From positions 18,877 to 82,876 of the forward strand of contig CBHREK010000010.1 of the NCBI GenBank assembly GCA_966077345.1: a DNA stretch of 64,000 nucleotides, in the 5' to 3' direction. Position 1 is the stretch's first letter, and each line of letters begins with the position of its first letter. The stretch comes from an uncultured Duganella sp. Its GTDB lineage: Bacteria > Pseudomonadota > Gammaproteobacteria > Burkholderiales > Burkholderiaceae_D. A model generated the notes under the pieces. The model saw only the letters and a list, made by a program, of their open reading frames with translations. It did no database searches and was not told where the DNA came from. Below, one piece after another: positions 1 to 64,000 of the stretch. The translations under genes and the position numbers were made by a program.

Positions 1-1
1 G

Positions 2-721
2 GAATACGCCCCCATGCGCTGGGGCGACCAGCCTGAATCGCAGCGCGTCTATCGCCGGATTCCCTATGGTCCGCTGCTCGACGTCTTCGTCCTCGACATG
101 CGTTCGTATCGCGGGCCGAACAGCACCAACCTGCAAGCGGTCGAAAGCGACGCAAGCGCCTTCCTTGGCTCGGCCCAGGTGAAATGGCTCAAGGATTCGC
201 TCGCGCAATCAACCGCAACGTGGAAGGTGATTGCCGCCGACATGCCTATCGGCCTGCAGGTCCCCGACGGCAAGGACGCCAGCGGCAACCCTCGCTGGGA
301 AGCCATAGCCAACGGAAACGACGGCGTGCCCCTGGGCCGCGAGATCGAAATGGCCGGCCTTCTGCGCGACATCAAGTCGATCAAGAATGTGGTGTGGATA
401 ACTGCCGACGTCCACTACTGCGCCGCCCACTACTACGATCCGGCGCTGGCCCAGTTCACCGACTTTTCGCCTTTCTGGGAATTCGTTGCAGGCCCACTGA
501 ACGCCGGTACCTTTGGCCCAAATCTCCTGGATGCGACCTTTGGGCCGCAGATCAAATTCCAGAAAGCGCCGCCCACCGGGCAAGCCAATCTCTCACCGTT
601 TGCCGGCTTCCAGTTCTTCGGCGAAGTGAATATTGACCCGCAGACGAAAGCATTCACCATCGATCTCAGGGACCTTGATGGCGTTTCGGTCTACTCCAAC
701 ACCTTGCCCCCGGCCGCCTGA
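2..721 (+). CDS. phoD: Alkaline phosphatase D family protein, C-terminal part (5' truncated by window edge)
   Basis: Frame is open from base 2 (EYAPMRW...). PhoD-type motifs LDMRSYR, WEAIANG and ITADVHYCAAHYYDP. Confidence 0.85.
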   Translation, partial: EYAPMRWGDQPESQRVYRRIPYGPLLDVFVLDMRSYRGPNSTNLQAVESDASAFLGSAQVKWLKDSLAQSTATWKVIAADMPIGLQVPDGKDASGNPRWEAIANGNDGVPLGREIEMAGLLRDIKSIKNVVWITADVHYCAAHYYDPALAQFTDFSPFWEFVAGPLNAGTFGPNLLDATFGPQIKFQKAPPTGQANLSPFAGFQFFGEVNIDPQTKAFTIDLRDLDGVSVYSNTLPPAA

Positions 722-729
722 GCCAGCAG

Positions 730-2349
730 TTAGCCGCGCAGTGCCTTTTGCGCTGCGCGGTAGCCCCACCAGGACGCTTCTTCGAACACGGAGAAGCCGC
801 TCAAGTCGGAGTGCGCAAACAGGACCGGGCCATCCATTTCGCGCAAGGCCTTCAGGCCCGCATCGCTGCGGAATCCCGGCACCGGAACCGCCATCGCATG
901 GCCGCGCAAAGTGATATCCACGCGCTCCACGCAACGTTCGAATTGTGCGCCGTAAGCCGCCTTCAGGTCGACGCTCGCCAGCGCCAGCAACTCTTCGCCG
1001 CTCGCTGCCATCATCCATTTGCGCGCCTCGCGCGGATCGCGGTCAGCCAGAGCCACGTAGCTGGTGAAGACCGTCTTCTCCGGCGGCGCCACGCGGATGT
1101 CCTGGTGCGTCGAGACCACGTAGCCCAGGCCTTTCGTCCCATGCACCACGTTATCCCATGACAGCGGCACCGCCGGCAGCTCCTGTGGAAAACGCTTCAT
1201 CAGGAAATTCGCCACCATCCATGGTGCGTGAATTTGCTTGTGGACGTCCGGCATGTTTTCCACAACCCTCGCCGCGACATGCAGCGGCATCGCGGAAATA
1301 ACGCGGCGCGCGCGGATCGTGAACGTGCGCGGCACACCGCGTTCGAGCGCAAAGCAAAGCACTTCCACGCCCCGCCCCTGGCCCGTGCCGCCACTGGCGT
1401 TATCCACCCGCACACGCACCGCGCTTCCCGCAAGGCGCTTGGGCCGTGCCAGCCGCTCCATCCCGCTGGCCAGCGCCTGCAGCCCCTCCGGCCAGGTCAG
1501 CCAGGCCCCCTGCTCCGCGTTCTCCGCTTCGCCGCCACGGCCGCAGAAGTAGTGCAAACCCGCCCAGGCGGAGACCGCATCAAGCCCCGCGCCGTAATCG
1601 TCGCGGCAGCAGTAGTCCATGTACCACAGCAAAGAAGGCGCGCGATAGCCATGCTGGGCAAGCCAGGCGCCAAAGCTCATGGCATCGAGCTGCGCCGCCT
1701 CCGCATCCGTCGACGAATGCTCGCTCGGGAAAGTGAACCTGCGTCTTCCATCCTCGCCGACCGCACTGCGCAACGCTTCCACTTGCGCAAAGAAGCGCTT
1801 GTGCTCGGCCAATTCGGCATCCGGCACCCCTTCATGCGGCAAGACGCCCTCCTGCCAGACGCCGTTGAACAGCAGCCGGTCTTCCGGCGCATGCAGCACA
1901 AAACGCTCGTCGTAATAAGGTTTGCGCGACGTTGCCCCGCGCTGGATCACGCCCAGGTCCGCCAGCAGTTCGCGCACATGGGCGCATTCCTCGGTCGGCA
2001 GCGGCAAGTAATGCGCGCCCGTCGGGTACCCCAACGCGCCGAATCGCCCGCCAGCAGCATTACCATATGGCTCGGGTCCATCCAGCATCAGGAAGTCATC
2101 ATGCCCCTGCTTTCGCAACTGCCAGGCAGCAGTCAACGCCGCAACACCGGAACCGAGGATCAGCACATCCGCCGACAATGACTGCGACGGTGCAGGCAAA
2201 GGCTTGCGGTCGCGCAGGAAGTGTCCTTCATCGCGCCCAGGTGCATTCACGACCGGCGTAATCTCCTGCCATCGCAGGTATCCAGCCACGCTGGCCGCAG
2301 CGGTAACGCCGCCGACAGCAGCCCAGGCCAGGAAAGAACGACGCAGCAT
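730..2349 (-). CDS. FAD-dependent oxidoreductase (amine oxidase-like) with twin-arginine-like N-terminus
   Basis: Rossmann motif VLILGSGVAALTAAW and GAHYLP; N-terminus MLRRSFL followed by a hydrophobic stretch; start overlaps the stop of the upstream speE-like gene by 1 nt. Confidence 0.8.
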   Translation of the reverse strand: MLRRSFLAWAAVGGVTAAASVAGYLRWQEITPVVNAPGRDEGHFLRDRKPLPAPSQSLSADVLILGSGVAALTAAWQLRKQGHDDFLMLDGPEPYGNAAGGRFGALGYPTGAHYLPLPTEECAHVRELLADLGVIQRGATSRKPYYDERFVLHAPEDRLLFNGVWQEGVLPHEGVPDAELAEHKRFFAQVEALRSAVGEDGRRRFTFPSEHSSTDAEAAQLDAMSFGAWLAQHGYRAPSLLWYMDYCCRDDYGAGLDAVSAWAGLHYFCGRGGEAENAEQGAWLTWPEGLQALASGMERLARPKRLAGSAVRVRVDNASGGTGQGRGVEVLCFALERGVPRTFTIRARRVISAMPLHVAARVVENMPDVHKQIHAPWMVANFLMKRFPQELPAVPLSWDNVVHGTKGLGYVVSTHQDIRVAPPEKTVFTSYVALADRDPREARKWMMAASGEELLALASVDLKAAYGAQFERCVERVDITLRGHAMAVPVPGFRSDAGLKALREMDGPVLFAHSDLSGFSVFEEASWWGYRAAQKALRG

Positions 2350-3860
2350 CAGCGAATCACCCTGCGCCAGTCCTGCTCGAATTCATGCACCAGCGATTGT
2401 GTGTTGAGGCGGTTCGGCGCCATCGGCAGCGGTTTCATGTCCGGTGGGAAGGCAAACATTGCCTTCGTGGTCTCTGCATTCAGGAAACGCATCGGCAGGC
2501 TGTACGCCTCGGGCGGCCGGTAATCAAGCTGCGGCGAAGCCATGATGAAGCCCCATTCGCCAAAAGACGGCACATACAGGTGATACGGCCAGGTACGCAT
2601 GCCTACGTCGCGCAACGTCGCATCCACCGTCCAATAGGCATGCGGCGCGAAGAACGGCGAGGTCGCCTGCACCACCACCAGGCCATTGGCGGCAATATGC
2701 TTCTTCAGCACGCCGTAGAACGGCACTGAATACAACTTGCCCAGCGCGAAACTGGAAGGATCGGGAAAATCGACAATCGCTGCATCGAACATGTCCTGGT
2801 TCTGCTGCAGCCAGATCGCCGCGTCGGCATTCACCACCGTCACGCGCTTGTCTCGGAAAGAACCCTTGTTCAGCGCCACCAGCTCATCGCGCTGGGTGAA
2901 GGCCGCCGTCATCGCCGGGTCCAGGTCCACCAGCGTAACGTGTTCGACCTGTGAATAACGCAGGACTTCGCGCAGCGCCAGCCCGTCGCCGCCGCCCAGG
3001 ATCAGCACCCGCTTGGCCCACGGCAGCGCGCCCATCACCGGATGCACCAGCGCTTCGTGGTACCGATATTCGTCGCGCGAGGAGAACTGCAGGTTGCCGT
3101 TGATGTACAGGCGCAGGTCGTCCTTCCACTTGGTGATCACCAGGCGCTGGTAAGGCGTGCTGGTCGAATACACGATTTCATCACCAAACAGCCCATGTTC
3201 GCCCCAACCGGTCAGCCGGTCCGCGCCACTGAAGCCGATCACCAGCGCCAGCATCACTGCGCTGGCGCGCAGCAAACGGCCCGCCACGTTCGCCAACTCT
3301 GTGCGAAAAACGACAATTGTCCACAGGGCCACCGCGATATTCAGCATCCCGAACAGGAAACCGGTGCGCACCAGGCCAAGCTGCGGCGCCAGCACCAGCG
3401 GGAACAGCAGCGACACCGCCAGCGCGCCAAGGTAATCGAAGGTCAGCACCCGGCTGACCAGCTCACTGAATTCCGTCTGGCGCGAATTCAGGGCGCGCAT
3501 CACCAGCGGAATCTCCATGCCCACCATGGCCCCCACCAGGAATACCATTGTGTAAAGCAAGGTGCGGAACGGCGCGGAAGCCCACGCAAAAGTCATGAAC
3601 AGCACTGCAGCCGACAGGCCGCCGATCAAGCCAACCGCCAGTTCAATGTCGACGAAGCGCGCCAGCACGTCTTCGTCCTTCACATACTTGGAGAAATGCG
3701 CTCCCACGCCCATCGCGAACAGGTAGCAGCCGATAATGGTGGAAAACTGCAGTACCGAGTCCCCCAGCAGGTAGCTGGAAAGCGCACCGGCGATTAATTC
3801 ATAGGCAAGTCCGCAAGAAGCGACGACGAACACTGAAACTATGAGAATCTTTTTGGTCAT
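2349..3860 (-). CDS. speE: Polyamine aminopropyltransferase (spermidine synthase-like) with N-terminal multi-pass membrane domain
   Basis: About 7 hydrophobic helices, then LYINGNLQFSS..YHEALVHP, LILGGGDGLALREVL and VDFPDP, typical of the dcSAM-binding fold. Confidence 0.88.
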   Translation of the reverse strand: MTKKILIVSVFVVASCGLAYELIAGALSSYLLGDSVLQFSTIIGCYLFAMGVGAHFSKYVKDEDVLARFVDIELAVGLIGGLSAAVLFMTFAWASAPFRTLLYTMVFLVGAMVGMEIPLVMRALNSRQTEFSELVSRVLTFDYLGALAVSLLFPLVLAPQLGLVRTGFLFGMLNIAVALWTIVVFRTELANVAGRLLRASAVMLALVIGFSGADRLTGWGEHGLFGDEIVYSTSTPYQRLVITKWKDDLRLYINGNLQFSSRDEYRYHEALVHPVMGALPWAKRVLILGGGDGLALREVLRYSQVEHVTLVDLDPAMTAAFTQRDELVALNKGSFRDKRVTVVNADAAIWLQQNQDMFDAAIVDFPDPSSFALGKLYSVPFYGVLKKHIAANGLVVVQATSPFFAPHAYWTVDATLRDVGMRTWPYHLYVPSFGEWGFIMASPQLDYRPPEAYSLPMRFLNAETTKAMFAFPPDMKPLPMAPNRLNTQSLVHEFEQDWRRVIR

Positions 3861-3924
3861 TTGCGTGCTTTTGTTCTAATATGTTTCTTTTGGTACAAGC
3901 TTGTCACTTTAACCGGGGATCGAC

Positions 3925-4311
3925 GTGAACGCCATCCTAAATTATCTGGTCCACCTGGCACTGGCCGCACTGTTGTTGGTAGTCTTCTTCAAAGCCTATA
4001 CATGGATGACGCCATATGACGAAGTAAAACTGATCCGGCAGGGCAACCATGCCGCAGCCCTGTCGCTGGGCGGCGCCATGCTGGGCTTTTCGATGACGAT
4101 CGCATCGAGCATCCTGCACACCAACGACTGGCAGCAGTTCCTGGCCTGGGCCCTGGGCGCCATGGTGGTGCAGGCGCTGGGCTATGCAGTCACGACGCGC
4201 TGCCTGAAAATGGCACAAGACCAGATTGAAGCCGACAACAGCGCTTTCGGCGGCCTGCTCGGCACTATTTCGCTTTCCATTGGCGGCATCAACGCCGCCT
4301 GCATTTCCTGA
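3925..4311 (+). CDS. DUF350 family membrane protein (YjfL-like)
   Basis: 4 TM helices; TPYDEVKLIRQGNHAAALSLGG and QIEADNSAFG match the DUF350 pattern. Confidence 0.8.
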   Translation: MNAILNYLVHLALAALLLVVFFKAYTWMTPYDEVKLIRQGNHAAALSLGGAMLGFSMTIASSILHTNDWQQFLAWALGAMVVQALGYAVTTRCLKMAQDQIEADNSAFGGLLGTISLSIGGINAACIS

Positions 4312-4322
4312 GAGGTCACATC

Positions 4323-5381
4323 ATGGGTATCGGCAGCTTTATCAAGAAGCAGTTTATCGACGTACTGCAGTGGAACGAGGACACCGAAGGCGTGCTGTCC
4401 TGGCGCTACCCAATGCAGGATTTCGAGATCCAGAACGGCGGTGTGCTGATCGTGCGTGAATCGCAAATCGCAGTATTCGTCAACGAAGGCCAGATCGCCG
4501 ACGTGTTCGGCCCGGGCACCCACAAGCTCACCACGCAAAACCTGCCGCTGCTGACCAACCTGAAGAACTGGGACAAGCTGTTCGACTCGCCGTTCAAGTC
4601 GGATGTGTATTTCTTCAGCACCCGCGTGCAGACCGGCCGCAAGTGGGGCACCCCGCAGCCGATCACGATCCGCGACAAGGATTTCGACATGATCCGCGTG
4701 CGCGCCTTCGGCATGTATTCCTACCGCGTGACCGATCCGCGCAAGTTCTTCACTGAATTGAGCGGCACCCGCAACATCTACACCCGCGACGACGTCGAAG
4801 ACCAGCTGCGCGGCATCCTGCTGGCCTCCATGGCCAATTCGCTGGGCGCCTCCCAGATCGCCTTCCTCGACATGGCTGCCAACCAGGCCCTGATGGCGCA
4901 GGAGGTCAAAGGCGGCCTGGCCGACGCGTTTGCGCGCTACGGCATCGGCCTGGATGAATTCAACGTCGCCAGCGTCAGCCTGCCGGAAGAACTGCAAGCC
5001 GCGCTGGACGAGCGTATCTCCGCCGGCATGAAGGGCGGCATGAGCGACGCCAAGATGGCCGGCTTCACCAAGTACCAGGTGGCGCAATCGATCCCGCTGG
5101 CTGCCGGCAACGAAGGCGGCCTGGCTGGCATCGGCGCAGGCCTGGGCGCCGGGCTGACCGTCGGCCAGGTGATGGGCCAGGCCATGGGCCAGGCGCTGAA
5201 TCCGGGCGCAGCACAGGCCCCGGCGCCTGCAGCTGCAGCTCCAGCCGCCCCCGCCGCGCCAGCGCAGGAATCGATCGAAGACCGCCTCGGCAAGCTGAAA
5301 GCCCTGTTGGACAAGGGCCTGATCTCGCCAGCCGACTACGACGCCACCAAGGCTGAACTGCTCAAAAAACTGATCGGATAA
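4323..5381 (+). CDS. SPFH/band-7-like protein (YdjI-like) with C-terminal SHOCT domain
   Basis: IVRESQIAVFVNEGQIADVFGPGTHKLTTQNLP, KWGTPQPI; Ala/Pro linker; C-terminal IEDRLGKLKALLDKGLISPADYDATKAELL. Confidence 0.85.
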   Translation: MGIGSFIKKQFIDVLQWNEDTEGVLSWRYPMQDFEIQNGGVLIVRESQIAVFVNEGQIADVFGPGTHKLTTQNLPLLTNLKNWDKLFDSPFKSDVYFFSTRVQTGRKWGTPQPITIRDKDFDMIRVRAFGMYSYRVTDPRKFFTELSGTRNIYTRDDVEDQLRGILLASMANSLGASQIAFLDMAANQALMAQEVKGGLADAFARYGIGLDEFNVASVSLPEELQAALDERISAGMKGGMSDAKMAGFTKYQVAQSIPLAAGNEGGLAGIGAGLGAGLTVGQVMGQAMGQALNPGAAQAPAPAAAAPAAPAAPAQESIEDRLGKLKALLDKGLISPADYDATKAELLKKLIG

Positions 5382-5391
5382 GCCAGGCCGC

Positions 5392-6873
5392 ATGCAAACA
5401 GTTTCCTGCCCTAGCTGCGGCGCAGAGGTCAACTTCCGCTCGCACGCTTCCGTCATGGCGGTGTGCGAGTACTGCAATACGCGCGTACTGAAGGAAGCCG
5501 GCGCGGTCAAAGACCTGGGCAAGATTTCCTCCGTGCTGGAGGACTATTCCCCGATCCAGGTCGGCACCAGCGGCGTGCTGGGCGGCCGCAATTTCAATGT
5601 CGTCGGCCGCATCCAGCTGCGTTACGACGCGGGCATGTGGAACGAGTGGTTCATCGTGTTCGACGACGCCACCAGCGGCTGGCTGGGCGACGCGTCCGGC
5701 CAGTACACGGTGACCACCCTGCGCAAACCCGATGCGCAGCTACCGGCCTTTGAGGACATCCAGCCTGGCAAACCCTACCAGTTGGTGGGCGCTCGCTATA
5801 TGTCGGCCGACGTCAGGACCGCGCAGTGCATCGGCGGCCAGGGCGAACTGCCGTTCAAGGTGGGCGATGGCTGGGAGGCAAAAGTCGCCGACTTCCGGCG
5901 CGCCGATCATTTCATTACCCTCGATTATTCCGACGAGGGACCGCCGCAGATGTTTACCGGCGTTTCGGTCACGCTGGAAGCCATGCAGGCGCAGTTGCTG
6001 CGCGATGTGGAGGAGATCAAGCGCACCAGCGGCCGTTACCGCGGCAAGCTCGATGCGCTGGACTGCCCAAACTGCGGCTCCCAGATCAAGTACCTGCCCG
6101 GCTTGACGGCAAACCTGGTCTGCCAGTCATGCCAGACTGAGATCGATGCAGCGAGCCCGAAGGCCGAAGTCATCGCCATCGGCCAGCGGCAGGAGAAAGA
6201 ATACTTCACGCTCCCACTGGGGGCTTCCGGCAAGCTGGGCAACCAGGACTTTACCGTCATCGGCGTGATGCGCCGGGCCGACGATGAAGGCAGCGGCTGG
6301 ACCGAATACCTGTTGTACGGTAGCCGGAACGGCTTCACTTGGCTGGTCGAAACGGCAGACGGCTGGTCGCGCGCCAACGTCATGGATCAGTGGCCTGACG
6401 CCAAGATACTGGATTCGCAAACGGTCACCTTCGACAAAGCCGACTACAGCAAACTGTATGACTACAACTCTGTCGTCACCTACGCGGCAGGCGCCTTCAA
6501 TTGGCGCGTGCAGGTGGGCGACCACACCCATGTCTACGAATACAAGCGCCAACAGGTAACGCTGGCGGCCGAACTGACGACCACTGAACTTGGCTGGTCG
6601 CGCTCCACCCCGGTGGCCTGGGACCAGCTCAAAGCCTGGTTCGGCGACGCCGTCAAAGGCGAGGACAAGACCAGCGGCGAGGTTGCACAGGATTTCAGCA
6701 AAGGCCGCTACAAGCGTTCAGCCAAGAACTGGATGATTGGCATCCTGGTGCTGAATGCCATTCCGTTGCTGTTCAATTTCGGCGGCACCATCGGCGTCAC
6801 TATCCTGGCCTGCCTTTCTCTTTACCTGCCGGCCCTGTTGCTGGACGCAATCGACGACCAAACGAAAAAATGA
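5392..6873 (+). CDS. DUF4178 domain protein with two Zn-ribbon/DUF4178 repeats and C-terminal TM hairpin
   Basis: CPSCG..CEYC and CPNCG..CQSC ribbons, each followed by a GRIQLRY/GVMRRAD..W.E(W/Y) module; hydrophobic C-terminus. Confidence 0.8.
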   Translation: MQTVSCPSCGAEVNFRSHASVMAVCEYCNTRVLKEAGAVKDLGKISSVLEDYSPIQVGTSGVLGGRNFNVVGRIQLRYDAGMWNEWFIVFDDATSGWLGDASGQYTVTTLRKPDAQLPAFEDIQPGKPYQLVGARYMSADVRTAQCIGGQGELPFKVGDGWEAKVADFRRADHFITLDYSDEGPPQMFTGVSVTLEAMQAQLLRDVEEIKRTSGRYRGKLDALDCPNCGSQIKYLPGLTANLVCQSCQTEIDAASPKAEVIAIGQRQEKEYFTLPLGASGKLGNQDFTVIGVMRRADDEGSGWTEYLLYGSRNGFTWLVETADGWSRANVMDQWPDAKILDSQTVTFDKADYSKLYDYNSVVTYAAGAFNWRVQVGDHTHVYEYKRQQVTLAAELTTTELGWSRSTPVAWDQLKAWFGDAVKGEDKTSGEVAQDFSKGRYKRSAKNWMIGILVLNAIPLLFNFGGTIGVTILACLSLYLPALLLDAIDDQTKK

Positions 6874-7043
6874 ATAAATTCTTCGGCTACGCCCTGGTGG
6901 TGAGCATGTTCAGCGTCGGCACCAGCTGGATCAAGTTTGTCAGCGGCCCATCGTCGAGCAGCGGCGGCGGCTATCACGGCAGCAGCTGGTCTTCCAGCTC
7001 CGGCAGCTGGGGCAGCGGTGGTGGCGGTGGAGGCCATAAGTGA
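6870..7043 (+). CDS. 57-aa hydrophobic-N-terminus Gly/Ser-rich peptide ending GGGGGGHK (below the ORF-track cut-off)
   Basis: Hand translation: MNKFFGYALVVSMFSVGTSWIKFVSGPSSSSGGGYHGSSWSSSSGSWGSGGGGGGHK*. Its ATG overlaps the upstream stop (ATGA 6870-6873) and its stop overlaps the speD start (GTGA 7040-7043). Confidence 0.8.
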   Translation: MNKFFGYALVVSMFSVGTSWIKFVSGPSSSSGGGYHGSSWSSSSGSWGSGGGGGGHK

Positions 7044-7399
7044 GCATTCACCAACCCAGCGGCACGCACCTGCTGGCCGACATGTCCGGCATCGAGCCGG
7101 GCCTGCTGGCAGACTGCACAAGGATTGAGCAATTGCTGCGCGGCGCCGCAGCCGCAGCCGGCGCACAGGTACTGCACAGCCACTTCCACAGCTTCGGCAC
7201 CGGGCTGGGTGTGACCGGCGTGGTGCTGCTGGCGGAGTCCCATATCTCGATCCACACCTGGCCCGAGAACGGCTTTGCAGCCGCCGACATCTTCATGTGC
7301 GGCGCCGCCCAGCCGCACCTGGCGCTGGAGGTGATCGAGGAAGCGCTGCAGCCCGAGTGTTCCGAAGTCCGCACCGTCGACCGCGAGCCACCGCATTGA
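7040..7399 (+). CDS. speD: S-adenosylmethionine decarboxylase proenzyme (short class)
   Basis: GVTGVVLLAESHISIHTWPE contains the E-S autocleavage site; GTHLLAD; DIFMCG. Confidence 0.92.
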   Translation: MSIHQPSGTHLLADMSGIEPGLLADCTRIEQLLRGAAAAAGAQVLHSHFHSFGTGLGVTGVVLLAESHISIHTWPENGFAAADIFMCGAAQPHLALEVIEEALQPECSEVRTVDREPPH

Positions 7400-7424
7400 C
7401 TTGCCCCGCCGCCGGTGCGACACT
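7396..7424 (+). promoter_or_regulatory. Putative sigma70 promoter for the rsgA leader
   Basis: TTGACT (7396-7401), 17-nt spacer, TG extension (7416-7417), GACACT (7419-7424). Confidence 0.5.
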
Positions 7425-7459
7425 GGCCGCTTTCCCACCCACCTGACAGGAGATTTGCC

Positions 7460-7498
7460 ATGCGTTCGTTTGATCTTGCCCTCCTGTCGGCTGCCTGA
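7460..7498 (+). CDS. Putative leader peptide MRSFDLALLSAA upstream of rsgA
   Basis: Strong SD (AGGAG, 7448-7452) 7 nt before the ATG. GACAGGAG (7445-7452) is complementary to CTCCTGTC (7481-7488) inside the uORF. Confidence 0.55.
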   Translation: MRSFDLALLSAA

Positions 7499-7607
7499 CC
7501 TTCAGCGTTTGAGCTAGAGCGCCCGGCCGGGCGCCGACATTTCCAGACTACCCCTGCTTGCCACGCAGCGCGTGGCTGGCCGTGTTCACCCATGGAAAAC
7601 GCTCATC

Positions 7608-8621
7608 ATGATCGACTTCGACTACGAAGCATTACGCAGCATCGGACTTAACAACACCATCATTTCGCGCCTGGCCGAGGCACCTGCCGGCCGCCTGTAC
7701 CGCATCACCGAATATCAACGCGACCGCATCAGCCTGCACGACGGCGTGGCCGAAATTCACGCACGCGCCCTGCCCCGCCTGCTCGCCGAGACAGCGCTCT
7801 GCGTCGGCGACTGGGTGATCGCGCAGCTCAACTCCTTAAACGAGGTGTGGATAAATCACCGTTTATCCCCAATGAATCAATTCGCCCGCGCCGATTCGCC
7901 ACCCATCGCGAGCAATATCGATACCGCCTTGCTGGTCATGGGCCTGGATGGCGACTTCAATTTGCGCCGCATTGAACGCTACCTGGCGCTCGCCGCGGCC
8001 GCCGAAGTCACGCCCCTGATCGTCCTCAGCAAACCGGATCTCTGCGCCGACATTGATGGCCGGGTGGCCGCGCTGACGGAACGGCTGCCGCCGCGCACGC
8101 AGTTCCTGCTGGTGAACGGCACCAGCGCGGAATCCATCACGCAGCTGGATCCCTGGCTAGGCCCTGGACAAACCATCTGCCTGCTTGGTTCTTCCGGCGC
8201 CGGCAAGTCAACCTTGACCAACGCCCTGGCTGGAGCAACGCAGGAAACCGGCGGCGTGCGGCGTACCGACCATCGCGGCCGGCATACGACAACCGCCCGG
8301 TCGATGCATTTCTGCCCTTCCGGCGCCTGCATCATCGATACGCCGGGCTTGCGCAGCCTGAGCCCGGAATCCTTGTCGTCGGCCTTCGACGATATCGAAT
8401 CGCTGGCTGCAGGCTGCCAGTTCCGCGATTGCCGGCACGAGGGCGAACCCGGCTGCGCAGTACTGGGCCATGTGGACCCCGACCGCCTGCACAACTTCCA
8501 CAAGCTGCAACGCGAAGTGCGCCGCAACCGGCAAACTGCGCTGGAACGGATTGCTGAACGGCAGAAATGGAAGTCGCTGATGAAGTCGGCCGCTGCGCGC
8601 AGCCGGCAAAAGCGCAGCTAG
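7608..8621 (+). CDS. rsgA: Ribosome small subunit-dependent GTPase A (probable paralog)
   Basis: Circularly permuted GTPase: LSKPDL, GSSGAGKSTL, GRHTTT, DTPGLR; Zn finger CQFRDCRHEGEPGCAV. Start at ATG 7608 preferred over GTG 7572. Confidence 0.9.
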   Translation: MIDFDYEALRSIGLNNTIISRLAEAPAGRLYRITEYQRDRISLHDGVAEIHARALPRLLAETALCVGDWVIAQLNSLNEVWINHRLSPMNQFARADSPPIASNIDTALLVMGLDGDFNLRRIERYLALAAAAEVTPLIVLSKPDLCADIDGRVAALTERLPPRTQFLLVNGTSAESITQLDPWLGPGQTICLLGSSGAGKSTLTNALAGATQETGGVRRTDHRGRHTTTARSMHFCPSGACIIDTPGLRSLSPESLSSAFDDIESLAAGCQFRDCRHEGEPGCAVLGHVDPDRLHNFHKLQREVRRNRQTALERIAERQKWKSLMKSAAARSRQKRS

Positions 8622-9007
8622 CTTAGCTGTACGGTGGCCTCGATGTTGTTACCGTCGAGGTCAATAATGAAGGCGCTGTAGAAATTGGCATCGCTGACGC
8701 GTGGACCTGGTGGGCCGTTGTCTTCGGCTCCCAGGTCTATCGCCGCATGGTAGAACGCGTTCACGGCATCCTGGTTCGGCGCGGAAAATGCCAAATGGAT
8801 GGGACTGCGAGAAGGCTCGTGCCCGTTCTCCCAATAGCTGGGAATCTCTGCGCCTACCCACAGGAAAGGATGGCCGGTAGCGGAAGCATATATGGCCCAG
8901 TCCAGGTCGGTCACCGCACGCCGAATCCCGAGCGGCGCCAGGCAAGCGTCATAGAGCGCCGCGCTGCGTACGAAATCCGAAACGACGATACCGAGATGGT
9001 GGATCAT
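8618..9007 (-). CDS. VOC family (glyoxalase/bleomycin resistance) protein
   Basis: MIHHLGIVVSD, IHLAFSA, DNGPPGPR, AFIIDLDGNNIEA. Confidence 0.85.
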   Translation of the reverse strand: MIHHLGIVVSDFVRSAALYDACLAPLGIRRAVTDLDWAIYASATGHPFLWVGAEIPSYWENGHEPSRSPIHLAFSAPNQDAVNAFYHAAIDLGAEDNGPPGPRVSDANFYSAFIIDLDGNNIEATVQLS

Positions 9008-9124
9008 GGCTGCCTCCCATCGCTACTTTTAGTTTAAGACTAGCACCGCGACTGGGCGGGTGGCGCACCACTCAGCCAGCCGGTCGGGTAAACTGTCATG
9101 ACTAAAAACAAGAGGTTTCACACC

Positions 9125-9679
9125 ATGCGCAAAGCCGCGCCACTCGCCCTGCTACTCGCCCTCGCCGGCTGTGGCGATACCTATACGCCCGCGTCGCTGT
9201 ACCAGGCCACGTCTCCTGATTGCAGCACGCCGGTCGACGCCGATACCTTTGAACTGCCGCGCGGTATTACGGTGGCGGCCACCACCGTCCTGCCGCAACC
9301 TGCCGAAGGCGGCATGGAAATCGGGGTCAACTACATGCTGCCCCGCACGACCCAGGTGCACTTTGCCACGGCCCATTTCCAGGTCAGCCAGCCGAAAGGC
9401 CCGCTGATTGAAAACGCGACCGTGCTGAGCGTCTACCAGCGCCCGACCAACGGCAAGCCCGAGATGGTGGAAATCGTCAACGGCGTGCCCCTGGTCCTGT
9501 TCGCCGTCGGCACCAGCGACGATACCCAGTTCCGCTACCGCCTGATCATCAAGGGCAAGATGCCGAAACGCTTTGACCTGACTCCGCCCGACGTCGTCAT
9601 TGGCGGCAAGCGCTATGTGTCCCGCACCTTTACCTACCGCTGGTTCGAAGACAAGCAAGCCTACGGCATGTGCCATTAA
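9125..9679 (+). CDS. Uncharacterised lipoprotein
   Basis: Signal peptide MRKAAPLALLLALAG-C with lipobox; codon usage fits the host. Confidence 0.7.
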   Translation: MRKAAPLALLLALAGCGDTYTPASLYQATSPDCSTPVDADTFELPRGITVAATTVLPQPAEGGMEIGVNYMLPRTTQVHFATAHFQVSQPKGPLIENATVLSVYQRPTNGKPEMVEIVNGVPLVLFAVGTSDDTQFRYRLIIKGKMPKRFDLTPPDVVIGGKRYVSRTFTYRWFEDKQAYGMCH

Positions 9680-9709
9680 TCCCGTCCGCGCGCACAATTG
9701 AAACCGCGC

Positions 9710-9738
9710 TTGCCGGTCAGTTGTTTCTACGCTGTAAT
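9710..9738 (+). promoter_or_regulatory. Putative sigma70 promoter of the immunity gene
   Basis: TTGCCG (9710-9715), 17 nt, TGTAAT (9733-9738). Confidence 0.5.
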
Positions 9739-9771
9739 GGCGGTCCGAATGGTTAATCAAAAAGCAACCAC

Positions 9772-11403
9772 ATGCCGTACCGCCAGCAATCGCTCGATAA
9801 GGCAAATTACTCTGCCGCGCTAAACGAATTCGCCAGTTTCGCGGCAGCCCTTGAAACGACATTGGCTGGACAGGCCGACGTTCAGCGCCAGAGCGAGACA
9901 CTCAAGTTGTGGGCCGACCAGCGCTGGCAAGAGGTCCAGCTAAGGTACTCGGCCGGTGAAGACCTACGCGGCCTGGCGCACAGCCTGACCCACGTCATTG
10001 AAGCGTATGAACGGTACGTGGCAACGTTCAACTCCATCGAACGCGAAGTCTGGGATCCGCCATTCAGCCTCCGTCCTTTTGCCGGCTATGCGCAGCATCT
10101 GGAAATGTTTGCGGCCCTGGTCCTGTTTCGCCGCGAAGACCTGATCCCGCGCTTTTTTGCACTCAACAAGAGCGACGAGTACCACGGCATCGACTCCCCG
10201 TTTGAAAAGATGCGGGAGTTCTACCTGCCATACAGGAACTACTTCGGCGATTGCCGATGGCCGCAATATAAGCCGCTGATTCATGCACTGAAGGGACTCA
10301 CCTCCGGAGAGCGCAGCCGGCGAATGGCCAAATATGTGAAGGGCTGGCACAAATCGCGGCAGGAAGAAAGCTCGGCTGCAGATGCTCCGGCGGCAAGCCC
10401 CTGGGCCATGTGCGCGGCAGCCTTCACCTACCTGTTCGACATTGACGACAGCAAGTATCGCAGCGAAGCCTTCTATCCAAAAGACCTGGTCGACTATGCG
10501 CGCAGCATGCCACGCGCAGCCATAGAACACATCGATATACCAGGCAACGGCATACACGTTCCGCGCGACCAGGAGTTGAATAGCCTCGATTTTGTGAAAA
10601 GGCGCCGCCAGCCATTCCTTCCCGAACAAAGCTATCTGAACACGCTGGAATGGTTTGCGAATGACCTGGCCATGCTGAAGGAGCAGCAGGCGGTACCGGA
10701 CGCAAGCTCTCGCAGCGCAGCTTCCGGGCTCGATATGTGGGCGTCTACCCTGTGGGACATTTTTGAAATGCGGTATACCGCAGGTGAAGACCTGAGCCAG
10801 CTCGCGCTCTATCTGACGCAAGTTGTTGAAGCTTACGAGCGTGCTGACGATGCCGCGGAGGCGGTTCCCGATGAGGAGTACTACCCGCTGATCATCCTCA
10901 ACGACCTGATCGACGTCTACATCGAATACCTGAACCTCTTGTCCGCTGCCGTCCTGCTGCACAGGGAGGACCTCATCCCGCGCATTTTCGGATTGATCGA
11001 AGGAACCGACTTCGAGGCGTCGGATGCGGTCATTGAAGACCTGCTCGGGTTTTACCTGCCGGACAGGCCATCGCTGGATGGGTGGCACTGGAAAGCGCAC
11101 ACGCCATTACTGGACGCCATTGACGCAGAAACTCCGGACGAGCGCGCCAAAGGCATGGCGAAGTATGTTGGCGGCTGGTACAACTCGATGCGGGGCGTTG
11201 CGATCTTCTGGAACAAGCATGAGCAGATCAAGCACGACTTTTCGCCGTACAAAGGCTATTGGGCCATGTGTGCAGCCGCCTTCAGCTACCTGTACGACAT
11301 CGACGACAGCAGCTACCGCGATAACATGGTCTATCCCAAAGACATGATCGACTACGCACGCAGCAAGCCGCGCAAAGCCAGGGCGCCTGCTGTGATTTCC
11401 TGA
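9772..11403 (+). CDS. Tandem double PoNi-like (DUF1910/DUF1911) immunity protein
   Basis: Two homologous halves, each with LRY(S/T)AGEDL, REDLIPR and WAMCAAAF(T/S)YL(F/Y)DIDDS(K/S)YR....YPKD(L/M)(V/I)DYARS. Confidence 0.8.
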   Translation: MPYRQQSLDKANYSAALNEFASFAAALETTLAGQADVQRQSETLKLWADQRWQEVQLRYSAGEDLRGLAHSLTHVIEAYERYVATFNSIEREVWDPPFSLRPFAGYAQHLEMFAALVLFRREDLIPRFFALNKSDEYHGIDSPFEKMREFYLPYRNYFGDCRWPQYKPLIHALKGLTSGERSRRMAKYVKGWHKSRQEESSAADAPAASPWAMCAAAFTYLFDIDDSKYRSEAFYPKDLVDYARSMPRAAIEHIDIPGNGIHVPRDQELNSLDFVKRRRQPFLPEQSYLNTLEWFANDLAMLKEQQAVPDASSRSAASGLDMWASTLWDIFEMRYTAGEDLSQLALYLTQVVEAYERADDAAEAVPDEEYYPLIILNDLIDVYIEYLNLLSAAVLLHREDLIPRIFGLIEGTDFEASDAVIEDLLGFYLPDRPSLDGWHWKAHTPLLDAIDAETPDERAKGMAKYVGGWYNSMRGVAIFWNKHEQIKHDFSPYKGYWAMCAAAFSYLYDIDDSSYRDNMVYPKDMIDYARSKPRKARAPAVIS

Positions 11404-11422
11404 TTTCCAGTGGGCGCAAACT

Positions 11423-12106
11423 TCAGGTGCACGGAATCGCAGCGCCGTGAATAGCGCGCGCAGCCGGGCTGCACAGGTACAGGATCACATCGGCCAGCGC
11501 TTCCGGCGCGACCCATTTGCCGCGATCGGCATTCGGCATGGCGGCACGGTTGTCCGGCGTGTCGATGGTGCCGGGGAGTACGCAATTGACATTGATGCCC
11601 TTCCCCCGCAATTCGGCAGACATGGACTCAGTCAGGCGAATCACCACATCCTTGCTGGCGCAATACGCGCCCATATTTGCCAGGCCCTGGCGCGCAGAGC
11701 CGGAAGCGATGTTGACGATCTTGCCGCCCTGCCCGTCCAGCATGCCCGGCACCACTGCGACGACGGCGTTGCGCAGGCTGCGCACGTTCAGGTCGAATAG
11801 TTCATCCCATTGCGCATCGGTGGTCGCGTGGACTGGCGTGCCCATTGCGAAGCCGCCTGCGATATTGCACAAGGCGTCGATACGGCCGAAACGTTCGGCG
11901 CCGGCGCGGGCTGCGGCGGCGACTGAGGCAGCATCGCGCAGGTCGGCGGCGACAAGCATGCGCCGTTCATTAGCCGGCCCGCAAGCTGCTTCCAGCCGCG
12001 CGGTATCGCGGCCAATCAACACGGTGTTCGCGCCTGCGGCATCGAAAGCTCGCGCAACGGCGCTGCCAAGTGCGCCAGCGGCGCCAGTGATGAAAATAGT
12101 CGTCAT
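11423..12106 (-). CDS. Short-chain dehydrogenase/reductase
   Basis: TGAAGALG, NIAGG, YCASK, VLPGTIDTP. Confidence 0.9.
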   Translation of the reverse strand: MTTIFITGAAGALGSAVARAFDAAGANTVLIGRDTARLEAACGPANERRMLVAADLRDAASVAAAARAGAERFGRIDALCNIAGGFAMGTPVHATTDAQWDELFDLNVRSLRNAVVAVVPGMLDGQGGKIVNIASGSARQGLANMGAYCASKDVVIRLTESMSAELRGKGINVNCVLPGTIDTPDNRAAMPNADRGKWVAPEALADVILYLCSPAARAIHGAAIPCT

Positions 12107-12116
12107 GGACTAATCA

Positions 12117-12146
12117 TAAAAGAAAAAGGCAGCCGAAGCTGCCTTT
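12117..12146 (-). terminator. Rho-independent terminator of the atp operon
   Basis: 9-bp stem AAAGGCAGC/GCTGCCTTT with UUCG loop on the minus strand, followed by a U-rich tract. Confidence 0.75.
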
Positions 12147-12168
12147 CCATTGCGACGAGAAGCAGGGA

Positions 12169-12594
12169 TTAGCCCTTGATCTTGCGCAGTTTTGCGATCG
12201 CTGCCAGCTGGCCGATAGCCGCTGCCAGTTCCGCTTGTGCTTTCGCGTAGTCGATGCCGGTCTGCTTGTTGGCCAGGCTTTCTTCCGCCAGTTTCTTGGC
12301 AGCTTCAGCTTTGGCTTCATCCAGGTCGTGACCACGGATCGCGGTGTCAGCCAGGACCGTCACGGCGTTTGGCTGCACTTCCAGCAGGCCGCCGGCGACG
12401 AAGACGAACTCTTCTTCAGCCTGGCCTGGAACCTGGATGCGCACCGCGCCTGGACGGATACGGGTGATCAGCGGGGTGTGCTTCGGGTAGATACCCAGCT
12501 CGCCCTGCTCGCCCGGCAACGCCACGAAAGTCGCTTCGCCCGAGAAGATCTGCTCTTCGGCCGAAACCACATCAACGTGAATAGTGTTTGCCAT
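12169..12594 (-). CDS. atpC: ATP synthase F1 epsilon
   Basis: [22 protein letters not shown]. Confidence 0.97.
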
Positions 12595-12649
12595 GTTTAT
12601 CCTCTGTAGCTATAGCGGCCCCGGTGAGGAGGCCGCTACGACAATCGAA

Positions 12650-14080
<1,431 letters not shown>

Positions 14081-14953
14081 TTAAACCGCTGCCGCACCGG
14101 CGACGATTTCAGACAGTTCTTTGGTAATTGCAGCCTGGCGGGTCTTGTTGTAGACCAGCTTCAGCTCACCGATCACGTTGCCGGCGTTGTCCGATGCGGA
14201 CTTCATCGCCACCATACGCGCCGATTGCTCGGACGCCAGGTTTTCTGCAACGGCCTGGTACACCAGCGCTTCGATGTAGCGCTCGAGCAGTTCGTCGATC
14301 ACGGAAGCTGCATCAGGCTCGTAGATGTAATCCCAGTTGTGGGAATGATCATCGGCCTTCATCTTGTCCGCGGTCAGCGGCAGCAGCTGCTCGACCATCG
14401 GCTCTTGCTTCATCGTGTTGATGAACTTGGTGTAGCACAGGTAAACGGCATCCAGTTTGCCTTCCTGGAATTTCTCCAGCATCACTTGCACTGGGCCGAT
14501 CAGCTTTTCCAGGTGCGGCGTATCGCCGATCTGGGTAGCTTGTGCGACCACTGGTACACCGATGCGGTTCAGGAAGCCCAAACCTTTGTTACCAATTGCG
14601 ACTGCTTCAATCTTGTTGCCTGCAGCTTCCAGCTCGCGGGTCTTGTTGGTCACCATACGCAGAACGTTGGTGTTCATACCACCGCACAGACCTTTGTCGG
14701 TCGTCACGATGATAAAGCCCACGGCTTTGGCTTCCGTACCGGCTTCAGCCAGGAACGGGTGCGTGTATTCCGGGTTGGCGTTAGCCAAGTTCGCAGCGAT
14801 ATTACGAATCTTGTCACTGTAGGGACGGGCGGCGCGCATACGGTCCTGCGCTTTGCGCATTTTCGATGCGGCGACCATTTCCATCGCCTTGGTGATCTTC
14901 TTCGTATTCTCTACGCTCTTGATCTTGCCACGTATCTCTTTACCTACTGCCAT
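14081..14953 (-). CDS. atpG: ATP synthase F1 gamma
   Basis: [27 protein letters not shown]. Confidence 0.99.
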
Positions 14954-14998
14954 GATCCTTCTCCTTTGCGTGGAGGCCCGTTGCCGGGCCTCCGTATA

Positions 14999-16540
14999 TT
15001 AGTTTGCGAAGGATTTCTTGAACTCAGCAATGGCGGCCGACAGCGCAGCTTCGCCGTCTTTGTCCAGTTGCTTGGTTTCTTCGATCTTGGCCAGCAGAGC
15101 GGAGTGCTTGGTCTTCAGGAACGAGTGCAGTTCGGATTCGAAAGCCAGCACGCGCTTGACAGCGACGTCGTCCAGGAAGCCCTTGTTCACTGCGAACAGG
15201 GAAGCGCCCATCAGGGAAATCGACAGTGGCGAGTACTGAGCCTGCTTCAGCAGTTCGGTCACGCGGGCACCGCGGTCCAGCTGCTTACGGGTCGATTCGT
15301 CCAGGTCGGAAGCAAACTGCGCGAACGCAGCCAGTTCACGGTACTGTGCCAGGTCGGTACGGATACCGCCGGACAGGTTCTTGATGACCTTGGTCTGCGC
15401 AGCGCCACCAACGCGGGACACCGAGATACCTGCGTTAATCGCAGGACGGATACCGGAGTTGAACAGCGAGGTTTCCAGGAAGATCTGGCCGTCGGTAATC
15501 GAAATCACGTTGGTTGGAACGAACGCGGAAACGTCGCCAGCCTGGGTTTCGATGATCGGCAGCGCGGTCAGGGAACCGGTCTTGCCCTTGACTTCACCCT
15601 TGGTGAAGGCTTCGACGTAGTCGGCGTTCACGCGAGCAGCGCGTTCCAGCAGACGGGAGTGCAGGTAGAACACGTCGCCTGGGTATGCTTCACGGCCTGG
15701 TGGGCGGCGCAGCAGCAGGGAGATCTGACGGTAGGCAACTGCTTGCTTGGACAGGTCGTCGTACACGATCAGGGCGTCTTCACCGCGGTCGCGGAAGTAT
15801 TCGCCCATGGTGCAACCGGAGTAAGCCGAGATGTACTGCATTGCTGCGGATTCCGAAGCGGAAGCTGCCACAACAATGGTGTACTCCATCGCGCCGTGCT
15901 GTTCCAGGGAACGCACGATGTTCTTGATGGTCGATGCTTTCTGGCCGATAGCAACGTAGATACAGGTAACGCCCTGGCCTTTTTGGTTGATGATGGCATC
16001 AACTGCAACGGCGGACTTACCGGTCTGGCGGTCGCCAATGATCAGCTCACGCTGGCCACGGCCGATTGGTACCATCGCGTCGATCGACTTCAGGCCGGTC
16101 TGCATAGGCTGGCCGACGGACTCACGGGCGATAACGCCTGGAGCGATCTTTTCGATTGGGGAGGTCAGGGTGGTGTTAACAGGACCTTTGCCGTCGATCG
16201 GCTGGCCCAGGGCGTTAACAACGCGGCCACGCAGTTCAGGACCGATTGGAACTTCCAGGATACGGCCGGTGCACTTGACGGTGTCGCCTTCGGAGATGTG
16301 CTCGTAGGCGCCCAGAATAACGGCACCAACGGAGTCACGCTCCAGGTTCATTGCCAGGCCGAAGGTGTTGCCTGGGAATTCCAGCATCTCACCTTGCATC
16401 ACGTCCGACAGGCCGTGGATGCGGCAGATACCGTCTGCTACGGAAATTACGGTGCCTTGATTGCGCACTTCAGCGCCGCCATCAATGCCTTGGATCCGGC
16501 TCTTGATCAGCTCGCTGATTTCGGATGGGTTGAGTTGCAT
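14999..16540 (-). CDS. atpA: ATP synthase F1 alpha
   Basis: [31 protein letters not shown]. Confidence 0.99.
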
Positions 16541-16588
16541 ACTAACTCCTAAATGTTTTCTCTCTAGCTGTCGCGAAAGGCGGCCCGA

Positions 16589-17122
16589 TTAGGCGACCAG
16601 CGCGGAACGCAGCTGCTGCAGCTTGGCGTTGACCGAAGTGTCCAGCACTTCGTCGCCAACCACGACGCGAACGCCACCGATCAGCGAAGGATCGACGGTC
16701 ACGGCAGGTTTGAGCTTGCGGCTGAATTTCTTTTCCAGCGTCTTGATCAGCTCGGCCACTTGGGCTTCGCTCATGTCGAATGCGCTCGTGATTTCGGCGT
16801 CTGCCGCACCTTCGGCTGCGTTCTTCAGCAGCGCGAATTGGGCGCCGATTTCCGGCAGCAATGCGATACGACCGTTTTCGATCAGCATCGAGAGGAAGTT
16901 GTTCGCTTCCGCGTTGAGCGGCGATTTCAGCAAGGCCTTGATGGCTGCGATGACATCGCTATCCAGAACTTTTGGATTGCGGGCATATGCCAGCACCTCT
17001 TCATGCGAACCGATCTGGGCCAGTTCGGACACCAGATCGGACCACTGCGCGAGGTTGCCAGCCTGGGCTACGCGGAAGAGGGCTTCCGCGTAAGGACGGG
17101 CGACGGTTGCGAGCTCTGCCAT
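16589..17122 (-). CDS. atpH: ATP synthase delta
   Basis: [29 protein letters not shown]. Confidence 0.97.
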
Positions 17123-17124
17123 AA

Positions 17125-17595
17125 TCAGAGCTCGGTAGCCAGGCGAGACAGCAGGTCAGCGTGAGCCGACGCGTTGACTTCGCGCTTCAGGATTTGCTCG
17201 GCGCCCTTCACAGCCAGGTCAGCCACTTGACCACGCAGAGCTTCGCGGGCCTGGGTTACTTGCTGCTCAGCTTCAGCTTTAGCTTGTGCCACGATGCGGG
17301 CAGCTTCGGCTTGTGCGTTTGCTTTGATTTCTTCAGCGACCAGTTGAGCACGCTTTTCAGCGTCCGCAACGAGCGAAGACGCATCGTTACGGGCAGCGGT
17401 CATGGCTTCTGCAGCAGCTTTTTCAGCTTTCTGCATCGAAGCCTGACCTTGGTCGGCGGCAGCCAGACCATCTGCAATTCGCTTGGCACGCTCATCCAGC
17501 GCATTGTTCAGCGCTGGGAATACGAACTTCATCGAGAACCAGACGAGCACCGCGAAGGTGATCATCTGACCGATGAGAGACATATTGATGTTCAT
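17125..17595 (-). CDS. atpF: ATP synthase F0 b
   Basis: N-terminal [14 protein letters not shown], long helical stalk. Confidence 0.96.
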
Positions 17596-17635
17596 ACCTT
17601 GCTCCTAAAAGTTTTCTCCAGATTCAGGAGAAAGA

Positions 17636-17932
<297 letters not shown>

Positions 17933-17989
17933 TTAAAAAAAACGAAAATACCAAAAAACTAAAACCAAATACTACGAATAAGTTGCTGA

Positions 17990-18823
<834 letters not shown>

Positions 18824-18830
18824 TTAATGA

Positions 18831-19199
18831 TTAAATCTTGAGCAGCGACAGCCAGTAAGCCAGGGTTGCCACTACGAATCCCAGGATCAGCCATAACCAG
18901 GCGGCTGACTTAAACAGCACCAGTGCGCAAATAAACAGCACTGCCGTTACAAATACCTTCAGCATCTCGGCGCGGAAGTGCGTCCGAAATGCTTTCTTTG
19001 CATCATCGGTGCCGCGCGCTACCATCAGCGCGTAAATCAGGCTCCCGATCACTGCCATACCGCCGCCCACGGCTGCGGACCAGCCTTTTTCCACCCCGGC
19101 GAAAAGCGCCACGGTAGCGGAAAAGAGGACGGCGATTGTGAACTGCAGGGCAACTACTCGGAAAACTGGCCAGGCGATACTTCTTGAAGAATCACTCAC
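18831..19199 (-). CDS. atpI: ATP synthase protein I
   Basis: 4-TM protein directly upstream of atpB; GTG start at 19199 assumed (the ORF is open to 19229). Confidence 0.8.
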   Translation of the reverse strand: MSDSSRSIAWPVFRVVALQFTIAVLFSATVALFAGVEKGWSAAVGGGMAVIGSLIYALMVARGTDDAKKAFRTHFRAEMLKVFVTAVLFICALVLFKSAAWLWLILGFVVATLAYWLSLLKI

Positions 19200-19400
19200 T
19201 TGCCACCATTCCTTTAGACCCAAAGACACGGGATTATAGTTTGTTTACGTTGCCAAGGTCAAACGTGGTGCATCGCAAAAAGGCACTCAAACAACAAGAA
19301 TTTTTGCTCAAAAAGCGTGCAAATGTCGATTACTCGCCAGGTAAAGACGCGCCAATATAGCGCACCAGGCTGACGTCAAACTGTCAGCCTTGGTGCATGC

Positions 19401-20288
19401 TTAACCGCGCAGGCGGGCGATGACGCCGTCGAGAATATCGAGGTCGGCGAAGTCGATGATCATCTGGCCGCGGCCTTTGGCGCCCATCTTGAAGACGACC
19501 GAGGTGGCCAGGGTGTCGGACAACTCTTCTTCCAGCCGCTTGATGTCGCCCGACTTTTCTTTGGCACGCGGCGCCGGTTTGGACTTGGCCTCTTCCATGT
19601 GGTTGTGGACAAGCTTCTCAGTCTCACGCACCGACAGTCGTTTCGCTACAACAACATTCGCCAGGGCAATTTGTGATGCCGCATCGACAGCCAGCAAGGC
19701 ACGGGCGTGGCCCATATCGATGTCGCCGGCCATCAACATGGTCTGCACCGGCTCCGCCAGGTTCAGCAGTCGCAGCAAGTTCGACACCGCCGAACGCGAG
19801 CGGCCGACTGCCTGGGCCGCCTGTTCATGGGTGAAACTGAAATCGGTGATCAGGCGATGGATGCCCTGCGCCTCTTCGAGCGGGTTCAGGTCTTCGCGCT
19901 GGATGTTCTCGATCAGGGCCATCGCGGCCGCGGTCGTATCATCCACATCCTTCACCAGGACTGGCACAGTTTCCAGACCGGCTAATTGTGCCGCACGGAA
20001 ACGACGCTCGCCCGCGATGATTTCATATTTGACATGGCCAGTCCCCTTGTCGATACCGACCGGGCGAACCAGCAGCGGCTGGATGATGCCCTGGGTCTTG
20101 ATCGACGACGCCAGTTCCGCCAGGCCGCCCTCGTCCATCTGGGTACGCGGCTGGTATTTACCGGCCTGCAGGAATTGCACCGCCATTTCCGACGGAGTCG
20201 GATGGGAAGTTGGGTTGGACGGATCTTCGTCGCCGCCGAGCAGCGCGTCGAGGCCGCGGCCGAGGCCTTTCATTTTTTTAGTTGCCAT
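19401..20288 (-). CDS. parB: Chromosome partitioning protein ParB
   Basis: GLGRGLDALL, YQPR, IIAGERRFRAA, ENIQREDL. Confidence 0.97.
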   Translation of the reverse strand: MATKKMKGLGRGLDALLGGDEDPSNPTSHPTPSEMAVQFLQAGKYQPRTQMDEGGLAELASSIKTQGIIQPLLVRPVGIDKGTGHVKYEIIAGERRFRAAQLAGLETVPVLVKDVDDTTAAAMALIENIQREDLNPLEEAQGIHRLITDFSFTHEQAAQAVGRSRSAVSNLLRLLNLAEPVQTMLMAGDIDMGHARALLAVDAASQIALANVVVAKRLSVRETEKLVHNHMEEAKSKPAPRAKEKSGDIKRLEEELSDTLATSVVFKMGAKGRGQMIIDFADLDILDGVIARLRG

Positions 20289-20294
20289 CGTTGA

Positions 20295-21065
20295 TTACAT
20301 TTTCTTGATACGTTTAACCATCTCTGCGCCGAAGGCGATGTAAGCCTGCGCACCTTTCGACGTCGGGTCGAAGGTCACGCCCGGCATGCCGTAAGACGGC
20401 GCCTCGGCCAATCGCACATTGCGTGGAATGATGGTCTTGAATACTTTGTCGCCGAAGTGCTGCTCGAGCTGGGCCGACACTTGCTGCGACAGCGTCATGC
20501 GCGGATCGAACATCACGCGCAGCAATCCGATGATCTTCAGGTCCGGATTCAGGTTGGCGTGCACCTTCTTGATGGTGTTGACCAGGTCGGACAAACCTTC
20601 CAACGCGTAGTACTCGCACTGCATAGGAATGATCACGCCATGCGCCGCACACAGGCCGTTCAGCGTCAGCATCGACAGAGCCGGTGGGCAATCGATCAGC
20701 ATGAAGTCATAGTCTTTGGCTACCACGGCCAGCGCATCGCGCAGGCGGCGCTCGCGATTCTCGAGCTGCACCATCTCGACTTCAGCACCAGCCAGCTCAC
20801 GGTTGGCCGGCAGCACGTCAAAGCCGCCCGCTTCCGAACGCACGCGCGCAGTCGCCACGTCGGCAGTGCCGAGCAAGACTTCATAAGTGGAAGCTTGAAG
20901 CGTCGCCTTGTTGATCCCCGCGCCCATTGTCGCGTTACCCTGAGGGTCGAGGTCAACAAGCAACACTCGTTGATTTAGTTTGGCCAGGCCGGCGGCCAGG
21001 TTCACAGTCGTGGTAGTCTTACCTACGCCGCCCTTTTGATTTGCTACACAGAAAATTTTGGCCAT
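20295..21065 (-). CDS. parA: Chromosome partitioning ATPase ParA/Soj
   Basis: NQKGGVGKTTT, DLDPQGN, DCPP, IPRNVRLAEAPS. Confidence 0.97.
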   Translation of the reverse strand: MAKIFCVANQKGGVGKTTTTVNLAAGLAKLNQRVLLVDLDPQGNATMGAGINKATLQASTYEVLLGTADVATARVRSEAGGFDVLPANRELAGAEVEMVQLENRERRLRDALAVVAKDYDFMLIDCPPALSMLTLNGLCAAHGVIIPMQCEYYALEGLSDLVNTIKKVHANLNPDLKIIGLLRVMFDPRMTLSQQVSAQLEQHFGDKVFKTIIPRNVRLAEAPSYGMPGVTFDPTSKGAQAYIAFGAEMVKRIKKM

Positions 21066-21163
21066 CGAGTTTTCTTATATGGTCTAAATCGTTTATTCGG
21101 TATAAACCGTTTATACTATTTACTTCGTATAAACGATTAAAATTATTTATACTGTTTAGCCAG

Positions 21164-21811
21164 TTACGCCCTGCCGATGAAAACCAGATGACGCTGCGCG
21201 TCCAGTCCTGGTACTTGCAAAGGCTGTAGCTCGTTCACTTTCCATGGGTCTGGCAGTCGCTCGCGCTCCTCTGCCGGCGCCGTGCCTTTCAGGGCTATGA
21301 ATCGCCCACCCTCTGCCAGCAGGTGCCCGGACCAGTTCACAAAGTCGCTGAGGTCCGCAAAGGCACGCGAGGTGATGACGTCGTAAGGCGTCTTGACCTG
21401 CAGTTCCTGCACCTTCTTCGTGTAGACCGTGACGTTGCCCAGTTCCAGCTCTGCTTTCACCTGGTTCAGGAAGGCCGTCTTCTTGTGCACGATGTCGATC
21501 ATCGACACTTTCATGTCCGGGCGCGCGATGGCCAAGACCACGCCCGGCAATCCGCCCCCTGCCCCAACGTCCAGCACGTTCTGCGCATCCTTGAAGGCAG
21601 GTACTGCTGCCAGCGAATCCAGGACGTGCAGGGTCATCATTTCCATCGGGTCGCGTACGGCCGTCAGGTTGTACACCTTGTTCCACTTGTTCAGCAGGGC
21701 CAGGTAGTCCAGCAGTTTTTCCTGCTGTGCTTCGCCCAAGCCCAGGTCCAGCTGTTCGACACCATTCTTCAGTACGTGCGCCAGTGCGGCGCGATCAAAC
21801 ACCGCCATCAA
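21164..21811 (-). CDS. rsmG: 16S rRNA m7G527 methyltransferase
   Basis: [24 protein letters not shown]. Confidence 0.96.
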
Positions 21812-23736
21812 GCCGCCTCGTCTTTCAGCGTGACGAAACCGCCGTGGCCGGCTTTCTTCAGGTGTACCAGCAGCAGCGAAATCGCGGCTGGGGTCACGCC
21901 CGAAATACGCGAAGCCTGGCCCAGGGTCTCCGGACGATGCTTCTGCAGTTTCTGGCGCACTTCCATGGATAGCGCCGTGATCTCTGCATAGTTGAAGCCT
22001 TCGGGCAGCTTCAGGTTTTCGTAGTGCTCATGACGCTCGACTTCGCGCAGCTGGCGATCGATATAGCCCGAATACTTCAGGGTGATTTCGATCTGCTCCA
22101 TTACTGCCTCGTCGGTGACCCCAGGACCTGCCAAAGCTTGGCCTTCATTACCGGTCATGGTCATCAGCTTTTCGTAGCCGACGCCCGGACGACGCAGCAG
22201 GTCTGCCAGCGAATATTCGCGCTCGATGGCCTGGCCGATTACACGCTCGGACTCGGCTGCCGCCAGGATGCGCGGGTTGACCCAGGTCGATTTCAGGCGC
22301 TCCAGTTCCTGCGCAACGGCCTCGCGTTTGCGATCGAAAGCTTCCCACTGCGCATCACCGACGACACCCAGCTTACGCCCGATTTCTGTCAGGCGCATGT
22401 CAGCGTTATCTTCACGCAGGCTCAGGCGGTATTCCGCGCGGCTGGTGAACATGCGATACGGCTCTTGAACGCCCTGGGTCACCAGATCGTCGACCAGCAC
22501 GCCGAGGTAGGCTTCTGAACGAGCTGGAGTCCAGGATTCTTCGCCCTTGGTTTGCAGTGCCGCGTTAATACCGGCCAGCATGCCCTGCGCCGCAGCTTCT
22601 TCGTAACCGGTGGTACCGTTGATCTGACCGGCGAAGAACAGGCCGTTGATCGCCTTGGTTTCCAGCGAAGCTTTCAGGCCGCGCGGGTCGAAATAGTCAT
22701 ACTCGATGGCATAGCCAGGACGCAGGATATGCGCGTTCTCCAGACCCTTCATCGAACGCACCAGTTCGATCTGCACATCGAATGGCAGGCTGGTCGAGAT
22801 ACCGTTCGGGTAGAACTCATGGGTCGTCAAGCCTTCCGGTTCCAGGAAAATCTGGTGCGATTCCTTGGCCGAAAAGCGGTGGATCTTGTCTTCAATCGAC
22901 GGGCAATAGCGCGGGCCAACGCCCTCGATCACGCCGGTGTACATTGGGCTGCGGTCCAGGCCGCCACGAATAATGTCGTGGGTTTTCTGGTTGGTATGGG
23001 TAACCCAGCACGGCAACTGTTTCGGGTGCATGGAGGCATTGCCCATCACCGAGAACACTGGCACAGGATCCAAGTCGCCCGGCTGCTCGGTCATTTGCGA
23101 GAAGTCGATGCTCCGGCCATCAATGCGTGGCGGCGTGCCAGTCTTCAGGCGGCCTTGTGGCAGTTTCAATTCTTTCAGGCGCGCCGACAGCGAAATCGCT
23201 GGTGGATCGCCGGCACGGCCGGCCGAGAAATTCTGCAGGCCGACGTGGATCTTACCGTCCAGGAAGGTACCGGCGGTCAGCACGACAGCACGGCCCAGGA
23301 ACTTCAAGCCAATCTGGGTGACGGCGCCAACGACGCGGTCGCCCTCCACCATCAGGTCGTCCACCGCCTGCTGGAACAGCCACAAGTTCGGCTGGTTTTC
23401 CAGGCGATGACGGATGGCGGCCTTGTACAGGATACGGTCAGCCTGGGCGCGGGTCGCGCGCACGGCAGGGCCTTTGGAGGAATTCAGGATGCGGAACTGG
23501 ATGCCCGACTCATCGGTAGCGATGGCCATGGCGCCACCCATTGCGTCGACCTCTTTGACGAGGTGGCCTTTGCCAATGCCGCCGATGGATGGGTTGCACG
23601 ACATCTGGCCCAGCGTCTCAATGTTGTGAGTCAACAGGAGAGTCTTCTGGTCCATGCGGGCGGAAGCGAGGGCCGCCTCGGTACCGGCGTGACCACCGCC
23701 GACAACGATAACGTCGAATTCAGTAGGAAATAACAT
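21808..23736 (-). CDS. mnmG: tRNA uridine-5-carboxymethylaminomethyl modification enzyme
   Basis: [44 protein letters not shown]; true start MLFPTEFDV at 23736. Confidence 0.98.
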
Positions 23737-23826
23737 GGTAAAAATGGGGAAAAGCTGGGGATCGAACTGAATTATAAAGTTTTTTCGCCCCTGCGAATTT
23801 TTTGGGCAGGATTTTTTTGCTCGCAA

Positions 23827-23842
23827 TGTTTCACGTGAAACA
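23827..23842. other. parS: parS centromere site 1
   Basis: Perfect TGTTTCACGTGAAACA. Confidence 0.93.
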
Positions 23843-23854
23843 AAAAAGGGCAGT

Positions 23855-23901
23855 AAAGAAATGGGGACGTACCCCTTAAAAGGGTACGTCCCCATTTCTT
23901 T
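23855..23901. terminator. 20-bp perfect inverted repeat (probable terminator between the TSUP gene and mnmG)
   Basis: AAAGAAATGGGGACGTACCC (23855-23874) / GGGTACGTCCCCATTTCTTT (23882-23901). Confidence 0.7.
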
Positions 23902-23909
23902 ACCACCAT

Positions 23910-23925
23910 TGTTTCACGTGAAACA
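23910..23925. other. parS: parS centromere site 2
   Basis: Perfect TGTTTCACGTGAAACA. Confidence 0.93.
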
Positions 23926-23928
23926 CTA

Positions 23929-24690
23929 TCACTTCAACCATGCGTCATAGCCCGTTTTGATAATCAATAGCACCACCACGACCAGGAACAGACGACGCAC
24001 AAACTCGCTGCCATGCTTCAATGCCAGCTTGGTACCCAGCACTGATCCCACCACCTGGCACACTGCCATCATCAAGCCGAGCTGCCAAATGATGTGGCCA
24101 GTGAATCCAAACAGCAGGATTGCCGCCACATTACATGCCACATTCACCACCTTGGCCGCTGCCGAGGCGCCGAGGAAATCGAAGCCAAAACTGCGCACGA
24201 ACAGGAAGACCAGGAAGCTACCGGTGCCTGGGCCAAAGAAGCCATCGTAGAAGCCGATCCCCGCTCCGACCAGCACGGCCAAAACTTTCTCCTTGGTGCC
24301 GGTGTGCAAAGGAGCGTGAACACTACCCAGGTCTTTGCGATAGAAGGTATAGACTGCGACCGCCAGCAGCACAAAAGGAAGCAGGCCGCGCAGGAAGTCA
24401 GGCGGAATCTTGGTGACGGTATAGGCGCCCAGGAAGGCAAACATGAAAGCGGCTATTGCAGCCGGAGCAACTGTCGTCCAAGCGATCTGGGTGCGGCGAG
24501 CATAGTTCACTGCCGCCGCGCTGGTCCCAAACACGCTCGCCACCTTGTTCGTCCCCAACAGTGTCGCCGGTGGCGTACCGCCCATTGCTGAGAAAAGAGC
24601 TGGAATCTGAATCAGACCACCGCCGCCAACCACCGCATCCACAAAACCCGCCGCGAACGCAGCCCCCGCCAGCAATCCATACTCGACCAT
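23929..24690 (-). CDS. TSUP (TauE/SafE sulfite exporter) family membrane protein
   Basis: AGFVDAVVGGGGLIQIP, GTNKVAS, GFYDGFFGPGTGSF; start MVEYG at 24690. Confidence 0.9.
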   Translation of the reverse strand: MVEYGLLAGAAFAAGFVDAVVGGGGLIQIPALFSAMGGTPPATLLGTNKVASVFGTSAAAVNYARRTQIAWTTVAPAAIAAFMFAFLGAYTVTKIPPDFLRGLLPFVLLAVAVYTFYRKDLGSVHAPLHTGTKEKVLAVLVGAGIGFYDGFFGPGTGSFLVFLFVRSFGFDFLGASAAAKVVNVACNVAAILLFGFTGHIIWQLGLMMAVCQVVGSVLGTKLALKHGSEFVRRLFLVVVVLLIIKTGYDAWLK

Positions 24691-24781
24691 CACCCCGCCC
24701 CAACTAATTCGGAAACGTAATATTGTAGGTCGGAACCGCGCATGACGCTGGACCCTGGTGTAAGCTTTCCCGATGGACCTG

Positions 24782-25939
24782 ATGACCTCTTTCAGCTTTT
24801 CGACCGTTCCGACCATCCTCTCCGCCCCTGGAGCGACCAGAGAGCTCGGCCAGGAATTGCGTCTCCGGTATCCCAACATTCGCCGGGTCCTGTTGGTAAC
24901 GGACCAAGGCTTTCTGAGAACCGGACTGGCAAAAGCACCCCTGGAAAGCCTGAAGGCGGCAATGTTTCACGTGAAACAATTTGCCGACGTGCTAGCTGAT
25001 CCTCCCGAACACATCATCCAGGAGGCCCTTGCCGCAGCCCGCGAACATCAGACTGAACTTGTCATCGGTCTCGGCGGAGGGAGCTCGATGGACGTGGCCA
25101 AGCTTGTAGCCGTACTCACCGCCAGCTCGCAATCGCTCGCCGAAATCTACGGTATCGGCAATGTGCACGGCACCCGACTGCCACTGATCCAGATCCCGAC
25201 CACCGCCGGCACCGGATCGGAAGTAACCAACATCTCCATCGTCACGACCGGTGCCACCAGCAAGATGGGCATAGTTGCGCCCCAGCTTTACGCCGACATG
25301 GCGATCCTGGACGCCGAGCTCACAATCGGCCTGCCGCCCGCCGTGACCGCCGCAACCGGAATCGACGCCATGGTCCACGCGATCGAGGCGTACACCAGCA
25401 AACACAAAAAGAATCCGCTGTCGGACGGCCTGGCACGTCAGGCCCTGAGCCTGCTATCCCGCCACCTGATCCGCGCCTGCGAAAACGGTCACGACCTCGC
25501 AGCCCGCCAAGCCATGCTGCTCGGAGCAATGCTGGCAGGCCAAGCCTTCGCCAATGCACCGGTTGCCGCAGTGCACGCGCTGGCATATCCAATCGGGGGA
25601 ATTTTCCACGTCCCACATGGGCTGTCGAACTCACTCGTGCTGCCCCACGTGCTGCGCTTCAACGCAGAAGCATGCGCAGAGCAATATGCGGAACTCGCCA
25701 CAATCGTCGTGCCCCACGCCGAAGGTAGCGTGGAAGCCCGAGCCGAAGCCCTCGCTGTTGCAATGCAACAATTCGCCACGATCACAGGCCTGCCCCGAAC
25801 CCTACGCCAAGTAGGGATCAACGAGACAGACCTCAATTTGCTGGCCGACGACGCCATGAAGCAGACCCGCCTACTCGCCAACAACCCGCGCCCGGTAACC
25901 CGCGAAGACGCCTACGCACTGTACAAACTGGCGCTATAG
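24782..25939 (+). CDS. Iron-containing alcohol dehydrogenase
   Basis: GLGGGSSMDVAK, PTTAGTGSE, GIDAMVHAIE, HALAYP, PHG. Confidence 0.92.
   Translation: MTSFSFSTVPTILSAPGATRELGQELRLRYPNIRRVLLVTDQGFLRTGLAKAPLESLKAAMFHVKQFADVLADPPEHIIQEALAAAREHQTELVIGLGGGSSMDVAKLVAVLTASSQSLAEIYGIGNVHGTRLPLIQIPTTAGTGSEVTNISIVTTGATSKMGIVAPQLYADMAILDAELTIGLPPAVTAATGIDAMVHAIEAYTSKHKKNPLSDGLARQALSLLSRHLIRACENGHDLAARQAMLLGAMLAGQAFANAPVAAVHALAYPIGGIFHVPHGLSNSLVLPHVLRFNAEACAEQYAELATIVVPHAEGSVEARAEALAVAMQQFATITGLPRTLRQVGINETDLNLLADDAMKQTRLLANNPRPVTREDAYALYKLAL
24963..24978. other. parS: parS centromere site 3 (inside the ADH coding sequence)
   Basis: Perfect TGTTTCACGTGAAACA, read as MFHVKQ in the protein. Confidence 0.9.
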
Positions 25940-25942
25940 CCC

Positions 25943-25984
25943 AGCCCGTGTCAACCTTGGGGTCAGGCTCTTTGGTTGACACGA
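25943..25984 (+). repeat. REP-like palindromic element, left copy
   Basis: AGCCCGTGTCAACCTTGGGGTCAGGCTCTTTGGTTGACACGA; 10-bp stem CGTGTCAACC/GGTTGACACG. Confidence 0.9.
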
Positions 25985-26045
25985 CCTGAACCAATTCCAT
26001 GCGCCTAATCAAAATGGCATCTGTCGCTACAGCTAAGCTTGGGAC

Positions 26046-26843
26046 ATGAGCCGCCCTCCAAGAATCGAGTTTCCTGGTGCCCTGTATCACGTAACGTCGC
26101 GTGGCAATCGACGCGCCAACATCTTCCTGGACCAACGCGATTTTCATATTTGGATCGACATACTCGCTGAAACAGTTGAGAAGCACTCCATCAAGGTGTA
26201 TGGATACTGTCTAATGCCCAACCACTACCACCTGCTCATAGAGACCCCAAACGCCAATCTCTCAGCTGCCTTGCATAGCCTGAATGCGAGGTATTGCCAA
26301 CACTTCAATAAACGCCATGGCACCTCTGGTCATGTAATCCAAGGACGATTTCACGCTGTACTCATAAAGTTTGATCAGCAACTCCTCGCCGTTTCTCGAT
26401 ATATCAGCCTCAATCCTGTGCGTGCAAAACTCACTTCAAATCCCGCAGACTGGCCATGGAGTAACCATCGCTACATGCTTGCACCGGAGACAGCACCAAG
26501 CTGGCTCGATACCAAATGGATCCTGGCACAGTTTGGAAGTACCTCCGCAAAGGAACAAATAGCACGATACCAAGCCTTTGTGATGGCAGGCATAGGTATG
26601 CCGAACCCTCTGCAATTTCATGGACAGACACCAAACCCGAAAAAAGAGGGCGCCCTATCACTGCAAGAATATGCCGACAAATACCCAAATCGGACTGAGG
26701 CTATTGCTCGTGCATTTCAATCGACCGCATATACCCGTCAACAGATAGGAGAATTCTTTGAGGTATGTCCTCGGACAATCAGCCGCGCGATCATCACATT
26801 CCCAGAGATCGAAGGCTCAGTTCGTGTCAACCAAAGAGCCTGA
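26046..26843 (+). mobile_element. REP-associated tyrosine transposase (RAYT, Y1/HUH family) with C-terminal HTH
   Basis: YHVTSRGN, CLMPNHYHLL (HUH), GHVIQGRF, YISLNPVRA, WPWS; visibly AT-richer codon usage; flanked by inverted REPs. Confidence 0.9.
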
Positions 26844-26863
26844 CCCCAAGGTTGACACGGGCT
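26822..26863 (-). repeat. REP-like element, right copy (exact reverse complement of 25943-25984)
   Basis: 42/42 identity checked by eye; contains the RAYT stop codon. Confidence 0.9.
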
Positions 26864-26869
26864 CGGCCC

Positions 26870-27838
26870 TTAGGTGCGGCGGGTTTGCCGGGCGATGATT
26901 TCGCCGACAATTCCTTTGCGGAACAGCAGTACGCAGGCGACGAAGATGAAGCCGATTACCAGGCTGACTGCTTCACCCAGTGTGGAAAACCATTCGATTC
27001 CTGTGGCGCCGGCCATGATGGTGCCGAAGTCACCAAGCTTGTTTTCCAGCGCGATGATCAGGATCGCGCCGATGATCGGGCCGACCAACGTTCCCATGCC
27101 GCCCACCAGCGTCATCAGGATCACAAGGCCTGACATCGCCCAGTGCACATCCGTCAGCGTTTCAAATCCAAGCACGATCGATTTGGTCGCACCAGCCAAT
27201 GCAGCCAGCGAACCGGAAAGCACGAACGCCGCGAGCTTGTACTTGTCCACGTCATAGCCAAGCGAGATTGCTCGCGGTTCGTTTTCCTTGATCGCTTTCA
27301 GGACCTGGCCAAACGGCGAATGCACCGTCCGCATGATCAGCGCGAAACCGCCGATGAAAATCCCCAGCACCACGTAGTACATCGTGAGGTCGTTGCCCAA
27401 GTCCAGCAAACCAAGCAGCTTACCGCGCGGGATGCCCTGCAAGCCATCCTCGCCTCCGGTGAAATCAGTAAAGCGCAGCGCCGCGAAATACACCATCTGC
27501 GCCAGCGCCAGCGTAATCATCGAGAAGTAAATCCCTTGGCGACGAATCGCCAAGCCGCCCATCACCAATCCAATCAGCGCGCCCGATAACACGCCAACCA
27601 GCAAGCTCAGTTCAAACGGCAGCCCCCAGTTCTTCAAGGCGTTGCCGGCGAAGTAGCCCGCCGCACCAAAGAACGCTGCGTGGCCAAACGAGAGCAAACC
27701 GGTAAATCCAATCAGCAGGTTGAACGCGCAGGCAAACAGTGCGAAGCACAAGAGCTTCATCAGCAGCACGGGATAACCGACGAACGGCGCGCCCAGCGCC
27801 AGCACCAATGCGATGGAGTAGCCCAGCTTCTTATTCAT
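26870..27838 (-). CDS. Branched-chain amino acid-type ABC permease (LivM-like)
   Basis: FNLLIGFTGLLSFGHAAFFG, GGEDGLQG, SPFGQVLKAIKENE; start MNKKLG at 27838. Confidence 0.9.
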   Translation of the reverse strand: MNKKLGYSIALVLALGAPFVGYPVLLMKLLCFALFACAFNLLIGFTGLLSFGHAAFFGAAGYFAGNALKNWGLPFELSLLVGVLSGALIGLVMGGLAIRRQGIYFSMITLALAQMVYFAALRFTDFTGGEDGLQGIPRGKLLGLLDLGNDLTMYYVVLGIFIGGFALIMRTVHSPFGQVLKAIKENEPRAISLGYDVDKYKLAAFVLSGSLAALAGATKSIVLGFETLTDVHWAMSGLVILMTLVGGMGTLVGPIIGAILIIALENKLGDFGTIMAGATGIEWFSTLGEAVSLVIGFIFVACVLLFRKGIVGEIIARQTRRT

Positions 27839-28722
27839 TATCGTTCCTTGCCAAACAGGCCGGCGGGGCGCAGCAATAGGATGATGACCATCACCAAAAA
27901 CACGACGGTGTTGGCAAATTCGGGGTAGAACACTTTCGTCAGTCCTTCGATCACGCCGAGCCCAAGGCCGGTCACAATGGAGCCAAGAATCGAGCCCATG
28001 CCCCCGATCACTACAACGGCGAATACGACGATTATCAGGTTCGACCCCATCAAGGGTGTCACTTGTTGGATTGGAGCCGCCAGAACGCCTGCAAAGCCCG
28101 CCAAAGCGACGCCAAAGCCGTAGGTCAAGGTCACCATCAGCGGGACGTTGATCCCGAACGCTTCCACCAGCTTCGGATTCTCGGTGCCGGCACGCAGGTA
28201 GGCACCCAGTTTGGTCTTCTCGATCACGAACCAGGTGGCCAGGCAAACCACCAACGATGCCAGCACCACCCAGGCGCGATAATTCGGCATCACCATGAAG
28301 CCGAGGTCCGTTGCCCCTTGCAGGGCCTCGGGTGTTTCGAACAGCTGCCCGGAGACCCCGTAGAACGAGCGGAAACCACCTTCGATCAGCAGGGTGAGGC
28401 CGAACGTCAGCAGCAGTCCATAAAGGTGATCAAGCTTGTACAGGCGGCGCAGCATGGTCCTTTCGATCACCACGCCCAACACGCCCACAATCAACGGCGC
28501 CAACACCAGCACGCTCCAATAGCTCATGCCAAAGTAGGTCATGCCTATCCACGCGAGGAAGGCGCCCATCATGTACATGGCGCCGTGCGCAAAATTGATC
28601 ACATTCAGCAGCCCGAAAATCACGGCAAGGCCGAGGGACAGCATGGCGTAAAAAGAGCCGTTGACGAGCCCCAGCAACAGCTGGGACATCATCATCGGTA
28701 GCGGGCGGCCGAAGATCTCCAT
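27838..28722 (-). CDS. Branched-chain amino acid-type ABC permease (LivH-like)
   Basis: GLAVIFGLLNVINFAHG, KTKLGAYLRA. Confidence 0.9.
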   Translation of the reverse strand: MEIFGRPLPMMMSQLLLGLVNGSFYAMLSLGLAVIFGLLNVINFAHGAMYMMGAFLAWIGMTYFGMSYWSVLVLAPLIVGVLGVVIERTMLRRLYKLDHLYGLLLTFGLTLLIEGGFRSFYGVSGQLFETPEALQGATDLGFMVMPNYRAWVVLASLVVCLATWFVIEKTKLGAYLRAGTENPKLVEAFGINVPLMVTLTYGFGVALAGFAGVLAAPIQQVTPLMGSNLIIVVFAVVVIGGMGSILGSIVTGLGLGVIEGLTKVFYPEFANTVVFLVMVIILLLRPAGLFGKER

Positions 28723-28727
28723 CTAGC

Positions 28728-29924
28728 TTACTTCCACAGGCTGCACTTGGATTCGGCCTTGGACATGTAGGCCTGGTCGCCCGGAATCGTGGCCACGACC
28801 TTGTAGTAATCCCACGGATACTTGGACTCCGATTGCTTTTTCACTTCCATCAGGTACATGTCGTGCACCATGCGGCCGTCGGGGCGGATCACACCGTTGC
28901 TGGTGAAGACATCCTTGATCGTGGTGGATTTCAGCTTCGCCATCACTTTGTCGGCATCGTCAGTGCCAACGGCCTTCACTGCAGCCAAGTATTGCGACGC
29001 GGCGGAATAGTCGCCGGCCTGCAGCATCGACGGCTCTTTCTTCATCTTCGCGAAGTAGCGCTTGGACCACGCGCGCGTGGCGTCGTTCATGTCCCAGTAC
29101 CAGCCGTCGGTCAGGTACATGCCTGCTGTGGCGTTCAGGCCGAGCGAATGGATGTCGTTGATGAACACCAGCAGGCCGGCCATCTTCATCTTTTTCGACA
29201 CGCCGAATTCGTTGGACGCTTTCACCGAATTGATAAAGTCGCCGCCGGCGTTCGCCAGGCCAAGCACCTGCGCGCCGGAGGACGAAGCCTGCATCAGGAA
29301 GGACGAAAAATCGGTGCCCGGGAAGGGGTGGCGCACATTGCCAATCACTTTGCCGCCGGACTTGTTGACCACCTCGGTCGTGTCCTTTTCCAGGGAATGG
29401 CCGAAGGCGTAGTCGGCGGTCAGGAAGTACCAGTTCTTGCCGCCCTGCTTGACCATGGTGCTGCCGGTACCGCGCGCCAGCGCTACCGTGTCGTAGGCGT
29501 AGTGCACGGTGTAGGGCGTGCACTCTTCATTGGTCAGGCGCGACGAGCCGGCCCCAATCACCATGAAGACCTTCTTCTTGTCTGCGGCGACTTTGGCCAT
29601 CGCCAGGTTGGCGCCGGAATTGGTGCCGCCAACCAGCATGTCCACGCCCTGCTGGTCGAACCATTCACGCGCTTTCGACGCAGCGATATCCGCCTTGTTC
29701 TGGTGATCTGCAAAAACGAACTCGATCTTCTTGCCGTTGATCGCGCCGCCCGCATCGGCAATCGCCATCTTGATCGCTTCGGCGCCGCCCTGCCCGTCGA
29801 TGTCTGAATAGACGCCCGACATATCGGTGATGAAGCCGATCTTGATCGTATCGCCGGAAATCTGGGCGTGCGCGCTACCGAAGGCGCAAAGAGCTGCTGC
29901 AAAGGCAATGGCATTGCGTTTCAT
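28728..29924 (-). CDS. ABC transporter periplasmic substrate-binding protein (LivK-like)
   Basis: Signal peptide, IKIGFITDMSG, DHQNKADIA, LTADYAFG. Confidence 0.9.
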   Translation of the reverse strand: MKRNAIAFAAALCAFGSAHAQISGDTIKIGFITDMSGVYSDIDGQGGAEAIKMAIADAGGAINGKKIEFVFADHQNKADIAASKAREWFDQQGVDMLVGGTNSGANLAMAKVAADKKKVFMVIGAGSSRLTNEECTPYTVHYAYDTVALARGTGSTMVKQGGKNWYFLTADYAFGHSLEKDTTEVVNKSGGKVIGNVRHPFPGTDFSSFLMQASSSGAQVLGLANAGGDFINSVKASNEFGVSKKMKMAGLLVFINDIHSLGLNATAGMYLTDGWYWDMNDATRAWSKRYFAKMKKEPSMLQAGDYSAASQYLAAVKAVGTDDADKVMAKLKSTTIKDVFTSNGVIRPDGRMVHDMYLMEVKKQSESKYPWDYYKVVATIPGDQAYMSKAESKCSLWK

Positions 29925-29952
29925 AGTGTCTCCGTTTTTTCAGTTTTGATAT

Positions 29953-30657
29953 TCAAACGCCCAGCAGCTCGGTCAATACCGGCATGCGGGCATCCAATTC
30001 CGATGACGCAAAACTCTCAACAATCCGACCGTGTTCCATGACGTAAAACCGATCCGCCAGCGGCGCCGCGAACCGGAAATTCTGTTCGACCATTACAATC
30101 GTGTATCCCTTGGCTTTCAACGTGCGGATCATGCGCGCCAGCCCTTGTACAATCACGGGCGCCAGCCCTTCGGAGATTTCATCCAGCAGCAGCAGGCGCG
30201 CGCCGGTGCGCAGGATGCGCGCCACCGCCAGCATCTGCTGTTCGCCGCCGGACAGGCGCGTGCCCTGGCTGGTGCGGCGCTCCTTCAGGTTAGGGAACAT
30301 TTCGTAGATCTCTTCGACCGCCATGCCCTGCCCGGTTTTCAACGCCGGCGGCAGCAGCAGGTTCTCTTCGGTGGTGAGCGAAGAAAAAATCCCGCGTTCT
30401 TCGGGACAATAGCCCACTCCCAAGTGGGCTATTTTGTGCGTGGACAAACCGATCGCTTCCTGGCCGTTGATGCGGATGGAACCTTTGCGCATCCCGGTAA
30501 GGCCCATGATGGCGCGCAGCGTGGTGGTGCGGCCGGCGCCGTTACGGCCAAGCAGCGTCACCACTTCGCCGTGGTTCACATTCAGGTTCACGTCATGCAG
30601 GATGTGCGACTCGCCGTACCAGGCCTGTAGCTGGTTGATCTCCAGCGCGGCCGTCAT
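29953..30657 (-). CDS. ABC ATP-binding protein (LivF-like)
   Basis: GRNGAGRT, LSGGEQQML, LLLDE. Confidence 0.9.
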   Translation of the reverse strand: MTAALEINQLQAWYGESHILHDVNLNVNHGEVVTLLGRNGAGRTTTLRAIMGLTGMRKGSIRINGQEAIGLSTHKIAHLGVGYCPEERGIFSSLTTEENLLLPPALKTGQGMAVEEIYEMFPNLKERRTSQGTRLSGGEQQMLAVARILRTGARLLLLDEISEGLAPVIVQGLARMIRTLKAKGYTIVMVEQNFRFAAPLADRFYVMEHGRIVESFASSELDARMPVLTELLGV

Positions 30658-31403
30658 GCTTCGGTTCCCATATAAGCTTCCATCACTTGCGGATTCTTCG
30701 ACACTTCTTCATACGGACCTTCCGCCAGCACTGCGCCGCGCTGCAGCACGGAGATACGGTCGCAAATGCCGGAGACCACGCTCATATTGTGTTCAACCAT
30801 GAGGATGGTGCGGCCAGCGGAAACCTTCTTGATCAACTCCGTCACGCGATGCACGTCTTCGTGGCCCATGCCTTGCGTCGGCTCGTCGAGCAGCATCAGT
30901 TCAGGCTCCATCGCCAACGTGGTGGCGATCTCCAAAGCGCGCTTGCGGCCATAAGGCATATCGACCGTCGGCGTATCGGCGAACGATTCCAGGTCGACCT
31001 CGGCCAGCAATTCCATCGCGCGGCCATTGAGCTGATCGAGCGTGCGTTCGCTGCGCCAGAAATGGAAGGTCGTGCCGAGCTTGCGCTGCAGGCCAATGCG
31101 CACATTTTCGAGCACAGTCAGGTGCGGGAAGACAGCGGATATCTGGAAAGAACGAATCACGCCCATGCGCGCGATCTGCGCCGGCTTGTGCGAGGTAATG
31201 TCCTTGCCGTTAAAGAGGATCTGGCCTGAAGTCGGCACCAGGAATTTGGTCAGCAGGTTAAAGCAGGTTGTCTTGCCGGCGCCGTTCGGGCCGATCAAGG
31301 CGTGGATATGCCCACGCCGGACTTGCAGGTCCACGTTGGCGACAGCGGTGAATCCCTTGAACTCCTTGGTCAAACTCTTTGTTTCCAAGATGAAGTCGGA
31401 CAT
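30654..31403 (-). CDS. ABC ATP-binding protein (LivG-like)
   Basis: GPNGAGKT, MPYGRKRALE, LLDEP. Confidence 0.9.
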   Translation of the reverse strand: MSDFILETKSLTKEFKGFTAVANVDLQVRRGHIHALIGPNGAGKTTCFNLLTKFLVPTSGQILFNGKDITSHKPAQIARMGVIRSFQISAVFPHLTVLENVRIGLQRKLGTTFHFWRSERTLDQLNGRAMELLAEVDLESFADTPTVDMPYGRKRALEIATTLAMEPELMLLDEPTQGMGHEDVHRVTELIKKVSAGRTILMVEHNMSVVSGICDRISVLQRGAVLAEGPYEEVSKNPQVMEAYMGTEA

Positions 31404-31421
31404 TGTGTCTCCCCGGTTTTG

Positions 31422-33023
31422 CTAGATCATACACAAAAGCGCTGCCTTTTCCGCAATCATGATTACCGGGGAATTCGTGTTACCGGAAGTAATGGTAGGC
31501 ATCACGGAAGCGTCCGCGATGCGCAACCCGCGAACGCCGCGAACCCGCAATTCGCTGTCAACCACGGCCGAAACGTCGTCCGCACGGCCCATTTTGCAGG
31601 TGCCGACCGGGTGGAAAATCGTGGTGCCGATGGACCCCGCTGCTTCGGCCAACTCCTCGTCAGTGCGAAAATGCACACCGGGTTTGCATTCTTCCGGCCT
31701 GTATTTCGCCAGCGCCGGCGCCGCAACGATCTTGCGCGTGAGGTTCAGCGCGGCCGCGGCGACGCGCCGGTCTTCGTCGGTGCTCAGGTACATCGGCGTA
31801 ATTTTCGGCGGCGCGTATGAGTCGGCCGAAGCGATGCGCACATGGCCGCGCGAGGTCGGACGCAGGTTGCAAACGCTGGCCGTGAAAGCAGGGAAGTCGT
31901 GCAGCGGTTCGCCAAAGCGCTCCAGCGACAGCGGCTGCACGTGGTATTCCAGGTTCGGCGTGGCTTGCTCCGGGCCTGATCGTGCAAACGCGCCCATTTG
32001 CGAAGGCGCCATCGACATCGGCCCGCTCTGGAACAAAGCATATTCAAGCCCAATGCGTGCCTTGCCCAACCAGCTTGAAGCCAGCGTATTCAAGGTCCGC
32101 GCACCCTGGACTTTGAACACCATGCGCAGTTGCAGGTGATCCTGCAGGTTGGCTCCAACGCCGGGCAAATCATGCACCGGCTCCACGCCTGCTTGCGCCA
32201 GCACTTCCGCCGGGCCAATGCCGGATAGCTGAAGAATCTGCGGCGTGCCGATTGCGCCAGCTGCCAACAGGGTCTCGCGCGCCTCCGCGTTCCAGCGCGT
32301 ACCGCCGCCGGTGAAAATGACGCCTTTGCAGACGCCCTCCTCCAGCACCAGTTTTTCAACGTGGCAGCCCGTCATCAGTGTCAGGTTGGGGCGCCCGGTC
32401 GCGGCACGCAAAAAAGCTTTTGCCGTATTCCAGCGGATGCCGCGCTTCTGGTTCACTTCGAAATAAGAGCAGCCGAAATTATCGCCGCGGTTGAAATCTT
32501 CGATCTTCGGGATGCCTGTCTGCTCCGCTGCATCACGGAACGCGTCGAGAATATCCCAACGCAGGCGCTGCTTTTCAACACGCCATTCGCCGCCGGCGCC
32601 GTGGAAGTCCGAAGCGCCGCCATGATGGTCTTCACTCTTACGGAACAGCGGCAAAACTTCCGACCAGCGCCAGCCTGGATCGCCACACATCTCGGCCCAT
32701 TGATCGTAGTCATTGGCCTGGCCGCGCATGTAAATCATGCCGTTGATCGAAGAACTGCCGCCGAGGACCTTGCCGCGCGGGTAAATCAGGCTGCGGCCGC
32801 CCAGGCCCACGTCCGGCTCCGTGCGAAACAGCCAGTCCGTGCGCGGATTATTGATGCAATGAAGGTAACCGACCGGGATATGGATCCAGACGTAATCGTC
32901 TTTTCCTCCCGCCTCGATTAGCAGCACTTGGTTTTTTGGATTTTGCGTCAGGCGATTCGCAAGCACACAGCCCGCCGTCCCTCCGCCCACGATGATGTAG
33001 TCAAACTGGCCCGCAGATTCCAA
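31422..33023 (-). CDS. GMC family oxidoreductase (choline dehydrogenase-like)
   Basis: DYIIVGGGTAG, RGKVLGGSSSING, GVGANLQDH, FHPVGTC, GNTN. TTG start at 33023 follows an AGGAGA SD. Confidence 0.9.
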   Translation of the reverse strand: MESAGQFDYIIVGGGTAGCVLANRLTQNPKNQVLLIEAGGKDDYVWIHIPVGYLHCINNPRTDWLFRTEPDVGLGGRSLIYPRGKVLGGSSSINGMIYMRGQANDYDQWAEMCGDPGWRWSEVLPLFRKSEDHHGGASDFHGAGGEWRVEKQRLRWDILDAFRDAAEQTGIPKIEDFNRGDNFGCSYFEVNQKRGIRWNTAKAFLRAATGRPNLTLMTGCHVEKLVLEEGVCKGVIFTGGGTRWNAEARETLLAAGAIGTPQILQLSGIGPAEVLAQAGVEPVHDLPGVGANLQDHLQLRMVFKVQGARTLNTLASSWLGKARIGLEYALFQSGPMSMAPSQMGAFARSGPEQATPNLEYHVQPLSLERFGEPLHDFPAFTASVCNLRPTSRGHVRIASADSYAPPKITPMYLSTDEDRRVAAAALNLTRKIVAAPALAKYRPEECKPGVHFRTDEELAEAAGSIGTTIFHPVGTCKMGRADDVSAVVDSELRVRGVRGLRIADASVMPTITSGNTNSPVIMIAEKAALLCMI

Positions 33024-33043
33024 GCTTTCTCCTGGTCCGAAGC

Positions 33044-33270
33044 TGTGGATAACGCTATGAATATCCACAGGCATCGTTTGTGAGTAAACAAGACTTCCCG
33101 AAAATCGCCCAAAATTGTCCAAAAACAGTCCGCAACTCACGCAAGGTTTACGCGCCTGCTTATACAGCTCGTAAACCCCTGATTTTTCTCCGCAAGCTGC
33201 ACTTATCCACAGAAAGTCGGGGTTGTTAACAACCACTACTACTTTGTATACACACTAATCTAACGTAAAC
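33044..33270. other. oriC-like module copy A (DnaA boxes plus DnaA-trio-like repeat)
   Basis: TGTGGATAA 33044-33052, ATATCCACA 33061-33069, TTATCCACA 33203-33211, ACTACTACT 33235-33243, then an AT-rich tract. Confidence 0.65.
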
Positions 33271-33330
33271 AAAACTCTCCACCTATACTGAACAAGAAAG
33301 TTGTTCCATGCAATTCGCCTGGAGGGGCTC

Positions 33331-36306
33331 TTGTCGACTACCGACGCCTATCGACGCTTTCGCAGGCGATTGCTCGTCACCATGACGATGCTCGCCTTGC
33401 TCGCCACGGCAGTCGTCGCCTGGCAACTCGCGTCATCTGCCAGCGATCGCGAACAGGCCATTCGCCAGCAAACCCAACACTACGCAAGGGCCATCGAAGC
33501 CCAGGTTCTAAGCACAATCGAGCTCTCCGACATCGCATTGCTCGGATTTGCCAGTGCAATCAAGGTCGCTCCCTACACCCCAGAGACCATCGACGGCCTG
33601 CTTTCCTCGCGTGGAGCTTCTTTCGGCAACAGTTTCTGGATTACTTTTATCGATCCAAACGGCTTTGCCACTGCAAGTTCGCGTGACATACCCGTCAGGG
33701 GCATCAACTATGCAGACCGCGATTACTTCCAGGCCCAGCTCAAGCCAGGCACCGGTCTCTTTGTCGGGGAACCAACCCGTGGCCGGATCTCAAATTCGCG
33801 GCTGTTCTTCCTCAGTCGTCGAGTTGAAGACGCTGAAGGCAAATTCCTGGGTGTGATAGTGGCTCCTATTGATGCCAGCAGACTCGCCGAAACCTTTGAA
33901 AATTCCCGTCTCAGCGAAGACGTCACCGTCACCTTGTTCCACATCAATGGCCATATCGTTGCTCGCGCTCCGCTCTTCGAACAAACCTTCAACCGCGACA
34001 TACGCGACTCAAACGTCTATCACGCCTTTGGCAGCAACCCGATCGGCACCATCGAAACAGTGAGTCCTATCGACAAAAAATCCCGCATCGCCAGCTACCG
34101 CAAACTGCCAAACCTGCCCTTGGTCGTTACTGTCGGCAGTTCCAACGTCGGCCTGGCGCTGATCTCGCAACGCCAATTGCTTATCGCCAGCATGGCGCTT
34201 TTCCTGATTTTCACGCTGATCGTTGCCGCGATCATTTATGCCCTGCGCTCCTTTTCCGCAGCAGAAGATCGCGAAAACCGCTATCGCGCCCTCTATGCAA
34301 CGTCGACACAGACCGAAAAGAAACTGGCCAGCAGCGAACAGCGCCTGCGCCTGATAGCCGACAACCTGCCGATCGTGATTGCTTACATGGATCGCGACGG
34401 GCATTACTCGTTCAAGAATCGACGCTTTGCTGAAACTTACGGCAGTGGAGAAAACATCCAGCAAGTACTGCCTCCAGACCTGTACGCGGAAACAAAGCCT
34501 CACCTGGAACGCGCGTTTGCCGGCGAAACCGTCCATTTCGAACGCGGGATGAAGCGGATAGACCAGGAATGCTGCGATGCCATCACTTACGTGCCCGATC
34601 GCGATGAACATGGAAAAGTAATCGGCCTGTTCGTCATGGCAGAAGACATCAGCGAGCGTAAGCGCCACGAAGAATCCAGCAAACTTGCCACGCTGATGTA
34701 CGAAAATGCCAGCGAAGGCATGATGGTGACCGATGCAGAGGGCCGCATCCTGTCCGTGAACCCTGCTTTCTCCCAGATCAGCGGTTATGCACCAGAAGAA
34801 GTCATCGGCCACCTGGCTTACGAACTCACTTCAAGCCACCAGGACATCAAGTTCTACAGCCGTATGCGTCAAACCATTACCCATACCGGCTACTGGGAAG
34901 GCGAAATCTGGCACCAGCACAAGAACGGCGACCATTACCTGGTCTCGCTGCGCTTCAATACCGTCTTCGATAACAAAGGCAATGCGCTGCGCCACGTCGC
35001 CCTGTTCACCGATATCACGAAGAAGAAAGCGACTGAAGAAGCGATCTGGAAGCAAGCCAACTTCGACACCCTTACGGGCTTGCCCAACCGGCGCATGTTC
35101 AACGACCGCCTGCGCCAGGAGATCAAAAAAGCAGCCCGCGACCAATTGCCCATGGCGCTGATCTTCATCGACCTGGATGGATTCAAAGCCGTCAACGATA
35201 CGCTTGGCCACGACTTTGGCGACATCCTGCTTAAACAAGTGGCAGAGCGCCTGCTCCAATGCGTGCGCAATACCGATACCGTGGCCCGTCTTGGCGGCGA
35301 TGAATTTACGGTCATCCTCAGCGAACTCAAAGAACCCGGCGACGTGGTCCGGATCGTGCAGGAAATCCTGCATAGCCTGGCCAGGCCGTTCCAGCTCAAG
35401 CACGAAATCGCCCATATTTCCGGCAGCGTGGGCATTTCGCTATTCCCTGACGATGGCGACGATGCGGAAGTGCTCATCAAAAACGCTGACCAGGCCATGT
35501 ATCTCGCCAAACAGCAGGGCCGCAACCGCTTCAACTACTTCGCGCCCTTCATGCAGGAAGCCAGCCAGATGCGCATCGAACTCGCAAACGAGCTACGTAA
35601 CGCATTGAAAAACAGGGAGTTACGACTGCTCTTCCAGCCAATCCGCAACCTGGCAACAGACAAAGTAGAAATGGCCGAAGCGCTGATTCGCTGGGAGCAT
35701 CCGCAGCGAGGCTTGCTCAAGCCGGCCGAATTCATAGGCGTTGCTGAAAATACCGGCATCATCGCCGCCATCGGCGAATGGGTCTTCCAGGAAGCTGCAG
35801 CGCTGGCGGCCAGCTTTGGCAATGGCTTCAAAGTCTGCGTGAACAAATCGGCCTGGCAGTTCCGTCATGAAGCAGTGGGCGTCGATCATTGGCTCGAGCT
35901 GCTGAAAGAACAGGCACTCTCGCCTCGATCAATGGTCATCGAGGTAACGGAAGGGCTGCTATTGGAGGCCAACCGCGAAGTCGTACAGCGTGTGCAGTCA
36001 TTGAGGGACGCCGATCTCCAGATTTCGCTGGACGATTTCGGGCATGGCTACTCGTCCCTGAACTTCCTGAAGCGTTTCAAGATCGATTTCCTCAAGCTGG
36101 ACACCAGTTTCAGCGACAACCAGCTCCTGTGCGAGGCAATCGTCACCATGGCGCACAAGCTAGACATCAAAGTCATCGCCGAAAAGGTCGAAAACGAAGC
36201 CCAACTGAAAATTTTGATGGCTGCAGGTTGCGATTTTGGCCAGGGATACCTGTTCGGAGAGCCAATTTCTGCTGAAAAACTACACCGCCTGTTGATAAGT
36301 CAATGA
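33331..36306 (+). CDS. Membrane Cache-PAS-PAS-GGDEF-EAL c-di-GMP signalling protein
   Basis: TM-Cache-TM; PAS EGMMVTDAEG; RNTD I-site plus RLGGDEF; EALIRW, DDFGHGYSSL, GQGYLF. TTG start after GGAGG assumed (ORF open from 33301). Confidence 0.92.
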   Translation: MSTTDAYRRFRRRLLVTMTMLALLATAVVAWQLASSASDREQAIRQQTQHYARAIEAQVLSTIELSDIALLGFASAIKVAPYTPETIDGLLSSRGASFGNSFWITFIDPNGFATASSRDIPVRGINYADRDYFQAQLKPGTGLFVGEPTRGRISNSRLFFLSRRVEDAEGKFLGVIVAPIDASRLAETFENSRLSEDVTVTLFHINGHIVARAPLFEQTFNRDIRDSNVYHAFGSNPIGTIETVSPIDKKSRIASYRKLPNLPLVVTVGSSNVGLALISQRQLLIASMALFLIFTLIVAAIIYALRSFSAAEDRENRYRALYATSTQTEKKLASSEQRLRLIADNLPIVIAYMDRDGHYSFKNRRFAETYGSGENIQQVLPPDLYAETKPHLERAFAGETVHFERGMKRIDQECCDAITYVPDRDEHGKVIGLFVMAEDISERKRHEESSKLATLMYENASEGMMVTDAEGRILSVNPAFSQISGYAPEEVIGHLAYELTSSHQDIKFYSRMRQTITHTGYWEGEIWHQHKNGDHYLVSLRFNTVFDNKGNALRHVALFTDITKKKATEEAIWKQANFDTLTGLPNRRMFNDRLRQEIKKAARDQLPMALIFIDLDGFKAVNDTLGHDFGDILLKQVAERLLQCVRNTDTVARLGGDEFTVILSELKEPGDVVRIVQEILHSLARPFQLKHEIAHISGSVGISLFPDDGDDAEVLIKNADQAMYLAKQQGRNRFNYFAPFMQEASQMRIELANELRNALKNRELRLLFQPIRNLATDKVEMAEALIRWEHPQRGLLKPAEFIGVAENTGIIAAIGEWVFQEAAALAASFGNGFKVCVNKSAWQFRHEAVGVDHWLELLKEQALSPRSMVIEVTEGLLLEANREVVQRVQSLRDADLQISLDDFGHGYSSLNFLKRFKIDFLKLDTSFSDNQLLCEAIVTMAHKLDIKVIAEKVENEAQLKILMAAGCDFGQGYLFGEPISAEKLHRLLISQ

Positions 36307-36520
36307 ATATCCACAGGATCGAATGTGCGTAAACACCATTTTTGAGTTCACGCACAAAATTTGTTCAGAACTCATCCGATTTAGACGCAGTTCTTGTCCA
36401 GCCAGTTCTACAATTCGTAAACTTCTGATTCTGTGGATGTTAACAGGTTTATCCACAGACAGGGTCGCGTTTACTATCTACTACTATCCTTTCGTATACA
36501 ACTTTAAATAAATAGAGGAC
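36290..36520. other. oriC-like module copy B (best oriC/unwinding candidate)
   Basis: TGTTGATAA 36290-36298, ATATCCACA 36307-36315, TGTGGATGT 36432-36440, TTATCCACA 36449-36457, GC-rich spacer, TACTATCTACTACTAT 36472-36487, AT-rich tail. Confidence 0.7.
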
Positions 36521-36529
36521 AACTCACGC

Positions 36530-37233
36530 ATGCGTCTCGGGATCATTTCAGCCTTGGCAGAAGAACAACAGGGTCTACTGGAAGCCATGGAGAGCCCCTA
36601 CAAGCTCATCCACGGTAAGCGTGAGTCACAGCCGGAAAACTCTGGAAAATCGATTCTGTGGCCGTTTTATCGCGAATTGGAAAGGTCGCTGCAGCAGTCA
36701 CAGCTGCGACACTTGTGGAGAAGTTCAACGTTACCCACATTATTTTTACCGGCGTCGCCGGTTCTGCAGACCTTGGGGTTCGAATTGGAGACGTTGTCGT
36801 CGCGGATTCCCTGGCTCAACACGATTTTGATGCCAGCCCGCTGTTCCCACGCTTCGAAATTCCCCTGACAGGCCTATCGCGCATGCCTACAGACCGTGAA
36901 TTGAGCCTGAAACTGAGCCTGGCTACACGCGAATTCCTGCAAAACGATGCACAAGTGCACCGAGGCCTCATTGGCAGCGGAGATCAATTCATCAAAGACC
37001 GGGCCCATCTGGAAGCCCTGAAAGACGCACTGCCTGAATTATTGGCAGTGGAAATGGAAGGCGCAGCAGTCGCCCAGGTCTGTCACGAACTGGGAGTGCC
37101 GTTTGCCATCATGAGGACGATTTCGGACAACGCAAATGAAGAAGCGGCGACGGATTTCATGCACTTTGTGCAAACCGTCGCCGCTCGCTACGCATATGGC
37201 GTCATCCAGAACTTCTGCAAATCGCTTACTTGA
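36530..37233 (+). pseudogene. mtnN: 5'-methylthioadenosine/S-adenosylhomocysteine nucleosidase, split by a 1-nt frameshift near 36626
   Basis: N-terminus MRLGIISALAEE..GKRE in one frame; TAGKLWKIDSVAVLSRIGKVAAA..FTGVAG..VEMEGAAVAQ..RTISD in another. Sequencing error cannot be excluded. Confidence 0.8.
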
Positions 37234-37681
37234 TCGGCAGTTTGGTGGTGTTTTTGACTTCTTCCATCACCGCATAAGTGTGCGTCTCGCGCACACCCTT
37301 CTGCAGCAGAGTTTTGCCAAGGAATTCACGGTAAGCCGCCATATCCTTCACGCGAGCCTTGACCAGGTAATCAAAACCGCCTGCGACCATATGGCATTCC
37401 AGGACCTCTGGGATCAGTTGAACGCTATGTTTGAAGGCATCAAACACCTCCGGCGTCGTCCGATCCAATACAACTTCGATGAACACCAGCAGCGAAACAT
37501 CCAGTAGCTGCGGGTTCAGCTGAGCCGTATAACCCATGATATAGCCTGCTTCGTGCAATTTTCGCACCCGCTCCAGGCAAGCGGCAGGCGAGAGGTTCAC
37601 TCGCGCAGCCAATTCAACGTTGCTGATCCGGCCATCGTTCTGCAACTCGGCCAGAATCTTCTTACTGATCTTGTCCAGCAT
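37226..37681 (-). CDS. putR: Lrp/AsnC family regulator divergent from putA (PutR-like)
   Basis: LDKISKKILAELQNDGRISNVELA, ECHMVAGGFDY; divergent position. Confidence 0.8.
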   Translation of the reverse strand: MLDKISKKILAELQNDGRISNVELAARVNLSPAACLERVRKLHEAGYIMGYTAQLNPQLLDVSLLVFIEVVLDRTTPEVFDAFKHSVQLIPEVLECHMVAGGFDYLVKARVKDMAAYREFLGKTLLQKGVRETHTYAVMEEVKNTTKLPIK

Positions 37682-37893
37682 TACATCCCCACTTTTAATT
37701 TTATTCGGTCAAATTCTCTCACCAAAAACTATCTATTGCTAGTAATAAGTATTACCAGAATTAATCCGAGCGATTCCGCCGTACAATCGAATCATTAGTT
37801 GCACTGCACAACACGCCCGCGCAAACAGCGTTTGCCGGGCGTGTTTTCGTAGGTGCCAAACGATTTTTTACATACTAGCCAATAGAGACATTC

Positions 37894-40800
37894 ATGCATC
37901 TGAACACCACTCCGTTCGCCGCACTTCAAGCAGAAATCCTGCGAGATCCGACTCCGCTGCGCAGCGCCATCACTGCTGCGTATCGCCGCGACGAACAAAC
38001 TGCCGTGCAATGGCTGCTGTCGCAAATTAACGTCGGTTCGCCGGAAACGACCCAGGATGCACAGTCACTGGCCAAGCGCCTGGTGACCGCTGTTCGTGAA
38101 AAACGTACCCGTTCTTCCGGCGTGGATGCGCTGATGCATCAATTCTCGCTGTCGTCCGAAGAAGGTATCGCTTTGATGTGCCTGGCTGAAGCGCTGTTGC
38201 GTATTCCAGACTCGGCAACCGCCGACCGCCTGATCGCCGATAAGATTTCCAAGGGCGACTGGCGCAAACACCTGGGCGAATCGCCTTCGATGTTCGTGAA
38301 TGCAGCGACCTGGGGCCTGCTGATTACCGGCAAGCTGGTCAGCTCCTCCAGCGAAGAAGGCCTGGGTTCGGCCATTACCAGCCTGATTGCCAAAGGCGGC
38401 GAACCACTGATTCGCAAAGGCGTGGACCTGGCAATGCGCATGCTGGGCAACCAATTTGTCACCGGCCAGACCATCGATGAAGCGATCAAGAACGGCAAGG
38501 ACAACGAAGCCCGCGGCTATCGCTATTCCTACGACATGCTGGGTGAAGCAGCGCTGACCGAAGCCGATGCAGCCAACTACTACGCCGCTTACGAAAAAGC
38601 GATCCACGCGATTGGCAAGGCATCGAACGGCCGCGGCATCCGCAATGGCCCTGGCATTTCCGTCAAACTGTCTGCACTGCACCCACGCTACAGCCGCGCC
38701 CAGCGCGAACGCGTGATGTCCGAACTGCTGCCGCGCCTGACTGCCCTGGTCAAGCTGGCCAAGGGCTACAACATCGGCCTGAACATCGACGCCGAAGAAG
38801 CCGATCGCCTGGAACTGTCGCTGGACCTGATGGAAGCAATGGCCTTCAACCCGGAACTGGAAGGCTTCGACGGCATCGGCTTCGTGGTGCAGGCTTACCA
38901 GAAGCGCTGCCCATTCGTGATCGACTACCTGGTAGACCTGGCAAAGCGCAGCGGCCGCAAGTTCATGGTGCGCCTGGTGAAAGGCGCTTACTGGGATGCC
39001 GAAATCAAGCGCGCCCAGGTTGACGGCATGCCTGGATACCCGGTCTACACCCGCAAGGTCTACACCGACGTCTCCTACCTCGCTTGCGCGCAGCGCCTGC
39101 TGGCTGCGACCGACGTGATCTACGCGCAATTCGCGACCCACAACGCACAAACCCTTTCCACGATTTACACCTGGGCCAAGCGCGACGGCATCAACGGCTA
39201 TGAGTTCCAATGCCTGCACGGCATGGGCGAAACCTTGTACGACCAGGTGGTCGGCGCTGAAAACCTGGACAAGGCTTGCCGCATCTATGCACCGGTCGGT
39301 TCGCACGAAACCCTGCTGGCCTACCTGGTACGCCGCCTGCTCGAAAACGGCGCCAACTCCTCGTTCGTCAACCAGATCGTCGACGAAAGCATCCCGGTTG
39401 ATTCGCTGATTTCGAACCCAATCGAAGTGGCACGCAGCCTGAATGGCCAGCCGCACACCGGAATCGCCCTGCCGCTGGACATGTTCGGCGCCGAGCGCAA
39501 GAACTCCACCGGCATCGACCTCTCGAACGAAGACGTGCTGCGCGAAGTATCGCAGGCGCTGGCACAACCGCGTAGCTGGAATGCCGGCCCGCTGCTGGCA
39601 GTTAAAGCCAGCGACGGCCAGGCCTCCCAACCGGTGATCAATCCGGCTCGCAAAGACGATGTAGTCGGCTCCGTGACCGAAGCGACAGCCGAAGACGTCA
39701 ACAACGCCCTGAACGCCGCCAGCCAATTCGCCATGGATTGGCAAACCACCGAGCCATCGCAACGCGCCGCCTGCCTGGATCGCGCTGCCGACCTGTTCGA
39801 GACCCACAAACTTGAGCTGATGGCGCTGGCCGTGCGTGAAGCAGGCAAATCGCTGCCGAACGCCATTGCCGAAGTACGCGAAGCAGTCGACTTCCTGCGC
39901 TATTACGCCGTACAGGTGCGCGGTTCCACCAATACGCTGGCGCTGGGCCCTGTGACCTGCATCAGCCCATGGAACTTCCCGCTGGCGATCTTCACCGGCC
40001 AGGCTGCTGCAGCACTGGCGGCCGGCAACGTGGTGCTCGCAAAACCAGCAGAACAAACCCCATTGATCGCCCAGCGCGCAGTAGAACTGCTGCACGAAGC
40101 CGGCGTACCGCGCGCCGCACTGCAATTCCTGCCAGGCCGCGGCGAAGTGGTTGGCGCAGGCCTGTGCAACGATGCACGCGTTAAAGGCGTGATCTTCACC
40201 GGTTCCACCGAAGTAGCGCAACTGATCAACCGCACACTCGCCAAGCGCGCCGCTGCTGAAAATGTGGACATCCCGCTGATCGCCGAAACCGGCGGCCAGA
40301 ACGCCATGATCGTCGACTCCTCCTCGCTGCCGGAACAAGTGGTGGGCGACGCGATTTCGTCCGCCTTCGACAGCGCCGGCCAGCGCTGCTCCGCCCTGCG
40401 CGTGCTGTTCCTGCAGGAAGACATCGCCGACAAGACCATCAAGATGCTCAAAGGCGCGATGAAGGAACTGCGAATCGGCTCGCCGGACCGCCTGGTGACC
40501 GACATCGGACCGGTGATCGACAAGGAAGCGCAGCAAAACCTGCTGAACCACATCGAAAAAGTACGCGCCCACGCCAAGGCCAGCTTCTCGCTGGAAGTGC
40601 CAGGCGCCGACGCCGGCACTTTCGTGCCGCCGACCGTGCTGGAAATCCGATCCCTGTCCGAGCTGACCAAGGAAGTATTCGGCCCCGTGATGCACGTGAT
40701 CCGCTACAAGCGTTCCGAACTGCCAAAAGTGATTGAGCAGATCAACGGCAGCGGCTTTGGCCTGACCCTGGGCGTGCACTCGCGTATCGACGAAACCATC

Positions 40801-41523
40801 GACTACATCACTTCCAGCGCGCACGTCGGCAACATCTACGTGAACCGCAATATCGTGGGTGCCGTGGTGGGTGTGCAGCCGTTTGGCGGTGAAGGCAAAT
40901 CCGGCACCGGCCCGAAAGCCGGCGGCCCGCTGTACCTGAAACGCCTGCAGCGCGGCGCCGTCACACTGGACCGCCACCAGCGCCAAAGCGTGCCAGCGAT
41001 CGATTCGCTGGCCGCATGGGCCAAGGCACAAGGCAAGAGCCGCCTGGCCGCGCATATCGAAAGCTATGCACGCACCACGCCGGTGGGCAGCCTGATCGCC
41101 CTGCCAGGACCGACCGGCGAGCGCAATACGCTGGCCTACGTCCCACGCGGCAATATCGCCTGCTTCGCGTCGAATACGGAAGTGCTGCTGAACCAGGTAG
41201 CGGCCGCCCTGTCGACCGGCAACCGCGCCCTGGTCGTTGAAGGCGCCCTGCCAGCAGACCTGCCAGCCGACGTAAAAGCAGCGATCCAGACGGTATCTGC
41301 CGCCGACCTCGCCAAGGCCGACTTCCAGATCGCACTGGTGGAATCCAGCCTCGGCGCCAAGCTGCGCCCAGAACTGGCCGCACGCGACGGCGCGATCGTC
41401 TCAGTAATCGATACGACAGAAGAAGGCGACATCCCCCTGTGGCGCCTGGTGGCCGAACGCGCCCTGTGCGTCAACACCACCGCCGCCGGCGGCAACGCCA
41501 GCCTGATGACCCTCGACGCCTAA
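37894..41523 (+). CDS. putA: Bifunctional proline dehydrogenase / P5C dehydrogenase (no N-terminal RHH)
   Basis: SYDMLGE, VRLVKGAYWD, FATHN, ETGGQN, SAGQRCSALR, QPFGGEGKSGTG. Confidence 0.97.
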   Translation: MHLNTTPFAALQAEILRDPTPLRSAITAAYRRDEQTAVQWLLSQINVGSPETTQDAQSLAKRLVTAVREKRTRSSGVDALMHQFSLSSEEGIALMCLAEALLRIPDSATADRLIADKISKGDWRKHLGESPSMFVNAATWGLLITGKLVSSSSEEGLGSAITSLIAKGGEPLIRKGVDLAMRMLGNQFVTGQTIDEAIKNGKDNEARGYRYSYDMLGEAALTEADAANYYAAYEKAIHAIGKASNGRGIRNGPGISVKLSALHPRYSRAQRERVMSELLPRLTALVKLAKGYNIGLNIDAEEADRLELSLDLMEAMAFNPELEGFDGIGFVVQAYQKRCPFVIDYLVDLAKRSGRKFMVRLVKGAYWDAEIKRAQVDGMPGYPVYTRKVYTDVSYLACAQRLLAATDVIYAQFATHNAQTLSTIYTWAKRDGINGYEFQCLHGMGETLYDQVVGAENLDKACRIYAPVGSHETLLAYLVRRLLENGANSSFVNQIVDESIPVDSLISNPIEVARSLNGQPHTGIALPLDMFGAERKNSTGIDLSNEDVLREVSQALAQPRSWNAGPLLAVKASDGQASQPVINPARKDDVVGSVTEATAEDVNNALNAASQFAMDWQTTEPSQRAACLDRAADLFETHKLELMALAVREAGKSLPNAIAEVREAVDFLRYYAVQVRGSTNTLALGPVTCISPWNFPLAIFTGQAAAALAAGNVVLAKPAEQTPLIAQRAVELLHEAGVPRAALQFLPGRGEVVGAGLCNDARVKGVIFTGSTEVAQLINRTLAKRAAAENVDIPLIAETGGQNAMIVDSSSLPEQVVGDAISSAFDSAGQRCSALRVLFLQEDIADKTIKMLKGAMKELRIGSPDRLVTDIGPVIDKEAQQNLLNHIEKVRAHAKASFSLEVPGADAGTFVPPTVLEIRSLSELTKEVFGPVMHVIRYKRSELPKVIEQINGSGFGLTLGVHSRIDETIDYITSSAHVGNIYVNRNIVGAVVGVQPFGGEGKSGTGPKAGGPLYLKRLQRGAVTLDRHQRQSVPAIDSLAAWAKAQGKSRLAAHIESYARTTPVGSLIALPGPTGERNTLAYVPRGNIACFASNTEVLLNQVAAALSTGNRALVVEGALPADLPADVKAAIQTVSAADLAKADFQIALVESSLGAKLRPELAARDGAIVSVIDTTEEGDIPLWRLVAERALCVNTTAAGGNASLMTLDA

Positions 41524-41525
41524 AC

Positions 41526-41634
41526 GGCCGAGCCCGTGTCAACCTTGGGGTCAGGCTCTTTGGTTGACACGGGCACAACCGTCGTGCGCATGAGCTTGTG
41601 TCAACTTGAGAGCCTGACCCCAAGGTTGACACGA
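41526..41634. repeat. Inverted REP doublet (BIME/REPIN-like)
   Basis: 41526-41572 is nearly identical to the RAYT-flanking REP; 41598-41634 is an inverted, slightly diverged copy. Lies between convergent putA and LysR genes. Confidence 0.88.
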
Positions 41635-41643
41635 AGTCAGCTG

Positions 41644-42612
41644 TTAGTAGGTGTCGTTCTTGGGATTGGTGCCCGGGGCGGTCTTCTGGGCGACGGAGTT
41701 CATGCTTTCGAGGTGGCCGCGCAGCCATTTGTGGGCCGGGCTGCGGGCGTCGCGTTCGTGCCAGAGCATGTCGAGGTGCACCGCCGGGAGCTGGAATGGC
41801 AGCTCTTTGTAGATCAGCGCGTCCGTCATGCCGGTGGAGGCGATCAGGTGCTTCGGCAGCACCGTGATCAGGTCGCTGTTGGCCACCACGCGGCCGGCGG
41901 TGAAGAATTGGTTCACTGTCAACAGAATGCGGCGTTCGCGCTGGATCTGCGCTAGCGCTTCGTCCACCAGGCCATGCGCTCGGCCGGAGAAGCTGACCAG
42001 CAAGTGGTTGGCTGAGCAGTAGTTGTCCAGGGTCAGGTCTTGCTTGGCCAGAGGGTGCCCGCGCCGCATCACGGCTACATAAATCCCAGAATACAGCCGC
42101 TCATGGCGAATCGGCGAGCTCGGTTCGCTCATCAATTGCGCCGCCACGCCGGGGAAAAAGCCCACCGCCAGGTCGATATCGCCGCGCAGCAGCATCGGCC
42201 GCGGTTCGCGCGTTGTCAAAGGAACCATGCGGATGTTCACGCCAGGCGCTTCGCGTTCGATCGAGCGCATCAGCGAGGGCAGCCAGAACGCGGCCGTCGC
42301 ATCCGCCATGGCCATGCGGAAAGTGGCGTGGGTCTTGGACACGTCGAACGTGCCCGGCGTCACTGCCGCTTCCAGCGAGGCCAAGGCGCTGCGCACCTGC
42401 GGCCACAGCGCTTCCGCCCGCGGCGTCGGCTTTACGCCGTAAGCCGTGCGGATCAGTAAATCGTCGCCCAGGCTTTCGCGCAGGCGCTTGATGGCATTCG
42501 ACACCGCCGGCTGCGTCATGGCCAGGTGGCCGGCAGCGCGCGTCAGGTTCTGCTCAGTCATTACCGCGTCGAATACGCGCAGCAGATTCAGGTCCAGGGT
42601 CAGAAAGCTCAT
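41644..42612 (-). CDS. LysR family regulator
   Basis: LDLNLLRVFDAVMTEQNLTRAA..LAMTQPAVSNAIKRLR. Confidence 0.93.
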   Translation of the reverse strand: MSFLTLDLNLLRVFDAVMTEQNLTRAAGHLAMTQPAVSNAIKRLRESLGDDLLIRTAYGVKPTPRAEALWPQVRSALASLEAAVTPGTFDVSKTHATFRMAMADATAAFWLPSLMRSIEREAPGVNIRMVPLTTREPRPMLLRGDIDLAVGFFPGVAAQLMSEPSSPIRHERLYSGIYVAVMRRGHPLAKQDLTLDNYCSANHLLVSFSGRAHGLVDEALAQIQRERRILLTVNQFFTAGRVVANSDLITVLPKHLIASTGMTDALIYKELPFQLPAVHLDMLWHERDARSPAHKWLRGHLESMNSVAQKTAPGTNPKNDTY

Positions 42613-42714
42613 CGGTCATTCACACCAATAATGATTGTTATGGAGAAACGGAATTGGCGTTATATGTTGCGGCGCACTATAGTACCAATAGATTCTAAAG
42701 GTATAGAAACGCCC

Positions 42715-42978
42715 ATGTCTACTTACATTAACATTATCGAATTCGCACAGTACCTGCCGCTGGTGATCCTGGCGCTGGCGCTGGCTGTCGTGTTCAAGCC
42801 GCTGCTGCGTGGTATCGCCCGCGCTGCCGTGCTTGTCGTTAAGCCAAAGTTGAGCAAAGAGGAACGCTTGCAGCGTCGCCTGATGCGCGACACCATGATG
42901 TTCAAGCGTATGCTGAATTCGATGGAAGGCTCGCCTAGCCACGTCGCAGAACTGCGAGCAATGGCCTGCCGCGCGTAA
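42715..42978 (+). CDS. Small single-TM hypothetical protein (87 aa)
   Basis: ATG 42715; hydrophobic LPLVILALALAVVF followed by a basic helix; host-like codons. Confidence 0.6.
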   Translation: MSTYINIIEFAQYLPLVILALALAVVFKPLLRGIARAAVLVVKPKLSKEERLQRRLMRDTMMFKRMLNSMEGSPSHVAELRAMACRA

Positions 42979-42997
42979 GCCTTCCGCAGCGCAGCAA

Positions 42998-43621
42998 TCA
43001 GTTCGTTTCTGGAGCCGGGGCTGGCTTGTCCGCGCCCGACAGCAGTTTCGGTTTCAGCGAAGAATCAACCGGCTTGTTGCCGATCCAGATGCGCATGATG
43101 GCGTTGAAGAACGCCTGGTCCGGCAGCGTTTCCCCGACTTTCTTACCGTTCAGGAACGGCTGGGAGCCAGTGCTTGGGTTCCAGTCGACGATCAGCTCGT
43201 CACCCTTCTTCAGTCCAGGGAACTGGGCAAAAATCTCCCCGAAAGCCTTGGTCTGAGGCAGCAGCTTGGTACGTTCTTCCGGGCTGACGTTGTCGTTCAG
43301 GCCCTTCATGAAGGCCATGCCGAAGTCGTCCGAGCTCAGGTCACGCATTGCAACGATGCGAATGCGGCGCGGGCCGCCGACGCTAAGGACGTCCTGCACG
43401 GTGGTCTTCTTTTCCTGCAGGTAGAAACCTACCGCGTAGACCTTGAACACCAGCTTGGTGCGCACACCGGCGCCGTTCAGCTTGAGATCATGGCCGGCAA
43501 CGTTGACCGTTTCCGGGAATTTGACGCCTGCCACTTCGGCGGCGAAGGCTGGAAGGCTGCTGGCGGCCAGGAAAGCGGCGGCGGCAGCAACTTGTAAAAG
43601 TTTACGGCGAGTAATACTCAT
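42998..43621 (-). CDS. Chalcone isomerase-fold exported protein
   Basis: Signal peptide (TRRKLL..AFA), LNGAGVRTKLVFKVY, AIMRIWIG. Confidence 0.8.
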   Translation of the reverse strand: MSITRRKLLQVAAAAAFLAASSLPAFAAEVAGVKFPETVNVAGHDLKLNGAGVRTKLVFKVYAVGFYLQEKKTTVQDVLSVGGPRRIRIVAMRDLSSDDFGMAFMKGLNDNVSPEERTKLLPQTKAFGEIFAQFPGLKKGDELIVDWNPSTGSQPFLNGKKVGETLPDQAFFNAIMRIWIGNKPVDSSLKPKLLSGADKPAPAPETN

Positions 43622-43679
43622 TTTGTCTCCGTTTGTATCAGATAGCAATATAACGCAGCGCTACCCTTTTTGGGAGGCA

Positions 43680-43934
43680 TCAGGTCTTATCTGCCTGCAA
43701 TTTCTCGAATTTTGCCAACAGTTGCTCCTTGCTTTCCCGCCAATCTGGATTAAATGGTATGCAAGAGACCGGGCAGACTTGCTGGCACTGCGGTTCATCG
43801 AAGTGACCGACGCATTCGGTGCACTTGTTGGGATCAATTTCATAGATCTCCGGACCCATGTAGATCGCGTCGTTCGGGCACTCCGGCTCGCACACGTCGC
43901 AATTGATGCAGTCGTCGGTAATCATTAAAGCCAT
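43680..43934 (-). CDS. YfhL-family 2x[4Fe-4S] ferredoxin
   Basis: CINCDVCEPECP and CTECVGHFDEPQCQQVCP. Confidence 0.92.
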   Translation of the reverse strand: MALMITDDCINCDVCEPECPNDAIYMGPEIYEIDPNKCTECVGHFDEPQCQQVCPVSCIPFNPDWRESKEQLLAKFEKLQADKT

Positions 43935-43946
43935 GGCAATACTCTC

Positions 43947-44474
<528 letters not shown>

Positions 44475-45059
44475 TTATGCCTCATTTTCAGGCAATGCCT
44501 GAAGCAGGTGGTAGTAGACCATCCCCGCTTTATCGGCACGCACCACTTCCCAGCCTTCCAGGGCCAGCGGTGCTTCCGCCTCGGCATAAATCAGGCCGCC
44601 ATCTTTGAGCAGTGCGCGGCATAGCGGCAGCGAGCGCTCCAGCAAGCCTTGTTGGTAAGGCGGGTCGAGGAAGATCAGGTCGAACCTGGCGCCGCGGCCG
44701 GCCAGCGATTGCGCCGTCGCCAGGGCGTCGCCGCGCTGGATTGCGATATTGGTGGCCTTCAGCTTTTCGCGGTTGGCCTCGAGCTGGCGCACCACCGCGC
44801 TATTGGCGTCGACCATGGTGACCTTGGCCGCGCCGCGGCTGGCAGCCTCGAAACCAAGTGCTCCGCTGCCGGCGAACAGGTCCAGCACCTGGGTGTCGCT
44901 CCAGGCGGCATCGTTCAGGTGGTTGATCCAGTTGAAGACGGTTTCGCGCACGCGGTCTGGCGTCGGGCGCAGGCCCAGCGCTTCCAGGACGGGCAGCGGC
45001 GTGCGCTTCCAGTCGCCGCCGATGATGCGGACCTGGTTGGGGACTTTCTTCTTTTGCAT
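44475..45059 (-). CDS. rsmD: 16S rRNA m2G966 methyltransferase
   Basis: VRIIGG, LRPTPDRVRETVFNW, DLFAGSGALG, FLDPPY; start could be 45068. Confidence 0.93.
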   Translation of the reverse strand: MQKKKVPNQVRIIGGDWKRTPLPVLEALGLRPTPDRVRETVFNWINHLNDAAWSDTQVLDLFAGSGALGFEAASRGAAKVTMVDANSAVVRQLEANREKLKATNIAIQRGDALATAQSLAGRGARFDLIFLDPPYQQGLLERSLPLCRALLKDGGLIYAEAEAPLALEGWEVVRADKAGMVYYHLLQALPENEA

Positions 45060-45095
45060 GGCCGGCATTATCTCATGCCGCCCGAGGGCCAAGCC

Positions 45096-45962
45096 TTAAT
45101 GCACTTGCGCCGCAAGGGTATTCAGGTCCTTGATCCAGCCGTCCATGCGCTTTTGCGCATGGGCTTTCTGCTCCGGCGTGGAGATGCGCACCACGGTGTG
45201 CACAAGTTCCAGCGTCGACTGCGTATAGTTGTCGAAAAAGGCTTTGCGCTCCGAGATGCCAAAGCGGTCGAAGCCTGAGCGGATCAGCTCCTCTATCCAT
45301 TGCGTGGCGACCTGCTTGCTCGGTTGCTCGGTCATGATCTTGCGCGCCAGGCTCATGATCTTGAACTGGCGCCGCATGCGTTCATCAAGCCACAGCGCGT
45401 TATCCAGGGGCCTTGCGTCGGAAGCCTTGCGGATGATCGCTTCCTGCTCGTCGCTGAAATCGCCGAACCACAGTTCGAACTGTTCCATCGACTTCTTGTA
45501 GCGGAACTTGTTCTGGTCCTGCGCGTCGCCCTTCATATTCTCTTTGCGGAACTTGGCGTTGTTCTTGGCGAATTTCTTTTCCATGCTCGCCAGTTGCTCG
45601 GGCTTGAGCGATAGCGCCAGGTCCGCAATATCGGGCGCGGAGCGCAGCAGCAGGGCCTCGGTGCGGTCGCGGATATCCACGTAATCGGCCATCAGGTCGG
45701 CCTGCGTCGGGTTGCCGCGCAACTGGTGCTGGGCCTTTTGCAGGAATTGCACATAGTCCTGCAGCTGGGTCTTGCGGTGCCAGCGGAAGAACTCCCCGAT
45801 ATCCTGCTTGACGTCCGCCTTTTGCTCGCTGTCGAAATCGACATAGGCGTCGAGCCACCAGTACAGCAGGGTGTCAGCGTTGTTATAAGCCAGGCGCAGG
45901 GAACTGCACGCTGCGAGCAGAAGGGCAAAAGCCAGCACGATCCACGTGTTAAACTTTTTCAT
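45096..45962 (-). CDS. Lipoprotein (DUF6279-like)
   Basis: Lipobox LLAAC; [24 protein letters not shown]. Confidence 0.7.
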
Positions 45963-45991
45963 ATATCAACTCACACAAGAACAATCGGTCT

Positions 45992-47371
45992 ATGAACGTC
46001 GTCATTCTCGCCGCTGGCATGGGTAAACGCATGCAGTCGGCGCTGCCAAAAGTTTTACATCCCGTTGCTGGCAAGTCCCTGTTGTCTCACGTTATCGATA
46101 CCGCGCGCAGCCTGTCTCCGGCTAAATTGTGCGTTATTTACGGTCACGGCGGCGCAGCGGTGCTGGCTTCGCTGGACAAGCACAAGGCCGTTCCTGGCAC
46201 CGAAATTTCCGCCGCGTTGCAAGAACCGCAACTGGGTACCGGCCACGCGGTCCAGCAAGGCCTGGAGCACCTCGACGATGACCAGCCAACCCTGGTGCTG
46301 TATGGCGACGTGCCGCTGACTTCCGCCGCATCGCTGAAACGCCTGGCCGAAGCCGCCGGCAAGGACAAGCTGGGCATCCTGACCGTGGTGCAGGACAACC
46401 CGTTCGGCCTGGGCCGCATCGTCCGCGTGGGCGGCGCCATCCAGCGCATCGTTGAAGAGAAGGATGCCACAGAAGCCGAGCGCATGATCAAGGAAATCAA
46501 TTCCGGCATCATGGTGATCCCGACCGCCAAGCTGAAACAGTGGCTGGGCAAGCTGAAAAACGAAAACGCGCAAGGCGAGTACTACCTGACCGATATCGTC
46601 GCCATGGCGGTGGAGGAAGGCGTGCAAGTGGTATCGGCCCACCCTGCCGCAGCATGGGAAGTGCTGGGCGTGAACAGCAAGGCGCAACTGGCCGAACTGG
46701 AACGCATCTACCAGCGCAGCGTCGCCAACGCCCTGCTGGACAAAGGCGTGACCCTGGCCGACCCGGCGCGCATCGACGTGCGCGGCGAACTGACTTGTGG
46801 CCGCGACGTGACCATCGACGTCGGCTGCGTCTTCGAAGGCAAAGTCGAAATCGGCGAAGGTGCAACCATCGGCCCGAACTGCGTGCTGATCAACGCCAAG
46901 ATCGGCGCCGGCGCCAATATCAAGGCCTTCACCCATATCGAAGAAGCGGTGGTGGGCGACAAGGGCCAGATCGGCCCATATGCCCGCCTGCGTCCCGGCA
47001 CCGAACTGGGCGAGGACGTCCATGTGGGTAACTTCGTCGAGATCAAGAACAGCCAGGTTGCCGCGCACAGCAAGGCAAACCACCTGGCCTATGTGGGCGA
47101 TGCAACCGTCGGTTCGCGCGTGAACATCGGCGCCGGCACCATCACCTGCAACTACGATGGCGCAAACAAGTTCCGCACCGTGATCGAAGACGACGCCTTT
47201 ATCGGCAGCGACAGCCAGCTCGTGGCCCCAGTAACCGTGGGCGCGGGCGCAACCATCGGCGCCGGCACGACGCTGACCAAGGATGCGCCGGCCGGCAAGC
47301 TGACCATCTCGCGTCCAAAGCAACTCACGATCGAAGGCTGGAAGCGCCCAGTGAAGGTCAAGAAAACCTAA
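45992..47371 (+). CDS. glmU: Bifunctional GlcNAc-1-P uridyltransferase/acetyltransferase
   Basis: [16 protein letters not shown], hexapeptide repeats, NYDGANK. Confidence 0.98.
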
Positions 47372-47964
47372 GCTACCGAAAACTGGCGGCGGCGCTGGTA
47401 AGTAAATTTCACCAGTTCGGGGAAGAAGCGATCGAATCCTTCGGCGATCGCGTCGTAGTGCTGCTGCACTTCCCCGATGCCTTCGCGCAGCAGGTGGCCA
47501 TTGCGGCTTAGCCTGTCCGACATGCGGGTCAGCGCCAGCTCGACCCCGCTGAATTCTCCATAAGCACCCAGCCAGTCCTGCTTGATCAGCTTGGGCAGGA
47601 TTTCGCGCAGCCGTTCCGGCAATTGCCCTTCATGCGCCGCCAGGGCGCCATAAAAGCGCTCGATCAGCTCCTGGCGCGGCTCCTCGCAGTATTCGTCCCA
47701 GCGCTGGCTCAGGATATGGTCGTAGAACACGTCCAGCACGATGCCTGCATAACGTCGCCTGCCCTCGGTGAACAGGCTCTTGGCCTCGGTGACGACCGGG
47801 TGACTGTCCGTGAACGAATCGATGAACCGGTGCAGCGCAATCTCGTTCGCGATCTCGGGCGCATAGTGATCCCCACCGTTCGCTTTGACGAAATCGCCCA
47901 GCATGGCGCCGACCATCGCCGCTTCGCTATGGCGTGCCAGGTAGATATGTGCGAGGTAGTTCAT
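47368..47964 (-). CDS. acpH: ACP phosphodiesterase
   Basis: [33 protein letters not shown]. Confidence 0.88.
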
Positions 47965-47979
47965 GCCTCATTCTAGCGC

Positions 47980-48290
47980 TGTGGATAAAGATGTGTAAAA
48001 GCCAGTGCAATTCCGCCTGAAAACCATGGGAAAGGCATTGGATAAGCACGAAGTGGTATGCATGAATTATTCACACAGCAAGCATTGGCGCGGCAATTGT
48101 GGAAAAGTCTGGGGAGTAGCTGCGTATAACCTTGGATAACTCCAAATTGTGGATAACGATGTGGGAAACCCCGAGGAAAACGACTGAATATGCGGTGCGG
48201 AACGCTGGATAACTGCATCTGGCTTGTGCGCATTTGTGGAAAAACTTGTGCATAAGCCTGTGTTCAGCCGAGTATAAGCCGGGATAAGTT
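47980..48290. promoter_or_regulatory. Dense DnaA-box cluster
   Basis: TTWTNCACA matches at 47980, 48067, 48098, 48148, 48235, 48247; near matches at 48037, 48121, 48131, 48160, 48204. Confidence 0.8.
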
Positions 48291-48292
48291 GT

Positions 48293-48751
48293 TCAGACCG
48301 GAATACTGGTTTCGAACTTGCTGCGGAAAGTGGAAAAGTAGGCTTTGACGTTGCGGACATTGGCCTGGCCTGCGAATAAACGGTGGGCCAGCGCGTGATA
48401 GGCCGGCATATCAGCCACCTGGACGATCAGCACGAAATCTGGCCCGGGCGACACGCGGTAACACTGCAGCACAGCCGGTTCCGGCGCCACCAGCGCCTCG
48501 AATTCCGCCATCCGTTCGGCGGCCTGGATATCTAAGGAGATTTCCACAACCGCTGTCAGGTGGGCGCCGACCTTGTCTGGCGCCACCAAGGCTACTTCGC
48601 GCTCAATTACGCCGGAATCGCGCAAATGCTTGACCCGCCGCAAACAGGTGGGCGCCGAAACGTGTACCGTGGCAGCCAATTCGGCATTGGTTTGGGAGGC
48701 ATCCTTCTGTAGGGCGTTCAGGATACGCCGATCAATTTCATCAAAGTCCAT
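48293..48751 (-). CDS. Lrp/AsnC family regulator divergent from glmS
   Basis: DEIDRRILNALQKDASQTNAELA, CYRVSPGPDF. Confidence 0.9.
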   Translation of the reverse strand: MDFDEIDRRILNALQKDASQTNAELAATVHVSAPTCLRRVKHLRDSGVIEREVALVAPDKVGAHLTAVVEISLDIQAAERMAEFEALVAPEPAVLQCYRVSPGPDFVLIVQVADMPAYHALAHRLFAGQANVRNVKAYFSTFRSKFETSIPV

Positions 48752-48755
48752 AATT

Positions 48756-48799
48756 TGAAAGAATATTTCAATGACTGCATAGTGAGAAATATTCTTTCA
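48756..48799. promoter_or_regulatory. 14-bp inverted repeat, probable operator
   Basis: TGAAAGAATATTTC (48756-48769) / GAAATATTCTTTCA (48786-48799), 16-nt spacer. Confidence 0.55.
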
Positions 48800-48880
48800 C
48801 AGTATCGCTAAATGAGAAAGCAAATTTCTTCGCGACTGCTCTAGCATGCATCCATTAACTCTTTAAGAATGAGGTTTCGT

Positions 48881-50710
48881 ATGTGCGGTATCGTCGGCGC
48901 TGTCGCCCAGCGCAATATCACCCCTATCCTGGTTGAAGGCCTGAAGCGCCTGGAATACCGCGGCTACGACTCCTGCGGCGTCGCCTTGCACCTGGACGGC
49001 AAGCTGCAGCGCTCGCGCAGTACCTCCCGCGTGGCCGACCTCGAAAAGCAGATCAACGAAGGTGGCCTGAACGGCTTCACTGGCATCGCCCACACCCGTT
49101 GGGCCACCCACGGCGCCCCAGCATCGCACAACGCCCACCCGCATTTCTCGCCAAGCGAATCGGCCGCCCGCATCGCCCTGGTCCACAACGGCATCATTGA
49201 AAACCACGACGAACTGCGCGCCGAACTGACCGCTCTGGGTTACGTATTCACCAGCCAGACCGACACCGAAGTGATCGCCCACCTGGTTGACCACATGTAT
49301 AACGGTGACCTGTTCGACACCGTGCAGCACGCCGTCAAACGCCTGCATGGCGCTTACGCTATCGCCGTGTTCTGCCGCGAAGAGCCACACCGCGTGGTCG
49401 CCGCGCGCCAGGGCTCGCCGCTGATCGTCGGCATCGGCCAGGGTGAAAACTTCGTCGCCTCCGATGCGATGGCGCTGGCCGGCACCACCGACCAGATCAT
49501 CTACCTGGAAGAAGGCGACGTGGTCGACCTGCAACTGGGCCGCGTCTGGATCGTCGACGTTGACGGCAAACAAGTACAGCGCGAAGTGAAGACCGTGCAC
49601 GCCCACACCGGCGCTGCGGAACTGGGCCCATACCGCCACTTCATGCAGAAGGAAATCTTCGAGCAGCCACGCGTAGTCGGCGACACGCTGGAAGGCGTGA
49701 CCGGCATCATGCCGGAGCTGTTCGGCGACGGCGCCTACAAGGTATTCAAGGAAATCGACCGCGTGCTGATCCTCGCCTGCGGCACCAGCTACTACGCCGG
49801 ATCGACCGCAAAATACTGGATCGAATCGATCGCCAAGGTACCGGTCAGCGTGGAGATCGCCTCCGAATACCGCTACCGCGACAGCGTGCCGAATCCGAAA
49901 ACCCTGGTAGTGACCATCTCCCAGTCCGGCGAAACCGCCGACACCATCGCCGCGCTGAAGCACGCGCGCAGCCTGGGCATGGAACACACCCTGACCATCT
50001 GCAACGTGGCCACCAGCGCCATGGTGCGCGAGTGCAAACTGGCCTACATCACCCGCGCCGGTGTTGAAGTTGGCGTGGCATCGACCAAAGCCTTCACCAC
50101 CCAGCTCGCCGCCCTGTTCCTGCTGACCCTCAGCCTGGCGCAAGTGAATGGCCTGCTGACCGAAGAACAGGAATCCGCACACCTGAAAGACATGCGCCAC
50201 CTGCCTTCCGCCATCGCCGCCGTGCTGGCGCTGGAACCGCAGATCATCGCCTGGGCCGAAGAATTCGCGCGCAAGGAAAACGCCCTGTTCCTGGGCCGCG
50301 GCATGCACTACCCGATCGCCCTGGAAGGCGCGCTGAAGCTGAAAGAGATCTCGTACATCCACGCGGAAGCCTATCCTGCCGGTGAACTGAAACACGGCCC
50401 GCTGGCGCTGGTGACCGACGAAATGCCGGTCGTGACCATCGCCCCGAACGACGCGCTGCTGGAAAAACTGAAGTCGAACATGCAGGAAGTGCGCGCCCGC
50501 GGCGGCCAGCTCTACGTCTTCGCCGACGTCGACTCGCGCATTACTTCCGGCGACGGACTGCACGTGATCCGCCTGCCGGAACACTACGGCCAATTGTCCC
50601 CGATCCTGCACGTGGTTGCGCTGCAGCTGCTCGCCTATCACACCGCCTTGGCACGCGGTACCGATGTCGACAAGCCTCGCAACCTGGCTAAATCGGTGAC
50701 GGTCGAGTGA
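48881..50710 (+). CDS. glmS: Glutamine-fructose-6-phosphate aminotransferase
   Basis: [41 protein letters not shown]. Confidence 0.99.
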
Positions 50711-50778
50711 GCCAGTTTGCGCTTCTTTTAGGTCAGTAAGAGACGCAGCAGTGCGCCGCCGCAGCGGCGCACCATCAT

Positions 50779-51072
50779 TTAAGCGATCTTCTGCATCTCG
50801 TAGAGCTGGAAGTCCGCAATTGTGGAGCCACCAGTCCTTTGGAAAATCCTGATACGCTCACTGCTCATGTGAGCGTGCCAGGCTTCGTAAGACTCCCACT
50901 CCTCGACAAACGTCACCAGTGCCGGGTCGTGATTCGACAGATGCAGCTCGTATCGCAGGCAGCCCGTGGTACCACGCGTCGCCTCCACTAGCTGGATCTG
51001 CGCCGCGATCATCTTCTGTTCCATGCCTGGTTTGGCGCGGGCGTGCGCCACAATAATCAGCGAGTTGGCCAT
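50779..51072 (-). CDS. ABM/quinol monooxygenase-family protein
   Basis: AHARAKPG, GCLRYELH, FVEEWES..AH. Confidence 0.8.
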   Translation of the reverse strand: MANSLIIVAHARAKPGMEQKMIAAQIQLVEATRGTTGCLRYELHLSNHDPALVTFVEEWESYEAWHAHMSSERIRIFQRTGGSTIADFQLYEMQKIA

Positions 51073-51082
51073 AAACCGTACC

Positions 51083-51619
51083 TTAACGCTGCTGCTTGAT
51101 CGCAGTGACAGGTGGGTACTTGTCCAGGTCATCAATCGACGTGCCACCCTTCAGCCAGTTCACTACCCAGCCACTTTCGAGGATGTTGACCGTCTGCGAG
51201 CCGGCTGGCAGCCAGGCTTCATGGACCACACCTGGCGGAGCGCGGAAGAAGCCGCCGTTATCCACGTTATAGCGCACACCGTTCGATTCGAAGACGTGGG
51301 TGCCGCCAACCAGCACTACATGGGTCTCGGCCAGGTCATGCGTATGGGGCTTGATGCGCACAGCAACTGGCGTACGGAACATGATCATGGTTAGTTTGGT
51401 TTTCGGATCACTGTGCAGGATTGCATATTCCGGTGAGCGGTCGCCTGCTTCGGGAATGGTCTTTTCCCATTTCAGCGCGCCGGGATTCAACAGCAGCGGC
51501 GCGACTTCCTTCATTTGCGCGTCGTCCGAATGTGCCAGGGCTGGCTGGGTCACGCCAGTGAAGGCGAATGCTGCCAGCAGCGCCGCGCCAGCATGTTTGA
51601 AGAAGCTGATTTTTTTCAT
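51083..51619 (-). CDS. Exported cupin-domain protein
   Basis: Signal peptide ending ALA; cupin motifs PHTHDLAETHVVL and PPGVVHEA. Confidence 0.75.
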   Translation of the reverse strand: MKKISFFKHAGAALLAAFAFTGVTQPALAHSDDAQMKEVAPLLLNPGALKWEKTIPEAGDRSPEYAILHSDPKTKLTMIMFRTPVAVRIKPHTHDLAETHVVLVGGTHVFESNGVRYNVDNGGFFRAPPGVVHEAWLPAGSQTVNILESGWVVNWLKGGTSIDDLDKYPPVTAIKQQR

Positions 51620-51848
51620 GATGTAGTCCTCGACAGTTGCGGCAACCCTTGCTGCCTGGACTGAAGTATGGGTTGCCAGCGCAGCTCGAAAAATCCCCCT
51701 CCCAGAACATCTCCTTTGAATCCAATTCATGGATGTGCGCCATTAGCGAAGTGGATTCACAGGTCTTATTCCCTTGCCCGCATTTTTCCCTTGATGCCCC
51801 GCCCCTATTCTTCGGTCTCGTCTTCAACTCTCACTCAACGAGGAAAAC

Positions 51849-52637
51849 ATGAACCTGGACCTGAACAATAAAACCGCCCTGGTAAGCGCATCGACTTCCG
51901 GCATTGGCTATGCCATCGCCGACCGCTTGCTGGAGGAAGGAGCTACCGTCATCATCAATGGCCGCAGCGAAGCCACCGTCGCGCAGGCTGTCGCCACACT
52001 GGTTGAGAAACATGGCGCAGGGCGTGTACTGTCCCTGGCCACTGACCTGAGCGTGCCTGGCGCGGAGCAGCAGGCGGCTGCCAAATTCCCAGAAATCGAC
52101 ATTCTGGTCAACAACATGGGCACATACGCGCTGAATGACTTCTTCAGCACCACGGATGCCGACTGGCACAGCATGTTCGAGACCAACGTCTGGAGCGGCG
52201 TACGGCTGGCCAGAACATATATGAAATCAATGCTCGAGCGCGGCCATGGCCGGGTGATCTTTATTTCGAGCGAAGTGGCCCTGACGCCAATGGCCGCGAT
52301 GGCGCATTACAGCGCGAGCAAGGCAACCCAGCTTTCCATCTCTCGCAGCCTGGCCGGACTAACCAAAGGAACTGCGGTGACGGTGAACTCGGTACTGCCT
52401 GGGCCTACTGAGACGGAAAGCCTGAAGTCCTTCATCCAGTCCGTGAATCCGGGCCTGTCCTATGCCGATGCAGAGCGCAAATTCATGGATGAAAACCGCC
52501 CGTCTTCCTTGATCTACCGCCTCGCCAAGCCGTCGGAAGTAGCGAACGTTGTCGCCTTCCTGTCCAGCGAGCGTGCCGCTGTGATCAATGGTGCCGCTAT
52601 CCGCGCTGAAGGCGGCACTGTCCAGACCATTGCCTGA
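51849..52637 (+). CDS. Short-chain dehydrogenase/reductase
   Basis: ASTSGIG, NNMG, HYSASK, VLPGPT. Confidence 0.88.
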   Translation: MNLDLNNKTALVSASTSGIGYAIADRLLEEGATVIINGRSEATVAQAVATLVEKHGAGRVLSLATDLSVPGAEQQAAAKFPEIDILVNNMGTYALNDFFSTTDADWHSMFETNVWSGVRLARTYMKSMLERGHGRVIFISSEVALTPMAAMAHYSASKATQLSISRSLAGLTKGTAVTVNSVLPGPTETESLKSFIQSVNPGLSYADAERKFMDENRPSSLIYRLAKPSEVANVVAFLSSERAAVINGAAIRAEGGTVQTIA

Positions 52638-52638
52638 T

Positions 52639-53736
52639 ATGACAGCTGCCGTGAGGGGTTTTCTGAAACGAGGATGGTATGCCGCAGCATTTGCTTCCCT
52701 GGCTATGGGATCCTGGAGCGGAATGGCGGAAGCCTCCGACCAGGGCAGCGTATCAGCGTATGGCCGGATTGCCGGTGGCGTTGACTACGTCTCCAATCCC
52801 AGGGATGTCAACGGGAATCCAGCCAGCATAAGCCGATATGGCAACAGCCAATGGGGCACCAGCCTGTGGGGCATCAATGGCAGGGAAGAGTTGGGCGGCG
52901 GGATCGCGGCTGTCATCAAGCTCGAAAGCGCGTTCGAAACAGGCTCCGGCCAACTGGGTGGTCCGATGTGGGGCCGCTACTCCGTGGTTGGCCTGTCCAG
53001 TAGCAAGTACGGCACAATCTGGATTGGCCGAGCCATGGCCTTGCCGGACGGCGAAGTCTACGCAATTGATCCCATGGGCATGCAGGCCACCGGCGCCCCA
53101 ACCCTTCACGGCAACCGGAGCTGGGGGCCGCGCAACAACGCGCTCACCTACAATTCGCCCGAGGTTGGCCCGATCACGTTCCGCTTGCAGGCGGCGCTGA
53201 ATGAGGCCGACTCTTCTTCAGGCCGCCTGCTCGCTGGCGTGGTTAGCTATCAGGGACGGGGATTACTCCTGAAAGCCCTATACGAAGAAATTCGCGACCG
53301 CCAAGGAAATTTCTCCAACCTGTACAGCACGTCGCGCCTGGCGACGCTGGGCGTAACTTACGACTTTGGGGACTTCAAGCTGTTCCTGGCCCAAAGCCGG
53401 ATGCGAAGCGACAGGGCCGTCGATGCCGACGCCGAAAATCCATTTGCAGCGACGCGGCAGCATACAACCTGGATCGGGGCGAACTACCGCCTGACGCCAG
53501 CCCTCACCCTGATCGGGGGTGCTTATCGAGCCGTGACCGATGTCGATGGCGATACCGGTACGCTGGTCGCGGTCGGCGCAAACTATTCGCTGTCGAAGCA
53601 CACCATGTTGTTTGTAACCACGGGCCGCGTGCGGAACGGCGTCAATGGTGTGTTCCCGGTCGAAGCAAATGCCGGTCGCCCGCGCGTAGGGGTTCACCAG
53701 CGAAATGCCTACGCTGGTATGATTTACTGGTTCTGA
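52639..53736 (+). CDS. Gram-negative general porin
   Basis: YGRI..GVDY, SLWGINGREELGGG, LESAF, YSLSKHT, C-terminal Phe. Confidence 0.82.
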   Translation: MTAAVRGFLKRGWYAAAFASLAMGSWSGMAEASDQGSVSAYGRIAGGVDYVSNPRDVNGNPASISRYGNSQWGTSLWGINGREELGGGIAAVIKLESAFETGSGQLGGPMWGRYSVVGLSSSKYGTIWIGRAMALPDGEVYAIDPMGMQATGAPTLHGNRSWGPRNNALTYNSPEVGPITFRLQAALNEADSSSGRLLAGVVSYQGRGLLLKALYEEIRDRQGNFSNLYSTSRLATLGVTYDFGDFKLFLAQSRMRSDRAVDADAENPFAATRQHTTWIGANYRLTPALTLIGGAYRAVTDVDGDTGTLVAVGANYSLSKHTMLFVTTGRVRNGVNGVFPVEANAGRPRVGVHQRNAYAGMIYWF

Positions 53737-53764
53737 TGGACGCCCAAAAGAATTAGGAGCAAGC

Positions 53765-54697
53765 TTGGATAATCGCAGCGGGGAAATGCAGGTTTTTGCA
53801 AAAGTGGTGGAAACAGGAGGGTTCTCCGCAGCGGCCGAACTGCTGAACATGTCGCCGTCGGCGGTCAGCAAACTTGTCTCGCGGACGGAAGCGCGCCTGG
53901 GCGTGCAGTTGTTCAAACGCTCCACCCGCAGCATGACCCTGACGCCTGAAGGCCGCGAATTCTACGGCAACTGCGCCCGCATCCTGCAGGACATCGAAGA
54001 TGCCGAACTCAGTGTGACGAAAGGCTTCGCCCAGGTGCGCGGCCTGCTTCGTGTGAACGCCTCGCTCCCTTTCGGCCAGCATTACCTCGTGCCGTTGCTG
54101 GAGGAATTCAATGCGCAGTATCCGGAGATCAGGATCGACATATCGCTGACGGATTCCAAGGTCGAGCTCCAGCGCGATGAAGTCGACGTCGCCATCCGCA
54201 TGGGGCCTCTGCACGACGCGACCTTCCGCGCTCGCAAGTTGGGCAGCAGCAGGAAGGTCGTGGTCGCGGCGCCATCCTACCTGAAGAAGCATCCTGCACC
54301 GCAGGCCCCTGCGGAGCTGCAGGAGCATAACTGCCTCAATTTCAATTTCCGTAGGTCGCTTGATGAATGGCCGTTCGTGGTCGATGGAAAACTGGTGCAT
54401 CTCGCCGTTGATGGCGAGATGCAAACCAACAATGGCGAGACGATGCGGCAACTCACCTTGCAGGGCTTGGGCGTGAGCCGCTTGGGCATGTTCCACATCT
54501 TCGACGACATCCAGCGAGGTGACCTGGTCGAATTGCTCCCCCAGTACAACGCTGGCGATATTGAGGAGATCTCCATCATCTACCTGAATCAGAAGCACAT
54601 CCCGCCGCGAGTGAGGGTTTTCATCGATTTCGTCGTTGAAAAGCTGTCGCCAATACTTGTGCTCAAAGGGGATGTCGACGCATCGGTGAAAGCTTAA
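53765..54697 (+). CDS. LysR family regulator (DmlR/CrgA type)
   Basis: FAKVVETGGFSAAA..SPSAVSK, RSTRSMTLTPEG, DVAIRMG. Confidence 0.92.
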   Translation: MDNRSGEMQVFAKVVETGGFSAAAELLNMSPSAVSKLVSRTEARLGVQLFKRSTRSMTLTPEGREFYGNCARILQDIEDAELSVTKGFAQVRGLLRVNASLPFGQHYLVPLLEEFNAQYPEIRIDISLTDSKVELQRDEVDVAIRMGPLHDATFRARKLGSSRKVVVAAPSYLKKHPAPQAPAELQEHNCLNFNFRRSLDEWPFVVDGKLVHLAVDGEMQTNNGETMRQLTLQGLGVSRLGMFHIFDDIQRGDLVELLPQYNAGDIEEISIIYLNQKHIPPRVRVFIDFVVEKLSPILVLKGDVDASVKA

Positions 54698-55359
54698 CTG
54701 CGCTTCATGCTCAGCTCAACATCGCCGGGCAACGGCAGGGACAGGTAGTTGCCGTCCGGCTCGCGCACCACCGACATGTACTCAGGGCAGTAATCCGCAT
54801 TGTCGGCGATGATCAGCGCGCCGGGACGCAGGCGGTGTTCTACCAGGCGCAGGATGTCGAAGTACAGGCCTTTGGCGCCATCAAGCAGCAGCAGGTCAAT
54901 CTGTTCCGGCAAGCCGGCGCGCAGGGTTTCCAGCGCGTCGCCTTCGCGAATTTCAACCAGGTCAAGCAGGCCGCCTGCCTCAAGATTCTCGCGGGCGCGC
55001 TGTGCCTTGGATGGCTCGAACTCCGTGGTGATCAGCAGGCCGCCGCCGTTGTCGCGCAGGGCTGCTGCAAGATGCAGGGTCGAGATGCCGAACGAGGTGC
55101 CGAATTCGACGATCACGTTCGCCTTCGCATTCCGCGCCAACATGTACAGCAGCAGGCCCGTTTCGCGTGAAACCGGGATAGCGGCGTCCTTCAGGTCCGC
55201 ATAGATTTCGCGATAGCCGGTCTTGCTGCTCATGATGCGCACGCGTTCCTCCTCCGGCAGTGCGGCGAAGGCGGCGATGGCCGGCACCCGTGTGTTTTTG
55301 GATTCGTCGAACAGGCGGTTCAGCAGGGGCGCGACAGGTGCAGAAGTCAGGGTAATCAT
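54694..55359 (-). CDS. Class I SAM-dependent O-methyltransferase
   Basis: VEFGTSFGISTL, GDALETL, LLDGAK, ADNA. Confidence 0.88.
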   Translation of the reverse strand: MITLTSAPVAPLLNRLFDESKNTRVPAIAAFAALPEEERVRIMSSKTGYREIYADLKDAAIPVSRETGLLLYMLARNAKANVIVEFGTSFGISTLHLAAALRDNGGGLLITTEFEPSKAQRARENLEAGGLLDLVEIREGDALETLRAGLPEQIDLLLLDGAKGLYFDILRLVEHRLRPGALIIADNADYCPEYMSVVREPDGNYLSLPLPGDVELSMKRS

Positions 55360-55440
55360 GGGGGTATTCCTTTCTTGTGTAAGAGCAGGAATAATATGAA
55401 TAATCCTTCACATTTCATATTCGCGTTCCCAGGACCAGCC

Positions 55441-56118
55441 ATGAGCGATACCAAAAACGCCCGTGTTTACTCGCGAAGAATGCCAAAACAGGCCCGCTCG
55501 AATGACCTTGTCAGCGCGATCCTGCAGGCAGCTATTCAGGTTTTGGCAAAGGAAGGCGCCCGCCGCTTCACCACGACGCGAGTGGCGGAGCGTGCGGGGG
55601 TGAGCGTAGGCTCGATCTACCAGTACTTTCCCAATAAGGCTTCGATCCTGTTCCGTCTGCAAAGCGACGAGTGGCAGCAAACTTCGGCCATGCTCTCGGA
55701 AATCCTGCAGGATGCAGCGAAGCCGCCGCTGGAGCGCTTGCGTAAGCTGGTGCATGCCTTCGTGCGCTCTGAATGTGAAGAAGCGGCGGTGCGCACGGCC
55801 CTGAACGATGCGGCGCCGCTTTATCGGGACGCCCCGGAGGCCATCGAAACCAAAGCCTCCGGCGACCGGATGTTCCGCACCTTCATCGACCAGGTTCTGC
55901 CCAATGCCACCAGTGCGGAGCGCAACTTGGCCAGCGACCTGGTGATGGATACGCTCAGCGCCGTCGGCCAGCAGTTTTCCCAGGAGCCCCGTACTGACAA
56001 GGAGATCAAGGCTTATGCAGGCGGCCTGGCCGATATGCTGTGCGCATACCTGGCCGGGCTGGCAGGTCAGAACACTGCGCGCAAAGTCAAACGCACCGTG
56101 CGTGGTTCACCGGGGTGA
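55441..56118 (+). CDS. TetR family regulator
   Basis: FTTTRVAERAGVSVGSIYQYFPNK. Confidence 0.9.
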   Translation: MSDTKNARVYSRRMPKQARSNDLVSAILQAAIQVLAKEGARRFTTTRVAERAGVSVGSIYQYFPNKASILFRLQSDEWQQTSAMLSEILQDAAKPPLERLRKLVHAFVRSECEEAAVRTALNDAAPLYRDAPEAIETKASGDRMFRTFIDQVLPNATSAERNLASDLVMDTLSAVGQQFSQEPRTDKEIKAYAGGLADMLCAYLAGLAGQNTARKVKRTVRGSPG

Positions 56119-58112
56119 AAGTGGATGTCGGAAACGCCTTCCGCCGGCTCGCCTGCGAGGCGTGAGGCGTAGTAGTAATCGACATCGCTTGCCTTGCGGT
56201 CAAACAGGTTGAACACATCGGCCGTCAACTGCCAGCGGCGGTTGAAGCGATACGTGGCGCGCAGGTAGGCAAGCGCCGTGCTGGACGAGCGAACGCTGTT
56301 GTCTTCCACCAGTGGCCGTGGGCCGAAATAGCGAAGCTGGAATGCGCCGGACCATGGACCGATGTCGTTCAGCGTTGCGCCAAACGAAGCCACCTTTTCG
56401 ACAGCGCCCGGCACACGGTCGCCAGCGGTGTCGAACTCCGTGTAGCGTGCACGCGAATAGGCCAGGTCGAAGTCCAGCAGCAGGTGCTTGGTCGCGGCGT
56501 AGTGGTTGTTCCACTCGATGCCGGAACGCTTGCTGGCGCGGCTTGGCGCCGTGTCGCCGGCATCGCCGGAAAACACCAGTTCGGACCCGGAACGCAGGCG
56601 CCACAGCGCGACCGAGCTCTGCAGGCCGCTCACGAACTCGCTGCGGGCGCCGATTTCCGCACCGCGCGTTTTCACCAGCGGCGTGACTGGATCGACAGGC
56701 TCACGTTCGCGTGGCGACAGGCGTGCCGTGGTACCGCGCGCATCGTTGCTGTGGAAGCCTTCTCCGTAATTCACAAAGAACTCCGTCTTGCTCCAGGGCC
56801 CGAGCACAAGCGAGATCTTGGGTGATGCAATGTGATCGTTCACCTTCCCGCTGTTCTCCGCGATCGAGCTGCCGACATTGAAGCGGTAGCTGTCGTAGCG
56901 CAGGCCGGCAATGGAGCGCAGCCAGTCCGTCCACTGCACAGTGTTCTGGAACCATGCGGCCACGCTCGCCTCGGTAACGCGCGATTCGGCGATCGGATGC
57001 CGCACTTGCTGCTGCGTCGTCGCGTACAGCCCGACCGGCGCAATGCGGTCGAAGCGCCCTTGCACGCCGATGCTGTTCTCCATCGAGCGATGGCCGAGTT
57101 GGCCGAACCACGTTTGGGTCAGGTCGAAACCCGTCATCTTGCGGCGTTCCGTCTGCAGGAACTGGTCGCCGTTGACCGGATCGTAGAGGAAGTAGGTGAC
57201 GTCGTTGTACAGCGAGAGGTCGCTGCGAACCAGGTAGGCGTGCGCCTCCGTCAGCGTATCGCCTGCGCGCTTGCGCCATTCGGCGGAAAGGCTGTAGCGC
57301 GCGGTGCGTCCGCCGTCGCTCGGATCGGCCGCACCGAATTCATCCAGCCGTCCATCCTGTACCGCGCGCAGTGGAATCTGGTTGGTTGCGTGCCAGCCGG
57401 CCTTGTACGCCATGCCGGTAATGCTGAAACGCTCCGCGCTGTTGCCCGAGCTGTATCGCAGCACACCCGTCGACTTGTGGAACGCTTCCGGCATCTGCCA
57501 AGGGCCGTCGTTGTGGCCCAGATCGAGCGCATACAGCAGGTTGCCGTTGCCAACCTCGATGGAATTCGCCACTACGCCGCGGCGATAGTTGTCCGCGCCG
57601 ACGGTCAGCGATGCAAAATTTTCGTTCAGCTTATCGGCCAGGCCCATATGCGCGGCGCCGGCCGACGCGAAATCGCCTTCGTCCGCGTAATAGGGGCCTT
57701 TGCGGTAGCGGATGCGGCCAACCAGTTCTGGAATCAGGAAATTCAGGTCCGTATAGCCCTGGCCGTGGCCGTGCGTGCGCATATTGACCGGCATGCCGTC
57801 GACGAAGGTGGCGAAGTCGGTGCCATGATCCAGGTTGAAGCCGCGCAGGTAGTACTGGTTCGCCTTGCCGTCGCCGCTGTGCTGGGTGACGATCATGCCC
57901 GGCACGAATTCAAGGATCTCGCCGGGCCGCAATGCAGGCCGGTTGGCGATCAGTGCCGAGGTGATGGTTCCTTCGCTGGCTGCGTCGGAAGTGCGAATGC
58001 CATTGTCATAGTGGTGGCCAACGACGTACACCCTGGCTGGTGTCTCTTGCTCTTGTGCCTGCGCGACAGCGCACAAGGCCCCCGCGATCACGGGGATCAG
58101 TTTCTTTTTCAT
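56067..58112 (-). CDS. TonB-dependent receptor under cobalamin riboswitch control
   Basis: Signal peptide; plug GMIVTQHSGDGKANQYYLRGFNLDHGTDF; C-terminal PGEPRTVRLTLRAVF; start at 58112. Confidence 0.9.
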   Translation of the reverse strand: MKKKLIPVIAGALCAVAQAQEQETPARVYVVGHHYDNGIRTSDAASEGTITSALIANRPALRPGEILEFVPGMIVTQHSGDGKANQYYLRGFNLDHGTDFATFVDGMPVNMRTHGHGQGYTDLNFLIPELVGRIRYRKGPYYADEGDFASAGAAHMGLADKLNENFASLTVGADNYRRGVVANSIEVGNGNLLYALDLGHNDGPWQMPEAFHKSTGVLRYSSGNSAERFSITGMAYKAGWHATNQIPLRAVQDGRLDEFGAADPSDGGRTARYSLSAEWRKRAGDTLTEAHAYLVRSDLSLYNDVTYFLYDPVNGDQFLQTERRKMTGFDLTQTWFGQLGHRSMENSIGVQGRFDRIAPVGLYATTQQQVRHPIAESRVTEASVAAWFQNTVQWTDWLRSIAGLRYDSYRFNVGSSIAENSGKVNDHIASPKISLVLGPWSKTEFFVNYGEGFHSNDARGTTARLSPREREPVDPVTPLVKTRGAEIGARSEFVSGLQSSVALWRLRSGSELVFSGDAGDTAPSRASKRSGIEWNNHYAATKHLLLDFDLAYSRARYTEFDTAGDRVPGAVEKVASFGATLNDIGPWSGAFQLRYFGPRPLVEDNSVRSSSTALAYLRATYRFNRRWQLTADVFNLFDRKASDVDYYYASRLAGEPAEGVSDIHFHPGEPRTVRLTLRAVF

Positions 58113-58195
58113 TATGGATGTTTGAATCGGCAATCCCGCCCACCTCCCCGTGAGCGCGACCGAACAGCGCGCGCATCGTCGCCGATGCGTGCACC

Positions 58196-58402
58196 ACCTG
58201 TCTGGCCGGTATCCGGGCTGGCAAGGCAAACCGTCTTGCCTTCCCATGCTTGCGCACAGTGGCTTGTGTAGACGGCCTTCGTTGGAGAACGATGCTTGCT
58301 TACCGTTGCGGGGGCAGCACACCCTGGCCTGCCGGCTGAACCAGCACGGCCATGTGTTTCCCGTTTAACTGCACGCTTGAACGCGCGCGAGGCACCAAAC
58401 GG
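58196..58402 (-). ncRNA. Cobalamin (AdoCbl) riboswitch
   Basis: Minus strand reads GGTGCC..TTAAACGGGAA..GTGCTGCCCCCGCAACGGTAAG..GCCACTG..GGGAAG..GCCAGCCCGGATACCGGCC; perfect TATAAT at 58413-58408 just upstream. Confidence 0.92.
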
Positions 58403-58415
58403 CGGCGATTATACG

Positions 58416-59081
58416 CTATGCACTGTTGTTATCCTGCCACCGGTCGGTATAAACCAGGTCGGCCAGTTTGCCGCGCATGGCCCATCCCTCGAGTTCCAGC
58501 ATCGGCTTGGGATAAAAGCCGGCGACGTGGCCCAGGCAGATGATGGCGACCGGCTTGCCGCCAGCGGGGATGCCCAGCAAGGCCGCCAGCTTGAGCGGGT
58601 CGAACAGCGACACCCAGCCCATGCCCAGGCCTTCCGCACGGGCGGCCAGCCACATGTTCTGGATAGCGCAGGCGACCGAGGCCAGGTCCATTTCAGGCAA
58701 GGTACGGCGGCCGAAGATATGCTTTTCGCGATGGTCCATCAGGGCCGCCACCAGCACTTCGCCGCAGTCGCGGATGCCTTCGACCTTCAGGCGCATGAAC
58801 TCCTCGTTGCGGTCGCCGAGAGCGGCCCCGGTGGCCTGGCGCTCCTCGTCGACCAGCCGATACATCTGCTCGCGCAGCTCGGGGCTCTGGATGCGGATGA
58901 AGCGCCAGGGCTGCATCAGTCCGACACTGGGCGCCTGGTGGGCCGCCGCCAACAGGCGCATGAGGAGGTCTTCATCGATTGCACCGGGTACGAAGTGGCG
59001 CACGTCGCGCCGTTCGGCAATCACACGATAAACGGCATCAATCGCTGCCTGGTCAAAACTGCTTTGCACTTCTACTCTCAC
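58416..59081 (-). CDS. bluB: 5,6-dimethylbenzimidazole synthase
   Basis: RRDVRHF, AHQAPSVGLMQPWRF, LKVEGI, GRRTLPEMDLAS. Confidence 0.95.
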   Translation of the reverse strand: MRVEVQSSFDQAAIDAVYRVIAERRDVRHFVPGAIDEDLLMRLLAAAHQAPSVGLMQPWRFIRIQSPELREQMYRLVDEERQATGAALGDRNEEFMRLKVEGIRDCGEVLVAALMDHREKHIFGRRTLPEMDLASVACAIQNMWLAARAEGLGMGWVSLFDPLKLAALLGIPAGGKPVAIICLGHVAGFYPKPMLELEGWAMRGKLADLVYTDRWQDNNSA

Positions 59082-59410
59082 TGTTGATGGAACACGATTT
59101 CCTCAACGGCCTGCCCATTGCACAGGTGTTGGTCGATGATGCGGTCCATGTTCTCGGGAGTGACATTGTAGTACCAGGTGCCGTCCGGCTGGACGCAGGC
59201 GATCGGGCCGCCCTTGCAGGCCGCGAAGCAGCTTACCCGGCTGCGTTTCACGCGCAGCTCGCCTTCGTTCAAGCCGGCTGCCTTGAATTTGTCGCCCAGG
59301 CTGTCGAACAGGGCCTGCGACTGGCCGTCGGCAGTGCAGCGCGGGCCGGTGCAAATCAGCAGGTGGCGGTGGTAGCTGCTGATCTTTGGCTTTACCGGGG
59401 TATCGCTCAT
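59078..59410 (-). CDS. Thioredoxin-like [2Fe-2S] ferredoxin (CbiW-like)
   Basis: ICTGPRC..SCFAACKGGP..QPDGTWY. Confidence 0.85.
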   Translation of the reverse strand: MSDTPVKPKISSYHRHLLICTGPRCTADGQSQALFDSLGDKFKAAGLNEGELRVKRSRVSCFAACKGGPIACVQPDGTWYYNVTPENMDRIIDQHLCNGQAVEEIVFHQQ

Positions 59411-60408
59411 GCTTCGCTCCCTTCCGCTTCGGTGCTCGTCTCGGCTTCCCACGGTTCGTCGAGCGTGGCGCAAATATAGTCGGCGGGCAGGCGGTGCTGT
59501 GCAGCCAGTTCTTCAATGCTGGCGCCGGCTTCGTGTTCGGCGCGCAGCGTATCGAGCCATCCCAGCAGGCCTGTCGACAGGGAACGGCCTGCACGTTCGC
59601 CTTCGCGCGTCGCGCCACCCTCTTGCATGTCGTACTTGTTGGCGTAGCCGCGCGGCGTCACCATCAGGCCGTCGCGCACGAAAGTATTGCTGTTGCCGAT
59701 CAGGACGGTGCTGAGCATGCCGATGTCGGCGTCGGCCATGCTGTCCAGCGTGGTGAACACGATGTTCTCGCGGCGGCGGTAGGCGCTCTTGACGATGGCC
59801 ACCGGCGTGTCGGCACGGCGGTGACGCAGGAACAGTCGCTGTGCTTCGACGATCTGGCGTGTGCGGCGGCCGCTTTTCGGGTTGTACAGTGCCACCACGA
59901 AGTCGGCCATCGCGACAGCATCCAGGCGGCGGGCAATCGTTGGCCAGGGCGTCAGCAGGTCGGACAGCGAAATCGCGCAGAAGTCGTGGGTCAGCGGTGC
60001 GCCGACCAGCGCTGCGCAGCTGTTCAGGGCCGATGCGCCGGGGATGATCTCCACCTGCACCGGGTCTTCCGGGGTCCAGCCGGACTGGAACAGCACTTCG
60101 TAGGTTGGGCCGGCCATGCCGTACACGCCGGCGTCGCCGGAGGAGATCAGGGCCACCTTCTTGCCGGCGCGCGCGGCTTCCAGTGCGCTGACGGCGCGGT
60201 CCAGTTCTTCCGTCATCGATTTGCGGATGATCTCTTTCCCCTCAATGAGGTCTGCCACCAGCTTGATGTAGGTGACGTAGCCGATCACCACGTCCGCTTC
60301 GGCGATGGCGTCGCGGGCGCGTTGTGTCATGTGGTCCACGCTGCCGGGACCAATCCCGACCAGCATGATCTTGCCCGCGGCAGCGGGTCGTTCGAATGGA
60401 GCGTTCAT
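59407..60408 (-). CDS. cbiH: Precorrin-3B C17-methyltransferase
   Basis: VGIGPG, ISSGDAGVYGMA, HDFCAISLSDLLTPW, YNPKS, VTPRGY (CobJ/CbiH family). Confidence 0.93.
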   Translation of the reverse strand: MNAPFERPAAAGKIMLVGIGPGSVDHMTQRARDAIAEADVVIGYVTYIKLVADLIEGKEIIRKSMTEELDRAVSALEAARAGKKVALISSGDAGVYGMAGPTYEVLFQSGWTPEDPVQVEIIPGASALNSCAALVGAPLTHDFCAISLSDLLTPWPTIARRLDAVAMADFVVALYNPKSGRRTRQIVEAQRLFLRHRRADTPVAIVKSAYRRRENIVFTTLDSMADADIGMLSTVLIGNSNTFVRDGLMVTPRGYANKYDMQEGGATREGERAGRSLSTGLLGWLDTLRAEHEAGASIEELAAQHRLPADYICATLDEPWEAETSTEAEGSEA

Positions 60409-60809
60409 GGATTCTTCCTTGCGATTGAGACGGTGACGTTGCGATTGTCCACGCCTCGGAGTTTGAATTTTTCGACTACCAGGGCGGTCATTGGCGTGCC
60501 TGGGCCAGCTGCCAGCAGGGCGGCAGCCTCGCTTACCGATGGCGTGCCGGTGTAGCGGCGCACTGTTTCTGAAGGATTCGGTACCGGAACGGCCGCCAAT
60601 TCTTCCGGTGCGTAGAAGTGCAGCGGCCAGCCATTTTCTTCGGCGAAGGCGAGCAAAGCCTCTTCATCGCGCTTCAGCGTGATGCTCGCGGCGGCGATTA
60701 CCTGCCCGGTCTGGGCTCCGGCCTCGCGCAGCGCTGCATGCACGGCCTCACGCACCGTTTGCAGCATGGCGCCACGGTCGCAACCAAGGCCGATAGTGAA
60801 TGTGCTCAC
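60405..60809 (-). CDS. CbiG C-terminal/CobE-like protein
   Basis: IGLGCDRG, KRDEEAL, GTPSVSEAAAL, VTVSIA; GTG start at 60809. Confidence 0.85.
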   Translation of the reverse strand: MSTFTIGLGCDRGAMLQTVREAVHAALREAGAQTGQVIAAASITLKRDEEALLAFAEENGWPLHFYAPEELAAVPVPNPSETVRRYTGTPSVSEAAALLAAGPGTPMTALVVEKFKLRGVDNRNVTVSIARKNP

Positions 60810-61570
60810 GCTGCACCGTCCAGCGGCGGGCGATACACCACCAGTCGTTCGTGGAGGGCGTTCCAGCGTTCTTCCGGCACTTCGGCATGGGTTACCCACA
60901 GCAGCGCGGTGTAGCGCTCCAGCAGGACGTCGTCGAAGTGCTTGAAGAAGTGGATGTTGTCTGGCAGCGGCGTCGGCCGGGTCCACCAGTCCGGGCTGCC
61001 CGCCTCCTGTATGAAGGCGATCGGTTCGCCGTTCACGACATGTGCCGAGACTCGCGTGATGTTGATCTTGGGCGCTTCCACGCGCCAGCCGAGGTGCCGG
61101 CCAAGGATATCGACCGGAATGGTGCGTCCGACGTCCGACGCTGTGGTCAGCACCGGTGCTGCGCCCAGCAGGTCGGCCACGCGCTCGCTCCATTCGTTGG
61201 CGCCACCGACGTGGCCGGACAGCACCGGAATCACATACTGGCCTGCGTCGTCGACCACGATCACGCCGGGGTCTTCGTCCTTGCTGCGCAGGTGGGGTGC
61301 GATCAGGCGCACCACGGCGCCCAGGGACACGAAGAACACGATCTGGTCGTAGCCTTCAAACAAGGGGCCGATTTCATCGCGCAGCGCGCCGTCGTAGGCG
61401 CGTACCGCATTCGGCAGGCCGGAAAATTGCGCCGCGAACTTGGCGGAAGTGCAGATGTCGGCGCTGGGCAGGTCGGCGGCCAGGCGTGCAGCCTGCGCCG
61501 CGCCGTGCTTCGTGATGGCTACCAGGCATAAGCGCGGCGCCGCTGTGTCGACAATTGATAAGCTGCTCAT
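60806..61570 (-). CDS. cbiG: Cobalt-precorrin-5A hydrolase N-terminal part
   Basis: GAVVRLIAPHL.SKDEDPGVIVVD, LSGHVGGAN, TTASD. Confidence 0.9.
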   Translation of the reverse strand: MSSLSIVDTAAPRLCLVAITKHGAAQAARLAADLPSADICTSAKFAAQFSGLPNAVRAYDGALRDEIGPLFEGYDQIVFFVSLGAVVRLIAPHLRSKDEDPGVIVVDDAGQYVIPVLSGHVGGANEWSERVADLLGAAPVLTTASDVGRTIPVDILGRHLGWRVEAPKINITRVSAHVVNGEPIAFIQEAGSPDWWTRPTPLPDNIHFFKHFDDVLLERYTALLWVTHAEVPEERWNALHERLVVYRPPLDGAA

Positions 61571-62358
61571 GCAGTCTCCAGGGTTAATGGTTGAGGGCCG
61601 GCCTTCTTGAGGCATCCTTTGATGCGTTCACCGCGAATGCGCTGTCCGTGCTTGACGATCAGCAGCGACAGGTAGCTGACTTTGGTGTCCCGCAGCGCCA
61701 GGATTTCGGCTCCGCTGAAGCGGCGCTCGTCCGGGGCGCCGACACGTTCAATGAAGTGCGCGCCCTCCAGCAAGTCCTTGCGCTCAAGCCAGTCGATCAG
61801 TTCATCGAGCAGGGGCTTCACCTTCATCAGCACCAGGGTGTCGAAGTCCGGCAACAGGCGGTCGATGGCGCTGACGCCATAGGCTGCCGGCACAATGGCG
61901 ACCGTGTCATCCTGTTCTGCGAACGGCATCGGCACTTCGGCGCAGGCGGCAGTGAAGGCGTTGACGCCGGCGATGACCTGCACCGGTACCTGTTCATCCA
62001 ATGCACGCACAGTGCGCGCCAGGTGGCCGAAGGTGGCGTAGGTGCTGGCGTCTCCTTCGACAAGGAACAGCACGTCGCGGCCCGCGCGAAGCCAGGGCAA
62101 CACCGTCTCGGCGGCCTTCATCCAGGCCCGCGCGAGCTTTTCGCCGTCGTGCGTCATGGGGAACAGCAGCAATTCATGCTTGTCGGGCGGCGCAAGGCCG
62201 GCCCGTTGCACGATGTCGAATGCGTAGCTTGGCGTCTTGCCGCTACGGGCCGGATAGACCCAGATCGCATCGCGCCGCTGCAGCGCTTCCCAGGCGGATC
62301 GAGTGATCAGGCCCGGGTCGCCGGGGCCAAGGGAGATCCCCCACAAGGTACCGCTCAT
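61567..62358 (-). CDS. cbiL: Precorrin-2 C20-methyltransferase
   Basis: GISLGPGDPGLIT, LLFPMT, EGDASTYATF, VLMKV (CobI/CbiL family). Confidence 0.92.
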   Translation of the reverse strand: MSGTLWGISLGPGDPGLITRSAWEALQRRDAIWVYPARSGKTPSYAFDIVQRAGLAPPDKHELLLFPMTHDGEKLARAWMKAAETVLPWLRAGRDVLFLVEGDASTYATFGHLARTVRALDEQVPVQVIAGVNAFTAACAEVPMPFAEQDDTVAIVPAAYGVSAIDRLLPDFDTLVLMKVKPLLDELIDWLERKDLLEGAHFIERVGAPDERRFSGAEILALRDTKVSYLSLLIVKHGQRIRGERIKGCLKKAGPQPLTLETA

Positions 62359-63671
62359 GCCGGTCCTCCTGCCCGGCGTGCGCAAACGATCCACACAGGG
62401 TTTTCGGCTGCCATGCGGTGCATGTGCAGGATTGGCTTGCTGCGCGCGGCCTGCAATTGCAGTACGTCCCGGCTCACGCCTTCGCCCTCCAGCGCCTGCA
62501 ATGCGGCAGTGGCGGTGGCAAGGTTCTCCAGCGTGACGAAGTTCATCACGAGCGTGCCGCCCGGGCGCAAGCGTCGCAGCACGCCGGTAATCAGGCCCGC
62601 CAGTTCGCCGCCCGAGCCGCCGATGAATACGGCGTCCGGGTCGGGCCAGGCATCCAGCATCTCGGGCGCTTTGGCGTGGTACAAGCTGTAGTTGGCAACG
62701 CCGAATGCGGCGTGGTTGCGGCCCGCAATGGCGCAGTCTTCCTCGTTCTTTTCGATGGCGAACACATGCCCCTGTGGGCACAAGCGTGCCGCTTCCAGGC
62801 CTACCGAGCCGGAACCGGCGCCGATATCCCACATCACGCTGTCGGAACGAAGCTGGAGCCGCGCCAGGCTGACGGCGCGTACTTCCTGCTTGGTGATCAA
62901 GCCCTTCTCCGGCTGGCGCTGTTCGAACTCCGCATCGGCCAGGCCAAAGCGCACCGGGCGAGGCATTGGCGTCACGCGCCACAGCAACACGACGTTCAGG
63001 GCCGCGAACTGCATGCCCGCCGCTTCGCGTGGACTAAGTTCGGCCAGCACGCGCTCCTCAGGCTGGAGCAGGTTCTCCGCGACCGCCATGTGGAAATCAT
63101 CGCCGAGGCCTTCCGCCAGCAGCAACCGGGCAATGCGATCCGGACTGTTGTCAGGACTGGTCAGCACCAGCAGGCGCGCATGCTGGCGCAGCGCCTGTGC
63201 CAGCGCGTACAGGCCGTGCCCCGGCGTGCTGCCGCGCGACCATTCGCCGGCGTCCCGCGTGTGGACCGACACGATGCGCGCATCCTGCCAGGACAGCCCG
63301 ATGCGCGCGCAAGCCAGTTGCAGCGTCGACAGGTTGGGCAGGATTTCCAGCGCTTGTACGCACAGGTGTTGCGCCAAATAAGGCGCAATGCCATGGCACA
63401 GTGGATCGCCGGTGGCCAGCACCACGCAGCACAGGTTGTCGGCACGCGCGGCGCGCACCCATTCCGGCACTTCTTTCAGGCGTGCAGTCAGGTCGCGGCA
63501 GACGGCGCCTGGCTTGAATTCATTCTTCAGCAGCGCCAGAGTGCGGGTGCCGCCGATCACCACGTCGGCATTGCGCAGCCAGGCCAGCGCTGTCGCATTC
63601 AGGCTGGCGGCGCCGTCATCCAGCACGCCGATCACGCGGCAGGGATTGGGATCAGTTAAACAGGTATCCAT
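62355..63671 (-). CDS. cbiET: Bifunctional precorrin-6Y C5,15-methyltransferase/decarboxylase (CbiE-CbiT)
   Basis: VIGGTR, LATGDPLCHG, LITKQEVR, WDIGAGSGSVGLE, PDAVFIGGS; start at 63671. Confidence 0.9.
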   Translation of the reverse strand: MDTCLTDPNPCRVIGVLDDGAASLNATALAWLRNADVVIGGTRTLALLKNEFKPGAVCRDLTARLKEVPEWVRAARADNLCCVVLATGDPLCHGIAPYLAQHLCVQALEILPNLSTLQLACARIGLSWQDARIVSVHTRDAGEWSRGSTPGHGLYALAQALRQHARLLVLTSPDNSPDRIARLLLAEGLGDDFHMAVAENLLQPEERVLAELSPREAAGMQFAALNVVLLWRVTPMPRPVRFGLADAEFEQRQPEKGLITKQEVRAVSLARLQLRSDSVMWDIGAGSGSVGLEAARLCPQGHVFAIEKNEEDCAIAGRNHAAFGVANYSLYHAKAPEMLDAWPDPDAVFIGGSGGELAGLITGVLRRLRPGGTLVMNFVTLENLATATAALQALEGEGVSRDVLQLQAARSKPILHMHRMAAENPVWIVCARRAGGPA

Positions 63672-63675
63672 GGGT

Positions 63676-63999
63676 CTATTCAGGAATTGGCTCGGGGTCG
63701 ATATCGAGGATGTGGTCAATGCCGATGCGCCTTGCGTCGGACGGGCGTTCTTGCGGGAGTGCAGGCGCCGACCAGACGTCGGCCACCTGGTTGCCGCTGA
63801 AATCGCACACCAGCACCCGCAGCTGGAATGCGCGGCCATAGCGCTCGGGCGCGGTCAGGGTATCGATGGCGGCTTGGGCCAACGCGTGGTGGAAGGCGTC
63901 GCCCAGTCCGCGCTCGACCATCAACTCGGCACCAAAGCGCGCAGTTTCGGCTGCCGCAATGGCGGCGCAGTCCTCGGGGGTGGCGCCGATGCGGTGCGC
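63676..63999 (-). CDS. cbiD: CbiD C-terminal part (5' end outside the window)
   Basis: Frame is open to the window edge (AHRIGATPEDCAAIAAAETARFGAEL..VCDFSG); sits directly upstream of cbiET. Confidence 0.65.
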   Translation of the reverse strand, partial: AHRIGATPEDCAAIAAAETARFGAELMVERGLGDAFHHALAQAAIDTLTAPERYGRAFQLRVLVCDFSGNQVADVWSAPALPQERPSDARRIGIDHILDIDPEPIPE

Positions 64000-64000
64000 G

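What the first reader, a model, noticed from the sequence alone, without database searches (positions are those of the whole stretch)
6870..7043. Uncalled 57-aa Gly/Ser-rich microprotein ending GGHK, candidate substrate of the system
Seen: the ORF falls under the 60-aa track cut-off but is translationally coupled on both sides. It has a hydrophobic N-terminal segment, then a flexible S/G/W/Y/H low-complexity tail ending in a single terminal Lys. Inference: a membrane-anchored disordered tail with a terminal epsilon-amine is a plausible acceptor for aminopropyl transfer, analogous to Gly-rich tails proposed as substrates in GSP-synthase-like operons. It could act as a RiPP-like or membrane-scaffold element recruited by the SPFH protein.
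Basis: partly seen in the sequence, partly recalled or inferred. Interest (0 to 1): 0.7.

Follow-up and report, generated by a model that had tools for sequence, protein, structure and literature searches.

The report
Lysine-tailed envelope microprotein of aminopropylation operon
This 57-codon gene is real and widely conserved: it makes a tiny membrane-anchored protein whose floppy tail always ends in a lysine, which makes it a concrete, testable candidate for what a long-puzzling membrane-bound "spermidine synthase" actually modifies.

Summary
ORF 6870-7043 (+) overlaps the DUF4178 stop (ATGA) and the speD start (GTGA). It encodes a hydrophobic helix plus a 76% Gly/Ser tail ending His-Lys.

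It is a genuine gene:
- An equivalent ORF sits beside DUF4178 in about 105 of 106 syntenic loci, in Proteobacteria, Acidobacteriota, Gemmatimonadota and a Fibrobacteres-labelled MAG.
- 263 of 264 database homologues end in Lys.
- dN/dS is lowest in this frame.

New here:
- The same TM + tail + Lys module is fused to the C-terminus of DUF4178 in several lineages. It also ends the 190-370 aa lipoproteins of PspA-type versions of the operon.
- TM parity, lipobox variants, a Tat signal on the flavin amine oxidase, and a 7-TM model plus positive-inside bias for the SpeE-like enzyme all point to the periplasmic face.

The acceptor-of-aminopropyl reading fits this but is untested (about 0.45). Periplasmic dcSAM chemistry would be unprecedented. 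RiPP-like and SPFH-recruitment ideas find no support.

Part of the Gly run doubles as speD's Shine-Dalgarno.

The operon type is published (Li 2019; Ravi 2024). This scan had already flagged "lysine-tailed microproteins" in the same system on other genomes.

The parts
6870..7043 (+). Microprotein gene (57 codons + stop): N-terminal anchor helix, Gly/Ser/aromatic tail, terminal His-Lys
6879..6932 (+). Codons 4-21, hydrophobic anchor (FFGYALVVSMFSVGTSWI). Gly17 aligns with the lipobox Cys of about 8% of homologues (TSC/SSC)
6939..7040 (+). Codons 24-57, low-complexity tail (76% Gly+Ser) with the conserved GSSWSS and GSW motifs, predicted to lie in the periplasm
7035..7040 (+). Terminal His56-Lys57 codons (CAT AAG). 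Lys is invariant family-wide. His is kept in most Proteobacteria and replaced by Gly, Ile or Val elsewhere. CAY/AAR vary synonymously
7029..7033 (+). GGAGG inside Gly54-Gly55 codons: the Shine-Dalgarno of speD, 6 nt before its GTG. This is a nucleotide-level constraint on part of the Gly run
5392..6873 (+). DUF4178 protein: two Zn-ribbon + DUF4178 units with no signal peptide, and a C-terminal 2-TM hairpin. It is the constant neighbour of the microprotein and its fusion partner in other lineages
7040..7399 (+). speD, class-1b S-adenosylmethionine decarboxylase (dcSAM supply), translationally coupled to the microprotein
2349..3860 (-). 7-TM + spermidine-synthase-like aminopropyltransferase (PRK03612). 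The catalytic domain is predicted on the side opposite the N-terminus, which is the periplasm
730..2349 (-). Tat-signal (RRSFL) flavin amine oxidase of the MAO / putrescine-oxidase fold
3925..4311 (+). DUF350 (YjfL-family) membrane protein, first gene of the + arm
4323..5381 (+). SPFH/Band_7_1 protein with a C-terminal SHOCT domain

Best explanation
Shown: 6870-7043 is a real, translationally coupled gene for a member of an undescribed microprotein family. The family has no Pfam or NCBIfam model. It belongs to the AdoMetDC / 7TM-spermidine-synthase-like / DUF350 / DUF4178 / flavin-oxidase envelope system.

Inferred, with good support: the protein is anchored in the inner membrane by its N-terminal helix (a lipid anchor in some relatives). 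It dangles a 28-47-residue flexible tail into the periplasm, and the only universally fixed feature of that tail is a C-terminal lysine.

Inferred mechanism, untested:
1. SpeD makes dcSAM in the cytoplasm.
2. The 7-TM domain of the SpeE-like protein, which carries invariant acidic residues inside its helices, passes or presents dcSAM to its periplasm-facing catalytic domain.
3. That domain transfers one or more aminopropyl groups to the epsilon-amine of the tethered C-terminal Lys.
4. The Tat-exported flavin amine oxidase then trims, cleaves or cross-links the product.

DUF4178 holds the anchor through its TM hairpin. It couples the module to the cytoplasmic SPFH or PspA scaffold.
For: Gene reality:
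- ATGA and GTGA overlaps.
- Conserved ORF in about 105 of 106 loci.
- 183 representative clusters, all 45-65 aa.
- The lowest dN/dS is in this frame, 0.17 over the last 12 codons.
- No Rfam match and no internal promoter or terminator.

Terminal Lys:
- 263 of 264 homologues end in K.
- Endings vary (..GGHK..YHK..PTHK..GRIK..YxGGK..RLGK) across Proteobacteria, Acidobacteriota, Gemmatimonadota and a Fibrobacteres-labelled MAG.
- The Lys persists where the next gene is DUF350 rather than speD, so the speD RBS or overlap cannot explain it.

Module logic: the same tail + Lys is carried by three different anchors.
- A free TM helix.
- The C-terminus of DUF4178 (L044-L050, L088, L089, L152).
- 190-370 aa lipoproteins of PspA/CesT-type clusters ending ..SRGK or ..GGGK.

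Same side of the membrane:
- There is always an odd number of TMs (1 or 3) between the signal-less Zn-ribbon DUF4178 domain and the tail.
- 21 of 264 homologues have a lipobox-like Cys.
- The oxidase has an RRxF[LI] Tat motif in 54 of 61 orthologues, often followed by a lipobox.
- The SpeE-like protein has 7 TM helices in an AF2 model (pLDDT 89). Its K+R count is 11.4 in the N-terminus and even loops against 2.4 in the odd loops, over 79 sequences (the window protein plus 78 orthologues).
- Gamma-type homologues also show 7 hydrophobic segments.

Enzyme competence:
- GGGDG and the D-x-x-D-P motif are invariant.
- The closest solved relatives are the T. thermophilus triamine/agmatine aminopropyltransferase and thermospermine synthases, which take bulky acceptors.

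Genome-level co-occurrence: speE7TM was found in 5 of 5 genomes where it is not next to the microprotein.

Literature:
- Ravi et al. cite Li et al. 2019 for 'aminopropylation of other substrates'.
- From my own knowledge of the Li et al. 2019 abstract (Biochem J 476:2579; the paper is not held): these bacteria lack spermidine, and the fusion does not complement speE.
Against:
- A dcSAM-dependent domain in the periplasm has no precedent that I know of, and it needs dcSAM export. The topology rests on AF2 helix count plus the positive-inside rule, not on experiment.
- The microprotein's own flanking charges are nearly neutral as to orientation (1.15 against 0.74 K/R).
- Both canonical Asp residues of the acceptor site are retained. 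That would equally suit a small di- or polyamine, or a lipid or peptidoglycan amine.
- Part of the Gly-Gly conservation is explained by speD's SD.
- The C-terminal aromatic-basic-Lys pattern also fits Lpp-like peptidoglycan attachment.
- No paper in the library mentions aminopropyl-lysine.
Confidence: 0.45

Rival explanations
1. The microprotein is a non-substrate subunit or regulator. It is the detachable third TM helix of DUF4178. Its tail acts as a pseudo-substrate, plug or sensor for the periplasmic enzymes. The true aminopropyl acceptor would be an envelope lipid head-group, a peptidoglycan amine or a small amine.
For: - The tightest linkage is to DUF4178, not to speE: adjacency is kept when speE is elsewhere, and the two are fused in several lineages.
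- A polytopic membrane domain plus a periplasmic catalytic domain is the layout of lipid-modifying enzymes such as EptA and ArnT (own knowledge).
- The canonical acceptor-site Asp residues are retained.
- Ravi et al. suggest that the system alters membrane structure.
Against: - A purely structural helix would not need an invariant C-terminal Lys at the end of an otherwise freely evolving low-complexity tail.
- It would also not need the same Lys tail on unrelated anchors such as the lipoproteins.
Confidence: 0.27
2. It is an Lpp/OprI-like tether. The epsilon-amine of the C-terminal Lys is covalently linked to peptidoglycan by an L,D-transpeptidase. This would tie the inner-membrane DUF4178/SPFH (or PspA) stress module to the wall.
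For: - It is a small envelope protein with a periplasmic tail and an obligatory C-terminal Lys.
- Many members end aromatic-basic-Lys (YHK, FHK), like Lpp's ..YRK (own knowledge).
- Some members are predicted lipoproteins.
- The operon is associated with envelope-stress proteins.
Against: - This reading does not explain the strict genomic coupling to AdoMetDC, an aminopropyltransferase and an amine oxidase.
- The tail is Gly/Ser-rich and presumably disordered, unlike the Lpp coiled coil.
- No L,D-transpeptidase is in the cluster.
Confidence: 0.12
3. The terminal Lys is the substrate of the Tat-exported flavin amine oxidase alone. It would be oxidised to an aldehyde for cross-linking or signalling, while the aminopropyltransferase works on something else.
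For: - The oxidase has an MAO / putrescine-oxidase / spermidine-dehydrogenase-like fold.
- It is exported to the same compartment as the tail.
- The oxidase gene accompanies speE7TM in most loci.
Against: - Some clusters with a Lys tail show no oxidase in the stretch fetched, for example the gamma PspA-type loci L139-L148.
- Flavin amine oxidases of this fold usually act on small amines (own knowledge).
Confidence: 0.1
4. It is not a functional gene. The open frame would be a by-product of GC-rich spacer DNA and of the Shine-Dalgarno and start of speD.
For: - GGA GGC (GGAGG) before the speD start is conserved at the nucleotide level in 19 of 26 genus loci.
- High-GC DNA carries many spurious ORFs.
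Against: - The ORF, its anchor helix and the terminal Lys persist at 30-50% identity, in low-GC genomes, and where speD is not the downstream gene.
- CAY/AAR vary synonymously.
- dN/dS is frame-specific.
- There are gene fusions to DUF4178.
Confidence: 0.02

Closest known systems
'LipoSIG + Ctha_1186 + low-complexity' lipoprotein of the CesT/Tir-PspA + 7TM-spermine-synthase + YjfL(DUF350) + DUF4178 operon (Ravi et al. 2024, mSystems, PMC11237479; Shewanella oneidensis SO_3765 neighbourhood)
   Same: - It belongs to the same operon family and takes the same place next to DUF350/speE or DUF4178.
- It is envelope-anchored with a low-complexity Ser/Gly tail.
- In the gamma-proteobacterial clusters of that architecture examined here, the lipoproteins also end in Gly-Lys.
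   Different: - The window protein has no lipobox Cys and no globular Ctha_1186 domain. It is only anchor + tail, 57 aa.
- In the parts of the paper and supplement that I read, the C-terminal Lys is not mentioned.
AdoMetDC + membrane-protein/SpdSyn-like fusion + DUF350 clusters (Li, Kurihara, Kim, Liang, Michael 2019, Biochem J 476:2579; cited in PMC11237479; abstract recalled from my own knowledge)
   Same: The enzymes are the same: class-1b AdoMetDC, a membrane-fused SpdSyn-like protein (PRK03612, 685 bits) and DUF350. The open question is also the same: the acceptor is not putrescine.
   Different: As far as I know that work did not consider a ribosomal peptide or protein acceptor, and did not note the micro-ORF. 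The paper itself could not be read here.
PspA-free Band-7 + SHOCT variant of the polyamine-linked operons with AdoMetDC and polyamine oxidase (Ravi et al. 2024)
   Same: Band_7_1 + SHOCT protein, AdoMetDC, flavin amine oxidase and DUF350 are all present.
   Different: The published description pairs that variant with an ATP-grasp (GSP-synthetase-like) ligase, DUF1190 and DUF2491. This window has the 7TM-SpdSyn and DUF4178 instead.
Braun lipoprotein Lpp / Pseudomonas OprI (own knowledge)
   Same: A small envelope protein whose C-terminal Lys epsilon-amine is the functional group. The ending is aromatic/basic-Lys.
   Different: - Lpp is an outer-membrane lipoprotein with a trimeric coiled coil. 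It is linked to peptidoglycan by L,D-transpeptidases and has no polyamine enzymes nearby.
- The window protein is Gly/Ser-rich, lacks a lipobox, and sits in an aminopropylation operon.
Lysine-linked polyamines on proteins: diatom silaffins (long-chain polyamines on Lys; PMC12029483) and eIF5A hypusine
   Same: A Lys epsilon-amine in a Ser/Gly-rich peptide carries propylamine-type units. Diatoms pair AdoMetDC with aminopropyltransferases.
   Different: These are eukaryotic, the lysines are internal, and the enzymes and compartments differ. No such modification has been shown in bacteria, and none has been shown here.

Membership tests
AdoMetDC / 7TM-SpdSyn-like / DUF350 / DUF4178 envelope operon (Li 2019; Ravi 2024) | Membrane-fused spermidine-synthase-like protein with about 7 N-terminal TMs | tested here: met
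   PF01564 at 6e-36; NF002956 (PRK03612) at 685 bits against a cut-off of 472; 7 TM helices in the AF2 model
AdoMetDC / 7TM-SpdSyn-like / DUF350 / DUF4178 envelope operon (Li 2019; Ravi 2024) | Class-1b AdoMetDC in the cluster | tested here: met
   PF02675 at 4.8e-35; TIGR03330 at 127 bits against a cut-off of 75.65
AdoMetDC / 7TM-SpdSyn-like / DUF350 / DUF4178 envelope operon (Li 2019; Ravi 2024) | DUF350 (YjfL) and DUF4178 proteins, with a Band-7/SHOCT or PspA/CesT scaffold | tested here: met
   PF03994, PF13785, PF13421 + PF09851; synteny holds in more than 100 loci
Lys-tailed microprotein family (defined here) | 45-65 aa, one N-terminal hydrophobic helix, low-complexity tail, C-terminal Lys, adjacent or fused to DUF4178 | tested here: met
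Ctha_1186-type lipoprotein (Ravi 2024) | Lipoprotein signal peptide with a lipobox Cys | tested here: not met
   The window has Gly17 where about 8% of homologues have TSC/SSC
Ctha_1186-type lipoprotein (Ravi 2024) | Globular Ctha_1186 domain between the signal and the tail | tested here: not met
   Only about 35 residues follow the anchor and all are low-complexity. The lipoproteins of L139-L147 are 190-370 aa
Ctha_1186-type lipoprotein (Ravi 2024) | Low-complexity C-terminal region, in the operon with DUF350 and 7TM-SpdSyn | tested here: met
Lpp/OprI peptidoglycan-linked lipoproteins | Lipobox plus an alpha-helical coiled-coil body | tested here: not met
   There is no Cys, and the tail is 76% Gly/Ser
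Lpp/OprI peptidoglycan-linked lipoproteins | C-terminal Lys covalently bound to peptidoglycan | not testable with these tools
   The C-terminal Lys is present; linkage needs biochemistry
RiPP precursor peptide | Leader/core peptide with a neighbouring RiPP-class modifying enzyme, protease and/or exporter | tested here: not met
   The Pfam and NCBIfam scans of all neighbours show none. The N-terminus is a membrane anchor rather than a leader
DUF1190 (YjfM) lipoprotein of GSP-synthetase-like operons | Match to the DUF1190 profile; ATP-grasp ligase in the operon | tested here: not met
   The microprotein matched 0 Pfam families at E<=0.01, and there is no ATP-grasp gene in the cluster
Protein-lysine aminopropylation substrate (hypothetical class) | dcSAM- and enzyme-dependent +57 Da adduct(s) on the Lys | not testable with these tools
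   Needs mass spectrometry. No literature hit for aminopropyl-lysine

The most novel reading that the evidence does not exclude
Bacteria in several phyla run a periplasmic protein-aminopropylation pathway:
1. dcSAM made by SpeD is handed across the inner membrane by the 7-TM domain of a SpeE-like enzyme.
2. The outward-facing catalytic domain of that enzyme builds one or more aminopropyl units on the C-terminal lysine of a tethered carrier. The carrier may be a microprotein, a DUF4178 tail or a lipoprotein tail.
3. This yields a membrane-anchored, ribosomally primed polyamine, which a Tat-exported flavin oxidase remodels or releases.

If true, this would be the first protein-lysine aminopropylation in bacteria and the first SAM-derived group transfer in the periplasm.
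Probability: 0.35. Interest if true: 0.9.

Novelty: new variant of a known kind. Interest (0 to 1): 0.66.

Why it matters
Thousands of bacterial genomes encode a functional AdoMet decarboxylase together with a membrane-fused spermidine-synthase-like enzyme, yet they make no spermidine. That is the finding of Li et al. 2019, recalled from my own knowledge. What this enzyme aminopropylates has been open since then.

A co-encoded carrier whose single invariant feature is a primary amine on a flexible tether turns that question into a one-week mass-spectrometry experiment.

If the topology inferred here is right, the chemistry happens outside the cytoplasmic membrane. That would be new for SAM-derived cofactors. 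It would also link polyamine-type chemistry to envelope-stress scaffolds (SPFH, PspA).

The system occurs in environmental Burkholderiales. It also occurs in commensal Neisseria, Burkholderia, Ralstonia, Achromobacter and Cupriavidus.

Even if the Lys tail is not the acceptor, the family is a clean example of a functional sub-60-aa gene that length cut-offs hide.

Tried and rejected
- Pfam and NCBIfam scans of the microprotein gave no family.
- An Rfam scan of 6500-7500 gave only one chance-level hit, so there is no RNA-element explanation.
- The promoter/terminator scan found nothing on the + strand inside the operon.
- Searching phylum-level genomes with a profile of the HK-type peptides found only Burkholderiales members. 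A broader profile missed the Neisseria copies that are really there. Negative profile searches for this low-complexity family are therefore unreliable. Synteny-guided inspection was needed instead.
- The microprotein's own flanking charges do not settle its orientation.
- A sequence search of the flavin oxidase against the PDB found nothing. Only the fold search placed it.
- Li et al. 2019 is not held in the library. Citing papers gave no further detail on the membrane enzyme.
- No paper mentions aminopropyl-lysine.
- RiPP, DUF1190 and C-terminal sorting-signal readings were considered and dropped. There are no matching enzymes or profiles, and the TM helix is at the N-terminus, not the C-terminus.
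Full report
**1. The observation**

- ATG 6870 lies in ATGA, across the TGA stop of the 493-aa DUF4178 gene (5392-6873).
- The stop at 7041-7043 lies in GTGA, across the GTG start of speD (7040-7399).
- The 57-aa product has a hydrophobic segment (residues 4-21) and a 34-residue tail with 13 Gly and 13 Ser. W, Y and H are interspersed, and the tail ends His-Lys.

The neighbours were confirmed by Pfam and NCBIfam.
- On the + arm: DUF350 (3925-4311), Band_7_1 + SHOCT (4323-5381), a double Zn-ribbon/DUF4178 protein, the micro-ORF, then a class-1b AdoMet decarboxylase.
- On the divergent arm: a membrane-fused polyamine aminopropyltransferase (PRK03612, 685 bits; 2349-3860) and a flavin amine-oxidase-family protein (730-2349).
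- No Rfam family, internal promoter or terminator interrupts the + arm.

'Uncalled' is true only of the 60-aa display cut-off. This exact protein is in NCBI, JGI, ENA and UniRef on 33 contigs as 'hypothetical protein'. By its SpeE-like protein (99% identical), the window is closest to Pseudoduganella sp. R-43.

**2. Is it a gene?**

Close relatives:
- A word-indexed search found 28 close homologues of 53-59 aa, all ending GGGGGGHK.
- In 24 other genomes of the genus and two other families of the order, an ORF of 50-60 aa lies between DUF4178 and speD. It ends ..GGHK (once GSHK). In 25 of 26 loci (own locus included) its stop overlaps the speD start.
- A profile search brought the total to 127 homologues, all ending xxHK.

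Wider search:
- An exhaustive HMM search of 1.84 billion representative proteins gave 183 hits at E<=1e-3, all 45-65 aa.
- Of the 137 new ones, 136 end in Lys: 126 HK, 9 GK and 1 YK. The exception is a truncated fragment.

Selection:
- Nei-Gojobori dN/dS on a codon alignment of about 40 Oxalobacteraceae copies has a median of 0.51 in this frame. It is 0.44 for the anchor and 0.17 for the last 12 codons.
- The five alternative frames give 0.78-1.44.
- Caveat: the alignment was built on this frame's translation, which favours it somewhat.

One nucleotide-level caveat matters. Gly54-Gly55 are GGA GGC, so GGAGG (7029-7033) sits 6 nt before the speD GTG. The rare GGA codon is kept in 19 of 26 loci, so part of the Gly run doubles as speD's Shine-Dalgarno. 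The His and Lys codons do vary synonymously (CAT/CAC, AAG/AAA). The Lys also persists where speD is not the downstream gene (section 3).

**3. How far does it go, and what is constant?**

Synteny-guided inspection of loci from order-, class- and phylum-level genome samples, plus 80 named loci, showed the element in every lineage that has the system. The loci were found with the SpeE-like protein.

| Lineage | Tail ending |
|---|---|
| Duganella, Janthinobacterium, Massilia, Telluria, Noviherbaspirillum, Cupriavidus, Ralstonia, Zoogloea, Agitococcus | ..GGHK |
| Burkholderia | ..GSHK or ..GAHK |
| Achromobacter, Uliginosibacterium | ..FHK |
| Propionivibrio, Sterolibacterium, Sulfuritalea, Chitinimonas, Competibacteraceae | ..YHK or ..FHK |
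| A Fibrobacteres-labelled MAG | ..YNHK |
| Two unnamed families outside the window's class (f102, f103) | ..PTHK, ..GR[IV]K |
| Bryobacteraceae and Terriglobia | ..RY[TIV]GGK or ..RWFGGK |
| Roseisolibacter (Gemmatimonadota) | ..RYRLGK |

- In many of these the downstream gene is DUF350, not speD.
- An automated scan found a TM + K-terminated ORF or extension within 1.3 kb downstream of DUF4178 in 98 of 106 loci. Seven of the 8 misses were threshold failures, and the ORF was seen by hand.
- One locus, L061 (Pseudoduganella sp. UC29_71), has an extra G in a G-run 8 codons from the end.
- Neisseria copies were missed by the profile but are present.

So across the loci inspected only three features are constant: an N-terminal anchor (often followed by a GWS or SW motif), a flexible tail of 28-47 residues, and a C-terminal Lys.

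**4. Three carriers for one tail**

- In one sampled Burkholderiales family (f58; L045-L050), in one genome of another order (L044), in two Moraxellaceae loci (L088, L089) and in Neisseria elongata (L152), the anchor + tail + ..GG[GSA]HK is the C-terminal extension of the DUF4178 protein itself.
- N. sicca has the split form, so both forms occur within one genus.
- In gamma-proteobacterial clusters the gene order is lipoprotein - DUF350 - 7TM-SpdSyn - DUF2170 - PspA - DUF4178. Pfam confirmed this for L145. It is the 'LipoSIG+Ctha_1186+Low-comp' operon of Ravi et al.. There the 190-370 aa lipoproteins end in Ser/Arg/Gly-rich tails terminated ..SRGK..RSGK or ..GGGK.
- In Accumulibacter and Dechloromonas, where the SpeE-like gene lies elsewhere, the microprotein stays beside DUF4178.
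- In 5 of 5 genomes where the two were not adjacent, the SpeE-like gene was present elsewhere.

The microprotein is therefore best described as the minimal, TM-anchored variant of a carrier whose functional part is a tethered C-terminal lysine. Its fixed partner is DUF4178, not the SPFH protein.

**5. Which side of the membrane?**

- DUF4178 starts with a Zn-ribbon and has no signal peptide, so its body is cytoplasmic.
  - The split form has a 2-TM hairpin, and the microprotein adds a third TM.
  - The fused forms have 1 or 3 TMs before the tail.
  - The number is always odd, so the tail is periplasmic.
- About 8% of homologues (21 of 264) have a lipobox-like Cys at the position of Gly17. The gamma carriers are lipoproteins.
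- The oxidase carries RRSFL. An RRxF[LI]-type motif is present in 54 of 61 orthologues, including Acidobacteriota, and is often followed by a lipobox.
  - Its AF2 model (pLDDT 91.7) is nearest to bacterial MAO, putrescine oxidase, protoporphyrinogen oxidase and spermidine dehydrogenase SpdH.
- The SpeE-like protein folds (pLDDT 89) with seven TM helices (2-32, 35-59, 62-94, 98-126, 131-161, 163-184, 192-211), a linker helix and the catalytic domain.
  - Over 79 sequences (the window protein plus 78 orthologues) the N-terminus and loops 2/3, 4/5 and 6/7 carry 11.4 K+R. Loops 1/2, 3/4 and 5/6 carry 2.4.
  - Longer gamma-type homologues also show seven hydrophobic segments.
  - By the positive-inside rule the catalytic domain faces the periplasm.
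- Invariant acidic or polar residues sit inside the helices (E21, D34, E73, E116, D142, N174). This is compatible with passage of a cationic ligand, but that is inference.
- The catalytic motifs (GGGDG, D364-x-x-D367-P) are invariant.
- The nearest solved enzymes are the T. thermophilus triamine/agmatine aminopropyltransferase and thermospermine synthases.

**6. Mechanism**

- Shown: this is a conserved, coupled gene. It has an invariant C-terminal Lys on a flexible tail. It is physically linked to DUF4178 and co-occurs in genomes with a catalytically intact aminopropyltransferase and AdoMetDC.
- Inferred with reasonable support: the tail, the aminopropyltransferase domain and the oxidase share the periplasmic face.
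- Inferred without a test: the Lys epsilon-amine is the acceptor or primer for aminopropyl transfer, and the oxidase processes the product.

I put this at about 0.45. The main obstacle is that dcSAM-dependent chemistry outside the cytoplasm has no precedent that I know of.

The rivals are:
- A non-substrate subunit or pseudo-substrate, with a lipid or wall amine as the true acceptor (0.27).
- An Lpp-like peptidoglycan tether, suggested by the aromatic-basic-Lys endings (0.12).
- A substrate of the oxidase only (0.10).
- Not a gene (0.02).

**7. What is known, and novelty**

- The operon type is published. Ravi et al. 2024 (PMC11237479) describe the 7TM-SpdSyn/DUF350/DUF4178/lipoprotein and Band-7/SHOCT/AdoMetDC/oxidase variants. 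They cite Li et al. 2019 for aminopropylation of non-polyamine substrates.
- Neither source, in the parts I could read, mentions a micro-ORF or a conserved terminal lysine.
- No Pfam or NCBIfam model covers the family.
- No paper in the library mentions aminopropyl-lysine.
- Silaffins (PMC12029483) and hypusine are the nearest chemical precedents, and both are eukaryotic.
- This scan had already met the same system on other genomes. Earlier follow-up agents reached the same 'lysine-tailed microprotein' reading. That is repetition, not independent evidence.

- the DUF4178 fusions;
- the equivalence with the lipoprotein tails;
- the topology argument;
- the SD caveat;
- the frame-specific selection test.

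**8. Limits**

- Topology is predicted, not measured.
- Genome samples are draws, and related genomes are not independent.

Noticed in passing
L061:3790-4000 (-) (Pseudoduganella sp. UC29_71, NZ_CP170549.1): This is the only broken copy seen. An extra G in TCGGGGCGGCGGAGG, 8 codons before the end, shifts the frame so that ..GGGGHK* is read in another frame. It is either a real frameshift or a homopolymer sequencing error.
   Followed up: partly
window 7029-7042: The speD Shine-Dalgarno (GGAGG) is written inside the Gly54-Gly55 codons of the microprotein, and the speD GTG start uses the last base of the Lys codon. The rare GGA codon is kept in 19 of 26 related loci, so this stretch is under dual coding and RBS constraint.
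   Followed up: yes
window 730-2349 (-) and orthologues in L076-L130: The flavin amine oxidase has a Tat signal (RRSFL). In many orthologues the Tat signal is followed by a lipobox (LAGC, LSGC, LAAC), so these would be Tat-exported lipoproteins. The fold is nearest to bacterial MAO, putrescine oxidase and SpdH.
   Followed up: yes
window 2349-3860 (-): The 7-TM domain of the SpeE-like protein carries invariant acidic or polar residues inside its helices (E21, D34, E73, E116, D142, N174). The layout looks like a binding or translocation path for a cation, possibly dcSAM.
   Followed up: partly
L152:35-1483 and L154:1319-1483 (Neisseria elongata, N. sicca): Commensal Neisseria carry the system with the SpeE-like gene on a different contig. 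One species has the split microprotein (..YSGGHK) and the other has the DUF4178-fused tail (..FSGGHK). The profile search had missed both.
   Followed up: yes
window 7572-8621 (+): An RsgA-family GTPase paralogue follows the cluster. Its position downstream of speD is conserved in several Oxalobacteraceae loci (L056, L058, L059, L061, L065, L105). Any link to the system is unknown.
   Followed up: no
L037 (G116:C2:162900-173000): A microprotein (..SSSGHK) + speD pair stands without DUF4178, SPFH or speE within 5 kb. The SpeE-like gene is on another contig of that genome.
   Followed up: partly
L143:7459-7617 (oriented coordinates, gamma PspA-type cluster): A 52-aa predicted lipoprotein rich in His/Gly/Asp (..GHDHGYGGGYGGDH..) lies just after the SpeE-like gene. 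It does not end in Lys, so it may be a different small envelope protein.
   Followed up: no

Follow-up and report, generated by a model that had tools for sequence, protein, structure and literature searches.

The two copies of a DnaA-box module in the window, that is, the whole 64,000-nt stretch of an uncultured Duganella sp. that was analysed, are, judged by sequence comparison, the first and last members of an old array of tandem units and not a recent local duplication. We consider it probable, though not strongly so, that this array is made up of complete oriC-type DnaA modules, lies beside gidA-parA-atp, is split here by a GGDEF-EAL gene, may function as an origin and in this strain has more probably a secondary or dormant part. 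The homology of the units, their architecture, the long-term selection on the boxes and their spacing, the restriction of the units to one locus and the position of that locus in the DnaA-box-richest zone are shown by the data. The genes and the further box cluster that define the surroundings are as follows.

21808 to 23895, minus strand: mnmG/gidA, followed further left by gidB, parA and the atp operon
31422 to 33029, minus strand: GMC oxidoreductase gene, the left neighbour
33301 to 36306, plus strand: dCache-PAS-PAS-GGDEF-EAL gene (Pfam), between the units
36530 to 37233, plus strand: mtnN (PNP_UDP_1 family), frameshifted in this assembly
47975 to 48290, unstranded: about 10 DnaA boxes that form a third cluster, flanked by acpH and by an AsnC-type gene beside glmU/glmS

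The gidA-gidB-parA-atp genes form the classical origin-side gene set and lie left of the array, and dnaA is located about 375 kb from the array in this strain (G000). DnaA-box density is maximal around the array, and the third cluster (47975 to 48290) belongs to the same box-rich zone and is without trios and without an AT-rich tract. The nitronate monooxygenase (NMO) gene, which is found between the GMC gene and unit 1 in relatives, is missing here. The stop codon of the GGDEF-EAL gene (36304-36306) falls in the box-pair spacer of unit 2, and mtnN contains a conserved inverted box pair at 36714-36739.

The initial annotation had described the copies as a diverged oriC-like module with boxes and blocks in common register, and every coordinate that it gave for the anchor, boxes and blocks was verified against the sequence. 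The copies are stretches of about 245 bp (33034-33275 and 36275-36530) with three DnaA boxes at the same offsets, and the CTA/TAC repeats and AT-rich DNA described downstream of the distal box were seen in both. Their shared landmarks are listed below.

33057 and 36303: anchor ATGAATATCCACAGG, 3246 bp between the two
33169 and 36415: TCGTAAAC, one per copy
33246 and 36494: GTATAC, one per copy

The pairwise alignment was significant, with a local score of 59 against 17.7 ± 2.5 (maximum 34) in 1000 shuffles and a z-score of 16.9, and a score of 59 was reached by none of 1500 GC-matched windows of the same genome. The identity of the copies is about 51-60% in the MAFFT alignment, with the conserved blocks in register. 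Seven perfect DnaA boxes were observed in the window against 0.15 expected, together with five inverted box pairs spaced by 8 nt (expected 0), and the 212-kb contig C10 carries 10 of the 23 perfect boxes of the genome (Poisson P about 1e-8). A profile HMM of the unit gave exactly two matches over the whole 6.4-Mb genome, namely both copies (E about 1e-50 each), and BLAST found no further copy elsewhere in the genome. The alignment score and the HMM matches agree that the copies are homologous oriC-like modules. The parts of unit 1 are the following.

33034 to 33275, plus strand: unit 1 (copy 1), HMM match C10:51910-52151, E 1.9e-50
33044 to 33052, minus strand: DnaA box a, perfect, reading TGTGGATAA on the plus strand, offset -13 from the anchor
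33061 to 33069, plus strand: DnaA box b, ATATCCACA, with 1 mismatch, paired with box a, from which it diverges over an 8-nt spacer
33080 to 33090, plus strand: conserved block GTGAGTAAACA (GTG(A/C)GTAAACA), family consensus ATGTGcgtAAAC
33115 to 33123, plus strand: weak DnaA-box-like block TTGTCCAAA, family consensus TTTTTgTCCA
33172 to 33184, minus strand: putative IHF-like site AATCAGGGGTTTA, 1 mismatch to WATCAANNNNTTR, overlapping the conserved CGTAAAC..TGAT block
33203 to 33211, plus strand: DnaA box c, perfect TTATCCACA, 159 nt from the start of box a and facing the AT-rich tract
33236 to 33244, plus strand: trios CTA CTA CTT (3'-GAT-5' on the opposite strand), 24 nt past box c
33235 to 33300, unstranded: AT-rich tract, candidate unwinding element, containing GTATAC and CGTAAAC

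Unit 2 is of the middle or last type and is composed as follows.

36275 to 36530, plus strand: unit 2 (copy 2), mtnN-proximal, HMM match C10:55151-55406, E 1e-51
36290 to 36298, minus strand: DnaA box a', TGTTGATAA, 1 mismatch, within the last codons of the GGDEF-EAL gene
36307 to 36315, plus strand: DnaA box b', ATATCCACA, pairing with box a'
36325 to 36335, plus strand: conserved block GTGCGTAAACA (GTG(A/C)GTAAACA)
36418 to 36430, minus strand: putative IHF-like site AATCAGAAGTTTA, 1 mismatch
36432 to 36457, plus strand: second diverging pair, TGTGGATGT (2 mismatches), 8 nt, and the perfect box c' TTATCCACA at 36449-36457
36471 to 36486, plus strand: trio region, TTA CTA 13 nt past box c', one extra T, then CTA CTA CTA (36478-36486) at 20 nt
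36469 to 36525, unstranded: AT-rich tract, 75% A+T over 40 nt, overlapping the mtnN leader and ribosome-binding site

The IHF-like sites of both units, called by comparison with the IHF consensus WATCAANNNNTTR, are to be read as putative. The tract of unit 1 has 68% A+T over 40 nt against 38% A+T genome-wide, and of the seven stretches that reach 72% A+T or more per 40 nt within 30 kb around the array, two are the tracts of the two units. Neither unit 1 nor unit 2 yielded a sigma-70-like promoter, and no promoter or terminator consensus was found within the units.

The comparison with relatives changed the view of how the copies arose. An array of 2-4 units, at one locus per genome and running from GMC/NMO to mtnN, was found in Massilia, Janthinobacterium, Duganella and Pseudoduganella, and the module was present in 17 of the 18 genus genomes. 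In other genera the 2-4 tandem units recur every 360-600 bp over 1-1.5 kb of non-coding DNA. The initial annotation had raised a single copy between the GMC gene and mtnN in relatives, where two to four were found; of its proposed duplication of an origin core 3246 bp apart, the homology of the copies stood, while the duplication did not take place within this genome but belongs to the ancient array. Unit 1 is orthologous to the GMC/NMO-proximal first unit and is matched best, in other genera, by first units, and across genera first units match first units best in 33 of 34 cases. The dCache-PAS-GGDEF-EAL gene has no counterpart at the same position in Massilia and Janthinobacterium; it was inserted between the units in the Duganella/Pseudoduganella branch, later than the array, and this insertion accounts for the 3246-bp separation. 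The selection on both copies that had been suggested is borne out by the positional orthologues of each in other genera, and box spacing has indeed been kept while the spacers diverged, the distance from the first to the distal box being 157-161 nt in 86 units from 35 loci. The family consensus has a 13-nt spacer followed by TTA CTA CTA CTA CTA TTT TTA and an AT-rich run. Of 10 family genomes 5 show this strict pattern, against none of 390 other Burkholderiales, and the exact unit geometry was likewise not found outside the family among these 390 genomes. No description of the oriC of Massilia, Janthinobacterium or Duganella was found in the literature searched.

We infer an origin function of the units, whose layout of a diverging box pair, weak boxes, an IHF-like site, a distal perfect box, trios and an AT-rich tract is like that of a minimal origin. 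The distal perfect box stands fifteen helical turns off and faces a GC-ended spacer. DnaA would fill the strong boxes, a bend would then draw the far boxes near, and a DnaA oligomer would spread onto the trios so that the AT-rich DNA melts. The E. coli-type oriC consists of the DUE, R1, an IHF site, left and right DnaA-oligomerisation halves and R4, and lies next to gidA and unlinked to dnaA. The unit resembles it in its size of about 250 bp, in the strong box toward the AT-rich tract (as R1) with the IHF-like site just behind, in the weak boxes between, in the opposite-facing strong box at the far end, and in the gidA-atp-glmUS neighbourhood far from dnaA. It differs in that the array has 2-4 complete tandem units, here split by a gene, and in that each unit contains two diverging boxes 8 nt apart and CTA/TAG trios instead of 13-mers.

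The initial annotation had also recognised the basal unwinding system (BUS), which in B. subtilis consists of incC boxes 6/7 and trios (PMC6669920, PMC8287927) and in which 0-16 nt, most often 13, separate the box from the first trio (PMC8287927). The family consensus fits these rules and resembles the system in the strong box, the 13-nt G/C-ended spacer and at least five trios in the right strand and orientation, followed by AT-rich DNA. In G000 the copies retain the box (at most 2 mismatches and facing the trios; here perfect TTATCCACA at 33203 and 36449), three trios (at least 3 consecutive, with the central A on the bound strand; 33236-33244 and 36478-36486) and the AT-rich tract past the trios (68% and 75% A+T over 40 nt). 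In G000 the three in-frame trios begin at 24 nt in copy 1 and at 20 nt in copy 2, outside the 0-16 nt rule, and in copy 2 TTA CTA already begins at 13 nt, ahead of one extra base. Further differences are the single strong box instead of a close tandem pair and the presence of several modules per chromosome. The bipartite origins of H. pylori (oriC1-dnaA-oriC2) and B. subtilis (incAB-dnaA-incC) likewise have two box regions with one gene between, and a bipartite model for G000 is possible if both units cooperate. But the gene between is GGDEF-EAL and not dnaA, the parts are paralogous full units, each with an AT-rich tract, and not complementary sub-regions, and the split is a late event in one branch; the units do not fall into the bipartite class, in which two complementary clusters are split by dnaA and the unwinding site is in just one of them.

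Within the Burkholderiales, double origins, dnaA-linked and hemE-linked and 291 kb apart, were predicted by DoriC for Ralstonia pickettii 12D (PMC4403523), and in Cupriavidus metallidurans CH34 the skew switch lies 90 kb from dnaA, beside 213 nt with 3 perfect boxes (PMC2864759). These chromosomes are similar to ours in having DnaA-box clusters over hundreds of kb around dnaA, and a hemE-priA box cluster is also present in G000 (C3:54258-55068), but theirs are single clusters, whereas the array units are demonstrably homologous, tandem and old. DARS1/DARS2 and datA are also DnaA-box clusters outside oriC that regulate DnaA, and an opposed box pair is a DARS hallmark. The DARS core has converging boxes I and II 5 bp apart, box II being a consensus box, and a third box that faces as box II does (PMC6868365); the module pair is diverging, 8 bp apart and without an adjoining third box, and a DARS reading of it was rejected. 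The units share the boxes and the IHF-like site with datA, yet they also have trios and an AT-rich tract, while DARS and datA are without trios or an unwinding tract. DARS-core-like triplets were noticed elsewhere in the genome, in the hemE-priA gap and on contig C53.

On the contig, noise in the plain cumulative GC skew prevented a minimum from being placed, and it was replaced by two other measures, KOPS-like octamers (GGGCAGGG, 286:16) and transcription-corrected GC3 skew. In G013, judged by whole-genome polarity, the origin falls at 2.35-2.43 Mb and the terminus lies near 5.3-5.7 Mb, with the array at 2.449-2.451 Mb and dnaA at 2.04 Mb. The direction index steps by about +1.2 to +1.5 at the array in G001 and G182, and in G013, G001 and G182 the strand-bias switch is within about 100 kb of the array and not at dnaA. 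The 20 kb beside the array in G013 (putA to glmS) still has gidA-side polarity, therefore the switch is 20-100 kb off. In the complete relatives the antipode of dif lies +13 (G013), -32 (G138), -69 (G016), -249 (G001) and +222 kb (G182) from the array, the corresponding values for dnaA being +316 to +409 kb, and in the first three it is not at dnaA. The dif-like site of G000 is on C49 of a 63-contig assembly. An origin simply at dnaA was rejected by GC3 skew, octamer polarity and dif position for G013, G001 and G182, but not for G000 and G138. The KOPS-like motif switch was treated as unreliable near the origin, since its distance from the array is 80-300 kb in all genomes and no box cluster is found at it.

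The skew switch that an origin at the modules implies was found near them in G013, G001 and G182, and was absent at them in G000 and G138. G000 has strong bias on the gidA side and no switch at the array, and weak bias of the same sign continues over the 375 kb to dnaA (direction index -0.55 to -0.64); in its closest complete relative, G138, which is collinear with it, the index is -0.8 to -1.4. Thus the 375-410 kb from the array to dnaA carries the opposite bias in G000 and G138. Between the two sites the index is about -1.0 in G138, -0.6 in G000, -0.15 in G016, +0.1 in G182, +0.55 in G001 and +0.7 in G013, with per-zone errors of 0.25-0.6 units. Paired orthologues compared with G013 gave -0.052 ± 0.014 for G000 (n=98) and -0.078 ± 0.022 for G138 (n=57), and controls on the gidA side were unchanged. 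An inversion was rejected as the source of the difference between G000 and G013, the region being collinear over about 1 Mb; a separate break of synteny and polarity was seen on C60 at about 110 kb. The lineage bears the signature of forks from the dnaA side, so that the dominant origin of this strain is probably not the array, whose units would more likely be a secondary or dormant origin, retained for DnaA binding, than the main one. Firing of the array would set the transcription of dnaA-dnaN-gyrB head-on to replication.

A locus that binds DnaA without being an origin, for titration or inactivation of DnaA or for control of the flanking promoters (NMO/GMC, GGDEF-EAL, mtnN), with replication starting on the dnaA side, is a tentative alternative which we regard as rather unlikely. 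Clusters such as datA and the Bacillus DnaA-box clusters titrate or inactivate DnaA near the origin region. The missing polarity switch at the array in G000 and G138 speaks for it, and the units are equally kept in lineages of either polarity, which argues that their conservation is independent of a main-origin role; unit 2 stops 9 nt short of the mtnN start, the GGDEF-EAL gene begins where unit 1 stops, mtnN holds the extra conserved box pair, and the Herbaspirillum origin has been assigned to dnaA (PMC3093359). Yet the 13-nt spacer, the CTA trios, the AT-rich tract and the 15-turn geometry would be superfluous for titration or promoters but are conserved best of all, in Massilia and Janthinobacterium the upstream units lack a gene that they could regulate, the units lack a sigma-70-like promoter, and relatives have a switch near the array. 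Nor was a box cluster or AT-rich tract found near dnaA as an alternative origin: in G000 the gaps rpmH-dnaA and dnaA-dnaN were rejected as origin-like since they hold REP-like palindromes and a single perfect box; that box lies in the rpmH-dnaA gap, where an AT-rich tract is missing, and the 2.9 kb of AT-rich sequence past gyrB are low-GC and coding. A small-RNA gene family or promoter cassette that carries DnaA boxes by happenstance is very improbable: the units are short and repeated in non-coding DNA, and RNAalifold gave -8.7 and -9.5 kcal/mol for the first units against about 0 for column shuffles, but the signal is the same on both strands, comes from the palindromic box pair and falls to -0.8 in the last units, there is no Rfam match, and the units have no promoter or terminator consensus. 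Chance likeness, a dispersed mobile repeat (REP/MITE) or an insertion footprint is already refuted and keeps practically no probability; the copies flank one gene and nothing more favours it, against the z-score of 16.9, the 1500 genomic controls of which none reached the alignment score, just two genomic copies (both HMM matches in 6.4 Mb being at the array locus) in a place syntenic across four genera, and an identity of about 51%, far too low for a target-site duplication.

That the family has more than one usable origin, in the form of 2-4 redundant tandem units and of gidA-side and dnaA-side sites 320-410 kb apart whose dominance changed between collinear genomes, is in our view unlikely; a change of dominance between collinear relatives would mean that the same 400-kb segment is replicated in opposite directions. 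Still less probable is the narrower reading of two usable origins, the gidA-side array and a dnaA-side site, whose relative use varies by lineage, so that the 375-410 kb segment would be replicated mostly rightwards in some species and leftwards in others. The direction index forms a series from G138 to G013 despite collinear gene order, the paired-orthologue tests show that the difference is real, and the gidA-side edge of the weakly polarised zone is the array in 5 of 6 genomes (not G138), the dnaA-side edge being less defined. However, no natural bacterial chromosome with two origins in use is known (PMC4403523), an origin-like sequence at the dnaA end was not found, the series is equally explained by one relocation followed by slow re-equilibration of composition, and the per-zone errors of 0.25-0.6 units also count against it.

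An ancient array of oriC-type units thus remains our preferred reading, and throughout the family several complete origin-like units have been kept next to one another over the long term, with tightly fixed geometry and far from dnaA. Bacterial chromosomes are taken to have a single origin with a single unwinding site. If the units fire, they would be a natural case of redundant or modular origins, on which the choice of DnaA between equivalent unwinding sites could be studied. If they are silent in this lineage, they would show the fate of an origin after initiation has moved, in which boxes and spacing stay and the surrounding strand composition flips. In both cases copy-number sequencing can test origin relocation on collinear genomes whose strand bias is opposite over about 400 kb, and the annotation of oriC at dnaA in Oxalobacteraceae genomes is unsafe.

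The studied genome, an uncultured Duganella sp. (6.4 Mb, 62% G+C, 63 contigs), carries two oriC-like DnaA modules, unit 1 (33034-33275) and unit 2 (36275-36530), in the following setting, where positions without a contig name are those of the window:

31422-33029, minus strand, GMC oxidoreductase gene
33030-33300, gap 1, between the GMC oxidoreductase gene and the dCache-PAS-GGDEF-EAL gene
33301-36306, plus strand, dCache-PAS-GGDEF-EAL gene
36307-36529, gap 2, between the dCache-PAS-GGDEF-EAL gene and mtnN

The stop codon of the GGDEF-EAL gene lies within the box pair of unit 2, and left of the units are the atp operon, parA, gidB and gidA, all in minus orientation. In relatives the GMC gene is separated from unit 1 by a 345-aa nitronate monooxygenase gene; unit 1 adjoins the GMC start in the studied genome because this gene is absent (33029-33044). 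At 36620-36630, mtnN has a 1-nt deletion compared with two close relatives (GAGT-CACAG versus GAGTACACGG) and is therefore split into two ORFs, 36530-36868 and 36658-37233; mtnN is a pseudogene here, or the assembly is in error.

The sequence anchors of the initial annotation were all found in place, and the homology that it proposed for the two stretches was borne out by an alignment with conserved blocks in register. The local alignment score was 59 (shuffles, 17.7 ± 2.5), which was reached by 0 of 1500 GC-matched genomic windows, and a unit profile search of the whole genome returned exactly two matches, units 1 and 2. Both copies contain a diverging DnaA-box pair TGTGGATAA-N8-ATATCCACA, a GTGnGTAAACA block plus a weak box, a CGTAAAC..TGAT block and, 159 nt past the first box, a perfect TTATCCACA box. 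The CGTAAAC..TGAT block is presumably an IHF-like site on the opposite strand. The distal box is followed in both copies by a spacer, CTA repeats and an AT-rich tract, in that order, and the strand and orientation of the repeats match the expectation for DnaA-trios behind a box (PMC8287927). The in-frame trio run comprises three trios only, its distance from the box being 24 nt in copy 1 and 20 nt in copy 2; in copy 2, TTA CTA also occurs at the canonical spacing of 13 nt and is followed by a one-base break.

Within the genus, 17 of 18 genomes carry the module. In Massilia, Janthinobacterium, Duganella and Pseudoduganella, 1-1.5 kb of non-coding DNA between the GMC gene (or the nitronate monooxygenase gene) and mtnN carries the units in tandem, two to four of them, repeating every 360-600 bp. 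The pair had been taken for a local duplication in the studied genome; it is instead part of an old family-wide tandem array, with 2-4 units in relatives, and only in the Duganella/Pseudoduganella branch does the GGDEF-EAL gene separate the first unit from the later ones. The claim that box spacing was kept while the spacers diverged holds across the family: the first-to-distal box distance is 157-161 nt in 86 units and the intervening DNA is poorly conserved. Past the distal box, the consensus consists of 13 nt of spacer, TTA CTA CTA CTA CTA TTT TTA and an AT-rich run, in that order. The best match in other genera was a first unit for 33 of 34 first units and a later unit for 51 of 52 later units; the duplication is therefore older than these genera, each copy having persisted since then. 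Of 10 family genomes sampled, 5 showed the strict geometry, against 0 of 390 other Burkholderiales. By this sequence evidence, the units are origin-type modules under long-term selection.

DnaA-box density is maximal around the array (20 boxes per 50 kb, genome mean 4.1), and 9 of the 11 inverted pairs with an 8-nt spacer (<=2 mismatches) in the genome are on contig C10, of which the window is positions 18877-82876. One such pair, TGTGGATAA-N8-TTATCCCCA, is at 7846-7871, and a lone perfect box is at 393-401. Another inverted pair, TGTGGAGAA-N8-TTACCCACA (36714-36739), lies within the mtnN coding sequence (VEKFNVTH), where every Massilia, Janthinobacterium and Duganella locus has it at the same codon positions, and is not kept in mtnN of Burkholderia or Comamonadaceae. 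A third cluster of about 10 mostly co-oriented boxes (47975-48290), with neither trios nor an AT-rich tract, is bordered by acpH and an AsnC-type regulator gene and sits beside glmU/glmS; its counterpart in the complete relative G013 is 1 kb from the dif antipode. Outside the window, the 750-bp hemE-priA gap (C3:54258-55068) holds two copies of a three-box motif, 437 bp apart, whose arrangement resembles the E. coli DARS core: a box, an opposed consensus box after 5 bp and a further box after another 3 bp. This cluster is of the hemE-linked type given by DoriC as a second origin in Ralstonia. Two further DARS-core-like three-box motifs (C53:71342-71378 and 72375-72411), each followed by CTTGACA and AAAATCAAGGACTT, flank a response-regulator gene, which makes this a second locus with copies of a box module on both sides of a gene. 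Six tandem repeats of ~125 bp in 42% G+C DNA (C12:33550-34400) each contain GATCAAGGACTT and a DnaA box, then CAGAAnnTGTG.

The dnaA gene is on contig C3. Contig C10 lies next to contig C3, both being collinear with the complete genome G013, and dnaA is therefore ~375 kb from the array, with its transcription directed at the array; the same layout, spanning 316-409 kb, is found in G001, G013, G016, G138 and G182, all complete relatives. Between rpmH and dnaA there are one perfect box and REP-like palindromes, with no AT-rich tract. Long palindromes that are nearly identical, GGTAAACCAGGGTCTGACCC...GGGTCAGACCCTGGTTTACC, flank dnaA, in its gaps to dnaN and to rpmH (C3:207550-207660 and C3:209210-209310).

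Replication polarity was estimated from leading-strand octamers trained on well-polarised contigs (for example GGGCAGGG, 286:16) and from GC3 skew, as an index that corrects for the strand of transcription, with gene calls from a simple purpose-made ORF picker. At a resolution of ~50-100 kb and an error of 0.25-0.6 index units per zone, polarity in G013 switches at 2.35-2.43 Mb, the array being at 2.449-2.451 Mb; one replichore runs from ~2.42 Mb to ~5.3-5.7 Mb, the other is the remainder, and dnaA, at 2.04 Mb, is deep within the second. The 20 kb adjoining the array keep the gidA-side polarity, and 2.376-2.43 Mb is an island without counterpart in the studied genome. A polarity step at the array is also seen in G001 and G182. 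Each complete relative has a single dif-like site, whose antipode is offset from the array by +13, -32, -69, -249 and +222 kb (G013, G138, G016, G001 and G182) and from dnaA by +316 to +409 kb. The sole dif-like site of the studied genome is C49:56397, GCATTTGACATAATATAGATTATGCGAAGT.

A strand-bias switch at the modules, as initially expected, was not seen in the studied genome, where a strong polarity on the gidA side gives way to a weak one of the same sign that extends up to dnaA; the closest complete relative, G138, is collinear with it and has the same pattern, more strongly. In paired orthologues of the array-to-dnaA segment, the strand-signed GC3-skew difference to G013 was -0.052 ± 0.014 for the studied genome (n=98) and -0.078 ± 0.022 for G138 (n=57), with no difference in gidA-side control orthologues or between the studied genome and G138. 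One collinear 375-410 kb segment therefore bears opposite replication signatures in species of one genus. On contig C60 at ~100-120 kb, leading-strand motif polarity changes from + to - and G013 synteny stops; this break, ~250 kb away from the array, points to an inversion or translocation within a single replichore.

The compositional evidence places the origin at the array or close to it in some lineages; in the lineage of the studied genome, it says, most forks arrived from the dnaA side. Other Burkholderiales offer related hints: in Cupriavidus CH34 the skew switch is 90 kb from dnaA, adjoining three perfect boxes in 213 nt (PMC2864759), Ralstonia pickettii has predicted dnaA-linked and hemE-linked origins (PMC4403523), and the origin of Herbaspirillum was assigned to dnaA (PMC3093359). 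The main rival, a purely DnaA-regulatory locus, has the missing polarity switch of the studied genome in its favour and the trio-like repeats and AT-rich tracts of the units against it, and appears rather unlikely to us. Two usable origins with lineage-specific dominance, to which the differing polarity among species could be put, seem improbable; no natural bacterial use of two usable origins is known (PMC4403523). Sequence and compositional evidence together lead us to the reading that the units are of oriC type and belong to an ancient array that a gene insertion has split; in this Duganella they would probably be a secondary or dormant origin, retained as DnaA-binding elements.
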